DNA of 64,000 nt from an uncultured Clostridia bacterium (GCA_947589355.1 CANPZC010000011.1:7129-71128), one strand, 5' to 3'; positions 1 to 64,000 are shown, counted from the stretch's first letter. Program-made: numbers and translations. The notes: a model not told the origin generated them from the sequence alone.

Positions 1-632
1 TCTTCATTTTGTGCTACTTTTCGGGCTTCCGTAGCAATAGTTGATGCAGCCGACTCAGAATCACTTGCGCCATATGTCAAAATTGGCATTCCTAATATTT
101 GCTCGATAGAACTCTTGATAGATCCGCCACGAACAGAATTCTCATTTAGAAGTTCCTCATATTCAGTAAGCAGTTCACCATCGAAAAGAAAGAAACGGGA
201 TACCTCTTTTGTCATTATTCTTTTAACAAAATGCTCGCTGTCTGCGGGGGATAGAATATTGCCTGATTCGTTTACTTGCAACACCATATGAAGATGATTA
301 TTTGAGGTAGGTTTGTCAACACCGGGCAATACGGCTATTGAACGGACAATGCGATATGCTTTTCCGTTGTTCTCCAAATCAAGTATAACTTTGAATGTGT
401 ATTTTCCTTCGTTCATTCCGGCTTCATTGATAAAAGACAAAAAATTATCAACGTTGCCATCACGATCTTTCACTGTGCCGTTAAGCACGAAATTAAAAGC
501 ATTTAACAGTGTTGTTTTGCCGCGGCCATTCCGTCCCCATACAATGCTGACACCATTTCTCGCTGAAAAATCGACAGATGTTGGATCCTTAAATGGTCCG
601 AAATTCTCGACGGTTATCTTCTTAAACCTCAT
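1..632 (-). CDS. SMC/RecF/DndD-like AAA ATPase, N-terminal part (gene runs off the left edge)
   Basis: Hand translation from ATG at 632 gives MRFKKITVENFGPFKDPTSVDFSARNGVSIVWGRNGRGKTTLLNAF... with Walker A GRNGRGKTT and later RFFLFDGELL. The frame stays open to position 1. GGAGG lies about 9 nt upstream, and the ATG overlaps the stop of the upstream ORF (ATGA). It is absent from the ORF track because there is no stop in the window. Confidence 0.7.
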   Translation of the reverse strand, partial: MRFKKITVENFGPFKDPTSVDFSARNGVSIVWGRNGRGKTTLLNAFNFVLNGTVKDRDGNVDNFLSFINEAGMNEGKYTFKVILDLENNGKAYRIVRSIAVLPGVDKPTSNNHLHMVLQVNESGNILSPADSEHFVKRIMTKEVSRFFLFDGELLTEYEELLNENSVRGGSIKSSIEQILGMPILTYGASDSESAASTIATEARKVAQNE

Positions 633-853
633 TGTTCATCACCTCCGTCAGCTTTAATCTGATTAGAATATTGAATAATCAGTTTTTGCGTTTCACGTTG
701 GCGCCTTGCAGGATCATTTTGATTCTGATTCTGTACATCAATTATCGCGCTAATAACTTCCGCAGGTATATCCGGGTATTTTGCTGCCCGGATACTTTCA
801 AGAGTAGATCTTAATTCATCCAAATTATTCTTCATCTTCTTCATACCCCTCAT
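629..853 (-). CDS. hypothetical small protein (74 aa or shorter, alternative starts at 844 and 835)
   Basis: An ORF wedged between the helicase stop and the ATPase start, with overlaps at both ends. No motif was recognised. Its coding status rests on operon context only. Confidence 0.45.
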   Translation of the reverse strand: MRGMKKMKNNLDELRSTLESIRAAKYPDIPAEVISAIIDVQNQNQNDPARRQRETQKLIIQYSNQIKADGGDEQ

Positions 854-2954
854 TTACTAATTCGTTGTAATTAACTCCAAATTTAAGTGCTATTACTTTT
901 AAGTCCGTGATACATGCAGAACTAAGAGAACTTTTACCAAATTCAATTGCTCTTCCCAGTTCTGAAACCACAATTGATAAGCTCTTATCTTCTTGAGCGC
1001 TTGATTCATGTGGTACTACTATTGCATCATACAAGAACGAAAGATTCTTTCCACTTGATTTTCTCAAAATGCGGCCACGGCGTTGAATGAATTCGCGTGG
1101 GTTCTTTGACGATGCTAAAATAAGCGCGTGTGTTGTAGACGGAATATCCACGCCTTCATCTAAGCACTTTATCGACACAATAACACCGCCGTTTTCCGCA
1201 AAATAACTTAATGTGCTTTCTCTATCGCCGAGCATATCAGCATAATACGCATATGCATCAATACCTTCGTTCCTTATGGCAGTTAGTACCGTCTGCAATT
1301 GTGCTATATCCTCGCAATAAACAAGCCATTTTTGCCCTTCCTTGTAATTCTTCCTCAGAATATCAATTGCAATAGTTACTTTGTTGGCGGCCTTTTTAAG
1401 TATCCTTGCTCTTTCGATCATCATGTGATGCAGAAAAGCATCATCACCTTTCTTTGTATCTCCGCTTCCATGAGACATAGCGAAACGTTTGCTGATTTTC
1501 TTTGTTAACTCATCCCAGTCTGCCTGTTCATCCTGTGTTAGTTCGACACGTTTTGGGTAGTAAAAGTACTCTGTTAAAACACCTTCACGCAAAGCTTTTT
1601 GTAGTGTGTAGGGCGGCTGCAATACAGCCCCAAAATAATCTATGATCGATTGAGTTCCTTCAGGATCACCAAAGCGTTCCGGTGTTGCTGACAACCCAAG
1701 TGCGGATCCATATTTAAGTGCAAAAATTCTACGATGGGTGGGACTTCCCATGTTATGGACCTCGTCAGCTACAACAAAAAGGTGCTCTCCATCGTTTACG
1801 GATCTGATAAACTCCGGCTTTGCCGCTGTGTCCATAATTGCAATAATGATATTGTTGACAGATCCACTCGGTGAAGTCCAAAGAGAAAGATTTCCATTGT
1901 TCTTCCAAGCAATGTTTCCATCTCCACAAAGGAAAACATTAATGTTAATGTCCGTTATTATTCTGCGTATCTCCTTGTTCCAGTGTGCTAAAAGTTCTTT
2001 TGATGGCACCAGAACAAGAACCTTTTTGCCGCGTTCGATCTCATGACGAATAGCAGAGATCGCAATTACCGTTTTCCCACATCCGGTACATCCCTGATAT
2101 ATTGCACGATAGTCAGCATTTTTCCACCCCTCGAGCGCATCTACCTGATGATCTTTCAGTTTGATAATATCGCTGGATTTGTTTGGACGCCACTTTTGCG
2201 CTTTGTCGACGACAACTTTAACCTCATCAAGCAACTGTTCCCAATGATAATCAGCGGTCTTATCTCTGATATATTTTGCCGCAGTTTCCGGCAAATCATG
2301 TATCTCCAAAACATCGTATTCGCCATTCCATACGCGATCGAAGCCAACGAGTATTCCTTTAGAACGTTGAGCATCTTTCCCACCATCCCAGCTTTGGAAA
2401 ACATCTACTGATTCTATATTTCCGTTGTCCGAAAGCCCTTTGAATGTTTCGTTTATTGATCCGCGAAATGCGACAGAATCACCATCTTGATCTATAAATA
2501 TACCGGCTTTATCATGATAGAGACGTTCAATATTCGGATCCTTCCGTTTATTGTCTCTCGCAATTACAAGCTTTATTTCTATAGTTTTATTGGCAATCAA
2601 ACATGCAAATAGTTTTGCTGCCGATGAGATACTATCCTGCTCCATTAATTCAGATAGTTCCTTCTTAAATGATTTCGCAAGCACTTCATCGGTCAACGCT
2701 GCTTTTCCCTCACGAATGGCATCAGCATCTTCTTCTGTTAGGTACGGGGAACAAAGTAATTGCATATGTCCGTTGTTGTTGATGAATTCTTTTAGTGCAC
2801 TCCATGCAATGATATAAATAGTACTTCCAAAATAGCCGGAAATCCTTTTATATATGGAGGCATTTCGCATACATGGTAAATAGAATTCCTTCGCAACGTC
2901 ATCGTTTAATTTGTGGTACGAGCTTTTAAACTCGTATTCTCTTAATTTGCCCAT
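825..2954 (-). CDS. PLD (HKD) nuclease domain fused to an SF2 DEAD/DEAH (ResIII-type) helicase
   Basis: The N-terminal part carries an HKD motif, YHDKAGIFID...GSINET. Helicase motifs follow: I CTGCGKT, II ADEVH, III LSATPER, VI QRRGRILR. ATG at 2954 is preceded by GGAGTGA; the ORF also extends to GTG at 2963, which overlaps the upstream stop. Confidence 0.85.
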   Translation of the reverse strand: MGKLREYEFKSSYHKLNDDVAKEFYLPCMRNASIYKRISGYFGSTIYIIAWSALKEFINNNGHMQLLCSPYLTEEDADAIREGKAALTDEVLAKSFKKELSELMEQDSISSAAKLFACLIANKTIEIKLVIARDNKRKDPNIERLYHDKAGIFIDQDGDSVAFRGSINETFKGLSDNGNIESVDVFQSWDGGKDAQRSKGILVGFDRVWNGEYDVLEIHDLPETAAKYIRDKTADYHWEQLLDEVKVVVDKAQKWRPNKSSDIIKLKDHQVDALEGWKNADYRAIYQGCTGCGKTVIAISAIRHEIERGKKVLVLVPSKELLAHWNKEIRRIITDININVFLCGDGNIAWKNNGNLSLWTSPSGSVNNIIIAIMDTAAKPEFIRSVNDGEHLFVVADEVHNMGSPTHRRIFALKYGSALGLSATPERFGDPEGTQSIIDYFGAVLQPPYTLQKALREGVLTEYFYYPKRVELTQDEQADWDELTKKISKRFAMSHGSGDTKKGDDAFLHHMMIERARILKKAANKVTIAIDILRKNYKEGQKWLVYCEDIAQLQTVLTAIRNEGIDAYAYYADMLGDRESTLSYFAENGGVIVSIKCLDEGVDIPSTTHALILASSKNPREFIQRRGRILRKSSGKNLSFLYDAIVVPHESSAQEDKSLSIVVSELGRAIEFGKSSLSSACITDLKVIALKFGVNYNELVNEGYEEDEE

Positions 2955-2959
2955 AAAAC

Positions 2960-3484
2960 TCACTCCAGTAAAGCTTGAATATCCAACTGTATACGCCGCT
3001 CAATGGCTTTAGTGAGACTTTCCCGCTTTGCGACAACAATTTTTTCCCTATTGCCCTTCTTATAACAGGTAACCACATCTTCCGATAATGCTTGCAGCAT
3101 AGGATCAAGGTAACACTGCAGATTTGCCGAGTAAGCGAATTCCATATGGAAACTTGTATCCCAAAGGACATAAACGCCATCTCTGTCGTTATCAAACGGA
3201 CAAGCATATCCCATTATGAGAGGAATACGATCGTCATCGGTATTGATATGACCGCGCTCACCGCGACCTTGTCCTTCTATGATCATCTGAATTTTATACT
3301 CATCTAATGCACGACCTCCTGGGGGACAGGTACAATTAAATACATAAATTCTCAATTTTCTTCTTGGCATTTTTAAATCAAGCAATAGAGTTTTACTGTT
3401 CATACCAGAGCTCCACACTACTCGATTCCCCAAATCCTCGATTATCAGACCATTTAGTTCTTCTTTGCTAAATCGTGCTGCCAT
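2960..3484 (-). CDS. hypothetical protein, 174 aa, operon partner of the MTases and PLD-helicase
   Basis: A clean ORF with a 12-nt gap to the upstream MTase and a 4-nt overlap with the helicase ORF. No Walker, HKD or MTase motifs. Its core reads RIYVFNCTCPPGGRALDEYKIQ. Confidence 0.7.
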   Translation of the reverse strand: MAARFSKEELNGLIIEDLGNRVVWSSGMNSKTLLLDLKMPRRKLRIYVFNCTCPPGGRALDEYKIQMIIEGQGRGERGHINTDDDRIPLIMGYACPFDNDRDGVYVLWDTSFHMEFAYSANLQCYLDPMLQALSEDVVTCYKKGNREKIVVAKRESLTKAIERRIQLDIQALLE

Positions 3485-3496
3485 AGTTTCACCTCA

Positions 3497-4366
3497 CTAC
3501 CCCTTAACTATAGTTGAGAGACGTTGTTCTGACATAGATACATATTCCGGGAATATGTCAAATCCAATGAACTTTCTATCTAGTACGACAGCTGCTTCTC
3601 CTGTAGTGCCTGAACCAAGCCAAGGGTCAACAACAATATCTCCTATAGAGGTGCAAGCTTTGATATATTTTTCGGGGAGCAAAATGGGTTGAACGGCTTG
3701 GTGCATCGTTTTATTTGGCATCACTCCACATGTAATCACATTCTGAGGCAGCGCACCACGCGGATTTGGCGAAATGCTCTTATTTTTTCTTACATAAGTA
3801 AGCCCGTTCTCTCGTGCTTTATATTCATAATCTTTGTATAGATCCAAACTATGATCTGAATACGGCCTACGTATAGCATCTATGTTTATCTCCCATTTGG
3901 GCGACTTAGAAAACCAAAGGATCTGCTCATATGCATCTTGACATGCAACACGAAGACCGGTTGGTGCAGGGTTACCTTTGACCCATATCTCAATGTCAAC
4001 GCACGAAAAGCCCCATTGCTCTTCTAGCATAATTGCAAGTTTTTCAACAATCAGCGATCTCTTCGACGTTCTGAATGCAGTCTTTTTGCTTCTGTTGGCC
4101 TTTACATTAATTACTAAAAACCCGTCATCAGAAAGCGCAGACTGTGCTCCCTCTATAAAAGGGGTCATAAAATCTAAATAATCATTTTCTTTCCAAACAC
4201 CATAATTTCTTTCCGCATTTGGGTATGGAGGCGATCCATAAATGAGCTTAACAGTTCCTTTTTCTATATCCTTTAGACCGACTGCGCCGTCACAGCAAAG
4301 GAGGCAATAACTTTTATCGTCAAATGTAATCACTGTCATTCCTCCTCTGATATTGAGGCGATCCAT
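3497..4366 (-). CDS. DNA methyltransferase, beta-class N4-cytosine/N6-adenine family (MTase B)
   Basis: Motif IV GSPPYPN lies N-terminal to motif I DPWLGSGTTG. An alternative ATG at 4339 forms an ATGA overlap with the MTase A stop. Confidence 0.9.
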   Translation of the reverse strand: MDRLNIRGGMTVITFDDKSYCLLCCDGAVGLKDIEKGTVKLIYGSPPYPNAERNYGVWKENDYLDFMTPFIEGAQSALSDDGFLVINVKANRSKKTAFRTSKRSLIVEKLAIMLEEQWGFSCVDIEIWVKGNPAPTGLRVACQDAYEQILWFSKSPKWEINIDAIRRPYSDHSLDLYKDYEYKARENGLTYVRKNKSISPNPRGALPQNVITCGVMPNKTMHQAVQPILLPEKYIKACTSIGDIVVDPWLGSGTTGEAAVVLDRKFIGFDIFPEYVSMSEQRLSTIVKG

Positions 4367-5331
4367 GCCTGTCCGAGTTTTTGATAATCAGGGTTAACAT
4401 CAATGCAAAAATACTGTCGTCCATGCTTATGTGCAACAACACCCGTCGTACCAGAACCAGCAAACGGATCTAGTACTATATCTCCAGGGTTACTGCCAGA
4501 AAGGATGAAAAATTCGGCCAGCTTTTCTGGGTAACGAGCAGGATGCTTAATACCCATTTCTTTACAGAGTTTCTGCACAAAACCGTTGCTAGCGGTATTA
4601 CTTACTGAAATTACGCTGCCGGGGTCTGCGCCTCCTTTATTATCCCACGGATGACTTAAATCAAAATTATGTCTGCTTGGACGAGAGTTTTTTTCTCGGC
4701 CTCCACGCTCGACGACTTTTCCATCAATAATATCCATCATGCTTTTGCTGTATGGCTTACGAATTGGATCCATGTTGAATGTCCACTGCTCCGATTTGCT
4801 AAACCAGAAACAGTACTCGTGGGATTTTTTTGTTCTACCCATAGTCCCGCGAGAGAATACGTTTGGAGGTGTTGCAGGATTATGCCAGATATAATCACGA
4901 ACGAGATGAAAGCCGACTTCATCACACAAAACAACGACAAGCTTAAAAACAAATATGTTCTGATATCGTCCATCGAGCTTGTCATTTATATTGAGTACAA
5001 AACTCCCATTCGGTTTTAATACGCGAAAGAATTCTTGTGCTCTTGGCAAAAACCAATCAATATAGTCATCTGGTTTTATTTTCTTTACGACATCACCATA
5101 ATCTTTAATTTGATCTGCGTAGGGAGGTGATGTCATAATTAAATCTATACTGTCATTGGGAACACCGCGCAGCACGTCAAGACAATCCCCACAGATATAT
5201 GCGTCTTGGTATTCCGTTTTCTTGCTATTTTTTGTTTCCATGTCAGTTCTTCCTCTCAAGTCAGCGAAAGAATGTTTTACAATGATCTCGATACTACCAT
5301 ATACTTTGCATGTTTCTTTCAGTTCGTGCAT
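4336..5331 (-). CDS. DNA methyltransferase, beta-class N4-cytosine/N6-adenine family (MTase A)
   Basis: Sequence GDCLDVL...IDLIMTSPPYAD (motif IV) is followed late by DPFAGSGTTG (motif I). An alternative start is M31 at 5241. Confidence 0.9.
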   Translation of the reverse strand: MHELKETCKVYGSIEIIVKHSFADLRGRTDMETKNSKKTEYQDAYICGDCLDVLRGVPNDSIDLIMTSPPYADQIKDYGDVVKKIKPDDYIDWFLPRAQEFFRVLKPNGSFVLNINDKLDGRYQNIFVFKLVVVLCDEVGFHLVRDYIWHNPATPPNVFSRGTMGRTKKSHEYCFWFSKSEQWTFNMDPIRKPYSKSMMDIIDGKVVERGGREKNSRPSRHNFDLSHPWDNKGGADPGSVISVSNTASNGFVQKLCKEMGIKHPARYPEKLAEFFILSGSNPGDIVLDPFAGSGTTGVVAHKHGRQYFCIDVNPDYQKLGQAWIASISEEE

Positions 5332-5466
5332 GAAAATGCCTTCTAACTCAGTTTATCATTTTAACACTATCATATATCCCAAAAACGTGCTTTCATCGGC
5401 AGTTTTTATTTGAATCATTACGAACCGGTTTCATAATGTCAGTGCATTATAGGTTTTCCACAACAC

Positions 5467-5820
5467 TTGCGTATATTATACCACGTTGTTTTGCAAAAGT
5501 CAATATTGTTTGATGAGCGCCTGTGGAAGCTCCAAAAGGAGCTTTTGAAGAAAGCCAATCAGAAAGATGATTATGACGCCGTTGCGAATGAAATACTTCG
5601 GCTTCGTGATATGCGCCGCCAAGCCGAAGTAGACAGCGTTATAAAGGACGAGCAGATGAAACAGATAAACGACCTGCAAGACTTCATAAATAGCCGGCCT
5701 ACTACCATAACGGAGTTTGATGAGGCGCTTGTAAGAAGGCTGATTGAAAAAATCACGGTGTTTGAGGATAGGTTTGCCGTGAGGTTTAAGTCGGGCGTTA
5801 CAATCGATATTGAAACATAA
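5467..5820 (+). pseudogene. 3'-terminal remnant of a large serine recombinase gene (coiled-coil plus C-terminal tail only)
   Basis: The 117 codons end in ...ITEFDEALVRRLIEKITVFEDRFAVRFKSGVTIDIET. This is the typical extreme C-terminus of Firmicute large serine recombinases. No resolvase catalytic or recombinase domain lies upstream, because the upstream space is taken by the MTase operon promoter region. Confidence 0.6.
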
Positions 5821-5866
5821 AAAACACAAGCATCACAGAGCGAAATTCTGGGATGCTTGTTTTTAC
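5814..5866. terminator. bidirectional Rho-independent terminator between convergent ORFs
   Basis: A 9-bp stem acaagcatc/gatgcttgt has T-runs on both strands (TTTT on plus, TTTTTT on minus). Confidence 0.6.
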
Positions 5867-5867
5867 T

Positions 5868-6674
5868 TTACTTCCAGTGCGAAAAAGGCTTAATATCAAT
5901 TATACTTGTCGGTGGAATGTGAACTCCGTTTTTCATAAGAAGAATATGCTCAGACAGCCCACAAAAAGCTGTATCATAAGCCATGATAAGATACTTCAAG
6001 ACTTTATCTTTATCACTCTGCTCTTCATCACCGTCAAAAACAATATCACTGCCTTTAACGTGAGCCGTGATTTCATAAGGAAAATGCGATTGCTCCCACT
6101 CTCCAGATAAATTTAATCTTAACAGGTTGTCAATATTCCATATTATTTCAGGACGGCGATGAACTTGACCAAGATACGGCATACTTTTATCTACAGATAG
6201 AAAACCACATGTGGTGTAATCGTAATAAAACTTTCTGCCAATTAACCAGCATAAATGCTCTTGTGTTTCTGTCATTGGGCATTTTTCTGGACAAAAAGTA
6301 ATATCATATGTCTTCCCATTGCAAGTCAACAATTTGTTATCTAAATTCAAAGTCACACCGTGCTGATCTAAAAAAATTCTAATTTCTGATTCTTTGCAGA
6401 GATATGCATGTTTTAAATCAAAAATTCCATATTTCTTTATTGATGCACATTCATTTGCACTTGTTGTTACATGAAAATATATAAAATCAAAATCAAGATA
6501 GTTCTTTGAAAATTGTCCATAAGTTTTAATTACATCTTCAACTAAATCACCTGTATATCTATATTCTCCTTCACGTCCAACATATTTTTTCCAAGTCGAG
6601 ATATCAACGCCGCTTAATTCTACTAATGTTTTGCGGGCATTTTCAGACGACCTGATATCGTATTTTTTTATCAT
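5868..6674 (-). CDS. hypothetical protein, 268 aa, orphan AT-rich gene
   Basis: A long clean ORF with GGAGGTG 9 nt upstream of the ATG and its own terminator. No family was recognised with confidence. Confidence 0.7.
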   Translation of the reverse strand: MIKKYDIRSSENARKTLVELSGVDISTWKKYVGREGEYRYTGDLVEDVIKTYGQFSKNYLDFDFIYFHVTTSANECASIKKYGIFDLKHAYLCKESEIRIFLDQHGVTLNLDNKLLTCNGKTYDITFCPEKCPMTETQEHLCWLIGRKFYYDYTTCGFLSVDKSMPYLGQVHRRPEIIWNIDNLLRLNLSGEWEQSHFPYEITAHVKGSDIVFDGDEEQSDKDKVLKYLIMAYDTAFCGLSEHILLMKNGVHIPPTSIIDIKPFSHWK

Positions 6675-6683
6675 ATGCCATTA

Positions 6684-6791
6684 CACCTCCGACATCCAAA
6701 CCACAGCTTCAACCCCACCCCAACAACATCCAACCCGCCTACTCAACCCTCTGACATCTTAACAGCCTACCCAACCCTCCAACCAAAACGG
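6684..6791. repeat. C/A-rich (G/T-rich on minus strand) low-complexity tract with repeated CAACCC(T) motifs
   Basis: TAC(T/C)CAACCCTC occurs twice, 28 nt apart. The minus strand reads GGTTGGAGGGTTGGGTAGG...GGGGTGGGG. There is no ORF. It lies immediately upstream of the 268-aa gene. Confidence 0.6.
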
Positions 6792-6891
6792 TTGATATGT
6801 TCCGACAGAGCAGTTTTCACAGTTAATTCACCTCATTAGAACTACCGCCCAAATGCCCAAAAATCTCGTAAATATATCACTTTTTCGGCAA

Positions 6892-8289
6892 TCAGCCCTT
6901 GTCCCTTGACATCAACACCACGCACTCCACATGGCTTGTGCGCGGAAACATATCAACGGCGCAGAGCCTTTGGCAGGTGTAGCCGTACTGCATAAGGCGC
7001 TTTACATCGCGTGCGGCTGTGGCAGGGTCGCAGGATACCATTACTATTCTTTTGGGGGCGGCTTTCGCTATCGTTTCAATAGTCAACTCCGAGCAGCCTT
7101 TTCTCGGCGGATCTACAACTATCACATCGGGTGCGCAGCCGCTTTCACGCAGCCGTGAGAAGACCTCGCCTGCATCGCCGCAGTAAAATTTGGCGTTTTC
7201 TATGCCGTTGCGCGCGGCGTTGCGTTTTGCGTTCTCTACCGCCTGCACCACCTGTTCAACACCTACGATCTTCACATATTTAGCGCGTTTTGCCATTGAA
7301 AGACCTATCGTTCCTGCGCCGCAGTAAAGGTCGGCTATAACATCACCGCTTTGTGGCGCGGCATACTCAAAAGCCTTGGCGTAAAGCCGCTGCGCCTGCG
7401 CGGTGTTCACCTGATAAAACGACAGCGGCGAAAGCTCTATCTCATTGCCGCACATGGTGTCTGTTATAGTGTCACTTCCAAAAAGTGTCACGCACTTTTC
7501 ACCGAGTATAACGTTCGTATTTTTGGGATTTATGTTAAGCACTATGCTCTTTACCTCGGGAAAACTCTGCACTACCGCATTGCACATTAGCGAAAGCTTT
7601 TTTGAAATATCACGCGCGGCAACAATGCACAGCATTATCTCTCCGCTGTTATGCCCCCTACGCAGATAAATGTGCCGCACCTCTCCCCTGCCGCTTTCTT
7701 CGCTGTATGCCGTTATATGCGCTTTTTCCATACATTCAAGGCATACTTTCACAATATCCGAAAACACTTTCGGTTGCAAGGGGCAGTCTTCTATAGGTAT
7801 GACCCTGTGGCTGCGCGAGGCATAAAAACCGCAGGCAAGTTTGCCGCCGACCTGCGTTACCGGGTACTGTGCCTTGTTGCGGTAGCGGTCTGTCTCCTCC
7901 GCTGCAATAATGCCGTCACACTGCGGTGATACGCCTGCAATTCTTTCAAAAGCATCGGTGACGGTTTTAAGCTTCGCCTCACACTCCGCCCTGTAAGAAA
8001 TATGTCTGTAAACGCAGCCGCCGCACCTACCGTAAACGCCGCAATCTGCCTCGATACGAAACGGCGAATGCTCTGTCAGCTTTTCAATTTTACCGTAGCA
8101 ATAATTTTTACACACCTTAACTATCCTGCACTGCACCTCGTCGCCGACAGAAGTAAACGGCACGAACACCGCCATGCCGTTTTCAGCCCTGCCTATGCCG
8201 CTGCCCTCGCCGGTAAGAGAGGTTATTTGCAGCGAAATTATGTCATTTTTTCTAAGCTCTTTCAATACCGAAAAACTCCCCGACTTCAT
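6892..8289 (-). CDS. rlmD: 23S rRNA (uracil-5-)-methyltransferase RlmD/RumA family (TRAM + 4Fe-4S Cys cluster + SAM MTase)
   Basis: It has an N-terminal TRAM-like region, the Cys cluster CGVYGRCGGC, the SAM motif DLYCGAGTIG and a C-terminal VSCDPAT. Confidence 0.9.
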   Translation of the reverse strand: MKSGSFSVLKELRKNDIISLQITSLTGEGSGIGRAENGMAVFVPFTSVGDEVQCRIVKVCKNYCYGKIEKLTEHSPFRIEADCGVYGRCGGCVYRHISYRAECEAKLKTVTDAFERIAGVSPQCDGIIAAEETDRYRNKAQYPVTQVGGKLACGFYASRSHRVIPIEDCPLQPKVFSDIVKVCLECMEKAHITAYSEESGRGEVRHIYLRRGHNSGEIMLCIVAARDISKKLSLMCNAVVQSFPEVKSIVLNINPKNTNVILGEKCVTLFGSDTITDTMCGNEIELSPLSFYQVNTAQAQRLYAKAFEYAAPQSGDVIADLYCGAGTIGLSMAKRAKYVKIVGVEQVVQAVENAKRNAARNGIENAKFYCGDAGEVFSRLRESGCAPDVIVVDPPRKGCSELTIETIAKAAPKRIVMVSCDPATAARDVKRLMQYGYTCQRLCAVDMFPRTSHVECVVLMSRDKG

Positions 8290-9718
8290 TTTTCTTTTCT
8301 ATCATAAGGTCAAAATGCTTGTTGTATTCAAGCGGAAATTTGTAGTTGAATATTCTTTGCAGCCTGCCGCCGCTGCGGTCAACCAGCTTTGTAGAAGCCC
8401 CTGCGCCGACCGCAATTATAGTCTGGTTTTCTTCCATTATGTATACGTTATACAAGCCCTCGTGACCCGGCATTGCCCAGCCTATATTTTCCTGACCGTC
8501 AAGCTGATCTTTCTGCCTGTAAAGATAATACGGAAAATACCCCGAAACTATCAGCCTGTCGGAGGCGTAATCTATCATCTTTTCGGCATCAGCGTTAAGG
8601 TCGTATTCACCGCTGTGGTTCAGGTTCGCGGCGCGTTTTATCGAAAGCGTATGCACAGTGATATTCTCGGGCGCAAGGCTTATAATGCCGTCAACAGTGC
8701 GCTTAAAGCTCTCAAAATCATCTGTCGGCAGCCCTGCAATTATATCGGTATTTATAACATCAAAGCCAAAGCCCTTTGCCATTTCATACGCCTTGAAAAA
8801 CTGCTCGACCGTGTGCTTTCTGCCGATAGCTTTCAGAACATCATCGCTAAGCGTTTGAGGATTTATCGAGATACGCCGCGCGCCGCCGTCATAAATAACG
8901 CGAAGTTTCTGCTCTGTCACCGTGTCAGCCCTGCCTGCTTCAACGGTGTATTCGCGCACCTGCGACATATCAAAACTTTCTGAAATTGTCTTCATTATTG
9001 CTTCTAAATACGCCGCATCAATAGCCGTGGGCGTGCCGCCGCCTATGTACACCGTATCGAGCCGCTTGCCTATTTTTTGCATAAGCTGCCCTGTATACCG
9101 TATCTCGGCGCAGAGGTTTGAAACATAGCTCGGTATCAGCGGCAGACTGCTCTCGACCGACTGCGATACAAAGCTGCAATACGAACACCTCGAAGTACAA
9201 AACGGTATTGAAACATACAGGCTGAACGTGTTGTCGTCAAGGCTCGCGAGGATATCCTCCTGCACCTTTGCCACCGCAAAAGCCATGTTTATTTTCTTGT
9301 CCGAGCAAAGGTATAAATTTTTCAGCCTGTCGCGTATCTGCTCGTCTGAAAGCCCTGCCGCCGCCATCGCGTTTATCTGCTTTACGGGGCGTATGCCTGT
9401 TATTATTCCCCACTGCGGCTTCTTGCCCGTCAGCTTTGAAAGGCAGCGATACAAGTATGCCGCCAACGTAAGTTCGCACTCGCTTTCGTTCTCGCTGAGT
9501 ATTACGCCTGCTTCATTCGCTACCTGACCGTCAAGTCTGCAATACACGAAAAGGCTGGTCATCAACGCTTTCTTTTCGCGCTTTACAAAGCATATGTCGC
9601 CCTCCTGCCCCTCATGGGTAGAAGCTACCGTAAGCTTGAAGCTCTGCGCAGGCAAAAACAGCTTCACCACTGCTTCAAGCTCGTATTTCAAGTCCAGTGA
9701 ACTAAGTATCAGTTTCAT
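8252..9718 (-). CDS. radical SAM protein, HemN/HemZ-type oxygen-independent coproporphyrinogen III oxidase family
   Basis: CxxxCxxC is present in IPFCTSRCSYCSF. The 488-aa length with an N-terminal extension resembles HemZ. Confidence 0.8.
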   Translation of the reverse strand: MKLILSSLDLKYELEAVVKLFLPAQSFKLTVASTHEGQEGDICFVKREKKALMTSLFVYCRLDGQVANEAGVILSENESECELTLAAYLYRCLSKLTGKKPQWGIITGIRPVKQINAMAAAGLSDEQIRDRLKNLYLCSDKKINMAFAVAKVQEDILASLDDNTFSLYVSIPFCTSRCSYCSFVSQSVESSLPLIPSYVSNLCAEIRYTGQLMQKIGKRLDTVYIGGGTPTAIDAAYLEAIMKTISESFDMSQVREYTVEAGRADTVTEQKLRVIYDGGARRISINPQTLSDDVLKAIGRKHTVEQFFKAYEMAKGFGFDVINTDIIAGLPTDDFESFKRTVDGIISLAPENITVHTLSIKRAANLNHSGEYDLNADAEKMIDYASDRLIVSGYFPYYLYRQKDQLDGQENIGWAMPGHEGLYNVYIMEENQTIIAVGAGASTKLVDRSGGRLQRIFNYKFPLEYNKHFDLMIEKKNEVGEFFGIERA

Positions 9719-9742
9719 TTTGTGCTCCTGTTCTCTTTCTGT

Positions 9743-10369
9743 TTATATTCTTTTCAGATAGTAATTGTTCTCTTTCTCAAAGTCAAGGCTCGTCATGTCC
9801 TCGTGCCCGGGGTATACCGTGTAATCTTTATCTATAGCCGCAAGCTTTTTCAGCGACTGCCGCATTGCATTTATATCGCTGCCGGGGAAATCCGTTCTGC
9901 CTATGCTGCCGCGAAAAAGCGTATCGCCGCTGAACATATTATCCCCTGCGATATAGCAAACACTGCCCTGCGTGTGACCGGGCGTGTGCATGACTTTTAT
10001 CTGCACTTCGTCAAGCTGCAAAACGTCGCCGTCAGAAAGCGGCAGAGCATTTTCTACTCTGTCAAAAACGCCGCCCGTCATATTGTTTGCAAGGTTGAGC
10101 CTGCCGTCGGTCAGCATAGCCATATCGCCCGAGTGTATATACACCTTGCAGCCAGACTTTTTTTGCAGCTGTGCCGCGGCTTCTATATGGTCTATATGCC
10201 CGTGTGTCAGAAGTATCATCTTCATCGAAAGTGAACGCCTTTGTATCTCGCGCAGCACAAAGTCTGCGTTTGCGGGCGCATCTACCAAAGCCGCCGAGCC
10301 TTTTTCAGAGGCTATAATATAGCTGTTCGCGCCGCACAGCCCCATCGGCGGAAGTATAAAAATATTCAT
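9743..10369 (-). CDS. MBL-fold metallo-hydrolase
   Basis: It carries the LLTHGHIDH motif plus downstream His/Asp ligands (HTPGHT). Length is 208 aa. Confidence 0.85.
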   Translation of the reverse strand: MNIFILPPMGLCGANSYIIASEKGSAALVDAPANADFVLREIQRRSLSMKMILLTHGHIDHIEAAAQLQKKSGCKVYIHSGDMAMLTDGRLNLANNMTGGVFDRVENALPLSDGDVLQLDEVQIKVMHTPGHTQGSVCYIAGDNMFSGDTLFRGSIGRTDFPGSDINAMRQSLKKLAAIDKDYTVYPGHEDMTSLDFEKENNYYLKRI

Positions 10370-10378
10370 TTCATCACC

Positions 10379-12571
10379 TTATTTGCCCGTTCTGTCTACA
10401 GACAAAACGCTTGGCACCTTTTTAAGTCTTTGTATAACGTTGTTGAGCTGATTTACCCCTGCAACGCTTATCGTTACCATAACGCTGGCGTTGCCGTTTT
10501 TAAGCTCTCTCGCCGTTGCCTCGTGCATAGGTATGCGAATATTTGAAAGCTCTACCGATATATCGGCAAGAAGACCTATCCTGTCAGTCGCAAGAATATC
10601 CAGCGTTACTTTGAAATAGCTGTTCTCCTCGCTGCTGTTTGCCCACCTTACCGCAAGCCAGCGTTCCCTCTGAGCCTCGTTGCTCATCTGACCGAGATAA
10701 TTCGCACAGTCGGTCTTATGCACAGAAATTCCGTGACCGCGCGTTACAAAGCCTACAATATCGTCGCCCGGCAGAGGATTGCAGCACTGCGCGAATTTTA
10801 TCTCGCAGTCGGGTATGCCGTCAACAATAACGCCCGACTTGTTTTTCACGCTGCTTTCTTTTACCTGCTCTAAAACTCTCTGCTGCTCGGGCATCTCCTT
10901 TTCCTGAACGCGCTTGCTGTAGGCGGTCTTCAGGTGCTGCATAAGCTTTGAAACTTGTATTCCGCCGTAGCCTATCGCGGCAAAAAAGTCGTCGAGAGTT
11001 TCGCAGTTGTGCTTTTTCATATCCGCCGAGAGAAACTCTTCCAGCTCGTCTTCTGGTATTCTTATAAGGTTGCGGCGAAACTCCGTTTCAAGCGTTCTGC
11101 GCCCCTCAAAAATATTTTCCTCACGCCTTTCGCGCTTGAACCAAGTGCGTATTTTTGAGCGCGCCTCGTTGGTAACGCACATTTTCAGCCAACTTCTGCT
11201 GGGCGTGTGGTTGGGGTTTGTGATTATCTCAACTATCTCGCCCGTTTTCAGCTTGTGGTCGAGCGAAACCATTTTCTTGTCAACCTTTGCGCCGCACATT
11301 CTGTGACCTACCTGCGTGTGTATCGCATACGCAAAGTCAATAACGTTAGCGCCGTTGGGCAGCGTTATCATATCGCCTTTCGGGGTGAACACAAACAGAT
11401 CTTCCGTTGAAAGATCGCTCTTTATAGACCTTACTATGTCTTCAACGTCGTTGGTATTCTGCTGCGTTTCAAGTATCTGCCTTACCCACGCCAGACGATT
11501 GTCGTCTTTTGTGTACTTGGTGTTTATACCCTCTTTGTACTTCCAGTGGGCGGCTATTCCGTACTCTGCGGTGCGGTGCATTTCTTTGGTGCGTATCTGC
11601 ACTTCAAACGGCGAACCCTCGTTGCCGATAACGGTAGTGTGCAGCGACTGATACCTATTCGCTTTCGGCGTTGAGATATAGTCTTTGAATCTGTTTGGTA
11701 TCGGGTTGAACATATCGTGAATTATGCCCAGAACATTGTAACATTCATTCACCGTATCTACTATTATCCTCACCGCGTACCTGTCAAATATCTGGTCAAA
11801 TTCCTTGCCGTCGCGATATATTTTTTTGTATATGCCGTAGTTGCTCTTTACCCTGCCTTCTATTATAAACTCCTTGTCAAAATCCTGCGCAAGCCGCGCG
11901 CGTATCTTCGCCATAATGCTGTCAATAATGCGCTGCCTGTCTGCCTTGCGCGTGGCTATAAGCCGCTCTATCTCCTCATACGCATATGGATCGAGATACA
12001 TAAAAGACAGATCTTCCAGTTCCTCTTTTATAGAGCGTATTCCCAGCCTGTGGGCTATCGGCGCGTATATATTCATCGTTTCAAGAGCCGTTGCCCTCTG
12101 CTTATCCTGTGCGCGGTATTTCAGCGTGCGCATATTGTGTATACGGTCGGCGAGCTTTATTATCATAACTCTGATGTCCTCGCTCATTGCCAGCAGTATC
12201 TTGCGCACATTCTCGGCGGTCTGCTCCTCTTTGGTAAGCAGCGGTATTTTTTTCAGCTTTGTAACGCCGTCTACCAGCATTGCAACGTCAGAGCCGAATT
12301 TCTTCGAAATATCTTCAATAGAAAACTCGGTGTCCTCCGCAACATCGTGCAGCAGCCCCGCGCAGATAGTATCGGTGTCCATACCGAGGTCAATCAGTAT
12401 GCACGCTACCGCTATCGGGTGAATGATATACGGCTCGCCCGAATCGCGCATCTGACCTGTGTGGGCGGTGTTTGCAAACTCATATGCCGCGAATATCTTC
12501 TTGGTATCGTACTGCTTTTCACTGTCTTTAAGTTTTTGTTCCAGATAATTTTTAGTATATTCCTCAGGCAT
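10379..12571 (-). CDS. relA: bifunctional (p)ppGpp synthetase/hydrolase RelA/SpoT
   Basis: It has an HD domain (HDVAEDT), a synthetase core (RIHNMRTL, YQSLHTTV), and TGS and ACT regions. Length is 730 aa. Confidence 0.95.
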   Translation of the reverse strand: MPEEYTKNYLEQKLKDSEKQYDTKKIFAAYEFANTAHTGQMRDSGEPYIIHPIAVACILIDLGMDTDTICAGLLHDVAEDTEFSIEDISKKFGSDVAMLVDGVTKLKKIPLLTKEEQTAENVRKILLAMSEDIRVMIIKLADRIHNMRTLKYRAQDKQRATALETMNIYAPIAHRLGIRSIKEELEDLSFMYLDPYAYEEIERLIATRKADRQRIIDSIMAKIRARLAQDFDKEFIIEGRVKSNYGIYKKIYRDGKEFDQIFDRYAVRIIVDTVNECYNVLGIIHDMFNPIPNRFKDYISTPKANRYQSLHTTVIGNEGSPFEVQIRTKEMHRTAEYGIAAHWKYKEGINTKYTKDDNRLAWVRQILETQQNTNDVEDIVRSIKSDLSTEDLFVFTPKGDMITLPNGANVIDFAYAIHTQVGHRMCGAKVDKKMVSLDHKLKTGEIVEIITNPNHTPSRSWLKMCVTNEARSKIRTWFKRERREENIFEGRRTLETEFRRNLIRIPEDELEEFLSADMKKHNCETLDDFFAAIGYGGIQVSKLMQHLKTAYSKRVQEKEMPEQQRVLEQVKESSVKNKSGVIVDGIPDCEIKFAQCCNPLPGDDIVGFVTRGHGISVHKTDCANYLGQMSNEAQRERWLAVRWANSSEENSYFKVTLDILATDRIGLLADISVELSNIRIPMHEATARELKNGNASVMVTISVAGVNQLNNVIQRLKKVPSVLSVDRTGK

Positions 12572-12604
12572 ACCCTAAACACCCTTTCTTAAAAATTTTC
12601 GGTA

Positions 12605-14638
12605 TTATGCGTTTTGCAAAGCCGCCAGCCTCTGCATGGTATTTGTTGCCGACAGATCTGCCTTGCCCTGCATCTTCACGGTCTCGATATATCTGCAACC
12701 GTCAGAGAGCTTTGCTATTCCTGCCTCGCAAAAAATATCAGCGCAGGCGCGCGTTTTGCCGAAGTTTATGTTATATTCAAGATACATTCTCTGCATCAGC
12801 ATATCTATGCTTGTGCCATTTCCTATAGCTTTGTATACCGCAAGCAGTTCTTTCCTTTCGGGCATTATCAGAGATGCAAGTTTTGGCTCAACGGTTTTTC
12901 CGCACACAATGTCGTCATAACACCTCATCGCCGCGAACGCCTTTTGCTGCTTTATGCCGCTCAGGCGTATATCCTCTGCTTTCAGCGATACCGACTTTTT
13001 GCCATTAAATTCGTTTATGCCTGCCCTTACCATAATGTCTACCCTGTCGCTCTGCCGCAGACCCAGTTTATCGGGCGATTTGCCAAACAGCAAAATATCC
13101 TGCACGGTGCTGTCGTAAGAAACCTCAAGTTTTGTGTGTTTCCCCTGCGAGAGCGGCACTATCTTCTGCACCTTTGCGCCCACCATTGCAAACAGCGGTT
13201 CGGGGTTGCTCTCACCAAACGGTTCAAGTTTTTCAAGCGACTGCACCTGACCGCAAGTCAGATCTTCTCGCGTGAGCAGCTTGTCGGCGTTAAGCTCTGT
13301 GTACGGCATGGTTTCCGCTTTGTCGGCATACTCGCGCACCATCTGCCTGAAAGCCTTGATGTTTTCTTCTTTTATAGAAAGACCGCCTGCACATTCATGA
13401 CCGCCGTACTTCTCCAAAAGACTTTCGCAGTATGTAAAGCATTTAAAGATATTGAACCCGTGCATACTTCTTGCGCTGCCCCTTGCCATGCCGTCGTCAT
13501 CTATTGAAATAAGCACGCACGGCTTGCCGTATGCTTCCATTATCTTAGAGGCAACTATGCCCACCACACCGTGGTGCCAGCCCTTGCCGTCTATTACAAG
13601 CACCTTGTCCGAGAGCAAACTTGCATCTTTGTCTATCGCTTCTTTTATCTGCGCGATGATCTCCTGCTCGCTTGCCTTGCGGCTGCTGTTAAGGTCGTTA
13701 AGTTCTTCCGCTTTAAGCTGTGCTTCTTCGTCTTCTGCCAGCAAAAGCGCCACCGCAGACTTTGGCGAACCGAATCTTCCTGCCGCATTTATTCGCGGCG
13801 CAAGTCTGAAAGCTATATCGGTGCAGGTCATATCCTGCGCTTTTTCACCGCCCACGCCGCTAAGTTCCATAAGTTCTATAAGACCCTGATTTTCGGTATT
13901 TTTAAGCAGCCTCATGCCTGCGTTTACTATAGTTTTGTTCTCGCCTTTCAGCGGCACAACATCAGCCACAGTGCCTATCGCGACCAGATCGCCGTACTGT
14001 TCTAAAACCGCATCATAGTCGCCGCCGTCAAGAGCCGCGCACAGTTTCAGAGCAACGCCCACTCCTGCAATATCTTTAAAAGATGACGGGCAATCGGCTC
14101 TGTGGGGATCTACTATTGCGACCGCTTTGGGCAGTACTTCGGGCGGCTTGTGGTGGTCGGTAACTACCAGCTGCATTCCAAGCTGCTCTATAAGATCAGC
14201 TTCTTCTACAGCCGAAATGCCGTTGTCAACGGTAATAATAAGCTTTACGCCGCTTTGTGCTATTCTGCGCACCGCATCAAGATTCATACCATAACCCTCT
14301 GAGCGTTCGGGTATGTAATAAGTAACATTCGCGCCGCAGTTTTCAAGATAATTATAAAGCACCGCCGTTGCGGTAACGCCGTCACAGTCATAGTCGCCGT
14401 AAACGCATATAGGCAAAAAGCTGTCTATCGCCTTGTTTATAGTATCAACGGCTGTCTGCATATCTTTCAGCATAAACGGGTCTTCAAGCGGCCTATCTTC
14501 AAAAAACGCTGCAATATCATCAAGACCTTTGCAACCCCTTGACAAAAGCACCTTTATGCACAGCGGCGAAAGATCGCACTGTTTTTCAATTTCTTTTGCA
14601 AGAGCCTCGTCGGGCTTTCCCACAGTCCAGCGGTCCAT
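12605..14638 (-). CDS. recJ: single-stranded-DNA-specific exonuclease RecJ
   Basis: DHH motifs are present (GDYDCDGVT, VTDHH), followed by a DHHA1 region. Length is 677 aa. Confidence 0.95.
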   Translation of the reverse strand: MDRWTVGKPDEALAKEIEKQCDLSPLCIKVLLSRGCKGLDDIAAFFEDRPLEDPFMLKDMQTAVDTINKAIDSFLPICVYGDYDCDGVTATAVLYNYLENCGANVTYYIPERSEGYGMNLDAVRRIAQSGVKLIITVDNGISAVEEADLIEQLGMQLVVTDHHKPPEVLPKAVAIVDPHRADCPSSFKDIAGVGVALKLCAALDGGDYDAVLEQYGDLVAIGTVADVVPLKGENKTIVNAGMRLLKNTENQGLIELMELSGVGGEKAQDMTCTDIAFRLAPRINAAGRFGSPKSAVALLLAEDEEAQLKAEELNDLNSSRKASEQEIIAQIKEAIDKDASLLSDKVLVIDGKGWHHGVVGIVASKIMEAYGKPCVLISIDDDGMARGSARSMHGFNIFKCFTYCESLLEKYGGHECAGGLSIKEENIKAFRQMVREYADKAETMPYTELNADKLLTREDLTCGQVQSLEKLEPFGESNPEPLFAMVGAKVQKIVPLSQGKHTKLEVSYDSTVQDILLFGKSPDKLGLRQSDRVDIMVRAGINEFNGKKSVSLKAEDIRLSGIKQQKAFAAMRCYDDIVCGKTVEPKLASLIMPERKELLAVYKAIGNGTSIDMLMQRMYLEYNINFGKTRACADIFCEAGIAKLSDGCRYIETVKMQGKADLSATNTMQRLAALQNA

Positions 14639-14674
14639 TATCCTACCTCCGTTAAAATGAGCTTAGTTATTTTT

Positions 14675-14703
14675 ATTGTATCACATATCGCTTAAATTTT
14701 CAA
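14675..14703 (-). promoter_or_regulatory. SigA-type promoter for the recJ-relA operon
   Basis: On the minus strand: TTGAAA, 17 nt, TACAAT, with TGn extended -10. Confidence 0.6.
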
Positions 14704-14740
14704 GAGCGCGCAGGCGTTTTTATGCAATCTTCTTTTCTTC

Positions 14741-14769
14741 TTGATTTTGCTAAAGTTTTGTGCTATAAT
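14741..14769 (+). promoter_or_regulatory. SigA-type promoter for argS
   Basis: TTGATT, 17 nt, TATAAT, with TGc extended -10. It lies about 35 nt upstream of the argS start. Confidence 0.6.
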
Positions 14770-14803
14770 TATAAATGCGAAAAATTTTAAAGGAATGAAT
14801 CAT

Positions 14804-16594
14804 ATGCCGGAAAATAAACGTACAAAAAATATTACCGCGCTGCTTACCGAAACGGTATCGGCGGCGTTTGAAAGCTGCGGCTACGACTCCTCGCTCGGCA
14901 CGGTGCTTGTGTCTGACAGACCCGACATCTGCCAGTTTCAGTGCAACGGTGCGTTCGGCGGCGCAAAACTTTATCACAAGTCTCCTGCCATAATAGCGCA
15001 GGAAGTTGCCGACAAACTGAAAGAGGACAAGCGTTTTGCGAAGGTAGAGGCGGTAAAGCCTGCATTTATAAACATCACGCTGACAGACGAATTTTTAGCC
15101 TCTCAGTGCCGCGCCATCGCCAAAGATGAGCACCTTGGCGTTGTTCAGGCTGAAAAACCCTCTGCCATAGTTATAGATTACGGCGGGCCCAACGTTGCCA
15201 AAGCGCTTCACATAGGGCATCTGCGCAGCGCGATAATAGGCGAGGCTCTGAAAAGACTTGCAAGGGCTTGCGGTCATGGCGTTATAGGCGATGCTCACCT
15301 TGGCGACTGGGGTATGCCCATGGGGCTTGTTATTGCTTATCTATCTGAAAAACACCCCGACTGGAAATGCTTCTGTGATGATTTTGACCCCGAAAAAGAC
15401 GTTATACCCGACATTGACGTAGCGCAGCTCAACGAGATATACCCTGCGGCAAGCAAGCTTTCAAAAGAGGACAGCGATGAGGGCAGGGCTTTCAAAGAAA
15501 AGGCTCACGGCATGACGCTGATGCTGCAATCTCACAAAAAGGGCATTTACGACCTGTGGAAAAAGCTAGTCGGCATATCGGTCGGCGATGTTAAAAGAAT
15601 ATTCTCGCAGCTGAATGTTGATTTTGATTACTGGTACGGCGAGAGCGATGCTGATAAGTATATTCCCGAGCTGCTTGACATACTCGTTTCAAAGGGTCTT
15701 ATGCATGAGAGCATGGGCGCTATGGTGGTAGACGTGGCTCAAGAGGACGACAAAGCCCCGATGCCGCCCGTTATGATAAAAAAGACCGACGGTTCTGTGC
15801 TTTATGACACCACCGACCTTGCAACGCTTATCCAGCGTGAGAAAGATTTCAGACCCGATAACGTATGGTATGTTGCAGACAAGCGGCAGACTCTGCACTT
15901 TGAACAATGCTTCAGATGTGCTAAACTTTCGGGCATTGTGCGCGATGAAACTCAGCTTGAATATATGGGTTTCGGCACTATGAACGGCAGCGACGGCAAG
16001 CCCTATAAAACGCGTGACGGCGGCGTTATGCAGCTGCAAATGCTGCTAGATACCGCTTTTGATGCGGCAAGATCGCGAATGCAGGAAGACAAGTTTGAAA
16101 CTAAAGAAGAACTTGACGACACCGCGCGAAAGATAGCTATAGCTTCTATAAAATTTGGCGACCTTATAAACCACCGCTCGAAAGACTACATCTTTGATCT
16201 TGATAAATTTCTTTCTGCCGACGGCAAAACGGGCGTATACCTGCTTTACATGGTAACGCGCATATGCTCTGTGCTTCGCAAGCTGGGTGTTGACGACAAC
16301 GGCGAGATAGAGCTCGGCGAGATATACACGGAAAGTGAGCGCGAACTTATGCTGAACATTCTGCTGACAGACGAAACTTTCAGGCACGCATTCACAGAGC
16401 GAGCGCCGAATTACGTCTGCGAGAACGCCTATCAGCTGGCGGTGCTGTTCTCTAAATTCTATCAGGAAAACCACATTCTGAGCGAAAGCGATGAAAAGAA
16501 AAAGTCGGCTTGGATAAACCTTTGCCGACTGGTAAAACGAATGCTTATAAAACATCTTGACGTGCTGGCCATTGACACCGTTGAGAAGATGTAA
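14804..16594 (+). CDS. argS: arginine--tRNA ligase
   Basis: It has a class I HIGH-type motif (ALHIGHLRS) and a C-terminal anticodon-binding domain. ATG at 14804 sits about 10 nt after AAAGGA; ATG at 14795 is the alternative start. Confidence 0.95.
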   Translation: MPENKRTKNITALLTETVSAAFESCGYDSSLGTVLVSDRPDICQFQCNGAFGGAKLYHKSPAIIAQEVADKLKEDKRFAKVEAVKPAFINITLTDEFLASQCRAIAKDEHLGVVQAEKPSAIVIDYGGPNVAKALHIGHLRSAIIGEALKRLARACGHGVIGDAHLGDWGMPMGLVIAYLSEKHPDWKCFCDDFDPEKDVIPDIDVAQLNEIYPAASKLSKEDSDEGRAFKEKAHGMTLMLQSHKKGIYDLWKKLVGISVGDVKRIFSQLNVDFDYWYGESDADKYIPELLDILVSKGLMHESMGAMVVDVAQEDDKAPMPPVMIKKTDGSVLYDTTDLATLIQREKDFRPDNVWYVADKRQTLHFEQCFRCAKLSGIVRDETQLEYMGFGTMNGSDGKPYKTRDGGVMQLQMLLDTAFDAARSRMQEDKFETKEELDDTARKIAIASIKFGDLINHRSKDYIFDLDKFLSADGKTGVYLLYMVTRICSVLRKLGVDDNGEIELGEIYTESERELMLNILLTDETFRHAFTERAPNYVCENAYQLAVLFSKFYQENHILSESDEKKKSAWINLCRLVKRMLIKHLDVLAIDTVEKM

Positions 16595-16613
16595 ACAAAA
16601 AGCCTCTTGCTGC

Positions 16614-16710
16614 TAGAGGTCAGAGGTAAGAAGTCAGAGGTTAGAAACGGTTTTGCTCGTTTTGAGTGAGACCGTTTTTTGCGCGGTTCAGATAGAAGCA
16701 AGAAACAAGA
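16614..16710. repeat. left arm of a ~97-nt imperfect inverted repeat (starts with 5 heptamers TAGAGGT CAGAGGT AAGAAGT CAGAGGT TAGAAAC)
   Basis: The reverse complement of 17469-17565 aligns with it: identical heptamer frame, shared GAAACGGTTTTG, TTTTGCGCG and GGTTCAGATAGA(A/G)GCAAGAA(A/G)CAAGA. Confidence 0.75.
16645..16680 (+). terminator. candidate argS terminator inside the left inverted-repeat arm
   Basis: A 7-bp stem aaacggt/accgttt with a long 19-nt loop is followed by TTTTTT. Confidence 0.4.
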
Positions 16711-16716
16711 TTTATT

Positions 16717-17185
16717 TTTGCTGCTGTCGCAGCTAACCTGCGGAGCTGTGCAACGTCTACATTTACATATTCCATAATTATATACCAATAAACTCCTCCC
16801 TCCCATTAACCCCCCAAAAAAGAGCCGCTGGCAGAATATTCTTCCAGCGGCGCGGAGGGTGGCTGTAGTTTTTGGGGTGGTAGTATGTTGGTAGGTTATT
16901 TGCAGCTATTGTGAATCAGCATTGTTAAAAATTTGCTGCTGTCGCAGCTAACCTGCGGAGCTGTGCAACGTCTACATTTACATATTCCATAATTATATAC
17001 CAATAAACTCCTCCCTCCCATTAACCCCCCAAAAAAGAGCCGCTGGCAGAATATTCTTCCAGCGGCGCGGAGGGTGGCTGTAGTTTTTGGGGTGGTAGTA
17101 TGTTGGTAGGTTATTTGCAGCTATTGTGAATCAGCATTGTTAAAAATTTGCTGCTGTCGCAGCTAACCTGCGGAGCTGTGTAACG
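16717..17185. repeat. 215-bp tandem repeat: two copies that look identical plus a 34-39-nt third start
   Basis: Units at 16717-16931 and 16932-17146 read identically. The third copy matches from 17147 to 17180, then diverges. Confidence 0.9.
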
Positions 17186-17236
17186 CCCAACAAAACACCA
17201 TAACTCCCTCAAATTATAAATCACGATCTCACGTTG

Positions 17237-17275
17237 CTGGAAGAATATTCTGCCAGATACTTTCTTTTGGGAGAG
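17237..17275 (+). terminator. terminator-like hairpin plus T-run, an inverted copy of the palindrome module in the 215-bp units
   Basis: ctggaagaatattctgccag is the exact reverse complement of the 20-nt core ctggcagaatattcttccag found at 16828-16847 and 17043-17062. It is followed by ...TTTCTTTTGGG. Confidence 0.4.
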
Positions 17276-17468
17276 TTATGGGTGGGCTACTAGAAGCAAG
17301 AGGCAAGATGTTGGGAATTTTCACTTTGCACGGCGTTCCAGAATGGAACGCTGAAAGAGAGCTATGCGCTACAACAAGGGGAGGCTCAGCTATTAGAAGC
17401 AAGATAACTAGAGGCAAGATGTTAGATGAGCATTTTGAAAAATCTGCGCAAAGCTATAAAAAGCAATT

Positions 17469-17565
17469 TCTTGCTTCTTGCCTCTATCTGAACCACTGAA
17501 ATGGCAAGCACGCGCAAAATTCTCAAAACCGTTTCTAACCTCTAACTTCTCACCTCTAACCTCTA
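17469..17565. repeat. right arm of the ~97-nt imperfect inverted repeat
   Basis: See the left arm. The heptamers here are gtttcta acctcta acttctc acctcta acctcta. Confidence 0.75.
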
Positions 17566-17619
17566 ATAGCGAAAACTTTTATTTTCTTGACAAGACTTAA
17601 AACCTTTGCGTAAAGCTGC

Positions 17620-18807
17620 TTATTTCTTATAGCTTTCCGCAAGCGCCTTGAACGCAGGCAGCGAGTTTACTATTGTCTTCTCGTCCACGCAGTAGGATAT
17701 CCTCATATATCCCGGGCAGGCAAAGCCGTCGCCTGCAACAAGCAGCAGGTCGTATTCCTTAGCCTTTTCGCAAAACGCCACCGAATCTTCCTCCAGCGTC
17801 TTTACAAACAGATAAAACGCACCATCGGGCTTTACGCACTCATAACCAAGCTCAGTAAGCCCGTTATAGAGCAGATCGCGGTTTTTCTTGTATGCCGAAA
17901 TATCCGATACACAGTCAACGCATTTTGCTATGACCTGCTGGAACAGTGTCGGCGCGCACACATAGCCGAGAGCTCTTCCTGCGCCGCATACAGATGCGTA
18001 CACATTCTTGCTGTCGGTCACTTCATCGGGAACGACTATGTAGCCTATTCTCTCTCCCGGCAGCGACAGCGATTTGCTGTACGAATAGCACACCAGCGTG
18101 TTTTTGTAATACTTAGTGACATACGGCACTACGGTATCTTTATCGTAAACAAGCTCTCTGTAAGGCTCGTCCGTTATCAGGAAAAGCTCTTTGCCAAGCT
18201 GCTGCGACTTTCTGTTCATTATCTGAGCAACGGCTTTTATAGTTTCTTCAGAATACACAACACCTGAGGGGTTGTTAGGCGAGTTTATTATAACGCACTT
18301 AGTGTTTTCGTTTATGGCTTCTTCAAAAGCCTGCAAGTCGGGCTGAAAATCGGCTCTGGGCGGAACTATCTTAGCCTTGCCGCCCTGACCCTCTGCAAAC
18401 ACCACATATTCGGGGAAAAACGGCGCAAAAATTATAACTTCCTCACCCTGCAAAAGCAGCGCCCTCAGAGATATGCAAAGCGATGCAGCCGCGCCGCAGG
18501 TCATATATATGTTGTCGGCATTTATGTTTGTGCCGTGCAGTTTGTTTATATGCTCGGCTATTGTTTTTCTTACATTAGCATCGCCCTGTGCCGAGGAATA
18601 ACCATGCAGAATTATCGGGTCTTGCGTATCGAGCAGTTCTTTCACCGCTTCGTTTACCTCTTTCGGCGAGGGTATACTGGGGTTGCCAAGGCTGAAATCA
18701 TACACCTTGTCATCGCCCACTATCGCCTTTCTCATCTTGCCGTACTCAAACAGTTCTCTTATAACGCTGCGTTTTGTTCCCAGCGCCAGCATATCCTGTG
18801 GCAGCAT
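17620..18807 (-). CDS. pyridoxal-phosphate-dependent aminotransferase, class I/II (aspartate/alanine aminotransferase-like)
   Basis: It has the PLP-lysine context YSYSKSLSLPGERIGY and NPSNPSG-type motif INSPNNPSG. Length is 395 aa. Confidence 0.9.
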   Translation of the reverse strand: MLPQDMLALGTKRSVIRELFEYGKMRKAIVGDDKVYDFSLGNPSIPSPKEVNEAVKELLDTQDPIILHGYSSAQGDANVRKTIAEHINKLHGTNINADNIYMTCGAAASLCISLRALLLQGEEVIIFAPFFPEYVVFAEGQGGKAKIVPPRADFQPDLQAFEEAINENTKCVIINSPNNPSGVVYSEETIKAVAQIMNRKSQQLGKELFLITDEPYRELVYDKDTVVPYVTKYYKNTLVCYSYSKSLSLPGERIGYIVVPDEVTDSKNVYASVCGAGRALGYVCAPTLFQQVIAKCVDCVSDISAYKKNRDLLYNGLTELGYECVKPDGAFYLFVKTLEEDSVAFCEKAKEYDLLLVAGDGFACPGYMRISYCVDEKTIVNSLPAFKALAESYKK

Positions 18808-18852
18808 AAGTCATCTCTCCGTTTCAATATATTTGATATTATTTTACCATTT

Positions 18853-21099
18853 TTATTGTCCGCTGTCAACCGCGGCTTTTTTAAGTTTTGCCTTTCCGAA
18901 CATTTTATACTGCTCGTAAGCCTTGTTTCTTTCGTTTTCTTCGGGAGGCATCTTGCCGTAAAACGCCTTTTCAAAAGCAGCCGTAAGCGCCGAAATATCT
19001 ACGCCGTACTCACACAAAAGCGCGCAGACCTGCTCCGCTGTGTATGCCGAAAGATCTGTATCAAGCTTGCGTGACAGACGTTTTACCAGCCTTTTGTACA
19101 GCTTTCTTACTGCTTTTTCGCCATCGGCGCGCGATATATACACCCTGAACGCGCACTCTGCCACAGGTCTTCTGAATATCAGTATCAGTATGGCAGCAGC
19201 CGCCGCAATACCCAAAGCAATATAAAGCATTGTGCCGCCAAGCGTTCCTACTGTGCCGTCTTCTTCGGGAATGTTGTTCATAAGCTGTTCAAACCCTGCA
19301 ACGGTAGGTTCAAACACCACCCAGCCTACCGCAGGCAGATAAACTTCAACAAACGCATGACCGTTGCTGTCTCGCACCAGAAGCCTGTTTTTATAGCTGC
19401 TTTGAGCGTTTTGGCTGCCGCTCGGCGCAGAAATTTTTTCAAACGCTATATAGCCCTCGCAGTAGCGTGCTGTAAGCCCCACCGACCTTGCCATAAGCGT
19501 CATAGCCGTTGCAAAATCAGAGCATATACCGGTCTTGCTTTCAAAAAGAAAATACTCGATGCTCTCATCGTCGGGAGAATATGAAAGGTCATATACAAAC
19601 CCTGCCTGCGTAAAATACGCCTCCAGAGCCGCCGCCTTTTCATAGTCGGTAGTGCAGCCCTCGGTTATATCCTCGGCAAGCTCTCTTATCCTGTCGTCGT
19701 ACTCGTCAAATTCGCCGCTGTCAAGTTCTGCAGCAATGCTCCTGTCGTTGTTTGCATACTGATAGGTCTGTCCGATGAAGCCCTCTTCGCCGATATTTGC
19801 GCGATACCACTGCATCACCGCGTCCCATTCTTCCGTTGTCATGTTCAGTTTTTCAGCAAGCTGCCGCGCCGCAAAGTTGCTTTCATAGCTTGCCTCATAA
19901 GCGCCTATGGGTGTACGCCGTATCTCCCACTCACCGTTGCAGTAGTTGTTTGCTCTCTCCGGGTCGGGCAGCTCCATATAGTTCCAACTTGACCTGACGC
20001 TGAGTGTAAGCTCCGGCAGCGAAAGATATCTGAACATAAGATTTGAAACGGTAAACACCGAAAGGCTTTGCAGAGAATATTCCTTTTCAAAATCATCTAT
20101 TATTTCAAGCCTCTCCTTGTCGCCGATCTCCTCGCAGTAAGCTTTCAGTATCTCCAGCTTGTTAAGCACCGACATACCGCTTACAGTTTCCTGCGGATCA
20201 GTCCACACATAGTCGGCATCGTCATACTTTTCCTTACCGAAGCGCCAACTGTTATCCTCAAAATAGCTGAACGACTGTGTTTTAAGGTATACGGTATCTT
20301 CATTTGCACCGACAACAAACAATTCCTGCCCCGTGGGGTAAGTGTCGTGATCCCTCTCGGAAGTATCGGAAAGATCGATATCGTTCGGCACTTGTACCTC
20401 GTTTCCGAAAAAGCTCAGGCTGTTGAAAGCTTCCGAATCTTTTTCCTGAACTGATTCTATCTCGGGCTTCGGCATAAGAAACAGTATGCCCACTACCGCC
20501 GCGCCGAACACCGCAACCGATACCGCATACGACCTGTCGGGCACTACTTCTATGCCGCTGTCTGCGGCGGTCTGCCTGTTGTGTACCATTACCAGAAGAT
20601 ACAAAAGCAGTATCGCAGCAAGATAGCCGTTTGTCATAACATCAAGTCTTTTGGCATATATCGCAAACGGGAACAGCACCAGAAGCAGAGTAAAGATCCC
20701 TCTGTACCGCACCTGCGTAAAATAATACAGCGCCGAATAGAACAAAAATCCTCCGCCAAAAACAAGCGCATACAGATACATAGGAACATAGTCTGTCGCC
20801 AGATAAAACCACGAATTGAATTCTATACGGCTGCTCATATAGCCTGCATACACCATATTGAAAGTTACATACACAGCCGCAAAAAACATCAGCAGATATA
20901 TAATGCCGCTCAAAAATTTATGCTTTCTGTGATACAAAATATCAAGAATGGCAAACGAAGCCAGACCCTCGGCGGCAGAAAGCGCTGTAAGCGGTGCAAC
21001 GCCCGATGGTCGGTAGTCATATATGATAGACGACATTATTGCCACGCCAAGCAAAAGCGGCAGCAAAAATCGGCTCAGTTTGTCTTTCAGACTTTTCAT
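18853..21099 (-). CDS. transglutaminase-domain membrane protein (TgpA-like)
   Basis: It has a multi-TM N-terminus, the transglutaminase core GICSDFATAM...GHAFVEV, and a C-terminal TM segment. Confidence 0.85.
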   Translation of the reverse strand: MKSLKDKLSRFLLPLLLGVAIMSSIIYDYRPSGVAPLTALSAAEGLASFAILDILYHRKHKFLSGIIYLLMFFAAVYVTFNMVYAGYMSSRIEFNSWFYLATDYVPMYLYALVFGGGFLFYSALYYFTQVRYRGIFTLLLVLFPFAIYAKRLDVMTNGYLAAILLLYLLVMVHNRQTAADSGIEVVPDRSYAVSVAVFGAAVVGILFLMPKPEIESVQEKDSEAFNSLSFFGNEVQVPNDIDLSDTSERDHDTYPTGQELFVVGANEDTVYLKTQSFSYFEDNSWRFGKEKYDDADYVWTDPQETVSGMSVLNKLEILKAYCEEIGDKERLEIIDDFEKEYSLQSLSVFTVSNLMFRYLSLPELTLSVRSSWNYMELPDPERANNYCNGEWEIRRTPIGAYEASYESNFAARQLAEKLNMTTEEWDAVMQWYRANIGEEGFIGQTYQYANNDRSIAAELDSGEFDEYDDRIRELAEDITEGCTTDYEKAAALEAYFTQAGFVYDLSYSPDDESIEYFLFESKTGICSDFATAMTLMARSVGLTARYCEGYIAFEKISAPSGSQNAQSSYKNRLLVRDSNGHAFVEVYLPAVGWVVFEPTVAGFEQLMNNIPEEDGTVGTLGGTMLYIALGIAAAAAILILIFRRPVAECAFRVYISRADGEKAVRKLYKRLVKRLSRKLDTDLSAYTAEQVCALLCEYGVDISALTAAFEKAFYGKMPPEENERNKAYEQYKMFGKAKLKKAAVDSGQ

Positions 21100-21106
21100 A
21101 TCACGT

Positions 21107-22336
21107 TCACTTTATCCTTGTAAATTCTATATCACTGTTTACGCTGTAGCAGCAGTCGGTGTCCATATCGTCGGCATACTGAGCCGCGCCTACGGTATAT
21201 ACTTCGCACCCTGCCTGCCTCAGCTGCTCTACCCTTTGCGGCAGCGTGCCTTTTCTGTTTGTAAAATACATTATCACCCTGTGATGCCTGCTTTCAAGTT
21301 CATCGGTCGGCAGCGGAGAAATTTCTCCGTCAGGCTCATAGTCGGCAAGCGCAGACTGAAACCCCGTAAGTCCGCTCTCGTCGGTTATCTCATAGCACTG
21401 CCAACCGCCTTTCTGGCAGTAAACATCGCACCGAAGCCCCTGTTTGAGCATTATCGCCGCCATTGAAAGCGCCGCCTCGGTTATAATATCGCAGCTTTCG
21501 CTGAAACTGTCGCTGTCCTTTCTCTCATCGGAAAGTTCAAACAGTATGCCTTGGCTCATCGCCGCAAGTTTTTCATCAAGGCGTATCATGTAAATATCAC
21601 GCTTTGTGGAAAGCTTCCAGTTTATTCTTTTTATCGGGTCGCCGGGAACATACTCTCTATGCTCGTACCCGGGAACTCCGCTGCCTATAGTCGCAGATTC
21701 ATCGGTCTCTTCCGCGTTATCGTCATAAGCCGAGGCATCGCAGCATATCCGCAAAAGCTCATTTTGCTGATTTATCTCGTGTATCATAGGTATAATACCG
21801 AACCTGCAAACGCCGTCGCCCGATATCATAAGTTTTCCCACACGCGCTGTAAACACGCCCATATAGTCGATAATTTCGGGCATATTAAGTTTTACGCTCG
21901 CGGCGGTGCAGTATTTTGCAAGATACTTTACGCTGTAGCTTCTCTTTTTCTTTGAAAAGCCCATGGCTATCCTGAACCTTTCGGGCGTTATCGGCTCTAA
22001 GTTCCCCTGCGATGACAAACTTATCTCAATAAACGGCGTAGGCAGCCATGTTTTTTTAGAAACCGTAAATCCAACGTCCACGGTGTCGCCCTTGTTTACT
22101 ATCTCATTTCTCGATACGAAAGATATCTCCACCTGTTTAACAGTTACCCACGTCAAAACTGCTGATATAACCATTGCCAGCGCCAAAAGCAGAGCAACAT
22201 ACAGTCCCAGCCTGCCGTTCATAAGATAGCAAAACAGCGCCATTATGCCTATGCAAAGCAGCATACTGAAAAAGTGCTTCGGGTTTACCCTTATGCCGCT
22301 TTTTTGCTCTTTGTTTTTCTTTAGCTTTGCTGCCAC
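21107..22336 (-). CDS. DUF58 domain protein
   Basis: It has two N-terminal TM segments and the motif HREYVPGDPIKRINWKLSTK typical of DUF58. It sits between MoxR and the transglutaminase gene. Confidence 0.8.
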   Translation of the reverse strand: MAAKLKKNKEQKSGIRVNPKHFFSMLLCIGIMALFCYLMNGRLGLYVALLLALAMVISAVLTWVTVKQVEISFVSRNEIVNKGDTVDVGFTVSKKTWLPTPFIEISLSSQGNLEPITPERFRIAMGFSKKKRSYSVKYLAKYCTAASVKLNMPEIIDYMGVFTARVGKLMISGDGVCRFGIIPMIHEINQQNELLRICCDASAYDDNAEETDESATIGSGVPGYEHREYVPGDPIKRINWKLSTKRDIYMIRLDEKLAAMSQGILFELSDERKDSDSFSESCDIITEAALSMAAIMLKQGLRCDVYCQKGGWQCYEITDESGLTGFQSALADYEPDGEISPLPTDELESRHHRVIMYFTNRKGTLPQRVEQLRQAGCEVYTVGAAQYADDMDTDCCYSVNSDIEFTRIK

Positions 22337-22372
22337 CGCTGTTTCACCACCATTAGCTTACTTTACTTTTAT

Positions 22373-23302
22373 TTATCCTATCGGCACTTTCACGAATGAA
22401 GTAATATGCTTTATCGCATCTTCCTGCGATGCAAACTTTGATTTGCCCTTTGGCGAAAGTATCACCCTGTGCGCTAAAACGCTTACCGCCACCCTCTTTA
22501 TATCGTCGGGCGTTACAAAATCTCTGCCGTCAATAAAAGCTATCGCCTTTGACATTTTAAGAATGGCTATGCTGCCTCTCGGGCTTGCGCCGAGCATTAA
22601 AAATTCGTTGTTTCTCGTTGCCGTTACGAGCCGCAGTATGTAATCTCTCACCTCATCGGAAACGCGCACATTTTTTGCCTGCTCCTGAAGCCGCGCTATA
22701 TCTTCTACCGTACAGCAGCTTTCAAGTTTTGCAGCCTCCGTTCCCGTTTCCGAACGCGTAAGTATCTCAAGTTCGTCGCTCGCCTCGGGGTAGCCTATGC
22801 TTATCTTTATGATAAATCTGTCCATCTGCGCTTCGGGCAGGTGGTATGTGCCGTATGTTTCAACGGGGTTTTGCGTTGCAAGCGTCATAAACGGGTGGGG
22901 CAGCAAAAATGTCTTTCCGTCAAGGCTTATCTGGTGTTCCTCCATTACCTCCAAAAGGCTCGACTGCGCTTTAGGCGAGGCTCTGTTTATCTCGTCCGCC
23001 AGAAGAAAGTTGCACATAGCCGCGCCGCTGCGGTATTCAAGTTCGCCTGTGTCTTTGTTTATCATTGAAAATCCGACTATATCGGAGGGCATTATGTCGG
23101 GCGTGAGCTGTATTCTGTTAAAGCTGCCCTTTACCGACTTTGCAAGAGCAGAAACCAGCTGCGTTTTGCCCACTCCCGGCACGTCTTCAATAAGAACGTG
23201 GCCCTCGCACAGCATGGCGGCAATAACGTTCACTATAACATCTCTCTTGCCGACAATTACTTTTTCTATGTTCTCAACTATTTTCAGTATCTCAGCGTTC
23301 AT
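22373..23302 (-). CDS. MoxR-family AAA+ ATPase
   Basis: It has Walker A PGVGKT, Walker B LLADEINR and a MoxR-type C-terminus. The start is at M11, with GGAGG upstream. Confidence 0.9.
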   Translation of the reverse strand: MNAEILKIVENIEKVIVGKRDVIVNVIAAMLCEGHVLIEDVPGVGKTQLVSALAKSVKGSFNRIQLTPDIMPSDIVGFSMINKDTGELEYRSGAAMCNFLLADEINRASPKAQSSLLEVMEEHQISLDGKTFLLPHPFMTLATQNPVETYGTYHLPEAQMDRFIIKISIGYPEASDELEILTRSETGTEAAKLESCCTVEDIARLQEQAKNVRVSDEVRDYILRLVTATRNNEFLMLGASPRGSIAILKMSKAIAFIDGRDFVTPDDIKRVAVSVLAHRVILSPKGKSKFASQEDAIKHITSFVKVPIG

Positions 23303-23336
23303 ACAATGACCTCCGTGCAAATTTATATACAATTTA

Positions 23337-23365
23337 ATTATACATCATTTCTATATATATTGCAA
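23337..23365 (-). promoter_or_regulatory. SigA-type promoter for the MoxR-DUF58-transglutaminase operon
   Basis: On the minus strand: TTGCAA, 17 nt, TATAAT. Confidence 0.6.
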
Positions 23366-23368
23366 GTA

Positions 23369-23401
23369 CCAAAAACAAAAACCGCCCTGCGTACAGGACG
23401 G
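23369..23401 (-). terminator. Rho-independent terminator of typA
   Basis: The minus strand has the stem ccgtcctg/cagggcgg (one mismatch) followed by TTTTTGTTTTTGG. Confidence 0.6.
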
Positions 23402-23411
23402 TGATATATCT

Positions 23412-25232
23412 TTACTGCATCTTTGCTCTTTCCTTGGCTCTTAAAGTGTTGGAAAGCGTGCGTTTCCTTATCCTCAGCGACTTCGGCGTTACTTCCAGAA
23501 GTTCATCATCAGCGAGAAATTCAAGGCAGTCTTCCAGCGAAAGTATTCGTGGCGGTATCAGCCTTAAAGCATCATCACTGCCGCTTGCTCTCGTGTTGGT
23601 AAGGTGCTTTTTCTTGCACACGTTTACAACAAGGTCTTCAGCCTTTGGCGACGAACCCACTATCATGCCCTCATAAACCGGCACGCCTGCGCCTATGAAA
23701 AGTTCGCCGCGCTCCTGCGCATTATACAAACCGTAAGTGATAGCCTCGCCCGTTTCAAACGCCACAAGAGAGCCCGTCTTTCTTCTCGGTATATCGCCCA
23801 TATACGGCGCATACTTTGCAAACACCGAGCTCATTATTCCCTCGCCCTTGGTGTCGGTCAGAAACTCGCTTCGATAGCCGAACAGACCTCTTGACGGTAT
23901 CAGAAATTCCAGTCTCATTCTGCTGCCGACTGGTGTCATCTGCGTCATTTCGGCTTTTCTGCTGCCCAGCTTTTCCATTACCGAGCCGACGCAGTTTTCG
24001 GGAACGTCTATAACAAGCCGCTCTATCGGCTCGCACAGTTTGCCGTCTATCTCTTTGAGCAGTACGCGCGGTGTTGAAACGCCCATTTCATAGCCCTCGC
24101 GGCGCATACTTTCAATAAGTATAGAAAGATGCATCTCGCCTCTGCCTGCCACCTTGAAGCTGTCGGTGCTGTCGGTCTCCGTAACTCTGAGCGAAACGTC
24201 TTTCAAAAGCTCTTTGAAAAGCCTCTCTCTCAGCTGGCGAGATGTAACATACTTACCCTCTCTGCCTGCAAACGGAGAATCGTTTACCGAAAAGGTCATT
24301 TCAACTGTCGGTTCGCTTATCTTCACAAACGGCAGCGGCTCAAAGCTTCCGAACTCACATATCGTATCGCCTATGGTAATGCCGTCAATGCCGCTTATGC
24401 AGATTATATCCCCTGCCTTTGCGCTTTCAACAGGCACACGCTCCAGCCCCTCTATCTGATAGATAGTCACTATCTTTCCACGGTAGGGCTTTTTGCTCTC
24501 GTGGTAGTCGCCTATCGTCACTTCCTGATTTACCTTTATCTCGCCGCGCTCCACTCTGCCTATAGCTATTCTGCCTACATAGTCGTTATAGTCTATAGAA
24601 GAAACAAGCATCTGCATAGGGCCGTCGTTATCGGCTTCGGGCGCGGGTATATAAGAGAGTATCTCATCGAAAAGCGGAACTAAATCACTGCCCATGCTGT
24701 TTGGCGAAAGCGAAGCCGTGCCGTCTCTGCCCGAGCAGTAAAGTATCGGGCTGTCAAGCTGCTCGTCTGTTGCATCAAGATCCATAAGCAGCTCCAGCAC
24801 CTCGTCGCCTACCTCGTTAAGGCGCGAATCGGGTCTGTCTATCTTATTTATAACAACAATTACCTTATGACCCATTTCAAGCGCTTTTTGCAGCACAAAC
24901 CTTGTCTGCGGCATAGGGCCCTCGGCGGCATCAACCAGCAGTATAACGCCGTTCACCATTTTAAGTATTCTCTCTACCTCGCCGCCAAAGTCCGCGTGAC
25001 CCGGGGTATCAATTATATTTATCTTTACGTCCTTATAGACTATAGACGTATTTTTGGCAAGTATGGTTATACCTCTTTCGCGCTCTATATCGCCCGAGTC
25101 CATAACTCTTTCATCAACTGCCTGATTCTCTCTGAAAGTACCGCTCTGTTTGAGCATCTGGTCGACGAGCGTTGTTTTGCCATGGTCAACATGGGCAATT
25201 ATGGCGATATTTCTCAGGTCTTCTCTTTGCAT
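23412..25232 (-). CDS. typA: translational GTPase TypA/BipA
   Basis: Sequence [23 protein letters not shown] and NKIDR. The start is at M15 (MQREDLRN), with GGAGG upstream. Confidence 0.95.
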
Positions 25233-25269
25233 ATATATTCCTCCGTTTTTACCTTTATCAATTTCAACA

Positions 25270-25310
25270 CACAAAAAGCAACGACAATTCCCATTACGAA
25301 AATTGTCGTT
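25270..25310 (-). terminator. Rho-independent terminator downstream of tRNA-Tyr
   Basis: The minus strand has a 9-10-bp stem aacgacaatt/aattgtcgtt followed by GCTTTTTGTG. Confidence 0.55.
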
Positions 25311-25332
25311 TCACGGTGACGTTTTACGTCAT

Positions 25333-25417
25333 TGGTGGGAGAGGACGGATTCGAACCATCGAAGCGAAAAGCAACAGATTTACAGTCTGCCCCCTTTGGC
25401 CACTCGGGAACTCTCCC
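25333..25417 (-). tRNA. tRNA-Tyr (GTA), long variable arm, encoded CCA
   Basis: The reverse complement reads GGGAGAGTTCCCGAGTGGCCAAAGGGGGCAGACTGTAAATCTGTTGCTTTTCGCTTCGATGGTTCGAATCCGTCCTCTCCCACCA. The cloverleaf folds and the anticodon loop is CTGTAAA. Confidence 0.9.
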
Positions 25418-25434
25418 ATTAGAGGTTAGATAAC

Positions 25435-25690
25435 TAGAAGCAAGAAGCAAGAAGATAGGCTAGAAATTAAAAGTTTGATAGTTTAGGTTAGGTTTGAGAT
25501 GTAAGAAGTTAGATGTTAGTAATCAGAAGTTTGATGTTCTAAACTAAAATCTGCCTTAGACCCTGCCCTGCTTTATGAAGCAAGAGATTTAGAAGCAAGA
25601 GGCAAGAAGATAGGCTAGAGATTAGAAGTTTGATAGGTAAGATAAGGTTTGAGATGTAAGAAGTTAGATGTTAGAAACCTTAGACCCCAC
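25435..25690. repeat. ~100-nt purine-rich direct repeat (2 copies, offset 155 nt) in the tRNA-Thr/tRNA-Tyr spacer
   Basis: The copy at 25435 reads TAGAAGCAAGAAGCAAGAAGATAGGCTAGAAATTAAAAGTTTGATAG...GAGATGTAAGAAGTTAGATGTTAG. The copy at 25590 reads TAGAAGCAAGAGGCAAGAAGATAGGCTAGAGATTAGAAGTTTGATAGG...GAGATGTAAGAAGTTAGATGTTAG. Confidence 0.8.
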
Positions 25691-25706
25691 CTTGCATAAG
25701 TGCTGC

Positions 25707-25782
25707 TGGAGCTGGTGGACGGACTTGAACCCCCGACCTGCTGATTACAAATCAGCTGCTCTACCGACTGAGCTACACCAGC
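25707..25782 (-). tRNA. tRNA-Thr (TGT), encoded CCA
   Basis: The reverse complement reads GCTGGTGTAGCTCAGTCGGTAGAGCAGCTGATTTGTAATCAGCAGGTCGGGGGTTCAAGTCCGTCCACCAGCTCCA. The anticodon loop is TTTGTAA. The T-stem shows one G-G mismatch. Confidence 0.85.
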
Positions 25783-25835
25783 ATTACAGCTAACAAGCCG
25801 CATCAAATCAGCCTCCGCTTAAACAAGCAAGGTAT

Positions 25836-25864
25836 ATTATAACACATTCAAAGCGACTTGTCAA
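25836..25864 (-). promoter_or_regulatory. consensus SigA promoter for the tRNA-Thr/tRNA-Tyr unit
   Basis: On the minus strand: TTGACA, 17 nt, TATAAT, with TGn extended -10. It lies about 47 nt upstream of tRNA-Thr. Confidence 0.7.
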
Positions 25865-25900
25865 GCACTTTTTTCAAAATTTTCTTATCTTGCGCGATTT

Positions 25901-26872
25901 TTATTCCGTATCCGTCGGTCTGTACAGATTGTTATACATACCATGGGGTATTTTTTCGCTGATATCTCCCTCTTTTACAGATACCGTCTGATCTTCGCAG
26001 GCATATACTTTTGCATCTATATTGTCTATATAATGCAGCACATAAGCCTCTGCGAAAGCAGGCCCTCTCACTGCGCCCCACTCTGCCAGCCCGTGGTGAG
26101 AAAGTATCATATGCGTGAGCATCATTATCTTTTCCTTATTATAATCGCCGCTTTGCGAATGTTCCTTTATAAGCGCTGCGCCCATATACAAATGCCCGAA
26201 AAGCACCCCGTGCTTGGTATACTCCGCGCTGCCCACGACCGAAGTTTTATACTCCCATATCTTGCCTATATCGTGCAGAGCCGTGCCGCACAGCAGAAGT
26301 TCTCTGTCAAGGCAGGTATACACCGCACACAGCGCATCGGCTGCCAGCATCATTCTGTATGTATGATACAAAAGACCGCCGCGCAGATTATGGTGCATAA
26401 ACACCGAAGCCGACGATGTTTTAAAACGCGCTTCATTCTCGCCTATTATCTCCAGTGCAAGGTTGGCAAGCGGCGTAAACTCACCCTCCGTCTTTGTGCT
26501 TTCCAAAAGCTCGCACACCTTATCATACATCTCATCTATACCAACGGGCGGCTTTTTTACAAGGTCTTCTACCGCCATGCCGCAGTTGTCTTTTTCAATT
26601 TTTTCTGCCGTATAGCTGGGCGCGCCGTTAAAAAGTTTTTTGTGCAGTGTTGCTTTTACCACCATGCCGTCATTTATGCCGTTGTTTTTAAGAGCCGCGG
26701 CGGTCATATCAAACATTTTTGCCTGTATCTCGCTTTCGCCGTCAAGCATATTTATATTCAAAAACGGTTTGCCGTTTCTTGCCTGAGCCTCGCTTATCGA
26801 AGTTATCAGCACGGGTCTTACAAGGTCGCTGTCAAGCTCCTGCTTTGAAAATTTTGTATATGTATCTTCCAT
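25901..26872 (-). CDS. yhaM: 3'-5' exoribonuclease YhaM family (OB-fold + HD domain)
   Basis: It has an N-terminal OB-like region and an HD domain (ALHDIGK ... HMILSHHG). Length is 323 aa. Confidence 0.75.
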   Translation of the reverse strand: MEDTYTKFSKQELDSDLVRPVLITSISEAQARNGKPFLNINMLDGESEIQAKMFDMTAAALKNNGINDGMVVKATLHKKLFNGAPSYTAEKIEKDNCGMAVEDLVKKPPVGIDEMYDKVCELLESTKTEGEFTPLANLALEIIGENEARFKTSSASVFMHHNLRGGLLYHTYRMMLAADALCAVYTCLDRELLLCGTALHDIGKIWEYKTSVVGSAEYTKHGVLFGHLYMGAALIKEHSQSGDYNKEKIMMLTHMILSHHGLAEWGAVRGPAFAEAYVLHYIDNIDAKVYACEDQTVSVKEGDISEKIPHGMYNNLYRPTDTE

Positions 26873-27133
26873 AGCTATTCCTCTTTTCTAAAAATAACGC
26901 TGTATTTATTATAACACTTTTTTCAGAATTTGTAAAGTGAAAATCATTATTTGTTTCAGGCAGTAATTCGACAGCTTGTACAAAAATATACAGTTCATTT
27001 TGTACATACCGCCAAAATTAAATTTCCTTGTAACATACTCCCCTTTGGAGGTGTACTTATTAGTGAAAGCATTTTTACATCTCAAAAGGGGGAATCTGCC
27101 TTTTTGAGGGAAAAATTTAAGGAGGTTTTTAAA

Positions 27134-28474
27134 ATGAAAAGAAATCAGAAAAAAGTTTTGGCAATTGCGGCGTGCGCTGCGGTCGCGGCAGGCATAGGGG
27201 TATCGCTGGCGTTTATTTTCAAGAGCGGCAATGGCGGCAGCAATACCTTGCCCGAAAGTTCATCTGCTATTGTGGCAGATAATTCATCTGTTGACAGCGG
27301 CACTGACAGCGGTATTGATACCACTATTGAAGAGAACGTTGATATTTATCTGTCGCACAGCTACCCCGAACTTGCAGATGAAGATATGATAACTCTCTCA
27401 CAACTTGCCGAGAACAAGGAAGCGTATGAGGACAATATCATGTCGGAGGATTATGGGAACATAGTATTCACCGCCCGACCCGATATATTCGTGCCAGACG
27501 AGATAGGAAAGTATCAGATGCAATACTTAGACGAATACTTTGACAACGCTGAAGAAGTAATAAAATATTTCGTGGGTGATGAGTATGACGAGAGCAAGAT
27601 AATGGACTACAGAAAAATGGAAGATCCGATATTCTATCCTATAAGCATACACTATGAGGACGGCGAGTACAGCGCCGAATACGAAAACGTTCAGATCTCG
27701 GGCATATATGTTTCAGTAGGAAATACCGGACAAGTAATATATGTTGATGAATGCGAGAACGACGATATGTACATTGACGGTTTAAGTGATGTTACGGAAG
27801 AAAAAACGTACTTTTTGCAGACCGACTACACAGATGAAACATACAGCTTCGGCGAAAATGATCTGAGTATATCTCAGTATGCCGAAATGGTAGACGGTTG
27901 TATTGACTCAGTACTGGAAATAATGGGCTACAAAGGCGGCGTTGGGCAGATAGCAATAGTTGCCCAAAAAGACGAAAGCGGCAATATATATATGAAAAGC
28001 GAAATGGCTAACTTCTATAAACAACTGCCGATAACCCCATATTTTCCGATGTCCTCTATTGCAGAGCAGGAATGTATTCTTAAAGAAACTAAAGACAGCC
28101 TGTTTCCTTTGGATGCTGTAACAACAAACGGGAGCGCTATTCAGGAATTCAATATCCAGTCACTGTTTAAGGACTACAAAACGATAGAAGGATATGACAA
28201 GATAGTTGCTCCCGACAAGGCTGCAAAACTGCTGTCTGATAAGTTAGCGCCGTATTTGCAGGATAATGAGATAGTTGGCATGGGGCTTTCGTACTACCCT
28301 TATTATGTCGGCGATATACAAGCCGAACCACGAATTGAGGGAGCAGACCCAGAAGCAACACAAGTATATGAGCTTACTCCGTTCTGGACATTTTATTTTG
28401 ACCTTGACCCGTCTATAATAGGTCTGGTAGACTGCAAAACAGGTGAGGTGGCATATATACACAATGTGCCTTAA
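27134..28474 (+). CDS. hypothetical membrane-anchored/secreted acidic protein
   Basis: AAGGAGG lies upstream of ATG at 27134. It has the N-terminal signal-anchor MKRNQKKVLAIAACAAVAAGIGVSLAFIF. The rest is D/E/Y-rich, and no family was recognised. Confidence 0.7.
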   Translation: MKRNQKKVLAIAACAAVAAGIGVSLAFIFKSGNGGSNTLPESSSAIVADNSSVDSGTDSGIDTTIEENVDIYLSHSYPELADEDMITLSQLAENKEAYEDNIMSEDYGNIVFTARPDIFVPDEIGKYQMQYLDEYFDNAEEVIKYFVGDEYDESKIMDYRKMEDPIFYPISIHYEDGEYSAEYENVQISGIYVSVGNTGQVIYVDECENDDMYIDGLSDVTEEKTYFLQTDYTDETYSFGENDLSISQYAEMVDGCIDSVLEIMGYKGGVGQIAIVAQKDESGNIYMKSEMANFYKQLPITPYFPMSSIAEQECILKETKDSLFPLDAVTTNGSAIQEFNIQSLFKDYKTIEGYDKIVAPDKAAKLLSDKLAPYLQDNEIVGMGLSYYPYYVGDIQAEPRIEGADPEATQVYELTPFWTFYFDLDPSIIGLVDCKTGEVAYIHNVP

Positions 28475-28497
28475 TAAAAGCACATAAATACATAAAT

Positions 28498-28528
28498 AAA
28501 CGGGGCGCTTTGATGTGTCCCGTTTTTT
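28498..28528 (+). terminator. Rho-independent terminator
   Basis: Stem aacggg/cccgtt followed by TTTTTT. Confidence 0.55.
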
Positions 28529-28594
28529 GTGCAGCGTTATACCGCTGCGGCTGCCTGACAAAAATTGATTTTCATAAGTTTAGTCTATCAAATA

Positions 28595-28623
28595 TTGACT
28601 TTGGGTATTCGTTGTGATATAAT
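28595..28623 (+). promoter_or_regulatory. SigA-type promoter for cstA
   Basis: TTGACT, 17 nt, TATAAT, with TGa extended -10. The leader to the ATG is about 95 nt. Confidence 0.65.
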
Positions 28624-28720
28624 TTTTTTGTCGAAATTTATCGAAACACTTACTGCTCAAACCCACAGCAGCATATTTAACGTGCTGTCGGCTATACTGA
28701 AAAATCAAGGAGGAGCGCAG

Positions 28721-30166
28721 ATGATCACTTTTATAATCGGCTTACTGCTGCTTATTATCGGCGGTACGGTTTATGGTGCTGTTTGCCAAAAGATATTCAG
28801 ACCCGACGATAGAGAGACCCCGGCTGTAAGGCTGAACGACGGCGTTGATTATGTTCCGATGAACAAATGGAAAAACAGCCTTATTCAGCTTTTGAATATT
28901 GCAGGGACAGGCCCTATTCTAGGCCCGATACAGGGTATTCTTTTCGGGCCTGTTGCATTTATTACGATACCGATAGGCTGTGTTATCGGCGGTGCGTTCC
29001 ATGACTATATGTGCGGAATGATCTCGCTCAGGAACGACGGTTCACAAATGCCGTCGCTTATACGAAAGTATATAGGCAAGCATATGTATTTTATATACAA
29101 TGTTTTCGTCTGCCTTTTAATGCTGCTTGTCGGCGCTGTTTTCATATACACACCCGGCGATCTGTTCGTTACCCAGATATTAAAAGCAGACAACGGCATT
29201 TCAAGCCCTATAATATGGATAGTCTACGGCGCTATTTTTGTTTATTATATTGTCGCTACACTTTTCCCCATTGACAAGATAATAGGCAGAGTTTACCCTA
29301 TCTTCGGCGGTATTCTTATTTTGTCCGCAATAGGCGTGTTTATAGGTCTGTTTGTAAACGGCTATCCTCTTGACGAGATATGGAATGTCGGCGTTTACGG
29401 CGTACACCCTAAAGGTCTTCATTTTATGCCGATATTCTTTGTAACCGTTGCCTGCGGCATAGTTTCGGGCTTTCACTCCACGCAGTCAACACTTATCTCG
29501 CGCACTATGACACATGAGAAAGAGGGTCGCATGACATTCTACAACATGATGCTTCTCGAGGGATTTATAGCCATGATCTGGGCTGCTGCAACAATGGGGG
29601 TTATCAATCTCGGTCTTGCAGATGCCGATACGCCTGCTACTAATGTCGTTGGCATCATCGCCACTAATTTGCTGGGCTCTATAGGCGGGATCATCGCGAT
29701 CGCCGGAGTTATAATACTGCCTATCACATCGGGCGATACGGCGCTGCGGTCGCTTCGTCTTATGACATCTGATGCGCTGCATATTGATCAGTCTAAAAAG
29801 CGCAACAGGCTGCTGGTATCGCTTGTGATATTTTTGGTAGTCGCCGCCCTGCTGGTATTTTCAAAAATGAACTCCGACGGCTTCAATATACTTTGGCGGT
29901 ATTTTGCATGGGCAAATCAGACTATTGCAGTATTTGCGTTTGCCATGATCGCGATTTATATGATAAAGCACAAGCAGCCGTATCTTTTGTCGCTTATCCC
30001 CGGAATGTTTTATATGTTTGTTATATCGAGCTTTATATTGAATGCCGAGATCGGATTCGGTCTGCCGTGGATAGCTAGCTATATGATCGGAGGAGTTTTA
30101 ACAGCCGCATATGGAGCGGCGGTCATAATATGCGGAAAGAAGCACGCCCAAAAGCTGACCGACTGA
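28721..30166 (+). CDS. cstA: carbon starvation protein CstA family transporter
   Basis: The start is MITFIIGLLLLIIGG, preceded by AAGGAGGAG. The motif NIAGTGPILGPIQG is present and the protein is polytopic. Length is 481 aa. Confidence 0.9.
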   Translation: MITFIIGLLLLIIGGTVYGAVCQKIFRPDDRETPAVRLNDGVDYVPMNKWKNSLIQLLNIAGTGPILGPIQGILFGPVAFITIPIGCVIGGAFHDYMCGMISLRNDGSQMPSLIRKYIGKHMYFIYNVFVCLLMLLVGAVFIYTPGDLFVTQILKADNGISSPIIWIVYGAIFVYYIVATLFPIDKIIGRVYPIFGGILILSAIGVFIGLFVNGYPLDEIWNVGVYGVHPKGLHFMPIFFVTVACGIVSGFHSTQSTLISRTMTHEKEGRMTFYNMMLLEGFIAMIWAAATMGVINLGLADADTPATNVVGIIATNLLGSIGGIIAIAGVIILPITSGDTALRSLRLMTSDALHIDQSKKRNRLLVSLVIFLVVAALLVFSKMNSDGFNILWRYFAWANQTIAVFAFAMIAIYMIKHKQPYLLSLIPGMFYMFVISSFILNAEIGFGLPWIASYMIGGVLTAAYGAAVIICGKKHAQKLTD

Positions 30167-30198
30167 ATATCCGAAGTTTAATTTTTCCCTGAAAATAA

Positions 30199-30244
30199 AA
30201 AGCCGATCGTCTGAAGGTTTTACCTTCGTCTGATCGGCTTTCTG
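30199..30244 (+). terminator. candidate cstA terminator
   Basis: Stem aagccgatc...gatcggctt with an internal loop, followed by a weak T-run TTTCT. Confidence 0.4.
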
Positions 30245-30266
30245 ACGTATTAAATAGTTTCAGTTG

Positions 30267-30354
30267 AATTTAGAAAACTTGGATTTATCAAGGCTTTTGC
30301 AAACTTTCTGAAACTATTGCATCATAATTTTGATGCGTTGTTAAGCAAAAGGAG
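30267..30354 (+). repeat. copy 1 of a diverged ~87-nt direct repeat in the cstA/tRNA-Pro gap
   Basis: It aligns with 30522-30608 at roughly two-thirds identity by eye. Shared pieces are AATT(T/C)AGAAA, a hairpin, and GCATC..ATTT..ATGC.TTGT..GCAAAAG. Confidence 0.5.
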
Positions 30355-30521
30355 TTTTCAAAGATAAGAAAAAATGATACGTTAGGGTAGCGTAGCTCGT
30401 TATAATCAAAAAGCGGTTGACAATAGTTAGAGAATGGGAAGAAGCCTCGAAGAGGGTTCTTCTGCACTTGACAGACTGCTTGCAGGAGGTCAATGTGTGG
30501 TGAATACTTAACGAAAAAGAT

Positions 30522-30608
30522 AAATTCAGAAAGCTTAGATAAATCTAAGCTTTTTAGCTTTTCAAAGTTGCTGCATCGTCATTTCAATGCATTGTCTGCA
30601 AAAAGCGA
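30522..30608 (+). repeat. copy 2 of the ~87-nt direct repeat; contains a terminator-like hairpin at 30533-30555
   Basis: gcttaga-taaa-tctaagc followed by TTTTT, then the hairpin tgcat...atgca. Confidence 0.5.
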
Positions 30609-30620
30609 TTGATACTAGTT

Positions 30621-30720
30621 TAGTGAATAATGAATAATGAATAGAGAATAGTGAATAGTACAGAAACGCCTAGAAACGTATACTATAAACTATTCACTAT
30701 TCTCTCTTTCACTATTCACT
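30621..30720. repeat. inverted repeat of TANTGAA heptamers (17-bp perfect core) downstream of tRNA-Pro
   Basis: The left arm reads TAGTGAA TAATGAA TAATGAA TAGAGAA TAGTGAA TAGT. The core agagaatagtgaatagt (30643-30659) pairs with actattcactattctct (30690-30706). Confidence 0.75.
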
Positions 30721-30749
30721 GAGCCTTTAACTTTAGTTAAAGGCGTTTC

Positions 30750-30826
30750 TGGTCGAGGCGACAGGACTTGAACCTGCGGCATCTTGGTCCCAAACCAAGC
30801 ACTCTACCAAACTGAGTTACGCCTCG
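30750..30826 (-). tRNA. tRNA-Pro (TGG), encoded CCA
   Basis: The reverse complement reads CGAGGCGTAACTCAGTTTGGTAGAGTGCTTGGTTTGGGACCAAGATGCCGCAGGTTCAAGTCCTGTCGCCTCGACCA. The anticodon loop is TTTGGGA. Confidence 0.9.
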
Positions 30827-30863
30827 TTGGGCGGAAAGACCGCCCTGAATTATTTCATTTTTC

Positions 30864-31859
30864 TTACTTTGCAGCCTTAGATGCACCCTCGGCGCTGTCC
30901 GAAAGCACGCCTTTAAGGCTTGCCGCGAGACCTGCAAAACTCTGTATCTCGCTGGGGATAATGATCTTGGTAGCCTTGCCGTCGGCGGCTTTCTGGAACG
31001 CTTCGAGGCTCTTGAGGGCTATTACCTGATCGTTAGGATTAGCTTCATTCAACTTAACGATAGCATCGGCGAGCGCTTTCTGAACAAGCTCGATAGCCTG
31101 CGCTTCACCCTCTGCTTCAAGCCTTTTCTTCTCGCGAACGGCATCAGCGTTGAGTATCAAAGCCTGCTTTTCTGCTTCCGCTCTGAGTATAGCAGCCTGC
31201 TTGTCGGCCTCGGCGCGGAGTATCTTAGACTCCTTTTCACCCTCTGCAACAAGTATCTGAGACTTCTTTTCACCCTCCGCCTGGAGTATCTTCTCACGGC
31301 GTTCACGTTCAGCTTTCATCTGACGTTCCATCGCATCTTGTATCTCCCGCGGAGGAAGAATGTTTTTCAGCTCAACTTTAAGCACCTTGATGCCCCACCT
31401 ATCGGTAGCTTCGTCAAGTATTGAAGTAATGGTAGTGTTTATGTTATCGCGCGAGGTAAGTGTTGCGTCAAGTTCCATACCGCCTATGATGTTACGCAGT
31501 GTGGTAGCCGTAAGGTTCTCGATAGCAGACATAGGTCTTTCAACGCCGTAGGTATACTGCTTTGCGTTTGTTACCTGGAAGAATACAACGGTATCTATCT
31601 GCATTGAAACGTTATCTTTGGTGATAACCGACTGCGGTCTGAAGTCTACAACACGCTCTTTGATAGAAACTTTCTGCGCTATTCTGTCTACAAAAGGCAA
31701 CAGGAACACAACGCCCGTACCCTTTGCCGAGCTGAACGTACCGAGGCGTTCAATTATATATACATACGCCTGCGGAACTATTTTTATTCTTGTGATAAGA
31801 TATATCACTGCTATTATCGCTATCGCAATAAGTACGATAACACCAAAATTATCGGGCAT
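30864..31859 (-). CDS. SPFH/Band 7 (stomatin-like) protein
   Basis: It has an N-terminal TM segment, an SPFH core (VPQAYVYIIERLG...) and a C-terminal Ala/Glu coiled coil. Confidence 0.9.
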   Translation of the reverse strand: MPDNFGVIVLIAIAIIAVIYLITRIKIVPQAYVYIIERLGTFSSAKGTGVVFLLPFVDRIAQKVSIKERVVDFRPQSVITKDNVSMQIDTVVFFQVTNAKQYTYGVERPMSAIENLTATTLRNIIGGMELDATLTSRDNINTTITSILDEATDRWGIKVLKVELKNILPPREIQDAMERQMKAERERREKILQAEGEKKSQILVAEGEKESKILRAEADKQAAILRAEAEKQALILNADAVREKKRLEAEGEAQAIELVQKALADAIVKLNEANPNDQVIALKSLEAFQKAADGKATKIIIPSEIQSFAGLAASLKGVLSDSAEGASKAAK

Positions 31860-31871
31860 AAAAATTCCTCC

Positions 31872-32315
31872 TTAACCTATTCTTTCAACTATCAGCTTTG
31901 AGCCGTCAATGCTGACTATTTTTGCCGTAGCGCCCTCTTCGATGATATCACCGTTCACAGAAAGCGCCGTCCAGTAAGAGCCGTTCAGCTTGGCTCTGCC
32001 CTGAGAAAGTTCGTTGTTGATAGTTTCGGTAACTACCACAGTCTTGCCGACATCCAGCTGGGCGTTCGTTTCAGGCTTGCTCTTGACCAACTTTTTGATA
32101 GCAGGTCTTGTCGCCACAAGCGAAACTACCGATGCCACAAGGAATATCAGCAGTTGTACCCACAACGGCACTTCAGGGAAAAAGATCGCCACTATAAGCG
32201 ATAACAGCGAGCCCAAAGCCAGCCATACCGACACCAGCTGCACCGTTACTGCCTCAAACACGAGGAAAAACACAAATGCTGCTGCCCACAGGATAATATA
32301 AGCGTAATCCGCCAT
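31872..32315 (-). CDS. NfeD-family membrane protein (stomatin operon partner)
   Basis: The start is MADYAYIILW, preceded by AAAGGAGA. It has 3 TM segments and a C-terminal OB-like NfeD domain (GRAKLNGSYWTA). It lies directly upstream of the SPFH gene. Confidence 0.85.
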   Translation of the reverse strand: MADYAYIILWAAAFVFFLVFEAVTVQLVSVWLALGSLLSLIVAIFFPEVPLWVQLLIFLVASVVSLVATRPAIKKLVKSKPETNAQLDVGKTVVVTETINNELSQGRAKLNGSYWTALSVNGDIIEEGATAKIVSIDGSKLIVERIG

Positions 32316-32454
32316 AAAGTATTCTCCTTTCATAAAGAACCTAAAACGGGTTATGTAAATTTCATTTACGCATATATTATACCACACTTGTTTTTAAAAA
32401 GCAATAGTTTTTTGAAAAAATTTTTAAAATTTTTTCTTTCGGCGTATTTTCGTA

Positions 32455-33366
32455 TTATTTATCAGCCATAAGCCTTACCATAACAGCCTTTTGGGCGTGC
32501 AGGCGGTTCTCAGCCTCGTCAAAAATCTCGTCAGCATGAGCCTCAAACACCTTGGCGGTTATTTCCTCTTCGCGGTGGGCAGGCAGGCAGTGCTGCACCA
32601 TTGCATCTTTTTTGGTAACAGACATTATCTCGTCGTTTACCTGATAGCCTGCGAACACCTTTTTGCGCTCCTCTGCCTCGCTTTCCTCACCCATAGATGC
32701 CCACACATCGGTATAAACAACGTCTGCATCTTTTGCGGCATCTGCAGGAGATGTGGTAAGAGTGAACTTGTCGCCAAAGCCTTTTGCAAATTCAAGTACC
32801 TGCGTGTCGGGCTCGTAACCCTTGGGGCAGGCTACCGCAATGCTCATGCCTACTTTAAGGCAGCCTACTATCAGCGAATTTGCCATATTGTTGCCATCGC
32901 CGATAAAGCACAGTTTCAGCCCGTCAAACGTTCCCTTGTACTCCCTTATCGTCATAAGGTCTGCAAGCACCTGACAAGGGTGGCAAAAATCTGTCAGCCC
33001 GTTTATAATAGGTATGCTGCCAAACTCAGCGAGGTCTTCAACCTCTTTTTGCTCAAACGTCCTTATCATTATGCCGTCAAGATACCTTGAAAGCACGCGC
33101 GCGGTGTCCTGAACAGGCTCTCCCCTGCCTATCTGCAAGTCGCGGTTGGAGAGAAAAAGCGCCTGACCGCCCAGCTGATACATACCGGTTTCAAACGATA
33201 CCCTCGTCCTTGTTGAGGACTTCTGGAATATCATGCCGAGCGTTTTGCCTTTAAGCAGCTTATGTTCTATGCCGTTTTTGTTTTCATACTTCAGCTGATC
33301 TGCAAGGTTGAGTATATCTATGATCTCCTCCTTGTCAAGATCCAGCAGTTTAAGCAAATGTTCCAT
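32455..33366 (-). CDS. argF: ornithine carbamoyltransferase
   Basis: Motifs SSTRTRVSFE, HPCQVLADL and HCLPAHREEE. Confidence 0.95.
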   Translation of the reverse strand: MEHLLKLLDLDKEEIIDILNLADQLKYENKNGIEHKLLKGKTLGMIFQKSSTRTRVSFETGMYQLGGQALFLSNRDLQIGRGEPVQDTARVLSRYLDGIMIRTFEQKEVEDLAEFGSIPIINGLTDFCHPCQVLADLMTIREYKGTFDGLKLCFIGDGNNMANSLIVGCLKVGMSIAVACPKGYEPDTQVLEFAKGFGDKFTLTTSPADAAKDADVVYTDVWASMGEESEAEERKKVFAGYQVNDEIMSVTKKDAMVQHCLPAHREEEITAKVFEAHADEIFDEAENRLHAQKAVMVRLMADK

Positions 33367-33386
33367 GTTGTTACCTCCGTAATATA

Positions 33387-34559
33387 TTATGTATTATTTT
33401 TCAATACTTTGTCAAGTATTTCAATGCCCTTGTCAATTTCCGCTTTGGTTATAGTCAGCGGAGGGAGAAGCCGCAGTTTTTCTTTTGCCGTAAGCGCTAA
33501 AAGACCGTTTTCAAAACAGGCTTTGCACACGTCCGCGGCAGTTTTGTCTTTAAGGGTAATACCTATCATAAGACCTATTCCCGAAAGGCTCTCTACCCCG
33601 TCAAGGCTTATAAGCTTTTCACGCAGATACTCAGCCTTTTCGCAAACGCTTTTCATAAAGCCGTCTTCTGTAAGCCTTTCAAGAACTGCCATAGCTCCTG
33701 CACAGCAAACGGGGTTGCCGCCAAAGGTAGAGCCGTGAGTGCTTTTGCCCAAAACATCGCAGCAAGTCTCATCTGCAAGGCAGCAGCCCATAGGCAGGCC
33801 GCCCGCTATGCCCTTTGCAAGGGTGGTTATGTTTGGCTTTACGCCGAAGTTTTCACTTGCCAGAAATTTTCCCGTTCTGCCAACGCCCGTCTGCACCTCG
33901 TCGGCTATAACAAGAACGTCTTTTTCTTTGCAAAGGCTGAATACTGCATCTACAAACTCTTTATCGAGAGCTATAACACCGCCCTCGCCCTGAACAAATT
34001 CTATCATCACGGCGCATACCGTATCGTCAAGCTTTGCTTTCAGGTCATCTGTATTGTTCGCCTCAACGTTCACAAACCCCTCAACGAACGGGAAAAAGTA
34101 GTTGTGAAAAACCTCCTGACCCGTTGCCGAAAGCGTTGCAAGCGTTCTTCCGTGAAAGCTGTTCACAAGGGTGATAATATTATGCCTGCCCTTGTCGTAT
34201 TTATCAAAGCTGTATTTTCTTGCAAGCTTTATAGCGCACTCGTTTGCCTCCGCGCCGCTGTTGCCGAAAAATATTTTTGAATAGCCCGTAATTCCGCACA
34301 GCTTTTCGGCTAAGTTTGCCTGCACCTTTGTATAGTAGTAGTTTGAAGTGTGCTGTATCTTCTTTGCCTGCGCGCACACCGCATCTGCCCATTTTTCATC
34401 ACAAAAGCCCAGTGAATTCACCCCTATGCCGGAGCCGAAATCAACATAGCTTTTGCCGCTCTCGTCAGTCGCAACGCAGCTGCCGCCGTTTTCAAGCACT
34501 AAGTCATACCTGCCGTAGGTTGGCATAACATGCTCGTTGAACCTTTCTATTGTACTCAT
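33387..34559 (-). CDS. argD: acetylornithine aminotransferase
   Basis: It is a class III aminotransferase (NSGAEANE, DEVQTGVGRTG, TLAKGIAGG) in arg operon context. Confidence 0.9.
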   Translation of the reverse strand: MSTIERFNEHVMPTYGRYDLVLENGGSCVATDESGKSYVDFGSGIGVNSLGFCDEKWADAVCAQAKKIQHTSNYYYTKVQANLAEKLCGITGYSKIFFGNSGAEANECAIKLARKYSFDKYDKGRHNIITLVNSFHGRTLATLSATGQEVFHNYFFPFVEGFVNVEANNTDDLKAKLDDTVCAVMIEFVQGEGGVIALDKEFVDAVFSLCKEKDVLVIADEVQTGVGRTGKFLASENFGVKPNITTLAKGIAGGLPMGCCLADETCCDVLGKSTHGSTFGGNPVCCAGAMAVLERLTEDGFMKSVCEKAEYLREKLISLDGVESLSGIGLMIGITLKDKTAADVCKACFENGLLALTAKEKLRLLPPLTITKAEIDKGIEILDKVLKNNT

Positions 34560-34568
34560 ATTTTTCCC

Positions 34569-35072
34569 TCACTTTTTGCGCATCTTGTTCAGATGCTCTT
34601 TTACCTCGTCGGCTGTCACGCCGTCAAGCTTTTTCTTGTCGATATAAAAAATGTTATCTTCCGTAAAGAAATATATCTTCTGCTTTGACTGCCGCACATC
34701 GTTTATCCTGCTGTAGCTGTAAAAGCTCTCCTTGCCTTTCATAGTCACCGAAAAGCGGTTGTCATAAAAAACAAAATGCAGCGTAACGTTGAGCAGCCTG
34801 TTTTTGTCTGTATCATACATTTTCTGCGCATCGAATATATACGAAAATGTTGTTGAATAGGTAAGCAAAAACACAAAGCCTATCGACATTGTTGCCAGCG
34901 CGTACTCTATTATTATAATATCGTATATGCAGAAAGCCAGACTTACCGCCGCGCAGGCAAGCAGTATCGGGCGCAGCTTTCTGTCCTTATGCCGCTTCTG
35001 CATTTTTATAAGCTCAAAATACTGCCGCTTGTCTGAGCAAACGCCCTGCGCTTTGAATAGTATCTTATCCAT
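34569..35072 (-). CDS. hypothetical membrane protein (YcxB-like architecture)
   Basis: It has two central TM helices followed by a soluble C-terminal domain. There are 9-10-nt gaps to argB and argD. Confidence 0.55.
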   Translation of the reverse strand: MDKILFKAQGVCSDKRQYFELIKMQKRHKDRKLRPILLACAAVSLAFCIYDIIIIEYALATMSIGFVFLLTYSTTFSYIFDAQKMYDTDKNRLLNVTLHFVFYDNRFSVTMKGKESFYSYSRINDVRQSKQKIYFFTEDNIFYIDKKKLDGVTADEVKEHLNKMRKK

Positions 35073-35082
35073 ACCTTTGCCC

Positions 35083-35946
35083 TTATATGAACTGTGTGCC
35101 TATGCCCTCGCTGGAGAGCAGCTCTATCAGTATCGAGTGCGGTATTCTGCCGTCGATTATGCAGGTCTTGTGAACGCCGCGCCTTACAGCCTCAACGCAG
35201 CAGTCAATTTTGGGTATCATGCCGCCGCTGATTATGCCCTGCTTTTTAAGATACGGTACTTCGCTCACATTAACTGTAGGTATAAGGGTGTCGGGGTCGT
35301 CCTTATCTCTTAAAAGCCCTGCAATGTCGGTCATAAGTATCAGGTTTTCGGCTCTCAGGCAGGAGGCTATTCTTGCGGCTGCGGTATCGGCGTTTATGTT
35401 ATACGTCTGACCGTCCTCGCTGGTGGCTACCGTAGAGATTATCGGCACATATCCGCCGTTGAGAGCCTCTATTATAGGCTTTGTGGCAACGCTTACTATC
35501 TCTCCCACATATCCTAGGTCATTCTCGCCCTCCAGCTTTTTAGCCATTATCATCTGCCCGTCAACGCCGCACAGACCAAGCGCCTTGCCGCCGTGCAGCT
35601 GCAAATTAGCGACCAGATCTTTGTTCAGCTTTCCTGCAAGCACCATCTGAACTACTTCCATAGTTTCTTTGTCGGTGTATCTGAGACCCCCGATAAATTT
35701 GCTTTCAATGTTCAGTCTGCCCAGCATTGCGTTTATCTCAGGTCCGCCGCCATGCACCAGAACGACCTTTACTCCCACCGCCGTAAGCAGCACTATATCG
35801 GTCATAACGCTTTCTTTCAATTCATCGTTGGTCATAGCGTTTCCGCCGTACTTGATAACTACTACCTTGTTGTTGTACCTCTGTATATGAGGCAGGGCGT
35901 CAATAAGTATACTGCCCCTCGTCACATTGCTGATTTCCATTTTCAT
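35083..35946 (-). CDS. argB: acetylglutamate kinase
   Basis: Motifs VVIKYGGNAM, VLVHGGGPEI and INADTAAA. Confidence 0.95.
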   Translation of the reverse strand: MKMEISNVTRGSILIDALPHIQRYNNKVVVIKYGGNAMTNDELKESVMTDIVLLTAVGVKVVLVHGGGPEINAMLGRLNIESKFIGGLRYTDKETMEVVQMVLAGKLNKDLVANLQLHGGKALGLCGVDGQMIMAKKLEGENDLGYVGEIVSVATKPIIEALNGGYVPIISTVATSEDGQTYNINADTAAARIASCLRAENLILMTDIAGLLRDKDDPDTLIPTVNVSEVPYLKKQGIISGGMIPKIDCCVEAVRRGVHKTCIIDGRIPHSILIELLSSEGIGTQFI

Positions 35947-35973
35947 CTGTCCTTTTTATTTTATTTGCATAGT

Positions 35974-37257
35974 CTATGTTCTGTAATCCCCGTTTATCTT
36001 AACGTAATCGTATGTAAGGTCGCAGCCGTATGCAGTAGCTTTTCCGCTGCCATTACCCACCGAAATGTCAATATATATCTCGTCTTCGGCAAGTATCTGC
36101 GCCGCCTTCTCCTCCGAAAAAGCAAGCTGACTGCCCTTTTCGCACACCATAAGCCTACCTGCCGCCGAGCTTAAATACACATCTACATCTGCAATATCAA
36201 ACTGCGCATCGGCATAGCCCACCGCGCAAAGTATCCTGCCGCAGTTGGCGTCCTCGCCGAACATAGCCGCCTTGAAAAGCGATGAACAAATAACGCTCTT
36301 TGCTATAACGATCGCGCTGTCGTCGCTCTCCGCCCCCGTCACGGTACATTCAAGCAACTTCGTTGCGCCCTCGCCGTCTTTGGCAAGCATTCTTGTAATG
36401 TTCATCATAACTATGTAAAGCGCCTTTTTAAAGACCTCAAAGTCCTCTCCGTCAGCGGCTATCTCATCATTTTCAGCCATGCCGTTCGCCATAACGCACA
36501 CCATATCGTTTGTAGACTGGTCGCCGTCAACAGACAGGCAGTTATACGTTACCTTGACCACTTCAGAAAGAGCCTTTTGCAGCATATCGGCTGAAACAGC
36601 GCAGTCGGTCGTGATAAAATTAAGCGTGGTAGCCATGTTGGGATGTATCATACCGCTGCCCTTGCCCATACCGCCTATGCGGCACACTTTTGAGCCTATG
36701 TAAAACTGCACCGCGACTTCTTTCTTTACCGTATCGGTAGTCATTATCGCTGTCGCAGCCTCCGCGTTGCCGGTATATGAAAGACCCTCTGCAAGTGGTT
36801 TTATCGCGCTTTTTACGGCATCTATGTTAAGCGGCTGACCTATTACCCCCGTTGAGGCAACTATAACTTCCTGCGGCAAAATGCCAAGCGCCTCGGCAGT
36901 AAGGCTGCACATCTGCATAGCCTTTTCAATGCCGTCGGCATTGCCTGTGTTTGCGTTGCCCGAATTTACTATGACTGCTCTCGCCTTACCGCCCGTTTTT
37001 TCAAGATTTGCTTTTGTAACGGTTATAGGCGCGCCCTTTACCTTGTTTTGCGTATACACCGCCGCCGCGCTGCAAACACGGTCGCTGAGCATCATGGCTA
37101 TATCGTTCTTGTGACTTTTAGGCGGCTCGCCCTTGTCAGGCTTTGCGGAATTTTTAATACCGCAATACACGCCGCTTGCCTTAAAGCCCTTTGCTGCGCA
37201 CACACCGCCCTCAACGTAAGTATATCCGTCAAACTGCTTTAGTGTTATCTCTTTCAT
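35974..37257 (-). CDS. argJ: bifunctional ornithine acetyltransferase / N-acetylglutamate synthase
   Basis: It carries ArgJ family motifs, including the autoprocessing site context ATTLNFITTD (self-cleaving Thr). Confidence 0.95.
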   Translation of the reverse strand: MKEITLKQFDGYTYVEGGVCAAKGFKASGVYCGIKNSAKPDKGEPPKSHKNDIAMMLSDRVCSAAAVYTQNKVKGAPITVTKANLEKTGGKARAVIVNSGNANTGNADGIEKAMQMCSLTAEALGILPQEVIVASTGVIGQPLNIDAVKSAIKPLAEGLSYTGNAEAATAIMTTDTVKKEVAVQFYIGSKVCRIGGMGKGSGMIHPNMATTLNFITTDCAVSADMLQKALSEVVKVTYNCLSVDGDQSTNDMVCVMANGMAENDEIAADGEDFEVFKKALYIVMMNITRMLAKDGEGATKLLECTVTGAESDDSAIVIAKSVICSSLFKAAMFGEDANCGRILCAVGYADAQFDIADVDVYLSSAAGRLMVCEKGSQLAFSEEKAAQILAEDEIYIDISVGNGSGKATAYGCDLTYDYVKINGDYRT

Positions 37258-37273
37258 GGTCTTCCTCCATATT

Positions 37274-38254
37274 TTATATAAGCTTTATTTCTATCCCTAC
37301 CGCGCCGTACTTCTTTATCGCCTCGTTGGAATAATATTCGTTCATATCCTGCGGCCTTGCGCTTTTCACATTTGTTTCATCATAGCCGCATTTCAAAAGG
37401 TCAAGCGAAGAATACAGATCTGCAAAATCTTTAAAAATATGCATACCGCACACCTTTGCCGCAAGCTTCTCGCCCGTCTGTATCTGAGTAAACTCTATCT
37501 CATCGCCGACTTTTATTTTCTGCCGCTTTTCGTCATAAAGCCGAAGTTCTATAGTCTTTGCGCCTGTCTTTATCTTTTCAAACGGCTGCGGTGCTAAATT
37601 CATGTAATGGCGTATGTCTGTCCTCACGAACTCACACACTGCATCGCGCATTGCAAGTATCTCACTGTCTATCTCTTCAACCGTCATATGCTTCATTTCG
37701 CCGATGTCGTTATCCCTTATATAGTCGAAATACTCTGACGCTCCGCGAAGTCTGTCAGTTATCATATCGCTGTCAAGATAGTCAAATATATCACATTCAT
37801 AACGCTTTATATTTCTGAGCCTGTTAATGTACTCTCCGCATTCTCCCTGAAAAAGCTTTATCCTCTCGTACATACTGTTTTCGGGTCTAAGCGGATAGTC
37901 TGCGTGCATTTGTTCTTCGGTGTAACCTTCACGGGCGTAAATGCCGCGTATAAAACTGCTCCACATACGGTCGCATAACAGATGAACGAAATATCCCCAC
38001 AAAAAGCTTTCTTCGTCTGCGGCAAGCTGTCTGCCTTTCAGCATTTGCTCGTAAAACTTACAGTGATCGCTGTTTCGCTTATGACCGTCAGCAGCCCAGT
38101 GTGTAACAGAAGAATCGGGAAAATATTTTCCATGACCTACCGCCTTTCCGCTGTCAGGAGCGAGAGTGCCGACTATATAATCATCAATACTTCGTATCGG
38201 CAAACTTCGTTCGCATTTTTCGGCTAAGATGAGATGTATCAGCCATGTTGCCAT
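37274..38254 (-). CDS. hypothetical fusion protein with a C-terminal ASCH domain
   Basis: The C-terminus FEKIKTGAKTIELRLYDEKRQKIKVGDEIEF is ASCH-like. The ~210-aa N-terminal His-rich region is unassigned. Confidence 0.65.
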   Translation of the reverse strand: MATWLIHLILAEKCERSLPIRSIDDYIVGTLAPDSGKAVGHGKYFPDSSVTHWAADGHKRNSDHCKFYEQMLKGRQLAADEESFLWGYFVHLLCDRMWSSFIRGIYAREGYTEEQMHADYPLRPENSMYERIKLFQGECGEYINRLRNIKRYECDIFDYLDSDMITDRLRGASEYFDYIRDNDIGEMKHMTVEEIDSEILAMRDAVCEFVRTDIRHYMNLAPQPFEKIKTGAKTIELRLYDEKRQKIKVGDEIEFTQIQTGEKLAAKVCGMHIFKDFADLYSSLDLLKCGYDETNVKSARPQDMNEYYSNEAIKKYGAVGIEIKLI

Positions 38255-38263
38255 AGTTTTCTC

Positions 38264-38845
38264 CTATTCTATGTAAGGCTTGTGCATCACAAGCTCCACC
38301 TGCGCGCCAAGAAGCGTTTCGCCCTCAAAGTCCAGCCTTATTACAAACGGCATAAAATTGACTATCTTCTTAAATTCTTCAAACCCGAACTGCGGATAAT
38401 AATAGTTCAGTATCGTGCTTAGCGCAGTGCCGTGCGTGCCGATAACGATATTTTCACCGCCGTGCTCTTTCATCAGCTTTTTCAGCGCGCGTATATTTCT
38501 TTCCTGCGCCTCGCCAAGGCTCTCACCGTTTTCTATACGATAGTCAAAATCTTCCCATTGCTTTTTTGCAAAGTCGAAAAAACCGTTCTCGAACCATTTT
38601 CCGCTGGTGCGCTCTCTGAGATCCTCATAGGTGACTATCGGCAGCCCGAGCGTGTCGGCAAGGTCTTTCACCGTGTCGCAGCTTCTTCTATACGGTGACG
38701 AAGCTATATAAGTTATATTTCTGTCTTTAAGCACCCATGTTACCGCCTTTGAGTCGCGCCGCCCTATGTCGCTTAGCGGTCTTTCTCTGCTTGCGTGTAC
38801 GCTGTTGTCAGACTGCGCATGGCGCACCAAATACACCTGTGTCAT
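38264..38845 (-). CDS. histidine phosphatase (phosphoglycerate mutase) family protein
   Basis: It has an RHG-type N-terminus (VYLVRHAQSD) and the downstream motif GTHGTAL. Confidence 0.85.
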   Translation of the reverse strand: MTQVYLVRHAQSDNSVHASRERPLSDIGRRDSKAVTWVLKDRNITYIASSPYRRSCDTVKDLADTLGLPIVTYEDLRERTSGKWFENGFFDFAKKQWEDFDYRIENGESLGEAQERNIRALKKLMKEHGGENIVIGTHGTALSTILNYYYPQFGFEEFKKIVNFMPFVIRLDFEGETLLGAQVELVMHKPYIE

Positions 38846-38854
38846 ATTCTCTCC

Positions 38855-40294
38855 TTATATAATGCCGTATTTTCGCTTCAAATTCAATATCCTGCGCACG
38901 CTCTCGTCAAGCCTTTCCTGCGTTATCTCGCCGCTTTTCACGGCGCTTAGCACCGCGTTGTAAGCAACGCCTATATCTTCCGGCATAAGCAGTATGTCTG
39001 CGCCTGCCTTGACCGCAAGTACCGAGCTTTTCGCATCGCCGTACTGCTTTCTCAGCGCCTCCATTTCAAGCGAATCCGTTATCACAACACCGTCAAAGCC
39101 CATTTCACCGCGCAGCTTGCCTGTTACAAGTTCATACGAAAGCGATGCAGGCAACCCGTCAGAAGTCACATTCGGAACGTTTATATGCGCGGTCATCACC
39201 ATGTCTGCGCCTGCGTTTATACCGCCTGCAAACGGCAGCATCTCGCACCCTTTCAGCTTCTCCCACGTTTTGTATACGGTAACGCTCTGCTTGTGGGTAT
39301 CCTCCGTAGTGTCGCCGTGACCGGGAAAATGTTTCAAGCAACATATCATGCCCTTGCTGTGAAAGCCTTTTACCGCGCTTGCCACCATTTGCGCAACTTT
39401 TGTGGGGTCGCTGCCGAAAGCCCTGTCACCTATAACGACATTCTGAGGATTGGTGTTCACATCTGCAACGGGCGCTAAGTCTACATTAAACCCATAAGTT
39501 TTAAGATACTCGCCTATCGTTTCTCCTACATTATAAGCCTGCGACGTATCACCCGTATTGCCTACAGAGAGCATACTTGCAAACTTTTTCACCGCAAAAC
39601 CTGCGCAGTTTGCAATTCTTGCCACTCTGCCGCCTTCCTCGTCAACAGCTATGAACAGCGGTATTTCACCAGCCGACTGCAAACCGTTTATAAAGCTTTT
39701 TATCTGCGACGGAGACTGAATATTCTGCCCGAACATACACACGCCGCCAACATGATATTTGCTTATGCCGTTTTTGTCGCCGCTGTCGCACTGCAAGGCA
39801 GAGCCGCCCAGTTTTTCGGGTCTTACCACAAAAAGCTGACCCACCTTTTCTTCGATCGTCATGCCCTGTAATATTTCTTCCACCGTCTTTTGCGAAAGGT
39901 CATTTTGCGGCTTTGGCGTTGTTGCTGATGTTGTAGTCGTTGTAGTTTTCGGCGGCGCGGTGGTCTGAGGTTTTGGGGTAGTTACAACGGGTGCTGTCGT
40001 GGTCTGCGTGCTTGGCGCAGCTGTAGTAGTTGCAGCCGCAGTAGTAGTGGTCGTTGTAGTTGTTGTGCTCTGCGTGGTTGTCTGCGAAGTAGTTTCAGCA
40101 GCAGTATTTTCTGCAATGCTTGTAATGCTTGTTTCAGTCTGCGTTGTTGTGATCTGCGTTGTTGTCTCCGATGTCGTCACATAAGCGGTGTCGCCGCTGC
40201 TGTCAGTGTTTGAGCAGCCGCACAGCATAACAAATGCCGTTATCGCCGCCGCAACAGCCAACCTTTTCTTTTTCATTTTCTTTCTCTCTTTCAA
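38855..40294 (-). CDS. glycoside hydrolase family 3 N-terminal domain lipoprotein (NagZ-like beta-N-acetylhexosaminidase)
   Basis: It has a lipobox-like signal ...VMLCGCSN, a Thr-rich linker, the motif KHFPGHGDT and a GH3 core. Confidence 0.85.
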   Translation of the reverse strand: MKERKKMKKKRLAVAAAITAFVMLCGCSNTDSSGDTAYVTTSETTTQITTTQTETSITSIAENTAAETTSQTTTQSTTTTTTTTTAAATTTAAPSTQTTTAPVVTTPKPQTTAPPKTTTTTTSATTPKPQNDLSQKTVEEILQGMTIEEKVGQLFVVRPEKLGGSALQCDSGDKNGISKYHVGGVCMFGQNIQSPSQIKSFINGLQSAGEIPLFIAVDEEGGRVARIANCAGFAVKKFASMLSVGNTGDTSQAYNVGETIGEYLKTYGFNVDLAPVADVNTNPQNVVIGDRAFGSDPTKVAQMVASAVKGFHSKGMICCLKHFPGHGDTTEDTHKQSVTVYKTWEKLKGCEMLPFAGGINAGADMVMTAHINVPNVTSDGLPASLSYELVTGKLRGEMGFDGVVITDSLEMEALRKQYGDAKSSVLAVKAGADILLMPEDIGVAYNAVLSAVKSGEITQERLDESVRRILNLKRKYGII

Positions 40295-40303
40295 CGATAA
40301 AAC

Positions 40304-41248
40304 TTACAGTCCTGTCGCCTCGTCAAGACCGAGCATTATATTCATGTTCTGAACGGCTGCTCCGCTTGCTCCTTTTCCCAGATTGTCAAGCCGTGAGGCG
40401 ATAAGTATCCTGTCATCATTTCCAAAGACAAATATCTGCATATCGTTGCTGCCCTCCAGCGTGTTTGCAGGCAGAAAACCATCGGGTAGCGTATCGCCGC
40501 CGCCAAGTTCCATGACCTTTACAAACCGCTGACCGTCATAATGTTCTTTGAGTATCTTATGTATATCCTTTGGCGTATACTTTTTCGGCAGAGTTCTCGC
40601 TATCAGCGGAACGCTCACCACCATGCCTGCGTAAAAATCGTCAACTATCGGGTTGAACATAGGCGGATATCCCAGACCACATATTTTCTGCATTTCGGGT
40701 AAGTGCTTGTGCGACTGCGTTAAAGCGTACTGGCGCGGAGAGCACATCTCTTTTGTCTTGCCGCCGCCCTCTATTGCCGCTATCATCTTCTTGCCGCCGC
40801 CGCTGTAGCCCGAAACCGCGTGCGATATAACGGGGTAGTCTTTCGGCAGCACGCCTGCCTGCACTAAGGGGTACACAATGCTTATAAACCCGCTGGCATA
40901 GCAGCCGGGGTTTGCGACCCTTTTCGCTGATCTTATCCTATCCCTGTGCGCCTTTGAAAGCTCGGGGAAACCGTATGCCCAGTCGTCATTTGTTCTGTGC
41001 GCGGTAGATGCATCTATAATTCTTGTACTATCGTTTTCTATGAGCGTTACAGCTTCAACAGCCGCCGCATCAGGCAAACACAAAAACGTTATGTCCGACT
41101 CGTTTATAAGCCTTTTCCTCTCGTTTACGTCCTTGCGCTTATCCTCGTCTATCAGCAGTATCTCAAGGTCATCTCTCTTTGCGAACCTCTCATATATCTG
41201 AAGTCCCGTAGTACCCTCTTTGCCGTCTATAAAAATTTTCGTCTTCAT
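40304..41248 (-). CDS. argC: N-acetyl-gamma-glutamyl-phosphate reductase (short type)
   Basis: The active-site context is ANPGCYASG. Length is 314 aa. There is a 4-nt overlap with argH. Confidence 0.9.
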   Translation of the reverse strand: MKTKIFIDGKEGTTGLQIYERFAKRDDLEILLIDEDKRKDVNERKRLINESDITFLCLPDAAAVEAVTLIENDSTRIIDASTAHRTNDDWAYGFPELSKAHRDRIRSAKRVANPGCYASGFISIVYPLVQAGVLPKDYPVISHAVSGYSGGGKKMIAAIEGGGKTKEMCSPRQYALTQSHKHLPEMQKICGLGYPPMFNPIVDDFYAGMVVSVPLIARTLPKKYTPKDIHKILKEHYDGQRFVKVMELGGGDTLPDGFLPANTLEGSNDMQIFVFGNDDRILIASRLDNLGKGASGAAVQNMNIMLGLDEATGL

Positions 41249-42624
41249 TTTTGCAATTTCCTCTTAACGTATTCTATCTGCTCTTTAACGCACTCCGGCG
41301 CAGGGCCGCCTTTTGCCTTTCTCTGCATAACGCAGCTATCAAGGTTTATGGCATCGTATACGCCCTCGTCAAACTTGTCGCACAGAGCCTTATATTCCTC
41401 TATCGGCAGCGTTTCAAGCGTTACGCCTTTTTCTATACACTTTGCGACCAGCGTGCCCGTTATTTTATATGCGTCTCTGAAAGGCATACCCTTTTTCACA
41501 AGATAGTCGGCGCAGTCGGTAGCGTTTATAAAGCCCCTCGCCGCAGCGTTTCTCATATTTTCGGGGATAACTTTCATGGTATCGAGCATGGGTATAAATG
41601 TTTTCAGGCACAGTTTTACTGTATCAATAGCATCGAATATCGCAGGCTTATCCTCCTGCATATCCTTGTTGTATGCAAGCGGCGTGCCTTTCATCATCGT
41701 AAGAAGTGTGTTCAAGTCGCCGTAAACGCGCGCTGTTTTACCTCTTATAAGTTCGGTAACATCGGGGTTTTTCTTCTGCGGCATTATTGAAGAACCTGTT
41801 GCGAATGCATCATCAAGCTCTATGAATTTAAACTCCCACGAGCACCACAGAATTATCTCCTCCGAAAAGCGCGAAAGGTGCATCATCAGTATTGAAAGCG
41901 CGCTTGCAAGCTCTATGCAGAAATCCCTGTCCGAAACGCCGTCAAGTGAGTTTTGCGATACTTCGTCAAAACCGAGAAGCTCACACACCCTCTCCCTGTT
42001 TATCGGGTATGTGGTAGAAGCCAGCGCACCGCTGCCCAGCGGCAGGACGTTCATGCGTTTGTATGTATCTTCAAGTCTACCCTTGTCGCGCAGAAGCATT
42101 TGCGCATACGCCATTACATGGTGTGCAAAAGTTATCGGCTGAGCCCTCTGCATATGCGTATAACCGGGCATGATAGTTGTCAGGTTATCTTCCGCAAGCT
42201 TTACTATGGTATTTATAAGCTGCTCTATATACGATAAAATTTCATTTATCTCATCTCGCAGATACATTCTTATATCCAGCGCGACCTGATCGTTTCTGCT
42301 GCGCGCGGTATGCAGTCTTTTGCCGGTATCGCCAAGGCGCTTTGTAAGCTCTGCTTCAACGAACATATGGATATCTTCGGCATTTGGGTCTATATGAAGT
42401 TTTCCGCTGTCAATATCTGAGAGTATGCCTTTTAGCCCCTCAACTATAGCCAGGCTTTCTTTCATGTCGATTATACCGCACTCGCCGAGCATGGTGGCAT
42501 GAGCAACAGAGCCCTGAATATCCTGCCTGTACATTCTCGCATCGAACGAAACAGACGAATTGAAATCGTTCACCCTGTCGTCTACCTGTTTGGAAAACCT
42601 GCCTGCCCACATCATATCTGCCAT
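41245..42624 (-). CDS. argH: argininosuccinate lyase
   Basis: It has the fumarate-lyase signature GSSIMPQKKNPD plus WGGRF-type N-terminus WAGRFSK. Confidence 0.95.
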   Translation of the reverse strand: MADMMWAGRFSKQVDDRVNDFNSSVSFDARMYRQDIQGSVAHATMLGECGIIDMKESLAIVEGLKGILSDIDSGKLHIDPNAEDIHMFVEAELTKRLGDTGKRLHTARSRNDQVALDIRMYLRDEINEILSYIEQLINTIVKLAEDNLTTIMPGYTHMQRAQPITFAHHVMAYAQMLLRDKGRLEDTYKRMNVLPLGSGALASTTYPINRERVCELLGFDEVSQNSLDGVSDRDFCIELASALSILMMHLSRFSEEIILWCSWEFKFIELDDAFATGSSIMPQKKNPDVTELIRGKTARVYGDLNTLLTMMKGTPLAYNKDMQEDKPAIFDAIDTVKLCLKTFIPMLDTMKVIPENMRNAAARGFINATDCADYLVKKGMPFRDAYKITGTLVAKCIEKGVTLETLPIEEYKALCDKFDEGVYDAINLDSCVMQRKAKGGPAPECVKEQIEYVKRKLQK

Positions 42625-42724
42625 AGTATTTCTCCGTTCCGTACTTTATTTTGCACATAAATAACTTATGGGCAAAGCGGAAACATCACGCTCCGCTCTG
42701 CCCCTTGATATTTCCAAAAGCAGT

Positions 42725-43165
42725 TTACTTGCCCTCGGTCTCCTTGAGGTGCTGCTCTATAAGCTTTGAGATATCTATGCCGTTGATCTTCAGACCGTCA
42801 ATAATGCAGTCGTTTATCTCAACGTTGGTAAGGTCGCAGTAAGCAAACGTAGCGCCGCGCATAACGGGGTTTTTGAACTCTACATTGTTCATAACGCTGC
42901 ATCCGAATCTTGTGCCCGTCATATTAACGCCGAGAAATCTTGTGTTCGCCATATAAATGTCGGTGATGTCCGCGCCGCTCATGTTTATGTTGTTGAGCTT
43001 TACGTTCTCCATGTTTACGTCGTCAAATACTGCGCCTTTAAGGTTTACGTTGCTGAATTTTGTATCGCCGAGGTTTACGTCCTCAAACGAAGAGTTAGGC
43101 AGGCTGTCGTATGATATAGCCACCTTTTTGTCCAGTTCGTGCTCATACTTTATGTTGTCGACCAT
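42725..43165 (-). CDS. pentapeptide-repeat protein
   Basis: It has tandem A(D/N)LxX-type pentapeptides (VNLGDTKFSNVNLKGAVFDDVNMENVKLNNINMSGADITD...). The start is MVDNIKY, with AAGGAGGA upstream. Confidence 0.8.
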   Translation of the reverse strand: MVDNIKYEHELDKKVAISYDSLPNSSFEDVNLGDTKFSNVNLKGAVFDDVNMENVKLNNINMSGADITDIYMANTRFLGVNMTGTRFGCSVMNNVEFKNPVMRGATFAYCDLTNVEINDCIIDGLKINGIDISKLIEQHLKETEGK

Positions 43166-43211
43166 TGTGATTTCCTCCTTATAAAATATATCGTTTATAT
43201 CGCTGCGGCTA

Positions 43212-44447
43212 TTACTTATTGCCGTTTTTCCTCTGCTGTTCAAGTTTAGCGCGTACCTTTATAGGCAGACCGAACAGATTGATAAATCCTGCGCTGTCTT
43301 TCTGGTCGTAAACTTCGTCTGCCGAGAAAGTAGCCACCTGTTCGTCATAAAGCGTATAAGGCGAGGTAACGCCTGCGTTTATTATGTTGCCCTTGTAAAG
43401 TTTGAGTCTTACGTCGCCCGTAACGGTTTTCTGCGTTTCGGTAACAAATGCCGACATTGCCTCTCTCAGCGGCGTATACCACTGACCGTTATAAACTATA
43501 TCGGCAAATTTGATCGAAAGATACTGCTTTACCCTTGCGGTCTCTTTATCAAGCGTTATGGTCTCCAGCACCTCATGCGCGTGGTAGAGTATCGCGCCGC
43601 CCGGAGTTTCATAAACGCCCCTTGACTTCATTCCCACAAGGCGGTTCTCAACAAGATCTGCAAGACCTATGCCGTTTTCGCCGCCAAGTTTGTTGAGGGT
43701 GCTAACAATTCCCGTACCGTTCATCTGAACGCCGTCAATAGCGGTAGGCACGCCCTTTTCAAAGTGTATGGTAACGTAAGTCGGCTTGTCTGGCGCCTGA
43801 ATGGGTGACACGCCCATTTCAAGGAATCCCTCTTTTTCATACTGCGGCTCGTTTGCAGGGTCTTCAAGGTCAAGACCCTCGTGTGAGAGGTGCCATATGT
43901 TCTTATCCTTTGAATAGTTTGTTTCCCTGTTTATTTTAAGAGGTATATTGTGCGCCTCGGCGTAGTCTATCTCCTCATCTCTCGATTTCAGATCCCATAT
44001 CCTCCACGGTGCAATTATCTGCATATCGGGTGCGAAAGCCTTTATAGCCAGCTCAAAACGAACCTGGTCGTTGCCCTTGCCGGTGCAGCCGTGGCAGATA
44101 GCATCAGCGCCCTCTTTCAGAGCTATTTCGGCAATTCTCTTTGCGATTATCGGTCTTGCGAACGATGTGCCGAGCATATATCTGTTTTCATAGATAGCAC
44201 CTGCCTGCACTGTCGGGAAAACATAATCGTTTATAAATTCCTCCGTCAGGTCTTCTATATACAGCTTTGAAGCGCCCGTTTTGAGAGCTTTTTCCTCCAG
44301 ACCGTCAAGCTCGGTTCCCTGACCTACATTTCCCGAAACCGCAATTACCTCGCAGTTGTTGTAATTTTCTTTCAGCCACGGGATTATAATTGACGTGTCA
44401 AGTCCTCCCGAATAAGCCAGCACAACTTTTTTGATCTCTTTTGCCAT
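43212..44447 (-). CDS. argG: argininosuccinate synthase
   Basis: Motifs AYSGGLDTS and [13 protein letters not shown]. Confidence 0.95.
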
Positions 44448-44488
44448 AGCAAATACCCCTTTTCAACAATTGATAATATGTTATTATG

Positions 44489-44517
44489 ATTATACATCAT
44501 TTCCGCCCGATATGCAA
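44489..44517 (-). promoter_or_regulatory. SigA-type promoter for argG
   Basis: On the minus strand: TTGCAT, 17 nt, TATAAT. It lies about 40 nt upstream of the argG ATG. Confidence 0.55.
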
Positions 44518-44615
44518 GTGCTTATGCATAATTTCAGCTAATTATACATAATGCAGTTTATATTTTACAGGCTTTATACAACAAATCACAATTTTATGCA
44601 TTTGTAAAATGTATA
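44511..44615. promoter_or_regulatory. candidate ArgR/AhrC operator region (A/T-rich TATGCA-containing palindromes)
   Basis: TATGCAagtgctTATGCATAATT-tcagct-AATTATACATAA lies at 44511-44551. TATGCATTT-gta-AAATGTATA lies at 44595-44615. The first overlaps the -35 box. The fit to the TGAAT-N4-ATTCA ARG box is only approximate. Confidence 0.3.
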
Positions 44616-44623
44616 TTCATACA

Positions 44624-44930
44624 CGATATAATATAACAAACCGGAATTTATCTACTGTGCCTGTTTTCTTTTGGGGAAAACCTTTCTGAAGAAAGGCTTT
44701 CCCCATACCCCTTTCCAAAGACTTTTCCATTGTTTTTGGCGAGGGGTAATTTATTTTTATAATCTGCTATATACCGTAAATCCTAAGTATATTATACAGT
44801 ATAATTACCCCTCGCCAAAAATATAGAAGTTTTAGTGAGGGGGCTTGGGGGAAGACCCTTTTTCAAAAGGGTCTCCCCCAATAGCAGAGCAGATATAGTA
44901 AACAAATTTCCGATTTATTATATTATATCA
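44624..44930. repeat. ~307-bp nested palindromic non-coding element (MITE-like)
   Basis: The outer imperfect inverted repeat is 44624-44660 against 44885-44930. Hairpin A is 44673-44704. The central perfect 19-bp inverted repeat tttttggcgaggggtaatt (44733-44751) pairs with 44803-44821. Hairpin B is 44847-44879. Confidence 0.75.
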
Positions 44931-44950
44931 TATTGAATGCACATTTTCAA

Positions 44951-44993
44951 GAGGAAAATAAAAACGCAGCGCGACTTTCATCACACTGCGTTT
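44951..44993 (-). terminator. Rho-independent terminator of tuf
   Basis: The minus strand has the stem aaacgcag/ctgcgttt followed by TTATTTTCC. Confidence 0.6.
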
Positions 44994-45010
44994 AGATAGA
45001 TCAGCAAAAA

Positions 45011-46213
45011 TTATTCGTTGATAGCGATAACAACGCCTGAGCCAACTGTTCTGCCGCCCTCACGGATAGCGAAACGAAGACCCTCTTCGATAGCTATCGG
45101 CTGGATAAGCTCAACGTCCATTTCAACGTTGTCGCCGGGCATACACATTTCCTTATCAGCAGGAAGTGTGATAACGCCGGTAACATCGGTAGTTCTGAAA
45201 TAGAACTGCGGTCTGTAGTTGTTGAAGAAAGGAGTATGACGTCCGCCCTCTTCCTTCTTCAGAACGTAAACCTGACCTCTGAACTTGGTGTGGGGGTGAA
45301 TAGAACCCGGCTTGCAGAGTACCTGACCTCTTTCGATCTCGGTTCTCTGGATACCACGGAGAAGTGCGCCTATGTTGTCGCCTGCTTCAGCGTAGTCGAG
45401 TATCTTTCTGAACATTTCGATACCGGTAACAACGGTCTTCTTTCTCTCGTCGGTAAGACCGATTATCTCAACTTCGTCGCCGTTGTTGAGCTGACCTCTC
45501 TCAACTCTGCCGGTTGCAACAGTACCACGACCTGTGATGGTGAATACTTCCTCAACAGGCATAAGGAACGGGAGATCCGACTTACGGTCGGGAGTAGGAA
45601 TGAAGCTGTCAACAGCGTCCATAAGCTCAACGATAGGAGCATATACGGGATCGGTAGGATCGTTGGAATCGGATTCGAGAGCCTGGAGAGCAGAACCCTT
45701 GATGATAGGAGTATCATCGCCGGGGAATTCATACTTGTCAAGCAGTTCTCTGATGTCCATTTCAACGAGTTCGAGAAGTTCGTCGTCGTCAACCTGGTCA
45801 GCCTTGTTCATGAATACAACAATTGCAGGAACGCCAACCTGACGAGCGAGCAGTATGTGCTCTCTTGTCTGAGCCATAGGGCCGTCAGAAGCAGCAACAA
45901 CGAGTATTGCGCCGTCCATCTGAGCAGCACCGGTGATCATGTTCTTTACATAGTCGGCGTGACCCGGGCAGTCAACGTGAGCATAGTGACGGTTCTTGGT
46001 CTCATACTCAACGTGAGCGGTGTTGATCGTTATACCTCTTTCTCTCTCTTCGGGAGCAGAGTCGATGTTGGCATAGTCCTTCTTCTCTGCAAGGCCCTGC
46101 ATAGCGAGAACCTTTGTGATAGCTGCGGTAAGAGTAGTCTTGCCGTGGTCAACGTGACCGATAGTACCAATATTAACGTGCGGCTTGGTACGTTCAAATT
46201 TTGCCTTTGCCAT
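45011..46213 (-). CDS. tuf: elongation factor Tu
   Basis: Sequence [27 protein letters not shown]... Length is 400 aa, and AAGGAGG lies upstream. Confidence 0.98.
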
Positions 46214-46315
46214 TGGATTTTCCTCCTTAAATTTCAAGTTTATGATCTCTGTCGATAAAATACATTATCTACATTATAACAGATTGATTTACAAAATGCA
46301 AGTCCGAATTGAAAA

Positions 46316-48403
46316 TTATTCTTCGTCGCCTTTATTTCTCGTAGAGATTATCTTCTCCGCGATGTTCTTAGGAACCTGCGTATAGCTGTGCGGTTCCATA
46401 GTATAGTTGCCTCTGCCCTGCGTTTTGGATCTGAGGTCGTTGGAGTAACCGAACATTTCGGAAAGCGGAACGAGCGAATCTACCTGCGCTGTGCCGTTGT
46501 TTACTTCCTGACCGAGTATCTGACCGCGCCTTGAGTTGAGGTCGCCTATTACCGTACCCATAAAGTCTTCGGGAACAAATACCGAAACTTTCATTATAGG
46601 CTCGAGTATAACAGCTGCGCCCTTTCTCATAGCCTCTTTGAACGCCATAGAACCAGCGATAGAGAACGCCATTTCGGACGAGTCAACTTCGTGGTAAGAG
46701 CCGTCGTAAAGAGTTACCTTTACGTCAACTACCTGATAGCCTGCCAGAACGCCTGCTTTCATAGCTCCCTGAATACCCTTGTCAACAGCAGGGATATATT
46801 CCTTGGGGATAGCGCCGCCGACAACCGAGTTTATAAACTCATAGCCCTTGCCGGATTCGTTAGGCTCTACTTTGATCTTAACATGACCGTACTGACCTTT
46901 ACCGCCCGACTGTCTGGCGTACTTATGGTCAACGTCAGCCATTTTTGTGATAGTTTCCTTATAAGCAACCTGAGGCGCGCCTACGTTTGCTTCTACCTTA
47001 AACTCACGCAGCATTCTGTCAACGATTATTTCAAGGTGAAGTTCGCCCATACCTGCAATAATGGTCTGACCTGTTTCTTCGTCTGTCCATGTTCTGAAAG
47101 TCGGGTCTTCTTCTGCAAGCTTTGAAAGCGCGATACCCATTTTCTCCTGACCTGCTTTGGTCTTAGGCTCGATAGCCAGCTGTATAACAGGTTCTGGAAA
47201 TTCCATAGATTCGAGGATAACGGGATTTTTCTCATCACACAGCGTATCGCCGGTGGTGGTATTTTTCAGACCTACCGCAGCAGCGATATCTCCCGAATAA
47301 ACTCTTTCAATATCCTTTCTGTGGTTTGAGTGCATCTGAACTATACGTCCTATTCTTTCCTCTTTATCCTTGGTAGCGTTATAAACGCCGCTGCCTGCAT
47401 CGAGCACACCCGAATAAACTCTGAAGAAGCACAGTTTACCAACAAACGGGTCTGTAGCTATCTTGAATGCCAAAGCTGCAAACGGCGCTTCGTCGGAAGA
47501 CGGTCTTGTGCATTCTTCGCCTGTTTCGGGGTTTACGCCCTTTATATCGGGTACATCTGTAGGTGCGGGCATATAGTCGATTATAGCATCGAGCAGCTTC
47601 TGCACGCCCTTGTTTCTGTACGAAGTACCACAGGTAACGGGTACCATTGTATTAGCAATAGTAGATTTTCTTATGCAGGTCTTTATCTCATCTATAGAAA
47701 GTGTACCCTCTTCAAAGTATTTTTCCATAAGAGCTTCGTCCTGCTCTGCAACGTGCTCTACCATTTCATCGTGATACTTCTGAGCGAGCTCTTTCATATC
47801 CTCGGGTATCTCTTCAACTCTTATATCCTTGCCGAGGTCATCGTAATAAACATACGCTTTCATCTCAACAAGGTCTATGATACCTTTGAAAGTATCTTCC
47901 GAGCCGATAGGGAGCTGTATGGGAACAGCGTTGCATTTCAGTCTGGTGTGAAGCATTTCAAGAACTCTGTAAAAATCAGCGCCCATAATGTCCATTTTGT
48001 TTACATAAACAAGTCTGGGAACTTTATAGTTGTTAGCCTGACGCCAAACCGTTTCTGTCTGCGGTTCAACACCGCCCTTAGCGCAAAGCACCGTTACCGA
48101 ACCGTCAAGAACTCTGAGAGAACGTTCAACTTCAACAGTAAAGTCAACGTGACCCGGGGTATCTATTATGTTCAGTCTGTGACCTTTCCAGTAGCAGGTG
48201 GTAGCAGCCGAAGTAATGGTTATACCTCTTTCCTGCTCCTGCTCCATCCAGTCCATGGTGGCTGCGCCGTCGTGTGTTTCACCTATTTTATGATTGATAC
48301 CGGTATAAAACAGGATACGTTCGGTAGTAGTAGTCTTACCGGCATCGATGTGCGCCATAATACCGATATTTCTGGTATTCTGCAATGAACACTCTCTTGC
48401 CAT
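46316..48403 (-). CDS. fusA: elongation factor G
   Basis: Sequence [17 protein letters not shown] and DTPGHVDF. Length is 695 aa. Confidence 0.98.
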
Positions 48404-48418
48404 AGTTTCCTCCTGTTA

Positions 48419-48889
48419 TTACCATCTGTAGTGTGCGAAAGCCTTGTTGGCTTCTGCCATTTTGTGAGTATCCTCACGTTTCTTGACTGAGCCGCCGACG
48501 CCGTTAACGGCATCGAGTATCTCGTTTGCCAGTCTTTCTTTCATTGTCTGCTCGTTTCTCAGACGCGCATACTTGGTTATCCATCTCAGTCCCAATGTCT
48601 GACGTCTTTCGGGACGCACCTCCATAGGCACCTGATATGTTGCACCGCCTACACGGCGTGCCTTTACTTCAAGGCTGGGCATGATGTTTTCCATTGCTGC
48701 CTCAAACATTTCAAGAGCAGGCTTGCCCGACTTTTCCTCAACTATCTCAAATGCGCCGTAAACTATCTTCTGTGCAACGCCCTTCTTGCCGTCGAGCATT
48801 ATGTTGTTTACAAGTCTTGTAACGAGCTTTGAGTTGTATACAGGATCGAGCAGAACGTCTCTCTTTGCAACTTTACCTCTTCTAGGCAC
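48419..48889 (-). CDS. rpsG: 30S ribosomal protein S7
   Basis: A GTG start gives (M)[12 protein letters not shown]..., with AAGGAGGG 7 nt upstream. Length is 156 aa. Confidence 0.95.
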
Positions 48890-49074
48890 TATAATTCCCT
48901 CCTTCATTAAATGATGAATTCATAGGTACTCGCTCGGCTCCTCACAGCTTTGTGCTGCTTATAGCCGCCCCGTCAGCGCTTGCAGAGGTCAATATATATC
49001 AACACTCCACATTCACTGTGGTCTCCGCGCTTTTAACGCGGCAATGAGTTTCTCATGATATTTCTTTGAGCTTT

Positions 49075-49500
49075 TTACTTGGCTGCTCCTGCCTTGGGTC
49101 TCTTTGCGCCGTACTTGGAACGTGCCTGCATTCTCTTGGCAACGCCCTGAGCGTCAAGCGTTCCTCTTATGATGTGATAACGCACACCGGGGAGATCCTT
49201 TACACGTCCGCCTCTGATAAGAACAACAGAGTGCTCCTGGAGGTTGTGACCTATACCCGGGATATACGCCGTCACCTCGTTGCCGTTGGTAAGTCTTACT
49301 CTGGCAATTTTACGCATAGCAGAGTTAGGCTTCTTCGGCGTAGCAGTTCTTACCGCTGTGCAAACGCCTCTCTTCTGGGGGCAGCTCTGGTCGATAGCTA
49401 TCTTCTTCTTGGAGTTGTAGCCCTTCTGGAGTGCGGGGGCGGTAGACTTTACTGCGAGTACGTCTCTTCCCTTGCGAACCAACTGATTAAAGGTCGGCAT
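49075..49500 (-). CDS. rpsL: 30S ribosomal protein S12
   Basis: Sequence [12 protein letters not shown]...PKKPNSA.RK. Length is 141 aa. Confidence 0.97.
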
Positions 49501-49574
49501 AATTTCTCTCCTTTCCTCAAAAATTTATGCGCGCCCTGCCTGCAAAAGCAGACAATACGTCAGCATACCCTATT

Positions 49575-49603
49575 ATTATATAATAGTTTTTGGCTTTTGT
49601 CAA
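49575..49603 (-). promoter_or_regulatory. consensus SigA promoter for rpsL-rpsG-fusA-tuf
   Basis: On the minus strand: TTGACA, 17 nt, TATAAT. Confidence 0.7.
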
Positions 49604-49667
49604 TACATTTATTCCCGAAATCCTGCATAAAAATGTAAGTTTTATTGCCCTTGCCTTGCACAAATAC

Positions 49668-49706
49668 GTAAAAAACGGGGCGCTCACCGCATAATGAACG
49701 CCCCCC
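49668..49706 (-). terminator. Rho-independent terminator of rpoC
   Basis: The minus strand has the stem ggggcg/cgcccc followed by GTTTTTTAC. Confidence 0.55.
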
Positions 49707-49719
49707 TAGCCTTAAGTTT

Positions 49720-53793
<4,074 letters not shown>

Positions 53794-53846
53794 ATTGCGA
53801 ACCCTCTTTCTGATCTGATCATCGACATAACGTCGTGCTTATGATA

Positions 53847-56800
53847 TTATTCTTCGTCAATATCTCCGTCCTGACCATCGTCTTCGTCCGAAAGGAAATC
53901 GTCTTCGTCGTCTTCATCGTCGATATAATCGTCATCGCCCTCGGCATCGTCGTATTCTTCAAGTCCGTCGTCGAAATCTTCAAGATCATCGGCATCAACG
54001 TACTGATCACCCGTGCCGTCATCTACAAACGATACTTCATCGCTTATTACAGACTCACGCGGAGGAATATCATCATCGTCAAAGCTCTGCTTTATGTCGA
54101 TCTCCTCGTTGTTTTCGTCAAGCACTTTCATGTTAAGGCAAAGCGACTGCATTTCCTTTATCAGTACCTTGAACGATTCGGGTATGCCTGCCTTAGGCAC
54201 GTTCTGACCCTTGACTATAGCTTCGTAGGTCTTTACTCTGCCCACGGTATCGTCCGACTTCACCGTCAGTATCTCCTGAAGCGTGTAAGCCGCGCCGTAT
54301 GCTTCCAGAGCCCATACTTCCATTTCACCGAATCTTTGTCCGCCGAACTGCGCTTTACCGCCGAGCGGCTGCTGAGTTACCAGCGAATAAGGACCTACCG
54401 AACGCGCGTGTATCTTATCGTCAACAAGGTGGTGGAGTTTAAGATAATACATATAACCTACAGTTATGCGGTTATCGAACTTCTCGCCCGTTCTTCCATC
54501 GTAAAGCACCGTCTTGCCGTCTTCGGGCAGACCTGCTTCGCGGAAACATTCTCTTATATCAGCCTCATGCGCGCCGTCAAATACAGGCGTCATGATGTTC
54601 CAGCCGAGTTTCTTTGCAGCCATGCCGAGATGTACTTCAAGCACCTGACCGATATTCATACGCGACGGAACGCCGAGGGGGTTTAGGCATATATCAAGCG
54701 GTGTGCCGTCTTCCAAAAACGGCATATCCTCCTGCGGCAGTATGCGTGAAACAACGCCCTTGTTGCCGTGGCGGCCCGCCATTTTGTCGCCGACCGATAT
54801 TTTACGCTTCTGCGCGATATAGCACCTTACCAGCTTGTTTACGCCCGGTGCAAGCTCATCGCAGTTATCTCTTGTAAATATCTTGACGTCTATAATAACG
54901 CCTGCCTCGCCGTGCGGAACTTTAAGAGAGCTGTCTCTTACTTCTCTTGCTTTCTCGCCGAATACCGCTCTGAGCAGTCTTTCCTCGGCGGTAAGCTCTG
55001 TTTCGCCCTTAGGCGTTACCTTGCCTACCAAAATATCGCCCGCTCTTACCTCAGCGCCTATTCTGATTATACCGTTCTCATCGAGGTCTTTCAGCGCATC
55101 GTCGCCAACGTTCGGTATATCTCTTGTTATCTCTTCCGCGCCGAGCTTTGTATCGCGGCATTCTATCTCATATTCTTCTATATGGATAGAAGTATACTTA
55201 TCCTGCTTTACAAGGTTCTCATTGAGCAGAACAGCGTCTTCGTAGTTGTAACCCTCCCATGTCATGAAGCCTATAAGGGCATTCTTGCCGAGAGATATCT
55301 CACCGTTGCAGGTGGCAGGGCCGTCTGCTATTACCTGATGAGCCTCTATCCTTTCGCCCTTGTCAACTATAGGTCTTTGGTTGGTGCAAGTGCCTGCGTT
55401 GGATCTCTTGAACTTGATAAGGTCGTAGGTGTGCTGTTCGCCGCTGTCCTCGCGTACTACTATCTTGTCAGCGCTTACGCTCTCAACAACGCCTGCCGCG
55501 GTAGAAACCACCGCAACGCCCGAATCGAGGCACGCTTTATACTCCATACCCGTGCCGACTATAGGGGCTTCCGTTTTCAGCAGAGGCACTGCCTGCCTTT
55601 GCATATTAGAGCCCATAAGCGCACGGTTCGCGTCATCGTTTTCCAAAAACGGTATCATAGCAGTTGCAACTGATACGACCATCTTCGGCGATACGTCCAT
55701 GAAGTCTATCTTGTTTTTGTCTATTTCAAGTATCTGGTCACGGAAACGACCCTTTACCTTGTCGTTTGCAAATTTGCCGTCCTCGGTAAGCGGTTCGTTA
55801 GCCTGCGCTATCATATAGTTATCCTCTGTATCGGCTGTCATATAAACAACTTCGTCGGTAACTACGCCCGTTTCCTTGTCAACACGGCGGTAAGGCGCTT
55901 CTATAAATCCGTACTTGTTTATCCTTGCAAACGAAGCAAGATAGGATATAAGTCCTATATTAGGGCCTTCCGGAGTTTCTATCGGACACATTCTTCCGTA
56001 ATGGGAATAGTGTACGTCACGAACTTCAAATCCTGCTCTGTCACGAGAAAGACCGCCGGGGCCCAAAGCCGAAAGTCTTCTCTTATGAGTAAGCTCCGCA
56101 AGGGGGTTTGTCTGATCCATGAACTGCGAGAGCGGCGATGATCCGAAAAACTCCTTTATCGCAGCTGTTATAGGCTTTATATTTATCAGCGATGCAGGTG
56201 TCAGAGAGACCGCGTCCTGCGTCTGAATATTCATTCTTTCGCGAACTACCTTTTCCATTCTGGTAAAGCCTATCCTGAACTGGTTCTGCAAAAGCTCACC
56301 CACGCATCTTATACGTCTGTTGCCCAGGTGGTCTATGTCGTCAACATCGCCCACGCCGTCTATAAGATTGAGATAATAAGAGATAGAAGCTATAATATCA
56401 TCTACCGTTATATGCTTTGGAACAAGGTCGTCAGCACGTCTCTTTATCTCATCAATAAGCTCGTCCGCCTCGGTGTTTTCAAGTATCTCTTTCAGCACCG
56501 GGAACGATACCTTTTCATTTATTCCGTAAGGTTCAAGGTCGCCCTCAACATAGCCGTTTATATCGACCATGCCGTTGCCTATTATCTTTACTTCCTTGGT
56601 CTCTGTCTTCAGTACCAGCTCACCTGCGGCGTTGGGGTAGTATTCCTTTACTTCAACGTTTACATACGCTTCCATAACGCCTGCCTGCTCTATTTCCTGA
56701 GCAAGCTTTTTGTCAACGGTGTCGCCCGCATCAGCCATAAGTTCGCCCGTCATGCTGTTTACAACGGGTCTTGAAAGCTTTTTGCCTGCAAGTCTCTGCG

Positions 56801-57668
56801 CTATGCCGAGCTTTTTGTTGTACTTGTATCTTCCGAACCTGCAAAGGTCATATCTCTTGGCATCAAAGAACAGATTGTTAAGGTGTGTCTGAGCGCTTTC
56901 AACTGTCGGCGGTTCACCCGGACGAAGCTTTCTGTATATCTCAAGCAAAGCCTCGTTGCGGAAAGTCTCCGAGTCGGGATATATCTCGGCATCACGCTGC
57001 AAAATTGTCTGCTCCAGCCTCTCGTCATTGCCGAAAAGTTCTGCTATCTCATCGTTAGAGCCATAGCCCAGCGCTCTTATAAATACGGTAAGGGGTATCT
57101 TTCTGTTTTTGTCTATACGCACCCACGTGCAGCGGTTGGCGTCCATTTCGTATTCAAGCCATGCGCCTCTGTTAGGTATTATCTGCGACTTGAACAGATC
57201 CGTACCCGACTTATCCTTATCGCATGAAAAATACACGCCCGGCGAACGCACCAGCTGCGATACCACAACACGCTCCGCGCCGTTTATAACGAACGTGCCG
57301 CTGTCGGTCATCAGAGGGAAATCGCCCATGAATACTTCCGACTTGATAAGGCTGCCCGTTTCGGTGTTTCTCAGCTGTGTTTCCACCATAAGTTTTGCGG
57401 CATAGGTAACGTCTCTTTCCTTGCACTCCGCTATGGTATATTTCAGCTTGTCGTCAAAACGGAAGTTTGTAAAGGTAAGCTCAAAAGTACCGTTATAGTC
57501 CGTTATAACGGGCATATCGCGGAATACCTCCCTCAGACCCTCCGTAATAAACCAATTATACGAATTTTTCTGCACTTCGATAAGGTTGGGCATTTCAAGT
57601 ACCTCATTGATCTTAGCGAAGCTTTTTCGCACATTCTTGCCAAGTGTTACGTCCTTGACATTCACCAT
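53847..57668 (-). CDS. rpoB: DNA-directed RNA polymerase subunit beta (1273 aa, polyacidic C-terminal tail)
   Basis: The start is [10 protein letters not shown], with AAGGAGTGA upstream. Conserved blocks include [13 protein letters not shown]. The C-terminal ~80 aa are almost all D/E. Confidence 0.97.
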
Positions 57669-57760
57669 AGGCTGATCACTCCTTACATTAGATTTATGGT
57701 TTAGACCGCGGCATATTTTTCGCCGCAAGGTGCTAATTTTCCATTATAATACATTGTACA

Positions 57761-57789
57761 ATTATATAATAATACCTATTTCAAGTCAA
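57761..57789 (-). promoter_or_regulatory. near-consensus SigA promoter for rpoB-rpoC
   Basis: On the minus strand: TTGACT, 17 nt, TATAAT. Confidence 0.65.
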
Positions 57790-57820
57790 GCAATAAAGCC
57801 ATGATTTTTCGCCGAATTAG

Positions 57821-57854
57821 CAAAACAACCATATTTCCCTCTCGGAAAGTATGG
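57821..57854 (-). terminator. Rho-independent terminator of the comM/yifB gene
   Basis: The minus strand has the stem ccatactttcc/ggaaatatgg followed by TTGTTTTG. Confidence 0.6.
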
Positions 57855-57918
57855 TCGCATAGAAATTTTGCACAATCAAGATTTTGTAAAATTTTCGTAA
57901 ATTGATTATATAATTTTC

Positions 57919-59451
57919 TCAATTCCAGTATTTGCGGTCAAGGCTTCTGTACTGAACAGCCTGCGCGATGTGGCTTTTTTCAATAACATCTTTGCCCTCC
58001 ATATCCGCAATAGTTCGCGCAACTTTCAGTATCCTGTCATACGCCCTCGCCGAAAGACCCAGCTTGTCAAACACATTTTTTAAAAGTTCGCTGCCGTCGT
58101 CCGAAACGGGGCAAACCTCATGCAGAATGTCGGAAGTTATCCGCGCGTTGCAGGTAATGCTCGTGCCTTTGTAACGTCTGTTTTGTATCTCGCGCGCTTT
58201 CTGCACCCTTTCGCGTATTGCAGCCGAGTTTTCTTCTTTGGTGGTCGAGGAAAGGTCATCATAATCCACAGGCGCAACTTCAATATGTATGTCAAATCTG
58301 TCAAGCACAGGGCCGCTCACTTTTGAAAGATAATTCGCCACCTGTTTTTGCGTGCATATGCACTTTTTTGTCGGGTGACCATAATAACCGCAGGGGCATG
58401 GGTTCATAGCGGCTATCAGCATTATCGAGCATGGGTATGTTATGCTGCCCGATACCCTTGAAATGGTAACTTTCTGATCTTCCAGCGGCTGGCGAAGTAT
58501 CTCCAGCGTCGCGCGTGAAAATTCCGCAAGTTCGTCTAAAAACAGCAGCCCGTTGTGCGCAAGCGAAATCTCCCCCGGGCGCGGCACCGAGCCTCCTCCG
58601 CTTAAGCCCGCAGGCGAAATGGTGTGGTGCGGCGAACGGAAAGGTCTTTTGGTTATCAGCGGCGTTTTCGGGTCAAGTATGCCGGAAATGCTGTGGATAT
58701 TCGTAGTTTCTATGCTTTCTTCAAAAGTCATTTTAGGCAGTATCGAGGGCATACGCTTTGCCAGCATACTTTTGCCTGCGCCGGGCGCGCCCACCATAAG
58801 CACGTTGTGACCGCCGCACGCAGCTATCTCCAACGCCTTTTTCGCCGTCTGCTGACCTTTTACATCTGCAAAATCAAGATCCGAATAATAGTCTGTATCC
58901 TTTGCCTCATACTTGTCCATAGGTTTCAGCGCAACTTTGCCGCAAAGGTGCATGACCATCTCGCCCAGAGAGTTCACGCCGTACACCTTTATATCTTCAA
59001 CTACAGATGCTTCAAACGCGTTCGCGGCAGGCACATAAATTTCCGTCATGCCTATGCTTTTTGCAAGTATGGTCATCGGCAGAACGCCGTTTACGCCCCT
59101 TATCTCACCGCCGAGCGATACCTCGCCTATAAACGCCGACTTTTCCACCCTGCTCTCGGAGAACAGCCCCTGCACGGTCATTATCGCCGCCGCAATAGAA
59201 AGGTCATGCACCGAGCCTGATTTTTTCACATCGGCAGGCGCAAGGTTTATCATTATCCTCTGCTTCGGAAAGGGTATCTGCGTTGAGCGAAACGCGCTTT
59301 TTATCCTCTCGCGGCTCTCTTTTACAGCCACGTCCGCAAGGCCTACAATATCTAAGCTTTCAAGCCCCCTGCTTGCCTCTATCTCAACATACACGGGGTA
59401 TGCGTTAAGCCCCAGAAGCCCTATGCTGTTTATTTTTGCAAACATTTTCAC
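57919..59451 (-). CDS. comM: YifB/ComM-family Mg-chelatase-like AAA ATPase
   Basis: It has an N-terminal Lon-protease-like domain, Walker A GAPGAGKS and the C-terminal ChlI-like motif LDRFD. Length is 510 aa. Confidence 0.9.
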   Translation of the reverse strand: MKMFAKINSIGLLGLNAYPVYVEIEASRGLESLDIVGLADVAVKESRERIKSAFRSTQIPFPKQRIMINLAPADVKKSGSVHDLSIAAAIMTVQGLFSESRVEKSAFIGEVSLGGEIRGVNGVLPMTILAKSIGMTEIYVPAANAFEASVVEDIKVYGVNSLGEMVMHLCGKVALKPMDKYEAKDTDYYSDLDFADVKGQQTAKKALEIAACGGHNVLMVGAPGAGKSMLAKRMPSILPKMTFEESIETTNIHSISGILDPKTPLITKRPFRSPHHTISPAGLSGGGSVPRPGEISLAHNGLLFLDELAEFSRATLEILRQPLEDQKVTISRVSGSITYPCSIMLIAAMNPCPCGYYGHPTKKCICTQKQVANYLSKVSGPVLDRFDIHIEVAPVDYDDLSSTTKEENSAAIRERVQKAREIQNRRYKGTSITCNARITSDILHEVCPVSDDGSELLKNVFDKLGLSARAYDRILKVARTIADMEGKDVIEKSHIAQAVQYRSLDRKYWN

Positions 59452-60393
59452 TCACTCCGTTTCAGCTATGGTGTTAATCCGGTCAAGCACATCTTTGTAA
59501 ACTTCAAGGCGGTTTGTTTCGTTCAGCATCTCGTGCCTGCCGCCCTCGTATAATTTCAAAGAAACATTGCAGCCGCACGCCAGAAGTTTTTCATACACCT
59601 CTTTAACGCCCTCTCCCCAGTTTCCCACAGGGTCTTCGCTTCCCGAAAACATAAATATCGGCATATCTTTGCGAACTGCGATATACCATTCATCTCTGTT
59701 CACATAGCCGCTAAGTTTGGCAAGATTTATAAAACCGTTCAGCGTAAACATATCAACATATTTTTCATCAGATAGAAATTCTATGATTTTATCGTGATCG
59801 TGCGTAAGCCAGTCAGACTGAGTTTTGGGCTCTGCAATATGTGAATTATACTTGCCGAACGCTAAGTCGTCTGCCAGCTTGCTGCGGTATCTGTCGCCCT
59901 TTGCGGCAGCCATCGTCTCTAAAAACGCAAGCTGCGCCGTAAGTGCAGGCATACCCGTGCCCGTGCCCGAAAATATCACCGCATCAATTTTAGAGCCGAA
60001 TTTCACAGCCGCCGCCCTTGCAACAAAACTTCCCATGCTGTGACCCAGCATAATATACGGCAGGTGCGGAAAACTATTTTTGCCGATGTTCATCATGGTG
60101 CGGCAGTCGGCTATCATATCGCGCCAGCCGTTCGGGGTGTAAAAGTAGCCCTTGTCCTCGCTGTTTTTTACAGAATTTCCGTGCCCTATATGGTCGCAGC
60201 CGAAAACCGCTATGCCGTTTGCGCAGAGAAAGTCTGCAAATTCCTCGTACCTTTCAATAAATTCGCTCATGCCGTGTACTATCTGCAAAGCCGCCCTCGC
60301 TCTTTCAGGCGGCGTGTATATATAATAAGCAATATCAGAAATACCGTTTGAACTTTTAAAGTTGCCCACGGTCTTTTTGTAACATTTTTCCAT
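59452..60393 (-). CDS. alpha/beta hydrolase (lysophospholipase / monoacylglycerol lipase-like)
   Basis: It has the nucleophile elbow GHSMGS. The start is MEKCYKK, with GGAGGTG upstream. The stop abuts the comM start. Confidence 0.85.
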   Translation of the reverse strand: MEKCYKKTVGNFKSSNGISDIAYYIYTPPERARAALQIVHGMSEFIERYEEFADFLCANGIAVFGCDHIGHGNSVKNSEDKGYFYTPNGWRDMIADCRTMMNIGKNSFPHLPYIMLGHSMGSFVARAAAVKFGSKIDAVIFSGTGTGMPALTAQLAFLETMAAAKGDRYRSKLADDLAFGKYNSHIAEPKTQSDWLTHDHDKIIEFLSDEKYVDMFTLNGFINLAKLSGYVNRDEWYIAVRKDMPIFMFSGSEDPVGNWGEGVKEVYEKLLACGCNVSLKLYEGGRHEMLNETNRLEVYKDVLDRINTIAETE

Positions 60394-60483
60394 ATGTGCA
60401 CCTCCATACATATATATTGTAACGCATTTTTCGCCGCATTACAAGTCTTATGCAAAAATATCACCCAAAATTTAAAAATCCTC

Positions 60484-60512
60484 TTGCAAGTTTTGAAGAT
60501 TGCTGTTATAAT
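60484..60512 (+). promoter_or_regulatory. SigA-type promoter for the phosphosugar mutase gene
   Basis: TTGCAA, 17 nt, TATAAT. Confidence 0.65.
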
Positions 60513-60592
60513 GTTATTAGGTGTTTTTATACTGAAATTTCAAAACGGCTTTGCCACGGCTTAGCCGTAATAATAACAGGGAGGCTAATTTT

Positions 60593-62317
60593 ATGGATTC
60601 TATGGAACTTTACGAACTGTGGTGCAAAAAAGCGGTGGACGACCCCGACCTGAGAAAAGAACTTTTGTCAGTAAACGGCGACAAAGATGCTATTGAGGAC
60701 AGGTTTTACCGCGATCTTGAATTCGGCACGGGCGGTCTGAGAGGCGTTATAGGCGCAGGCTCATACAGGCTGAACGTTTATACCATTCGCCGCGCAACTC
60801 AGGGTCTTGCAGACTATATAAAAGGCTCTTTTGAAAAGGGCAGCGCAGCTATTGCATACGACAGCCGCATAAAGTCTGACGTTTTTGCAAAAGAAGCAGC
60901 GAGCGTTCTTGCCGCAAACGGCATAAAAGTTTATATTTATAAAGAGCTTATGCCTACGCCTATGCTTTCATGGGCTGTAAGGTATTTCAAGTGCAGCGCG
61001 GGCATAGTTGTAACGGCTTCGCACAACCCTGCCAAATACAACGGCTACAAGGTATACGGCGAAGACGGCTGCCAGATAACCCTCGATGTTGCCAACACCG
61101 TTATAGGAAAGATAAACGATGTTCCCATGTTCGGCGAATACAGCGCAAAGAAGATGCCGTTTGAAGACGGCGTAAAAAGCGGCATGATAGAATACATAGG
61201 TCAGGAAGTTATAGATGCGTATCTTGAAGAAGTTTCAAAGCACGGCGTTCATACCGAGCTGGTCGCCGACAGCGGTCTGAAAGTAGTTTATACGCCGCTC
61301 AACGGCACGGGCAACAAGCCTGTAAGAGCCATACTTAAAAAGATAGGCATCTCGGAAGTTACAGTTGTTCCCGAACAGGAAAATCCCGACGGCAACTTCC
61401 CTACCTGCCCGTTCCCGAACCCCGAGATAAAAGAGGCTCTCGCAAAGGGCTTAGAGCTTTGCAAGACCGTAAAGCCCGACCTTTTGCTTGCCACAGACCC
61501 CGACTGCGACAGGGTGGGCATTGCAGTTCCCGACAAAAACGGCGACTATGTTCTGTTTACGGGCAACGAGGTCGGCGCGCTTTTGCTTGAATACATATGC
61601 GCCGAGCGCACCGCCAACGGCACTATGCCAAAAGACCCGATAGCGGTAAAGACTATAGTTACCACCGATATTGTAAGAAAGATATGCGAAGAATACGGCG
61701 TGAAGATGATAGAAGTTCTCACGGGCTTCAAGTTCATCGGCGAACAGATAGGTCTGCTTGAAAAGAAAGGCGAAGAAAACAGATACATCTTCGGCTTTGA
61801 GGAAAGCTACGGCTACCTTGCAGGCTCATATGTAAGAGATAAAGACGCCGTTGTAGCTTCAATGCTTATTTGCGAAATGGCTGCATTTTACCGCACAAAG
61901 GGCATTTCTCTGCTCGATGCGAGAGAAGCGCTTTACAAAAAGTACGGCAACTATGTTCACACGCAGAAGTCATTCCAGTGCGAGGGTGCAAGCGGCATGG
62001 AGCGCATGAAAGAGATAATGACAGACCTGCGCACTGACCCTCCCAAAGAGATAGGCGGACTGAAAGTCACTGCCACTGCCGACTACATAGCCAGCGAAAA
62101 GATCGACATTGCCACCGGCGAGAAAACGGCTATCACGCTGCCTAAGTCTGATGTGCTTTCGTTCTTCCTTGAGGGCGGCGCATCTGTAATAATCAGACCT
62201 TCGGGAACAGAGCCCAAGATAAAGGCATATTACACCACTATAGGCGACACGCGCGAGGCTGCCGCGGCTCTGGAAGAAAAGCTTTCGGAAGACTTCAAGC
62301 GCATACTGGGATTCTGA
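60593..62317 (+). CDS. phosphoglucomutase/phosphomannomutase family phospho-sugar mutase
   Basis: It has the active-site motif TASHNPAKYNGYKVY and metal site ATDPDCDR. The start is MDSMELYELW, with GGGAGG upstream. Confidence 0.9.
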   Translation: MDSMELYELWCKKAVDDPDLRKELLSVNGDKDAIEDRFYRDLEFGTGGLRGVIGAGSYRLNVYTIRRATQGLADYIKGSFEKGSAAIAYDSRIKSDVFAKEAASVLAANGIKVYIYKELMPTPMLSWAVRYFKCSAGIVVTASHNPAKYNGYKVYGEDGCQITLDVANTVIGKINDVPMFGEYSAKKMPFEDGVKSGMIEYIGQEVIDAYLEEVSKHGVHTELVADSGLKVVYTPLNGTGNKPVRAILKKIGISEVTVVPEQENPDGNFPTCPFPNPEIKEALAKGLELCKTVKPDLLLATDPDCDRVGIAVPDKNGDYVLFTGNEVGALLLEYICAERTANGTMPKDPIAVKTIVTTDIVRKICEEYGVKMIEVLTGFKFIGEQIGLLEKKGEENRYIFGFEESYGYLAGSYVRDKDAVVASMLICEMAAFYRTKGISLLDAREALYKKYGNYVHTQKSFQCEGASGMERMKEIMTDLRTDPPKEIGGLKVTATADYIASEKIDIATGEKTAITLPKSDVLSFFLEGGASVIIRPSGTEPKIKAYYTTIGDTREAAAALEEKLSEDFKRILGF

Positions 62318-62324
62318 TAACATC

Positions 62325-62630
62325 ATGGAAACAGAGAGAAGCATTTTCGGTATACCGCCCTTTCACTATTTTGAGGAGGGCAACAAGTTCTCCGGCTCGA
62401 AAGACAAGATATTTCGCTACAAGGCAGTGCCGGGCGAAAAGCTTGTCTGCACCGTGTGGCACAAGGATATCGCGATAGACTGTCTTGACGAAGCCGACAT
62501 AGTGGCTGCTAAAGAATTTTCTCTTGACGAGCAGGGGCGCGAAGACATGATAGAGTGGCTTAAAGGGCAGTATGACGATTTTGCCGCAAAACATTCGCAA
62601 ACACTTCACGCGGCGCATTCAGACATATAA
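62325..62630 (+). CDS. hypothetical protein, 101 aa
   Basis: The ORF begins 8 nt after the mutase stop and is followed by a strong terminator. No motif was recognised. Confidence 0.55.
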   Translation: METERSIFGIPPFHYFEEGNKFSGSKDKIFRYKAVPGEKLVCTVWHKDIAIDCLDEADIVAAKEFSLDEQGREDMIEWLKGQYDDFAAKHSQTLHAAHSDI

Positions 62631-62654
62631 AATGCTGAAGTACAAAAACCAAAC

Positions 62655-62685
62655 AAATGCGGAGACTTATTCTCCGCATTTTTTG
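62655..62685 (+). terminator. Rho-independent terminator
   Basis: Stem aaatgcggaga/tctccgcattt followed by TTTT. Confidence 0.75.
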
Positions 62686-62699
62686 AAAGGACGACCGAC

Positions 62700-63947
62700 A
62701 TGGCAGGATATTCATTAAAAGAAATATACGGCGAGGCTGCTCAGGCACAGGCAAAGCGCTTTGCAAAGGCTATAGAGGGCTACTGCGATTTTTTCGGCGA
62801 GAAAGGCGGCGATTTTCGTTTCTTTTCCGCGCCCGGCAGAAGCGAAGTAGGCGGCAACCATACCGACCACAATAACGGCTTGGTGCTTGCGGCAGGGGTA
62901 TCTCTTGACGTTATAGCCGTGGTAAAGCAGACGGACGACGGCATTATTACCGTAAAGTCGGAGGGTTATGATGCCGACAGCGTTACACTTACACAGCTTG
63001 ATGTAAACAAAGACGAATACAACACATCTGCGGCTCTTATACGCGGCGTGGCGGCAGGCTTTTTGAAAAACGGCTTGAAAGTCGGCGGCTTTAGGGCATA
63101 CACCACTTCAAACGTCCTGAAAGGCTCGGGGCTTTCATCGTCGGCGGCTTTTGAGGTGCTTATAGGCACGATACTCAGCGGTCTTTACAACGCAGGCTCT
63201 GTCTCGCCCGTGAAGATAGCCCAGATAGCGCAGTTTGCAGAGAACGAGTATTTCGGCAAGCCGTCGGGGCTTATGGATCAAATGGCATCATCGGTGGGCG
63301 GATTTATCACCATTGATTTCAAAGATACCGCCGCGCCCGTTATAAACGAGATACAGTTTGACCTTGCAAAAAGCGGTTATTCGCTTTGCATAGTTGATAC
63401 AAAGGGCAGCCATGCCGACCTTACCCCCGAATACGCCGCCATTCCGAAAGAGATGAAAAGCGTTGCGGAGTTTTTCGGCAAGAGAGTGCTGCGAGAGATA
63501 ACCAAAGAACAGCTTATAGAAAACCTTTCAAAAGTTCGCGCTGCCTGCGGCGACAGAGCCCTGCTTCGCGCTTTTCACTACTTTGACGAAAACGAAAGAG
63601 TACCGCGGCTTGCAAAGGCTTTAAGCGAGGGCGACCTGAACGAATTTTTCAGACTTATAAAGCAGTCGGGCGCAAGCTCATACAAGTATCTGCAAAATAT
63701 TTACGCTTCATCTCAGCCCTCTCAGCAAGGGCTTTCGGTGGCTTTGTATCTTGCCGAAAACATTCTTGGTGATGACGGCGCATACAGAGTTCACGGCGGC
63801 GGCTTTGCAGGCACTATACAAGCATTCGTTCCCAACAACAAACTTGACAGCTTTACAGCGGCTATGGAAAATGCTTTCGGCAAGGGCAGCTGCTATGTTC
63901 TGTCAGTAAGACCTATAGGCGGTGCGGAAATTGAAAGAGACACTTAA
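62700..63947 (+). CDS. galK: galactokinase (GHMP kinase family)
   Basis: It has the galactokinase signature context APGRSEVGGNHTDHNNG and the GHMP motif GSGLSSSAA. Length is 415 aa. Confidence 0.85.
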   Translation: MAGYSLKEIYGEAAQAQAKRFAKAIEGYCDFFGEKGGDFRFFSAPGRSEVGGNHTDHNNGLVLAAGVSLDVIAVVKQTDDGIITVKSEGYDADSVTLTQLDVNKDEYNTSAALIRGVAAGFLKNGLKVGGFRAYTTSNVLKGSGLSSSAAFEVLIGTILSGLYNAGSVSPVKIAQIAQFAENEYFGKPSGLMDQMASSVGGFITIDFKDTAAPVINEIQFDLAKSGYSLCIVDTKGSHADLTPEYAAIPKEMKSVAEFFGKRVLREITKEQLIENLSKVRAACGDRALLRAFHYFDENERVPRLAKALSEGDLNEFFRLIKQSGASSYKYLQNIYASSQPSQQGLSVALYLAENILGDDGAYRVHGGGFAGTIQAFVPNNKLDSFTAAMENAFGKGSCYVLSVRPIGGAEIERDT

Positions 63948-64000
63948 TAGTTTTTTTAAGAAGACCGCCGCTGAGATAAAAAAGCAGTACGGCACAAAAA

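Follow-up and report, generated by a model that had tools for sequence, protein, structure and literature searches.

Background

The PbeABCD module is known from the DndCDEA-PbeABCD system of Haloterrigena/Natrinema and corresponds to what the Aravind laboratory has termed the 'CxC ABC ATPase-DndE anchored system' (PMC10853773). Paired with phosphorothioation, the PbeABCD core has been shown experimentally to defend a haloarchaeon (PMC6459918). Antiviral activity dependent on the pbe genes has been shown only for this phosphorothioate-linked system, in which PbeA is partly required, and a modified virus fully evaded the defence (PMC6459918). PbeB is essential in the phosphorothioate-linked homologue. 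Deletion of dnd was non-toxic and abolished protection, and Pbe arrested replication while cleavage of viral DNA was undetected on Southern blots (PMC6459918). The tested Pbe system thus behaved unlike a classical restriction enzyme, since no cleavage was visible and loss of the modification genes was both non-toxic and defence-abolishing. According to a 2025 review, the nature of the Pbe restriction event 'remains obscure' (PMC12707154). PbeABCD modules also occur with Dnd genes, and 165 of 553 are solitary (PMC6459918).

The arrangement considered in this report has already been described computationally (Xiong 2019, PMC6459918; Aravind lab 2020, 2024). A version with N4-cytosine methylase and MTaX1 was foreshadowed in PMC6459918. 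The combination of methylase, MTaX1, HKD-SF2 protein, small protein, CxC ATPase and DndE is presented in section 16 and Fig. 4A-iv of PMC10853773, where modification-based self/non-self discrimination is proposed for the methylase and MTaX1 arrangement. Another system of related logic is MANTIS: according to a bioRxiv preprint (10.64898/2026.09.23.753747), recognition there is the task of a separate ATPase/MTase complex, and the effector downstream of it is a PLD-SF2 dimer whose subunits share one active site. Here we describe a locus from an uncultured Clostridia bacterium that pairs two predicted cytosine-N4 methylases with what profile matches identify as the already described PbeABCD / CxC-ATPase–DndE module.

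Results

Operon structure and genomic setting

The window, that is, the whole stretch of DNA that was analysed, is 64,000 nt long. Its positions 1-5331 hold six closely packed minus-strand ORFs (Table 1). As an initial annotation of the window had it, the ORFs are co-directional, with the junction tetranucleotides ATGA (4336-4339), GTGA (2960-2963) and ATGA (629-632), and the motifs that it listed were found again when the ORFs were checked. Its description as a six-gene operon was right in that this is a single co-oriented defence operon, but the operon has seven genes, and the sixth is cut by the window edge. The leftward extension that it had proposed was carried out with metagenome contigs 99.9-100% identical to the window (including contig L001), and this recovered the full 673-aa PbeC and one further gene encoding 117 aa. 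Every larger protein of the operon has very strong profile matches, which rules out chance as a concern.

Table 1. Features of the methylase-linked PbeABCD operon (window positions unless marked L001)
Feature	Position	Strand	Length	Alternative start or remark
Candidate sigma-70-type promoter	5475..5503	-		TTGACT-17 nt-TATAAT with extended TG
Methylase 1	4336-5331	-	331 aa	
Methylase 2	3497-4339	-	278-280 aa	GTG at 4333 (278 aa)
MTaX1-domain protein	2960-3484	-	174 aa	
PbeA (PLD nuclease-helicase)	825-2963	-	709-712 aa	ATG at 2954 (709 aa)
PbeB-type small protein	629-853	-	68-74 aa	ATG at 835 (68 aa)
PbeC ATPase	1-632	-	N-terminal 210 of 673 aa	Cut by window edge
PbeD	Left of window; L001 11564-11917		117 aa	Seventh gene

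The alternative starts given in Table 1 were chosen by gene callers on identical contigs and are better placed behind GGAG(G) ribosome-binding sites. With them the intergenic spacings become +2, +12, +5, -11, -4 and -8 nt in operon order, and the packing is still operon-like. Methylase 1 may start at an internal Met at residue 31, since its homologues are 286-310 aa long. The best promoter-like site in positions 1-7000, a consensus match only (11 of 12 positions), lies ~144 nt upstream of the methylase 1 gene and recurs at L001 4679-4707. A same-strand terminator-like site was not seen within the operon.

The cassette sits on a decayed island of ~9 kb, probably a small integrative one, whose insertion point is the 3' end of a rumA-like gene. 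A rabbit-gut MAG is the closest genome.

The PbeABCD core

PbeA matches the PADLOC PbeA model PDLC02707 (1.4e-201) from residue 7 to 680, corresponding to positions 2-663 of the 672 in the model, and contains the Pfam domains ResIII (5.3e-19) and Helicase_C. A single HKD motif (HDKAGIFID...GSINET, residues 147-170) is accompanied by helicase motifs I (GCGKT, 291), II (DEVH, 397), III (SAT, 422) and VI (QRRGRILR, 624), and across 22 homologues the residues of the HKD and helicase motifs do not vary. The nearest solved helicase cores are those of archaeal XPB (4e-26) and SauUSI (3.9e-15). These matches characterise PbeA as an N-terminal HKD (PLD-family) nuclease domain joined to an XPB/ResIII-like SF2 helicase/translocase, the fusion that had been read from the same motifs before. 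The Pfam PLDc models did not detect the HKD domain of this PbeA; it was found only via the motif, NF042964 and PADLOC PLD_Helicase, and via PF13091 in two homologues. Plasmid copies that carry the annotation 'DNA phosphorothioation system restriction enzyme' share only ~30-34% identity with this PbeA.

The gene for the PbeB-type protein lies between those of PbeA and PbeC and overlaps both, which is its place in published PbeABCD and in related loci. The protein is mostly polar, rich in Gln, Asn and charged residues, and rapidly evolving, and its match to Pfam PF20306 Sp-DndD (26.4 bits) is just below the cut-off of 27.2. The equivalent gene is listed in RefSeq as 'DNA modification system-associated small protein', and 65 ORFs similar to PbeB were labelled by phmmer in the fetched loci (see below).

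For the ATPase, the PADLOC PbeC model matches the fragment in the window at 5.2e-71 and the full-length protein (L001 9550-11571) at 1.3e-173 over residues 1-638 of 673; PbeC or DndD accounts for all of the best 25 of its 130 PADLOC matches. The Walker A motif GRNGRGKTT and the FFLFDGE motif are present, as had been noted for the edge-cut ORF. The protein matches the DndD model TIGR03185 at 2.2e-38 and 132 bits, below the cut-off of 246. A CPVC zinc hook is found at residue 345, and all 65 PbeC orthologues have a CxxC at this place in the middle of the protein. The earlier label of a DndD/SMC-like ATPase therefore needs to be narrowed: the protein is DndD-like but not strictly SMC-like, having a CxxC zinc hook instead of a hinge. 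The profile matches and motifs place PbeC as a coiled-coil, zinc-hook 'CxC' ABC ATPase in a sister clade of DndD.

The seventh gene overlaps PbeC by 8 nt. The AlphaFold model of its product (pLDDT 88.6) consists of two strand-helix-helix units, and its best 16 PDB fold matches are all DndE (7x4e, 4lrv, 5wtu; probability 0.94-1.0, TM 0.50-0.70). Because the predicted fold matches DndE only, the gene was assigned as PbeD, and the model suggests that PbeD is DndE-like (double ribbon-helix-helix) at the fold level only. Pfam DndE does not match PbeD and gives just one match (E 0.043) among 60 members of the PbeD family; NCBIfam likewise gives no match to PbeD.

The two methylases and MTaX1

Both methylases belong to Pfam N6_N4_Mtase (1.1e-47 for methylase 1 and 2.8e-39 for methylase 2), and the nearest solved relative of both is the N4-cytosine methyltransferase M.PvuII (1boo), matched by methylase 1 over its full length at 1.3e-51 and by methylase 2 at 3.2e-19. 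Methylase 1 carries TSPPYAD, with SPPY at residue 68, and DPFAGSGTT at 288; methylase 2 carries GSPPYPN, with SPPY at residue 36, and DPWLGSGTT at 238. Since SPPY (motif IV) lies upstream of motif I, both enzymes are beta-permuted, in agreement with the initial annotation. YGSPPYPN is identical in all 30 labelled orthologues of methylase 2 (MT2), and SPP[YF] occurs in 90 of the 91 MTases linked to this PbeA subfamily. The N4-cytosine leaning proposed earlier from the SPPY motif also agrees with the relationship to M.PvuII: both methylases are most probably beta-class N4-cytosine enzymes, although sequence alone does not separate N4-cytosine from N6-adenine methylases. PADLOC classifies both as generic Type II MTases.

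The 174-aa protein matches Pfam PF20296 MTaX1 (2.9e-19) and has the invariant motif N-C-T-x-P-P-G-G-R-x-L-D-E-Y-K-I-Q. A convincing fold neighbour of its AlphaFold model (pLDDT 91.2) was not found in PDB or BFVD. One MTaX1 protein of 91% identity is recorded from 297 contigs, and another, of 90% identity, from 134. In two loci (L021 and L031) MT2 and MTaX1 are fused into one protein. MTaX1 appears to be a methylase-associated accessory protein.

Related loci

Two PbeA peptide patterns were used to fetch 78 related loci, so the linkage statistics are valid only within this subfamily of PbeA. The order MTase(s)–MTaX1–PbeA–small protein–PbeC–~120-aa protein recurs in 78 genomes of bacteria and archaea, from Bacillota, Bacteroidota, Actinomycetota, Pseudomonadota, Planctomycetota, Patescibacteria and Bathyarchaeia. 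MTaX1 adjoins PbeA in most of the 78 loci. An MTase is close by in 59 of the 60 loci having enough upstream DNA, and MT2 is additionally present in 8 loci where the ORF caller had missed it. PbeC follows PbeA in 62 of 62 loci, which disposes of the possibility, raised in the initial annotation, that the genes for the 74-aa protein and the ATPase form a separate unit. The true module boundary is between MTaX1 and PbeA: PbeA, PbeB, PbeC and PbeD travel together, and the exchangeable part is the modification module, consisting of methylases here and of DndCDEA elsewhere.

Comparison with known systems

The initial annotation had found that the make-up fits none of Types I-IV, with Hma, MADS or a new variant as possible identities. 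The system is not an unclassified one: four of the seven genes make up a PbeABCD module and follow one another as published (pbeA-B-C-D), with PADLOC matches to PbeA and PbeC that are full length. Directly upstream of PbeA stands a modification module of two N6_N4_Mtase genes and MTaX1, which fits the methylase variant of PMC10853773. The studied PbeABCD system differs in that it marks DNA by phosphorothioation through DndCDEA, instead of by two predicted N4-cytosine methylases with MTaX1; neither the island nor the flanking DNA that L001 and L002 cover contains a dnd modification gene. This PbeA also scores less than the phosphorothioate-linked equivalog TIGR04095 dnd_restrict_1 requires (327.6 bits against a cut-off of 600), and the 117-aa PbeD is unrelated in sequence to the 152-aa phosphorothioate-linked dnd_assoc_4 protein, to which profile similarity was not found.

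Hma was rejected because no Hma model occurs among all 23 PADLOC families matched by PbeA, the best being five PbeA models. MADS was rejected as well: at E<=1 the sole MADS model seen was MAD3, for PbeC only (E 0.46, 9.6 bits against a cut-off of 420), and at E<=0.01 there was none for the six window proteins among the matches listed (for PbeA, the best 25 of 30). Identity with DISARM was also rejected.

MANTIS / Gao_RL (MtsABCD) follows the logic proposed for the locus in having a methyltransferase that marks self, a separate ATPase complex that recognises DNA and a dimeric PLD/SF2 effector. Weak matches to PADLOC PLD_Helicase (residues 22-183 only, 1.8e-10) and NCBIfam phospholipD_antiphage were obtained for the N-terminal part of PbeA. 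However, MANTIS has an ORC/Cdc6-type AAA+ ATPase, a DUF3870 protein and a large BREX-type N6-adenine methylase, whereas this locus has an ABC/zinc-hook ATPase, a DndE-fold protein, MTaX1 and two small predicted N4-cytosine methylases. PbeA is no orthologue of MtsD, reaching 68.9 bits for NF042964 where the cut-off is 1100, and since the locus also contains no AAA+ ORC/Cdc6 or DUF3870 gene, identity with MANTIS / Gao_RL was rejected.

Type III (Mod/Res) systems likewise combine a beta-class methylase with an SF2 'ResIII' motor-nuclease, but Res has a C-terminal PD-(D/E)xK domain and Mod is one N6-adenine specificity subunit. Type III restriction-modification was rejected given the N-terminal HKD nuclease, the M.PvuII-like SPPY methylases and three extra conserved genes. 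BfiI (PMC2853115), SauUSI and MtsD, each shown to be a dimer with a single shared active site, are similar to PbeA in having one HKD per chain; SauUSI differs in being modification-dependent (Type IV) and autonomous. Compared with Type III, BfiI and SauUSI, the locus adds the obligatory PbeB, PbeC and PbeD as well as MTaX1. Finally, the locus shares with DndBCDE-DndFGH and Ssp a DndD-sister ATPase and, judging from the PbeD model, the DndE fold; a role in scanning DNA for target sites has been attributed to the ATPase/DndE pair. It differs from them in having neither sulfur-transfer genes (DndA, DndC) nor a DndFGH or SspE effector, and the mark is predicted to be base methylation.

Discussion

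Taken together, we consider it probable that the locus is a seven-gene, methylation-based PbeABCD / CxC-ABC-ATPase–DndE defence system working in the following way. The two M.PvuII-like methyltransferases would add N4-methylcytosine to host DNA, the target base being strongly suggested, and would most likely serve opposite strands of one asymmetric site. The conserved adjacency and the MT2-MTaX1 fusions suggest that MTaX1 partners methylase 2 physically, in the role of a helper, of a specificity factor or of a protein that reads the mark. Homology to DndD-DndE and strict gene pairing point to an ATP-driven DNA-scanning, site-recognition complex of PbeC and PbeD, which may license PbeA on unmarked incoming DNA. 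The SF2 motor of PbeA would then translocate on DNA, and with a single HKD motif per chain PbeA must presumably dimerise to form one PLD active site. Foreign DNA would be cleaved or nicked, or at least its replication would be blocked. By analogy with its homologue, PbeB could be an essential subunit or regulator. The restriction-like mechanism put forward in the initial annotation, driven by NTP and gated by methylation, agrees with the prediction made in the literature for such an arrangement.

Other readings of the locus put the weight on different components. In one of them, which we regard as unlikely, Pbe would be inert without host N4-methylcytosine on resident DNA, MTaX1 perhaps being the reader, and would then arrest the replication of unmarked DNA with no cutting. 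The haloarchaeal system behaves in this way in so far as the dnd deletion was non-toxic, protection was lost and no viral cleavage appeared on Southern blots (PMC6459918); MTaX1 is moreover a conserved extra part of the methylase-linked versions, and PMC10853773 proposes that MTaX1 discriminates modified DNA. However, the family shows no variation in the catalytic residues of the HKD motif, which argues that nuclease chemistry is in use, and the missing visible cleavage may reflect the assay, as PbeA was only partly required in it. MTaX1 is fused to a methylase and not to PbeA, PbeC or PbeD, so a role in modification fits better than one in licensing. Extended to methylase-linked Pbe in general, the idea would be that of 'licensed' machines, in which MTaX1 reads or helps write m4C, the ATPase/DndE pair compares DNAs, and the HKD-helicase halts the replication of unmarked DNA without overt double-strand breaks; this too seems doubtful to us.

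The polar, fast-evolving small protein has the properties expected of a trigger interface or decoy, and abortive infection was put forward as an alternative in section 16 of PMC10853773. PbeB would then restrain PbeA until a phage trigger removes or modifies it, whereupon PbeA would destroy host and phage DNA, with the methylases merely limiting background self-damage. We consider such suicide very unlikely: the complete evasion of the tested homologue by modified virus (PMC6459918) points to self/non-self marking of the target DNA and not infection sensing, and the methylases, near-universal in this subfamily (59/60 loci), would be needless for a pure suicide module. It could also be that an ordinary Type II or orphan methylase pair happens to lie beside an independent PbeABCD and has no part in the defence mechanism, given that PbeABCD also occurs with Dnd genes or solitary (165/553, PMC6459918) and that PADLOC calls these methylases generic Type II MTases. 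That is extremely improbable in view of gaps of only 2-12 nt, a single promoter-like site without an internal terminator-like site, an MTase(s)-MTaX1-PbeA order constant across seven phyla, and linked methylases of one type (SPP[YF] in 90/91); nor was a cognate Type II endonuclease gene found on the island.

The architecture is already in the comparative-genomics literature, and thus nothing in the locus is categorically new. It is a compact, intact and apparently common example of methylation-coupled PbeABCD. If the licensed reading were true, it would represent self/non-self discrimination distinct from Types I-IV, BREX and DISARM, and the locus would make this mode easy to study, its mark being a simple methyl group and not a phosphorothioate. 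As a methyl mark is much easier to follow and manipulate than phosphorothioate, a cassette of this kind would offer a practical route to the open questions about Pbe. Among those within its reach are whether PbeA cuts DNA, what the zinc-hook ATPase/DndE pair targets, what MTaX1 does, and why two N4-cytosine methylases are kept. The locus also bears on the genetics of gut Clostridia, where such a 4mC-based barrier would stop transformation unless the DNA is pre-methylated.

Organization of the operon

The six successive minus-strand ORFs that the initial annotation had placed at 1-5331 were all recovered at exactly the same positions, together with the junction tetranucleotides that it quoted and the motifs that it listed for the methylases, the nuclease-helicase and the ATPase. 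Alternative nearby starts, chosen by gene callers on identical contigs, are better placed behind GGAG(G) sites; with these starts the spacings along the operon are +2, +12, +5, -11, -4 and -8 nt. A strong candidate promoter (TTGACT-17-TATAAT, TG-extended, 11 of 12 positions matched) lies approximately 144 nt upstream of the gene for MT1, the first methylase, and no same-strand terminator-like site was found inside the part of the operon that lies within the window.

Features of the operon and of the island that carries it (positions in the window)
Feature	Position	Strand	Length	Remark
MT1 ORF	4336-5331	minus	331 aa	
MT2 ORF	3497-4339/4366	minus	280-289 aa	
MTaX1 ORF	2960-3484	minus	174 aa	
PbeA ORF	825-2963	minus	712 aa	
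PbeB-type ORF	629-853	minus	74 aa	
PbeC ORF, N-terminal part	start 632, past left window edge	minus	210 codons in window	
Recombinase-remnant ORF	5467-5820	plus	117 aa	C-terminal part of large serine recombinase/integrase only
Passenger-gene candidate	5868-6674	minus	268 aa	

The leftward extension that the initial annotation had called for yielded the full ATPase gene and one further gene. Two near-identical contigs continue leftwards beyond the window edge, L002 (100% identity to window 1-5641) and L001 (99.9% identity to window 1-10181). By exact look-up, a 709-aa form of PbeA, the nuclease-helicase, is recorded on seven contigs; the look-up of the 712-aa form returned no record because the databases start PbeA at an ATG three codons downstream. 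The complete PbeC of L001 and L002 is an ATPase of 673 aa that covers the whole PADLOC PbeC model (1.3e-173) and carries CPVC at residue 345. The seventh gene overlaps pbeC by 8 nt and encodes PbeD, a protein of 117 aa, so that the complete gene order is MT1–MT2–MTaX1–PbeA–PbeB–PbeC–PbeD. On L001 there is a weak terminator-like site (6-pair stem) inside pbeC, and a hairpin followed by a T-run after pbeD is a candidate for the end of the operon.

Protein families

At the level of profile searches, the assignment of the genes is unambiguous. PbeA matches the PADLOC PbeA model end to end (E 1.4e-201), its helicase core corresponds to Pfam ResIII and Helicase_C, and it scores 327.6 bits against TIGR04095 ('DNA phosphorothioation system restriction enzyme'), under that model's 600-bit cut-off. 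Its one HKD motif (residues 147-170) precedes helicase motifs I, II (DEVH), III (SAT) and VI, and the solved structures nearest to the helicase core are archaeal XPB and SauUSI. Across 22 PbeA homologues, down to 50% identity, the catalytic residues of the HKD domain and of the helicase do not vary, which argues that both activities of the protein are used. The edge-cut ATPase, with its motifs GRNGRGKTT and FFLFDGE, is much closer to PADLOC PbeC (5.2e-71) than to DndD (2.4e-17). The 74-aa protein reaches 26.4 bits against Pfam Sp-DndD (cut-off 27.2), a family described in Pfam as a 'small protein found in certain Dnd DNA modification systems'.

Both methylases belong to Pfam N6_N4_Mtase and carry SPPY upstream of D-P-[FW]-x-G-S-G-T-T. 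Their best solved relative is the N4-cytosine enzyme M.PvuII (MT1 1.3e-51, MT2 3.2e-19); for MT1, the adenine enzymes CcrM and M.RsrI rank far behind it. The BfiI system may also include two N4-cytosine methylases.

The 174-aa protein is a member of Pfam MTaX1 ('methylase-associated X1', 2.9e-19) and is the least understood component of the system. Its AlphaFold model is of good quality (pLDDT 91.2, pTM 0.88), and fold searches with it brought up no convincing neighbour, either among PDB structures (best probability 0.15, TM <0.25) or in the viral BFVD library; MTaX1 thus seems to be a domain whose structure has not been characterised before. The invariant motif N-C-T-x-P-P-G-G-R-x-L-D-E-Y-K-I-Q likely marks a functional surface. 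A reading of its D-E-Y-K as a PD-(D/E)xK signature was rejected, given that these residues stand next to one another and that the fold search recovered nothing of the restriction-endonuclease type. In two genomes, a Candidatus Limiplasma MAG (L021 8664-9992) and a Bacteroidales MAG (L031 8662-9990), MT2 and MTaX1 form a single fusion protein of 442 aa, which is direct evidence that MTaX1 acts with the methylase. The MTaX1 proteins of two other loci, L007 and L055, have N-terminal extensions of approximately 285 and 175 residues, respectively.

PbeD has no match in Pfam, PADLOC, NCBIfam or PHROGs. Its AlphaFold model, built with 17 homologues (pLDDT 88.6), consists of two strand-helix-helix units, and in a PDB fold search the best 16 matches are all DndE (7x4e, 4lrv, 5wtu) with probabilities of 0.94-1.0 and TM values of 0.50-0.70 over the full length; the lower-ranked matches are noise. 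Sequence-level proof failed throughout: neither a profile of 18 PbeD sequences nor one of 60 diverse family members matched anything in the PDB, a Pfam scan of the 60 members gave one DndE match (E 0.043), and hhalign of the family against the phosphorothioate-linked dnd_assoc_4 gave a probability of 0.6%. The clear answer, that PbeD is predicted to have the DndE fold, comes only from the fold comparison. A phosphorothioate-type relative of the Pbe module is present in Pseudanabaena galeata plasmid pPg_01 (L085 12706-18860). There the annotation of the pbeA gene covers only the helicase half, and inserted genes lie between the ATPase and a 152-aa 'DNA phosphorothioation-associated protein 4' (TIGR04062). 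Between the latter and the 117-aa PbeD family of methylase-linked systems there is no profile similarity.

Conservation of the cassette

Scanning a PbeA alignment against one genome per species (GTDB) gave 78 loci, whose ORFs were called and then labelled by comparison with the seven queries. The arrangement MTase(s)–MTaX1–PbeA–small ORF–PbeC–~120-aa ORF is repeated in Bacillota, Bacteroidota, Actinomycetota, Pseudomonadota and Planctomycetota, as well as in a Patescibacteria MAG and in Bathyarchaeia. Wherever 3 kb or more of downstream DNA was available (62 loci), PbeC comes directly after PbeA, with a same-strand ORF of 100-160 aa behind PbeC in 56 cases; of the 60 loci that extend 3 kb or more upstream, 59 have an MTase close by. 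These linkage figures apply to this PbeA subfamily only, because the loci were retrieved by two PbeA peptide patterns. A mid-length CxxC pair is present in 65/65 full-length PbeC orthologues, and motif IV reads SPP[YF] in 90 of 91 linked MTases (65 SPPY and 25 SPPF; the other is DPPF). Tandem MT1-MT2 is the typical form in Bacillota and Bacteroidota, and tblastn of the gaps revealed MT2 in eight further loci where ORF calling had missed it. Actinomycetota have one SPPF enzyme, frequently encoded on the other strand. The settings of the cassette differ between genomes and include plasmid locations adjacent to integrases, and RefSeq annotates its parts in generic terms only. Near-full-length PbeA relatives (31% identity) also occur in two unannotated 'Bacteriophage sp.' sequences from human faeces (MT835493.1 and MT835506.1); phages or prophages may also carry Pbe-type modules.

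The genomic island

The operon lies on an island of approximately 8.8 kb with a G+C content of 0.39-0.42, versus 0.48-0.50 beyond ~6900. A rumA-like gene for a TRAM/uracil-5-methyltransferase (6892-8289) holds the insertion in its 3′ end. Its final 248 bp (6916-7162) recur as a direct repeat with 93.5% identity at L001 12130-12376, on the other side of the island, where they read as a fragment of a gene (96 aa). Repeats bounding an island in this way are the hallmark of an integrative element that carried a replacement gene end. The plus-strand ORF upstream of the operon matches Pfam DUF4368 (3.8e-5) and positions 474-565 of the 651 of the PHROG 95 integrase, and is probably the island's decayed recombinase; the candidate promoter of the operon falls within it, on the opposite strand. 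A check of the island and its flanks for dnd modification genes found none.

The 268-aa ORF has no family match in Pfam, PADLOC, NCBIfam or PHROGs, occurs in same-strain contigs only and has no counterpart in the other 78 loci. It was rejected as an eighth component of the operon on these grounds, and also given that the recombinase remnant and a hairpin with a T-run (~5822-5866, after the ORF) intervene. It could represent a passenger unconnected with the operon. The remainder of the window (9000-64000) looks like ordinary chromosome, with three tRNA genes (25336-25417, 25710-25782 and 30753-30826) and two very long ORFs (49720-53793 and 53847-57728) that probably encode RNA polymerase beta' and beta.

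Relationship to known systems and potential mechanism

The pbeABCD genes were named by Xiong et al. in 2019 and tested in a haloarchaeon, where they are paired with DndCDEA phosphorothioation (PMC6459918). Antiviral defence required all four genes, and modified virus escaped. Viral DNA replication was blocked with no visible cleavage, and deletion of the modification genes was non-toxic and abolished defence. The same study found methyltransferase genes near 155 of 320 pbeAC pairs lacking dnd and suggested a pairing with methylation (PMC6459918). The Aravind laboratory (section 16 and Fig. 4A-iv of PMC10853773, citing its own 2020 ABC-ATPase classification) re-annotated the four proteins: PbeA became an HKD endoDNase with an SF2 helicase, PbeB a small protein that evolves fast, PbeC a zinc-hook ABC ATPase of the 'CxC' kind and a sister of DndD, and PbeD the DndE that belongs to this ATPase. 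Every component of the present locus matches the methylase variant of Pbe described there. The functional guess of the initial annotation was broadly right, but its suggestion of an unclassified system fails, since the arrangement had been described before, although characterised computationally only. Hma and MADS, which it had named as possible equivalents, do not hold either: the PADLOC matches of the helicase include no Hma model, and the sole MADS match among the NCBIfam matches listed is MAD3 (E 0.46). Profile scores ruled out Hma, MADS, DISARM, Type III and MANTIS alike. The locus is a further example of a methylation-coupled Pbe system, which a specialist would recognise at once. Our literature search found no experimental paper on any methylase-linked Pbe system.

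In the most likely model, the M.PvuII-like MT1 and MT2 would deposit N4-methylcytosine on host DNA, possibly with one methylase per strand of an asymmetric site, as the presence of two enzymes suggests, and MTaX1 would assist or read this modification. By analogy with DndD-DndE, PbeC and PbeD may form an ATP-driven complex for scanning and recognition, and unmarked DNA would be the target of PbeA. With its single HKD motif, PbeA presumably dimerises to build one active site common to both chains, as BfiI does (PMC2853115); such an arrangement was also reported for SauUSI and MANTIS MtsD (bioRxiv 10.64898/2026.09.23.753747).

The outcome on the target DNA may be double-strand cleavage, nicking or replication arrest, and a 2025 review states that the nature of the Pbe restriction event 'remains obscure' (PMC12707154). 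In a rival and less likely reading, suggested by the phosphorothioate data, Pbe activity would need the mark on host DNA instead of being blocked by it as in classical restriction. In another, PbeB would be a regulator that is released by phage. As a compact, methylation-coupled example, the cassette would be a convenient means of learning how the Pbe module stops foreign DNA.
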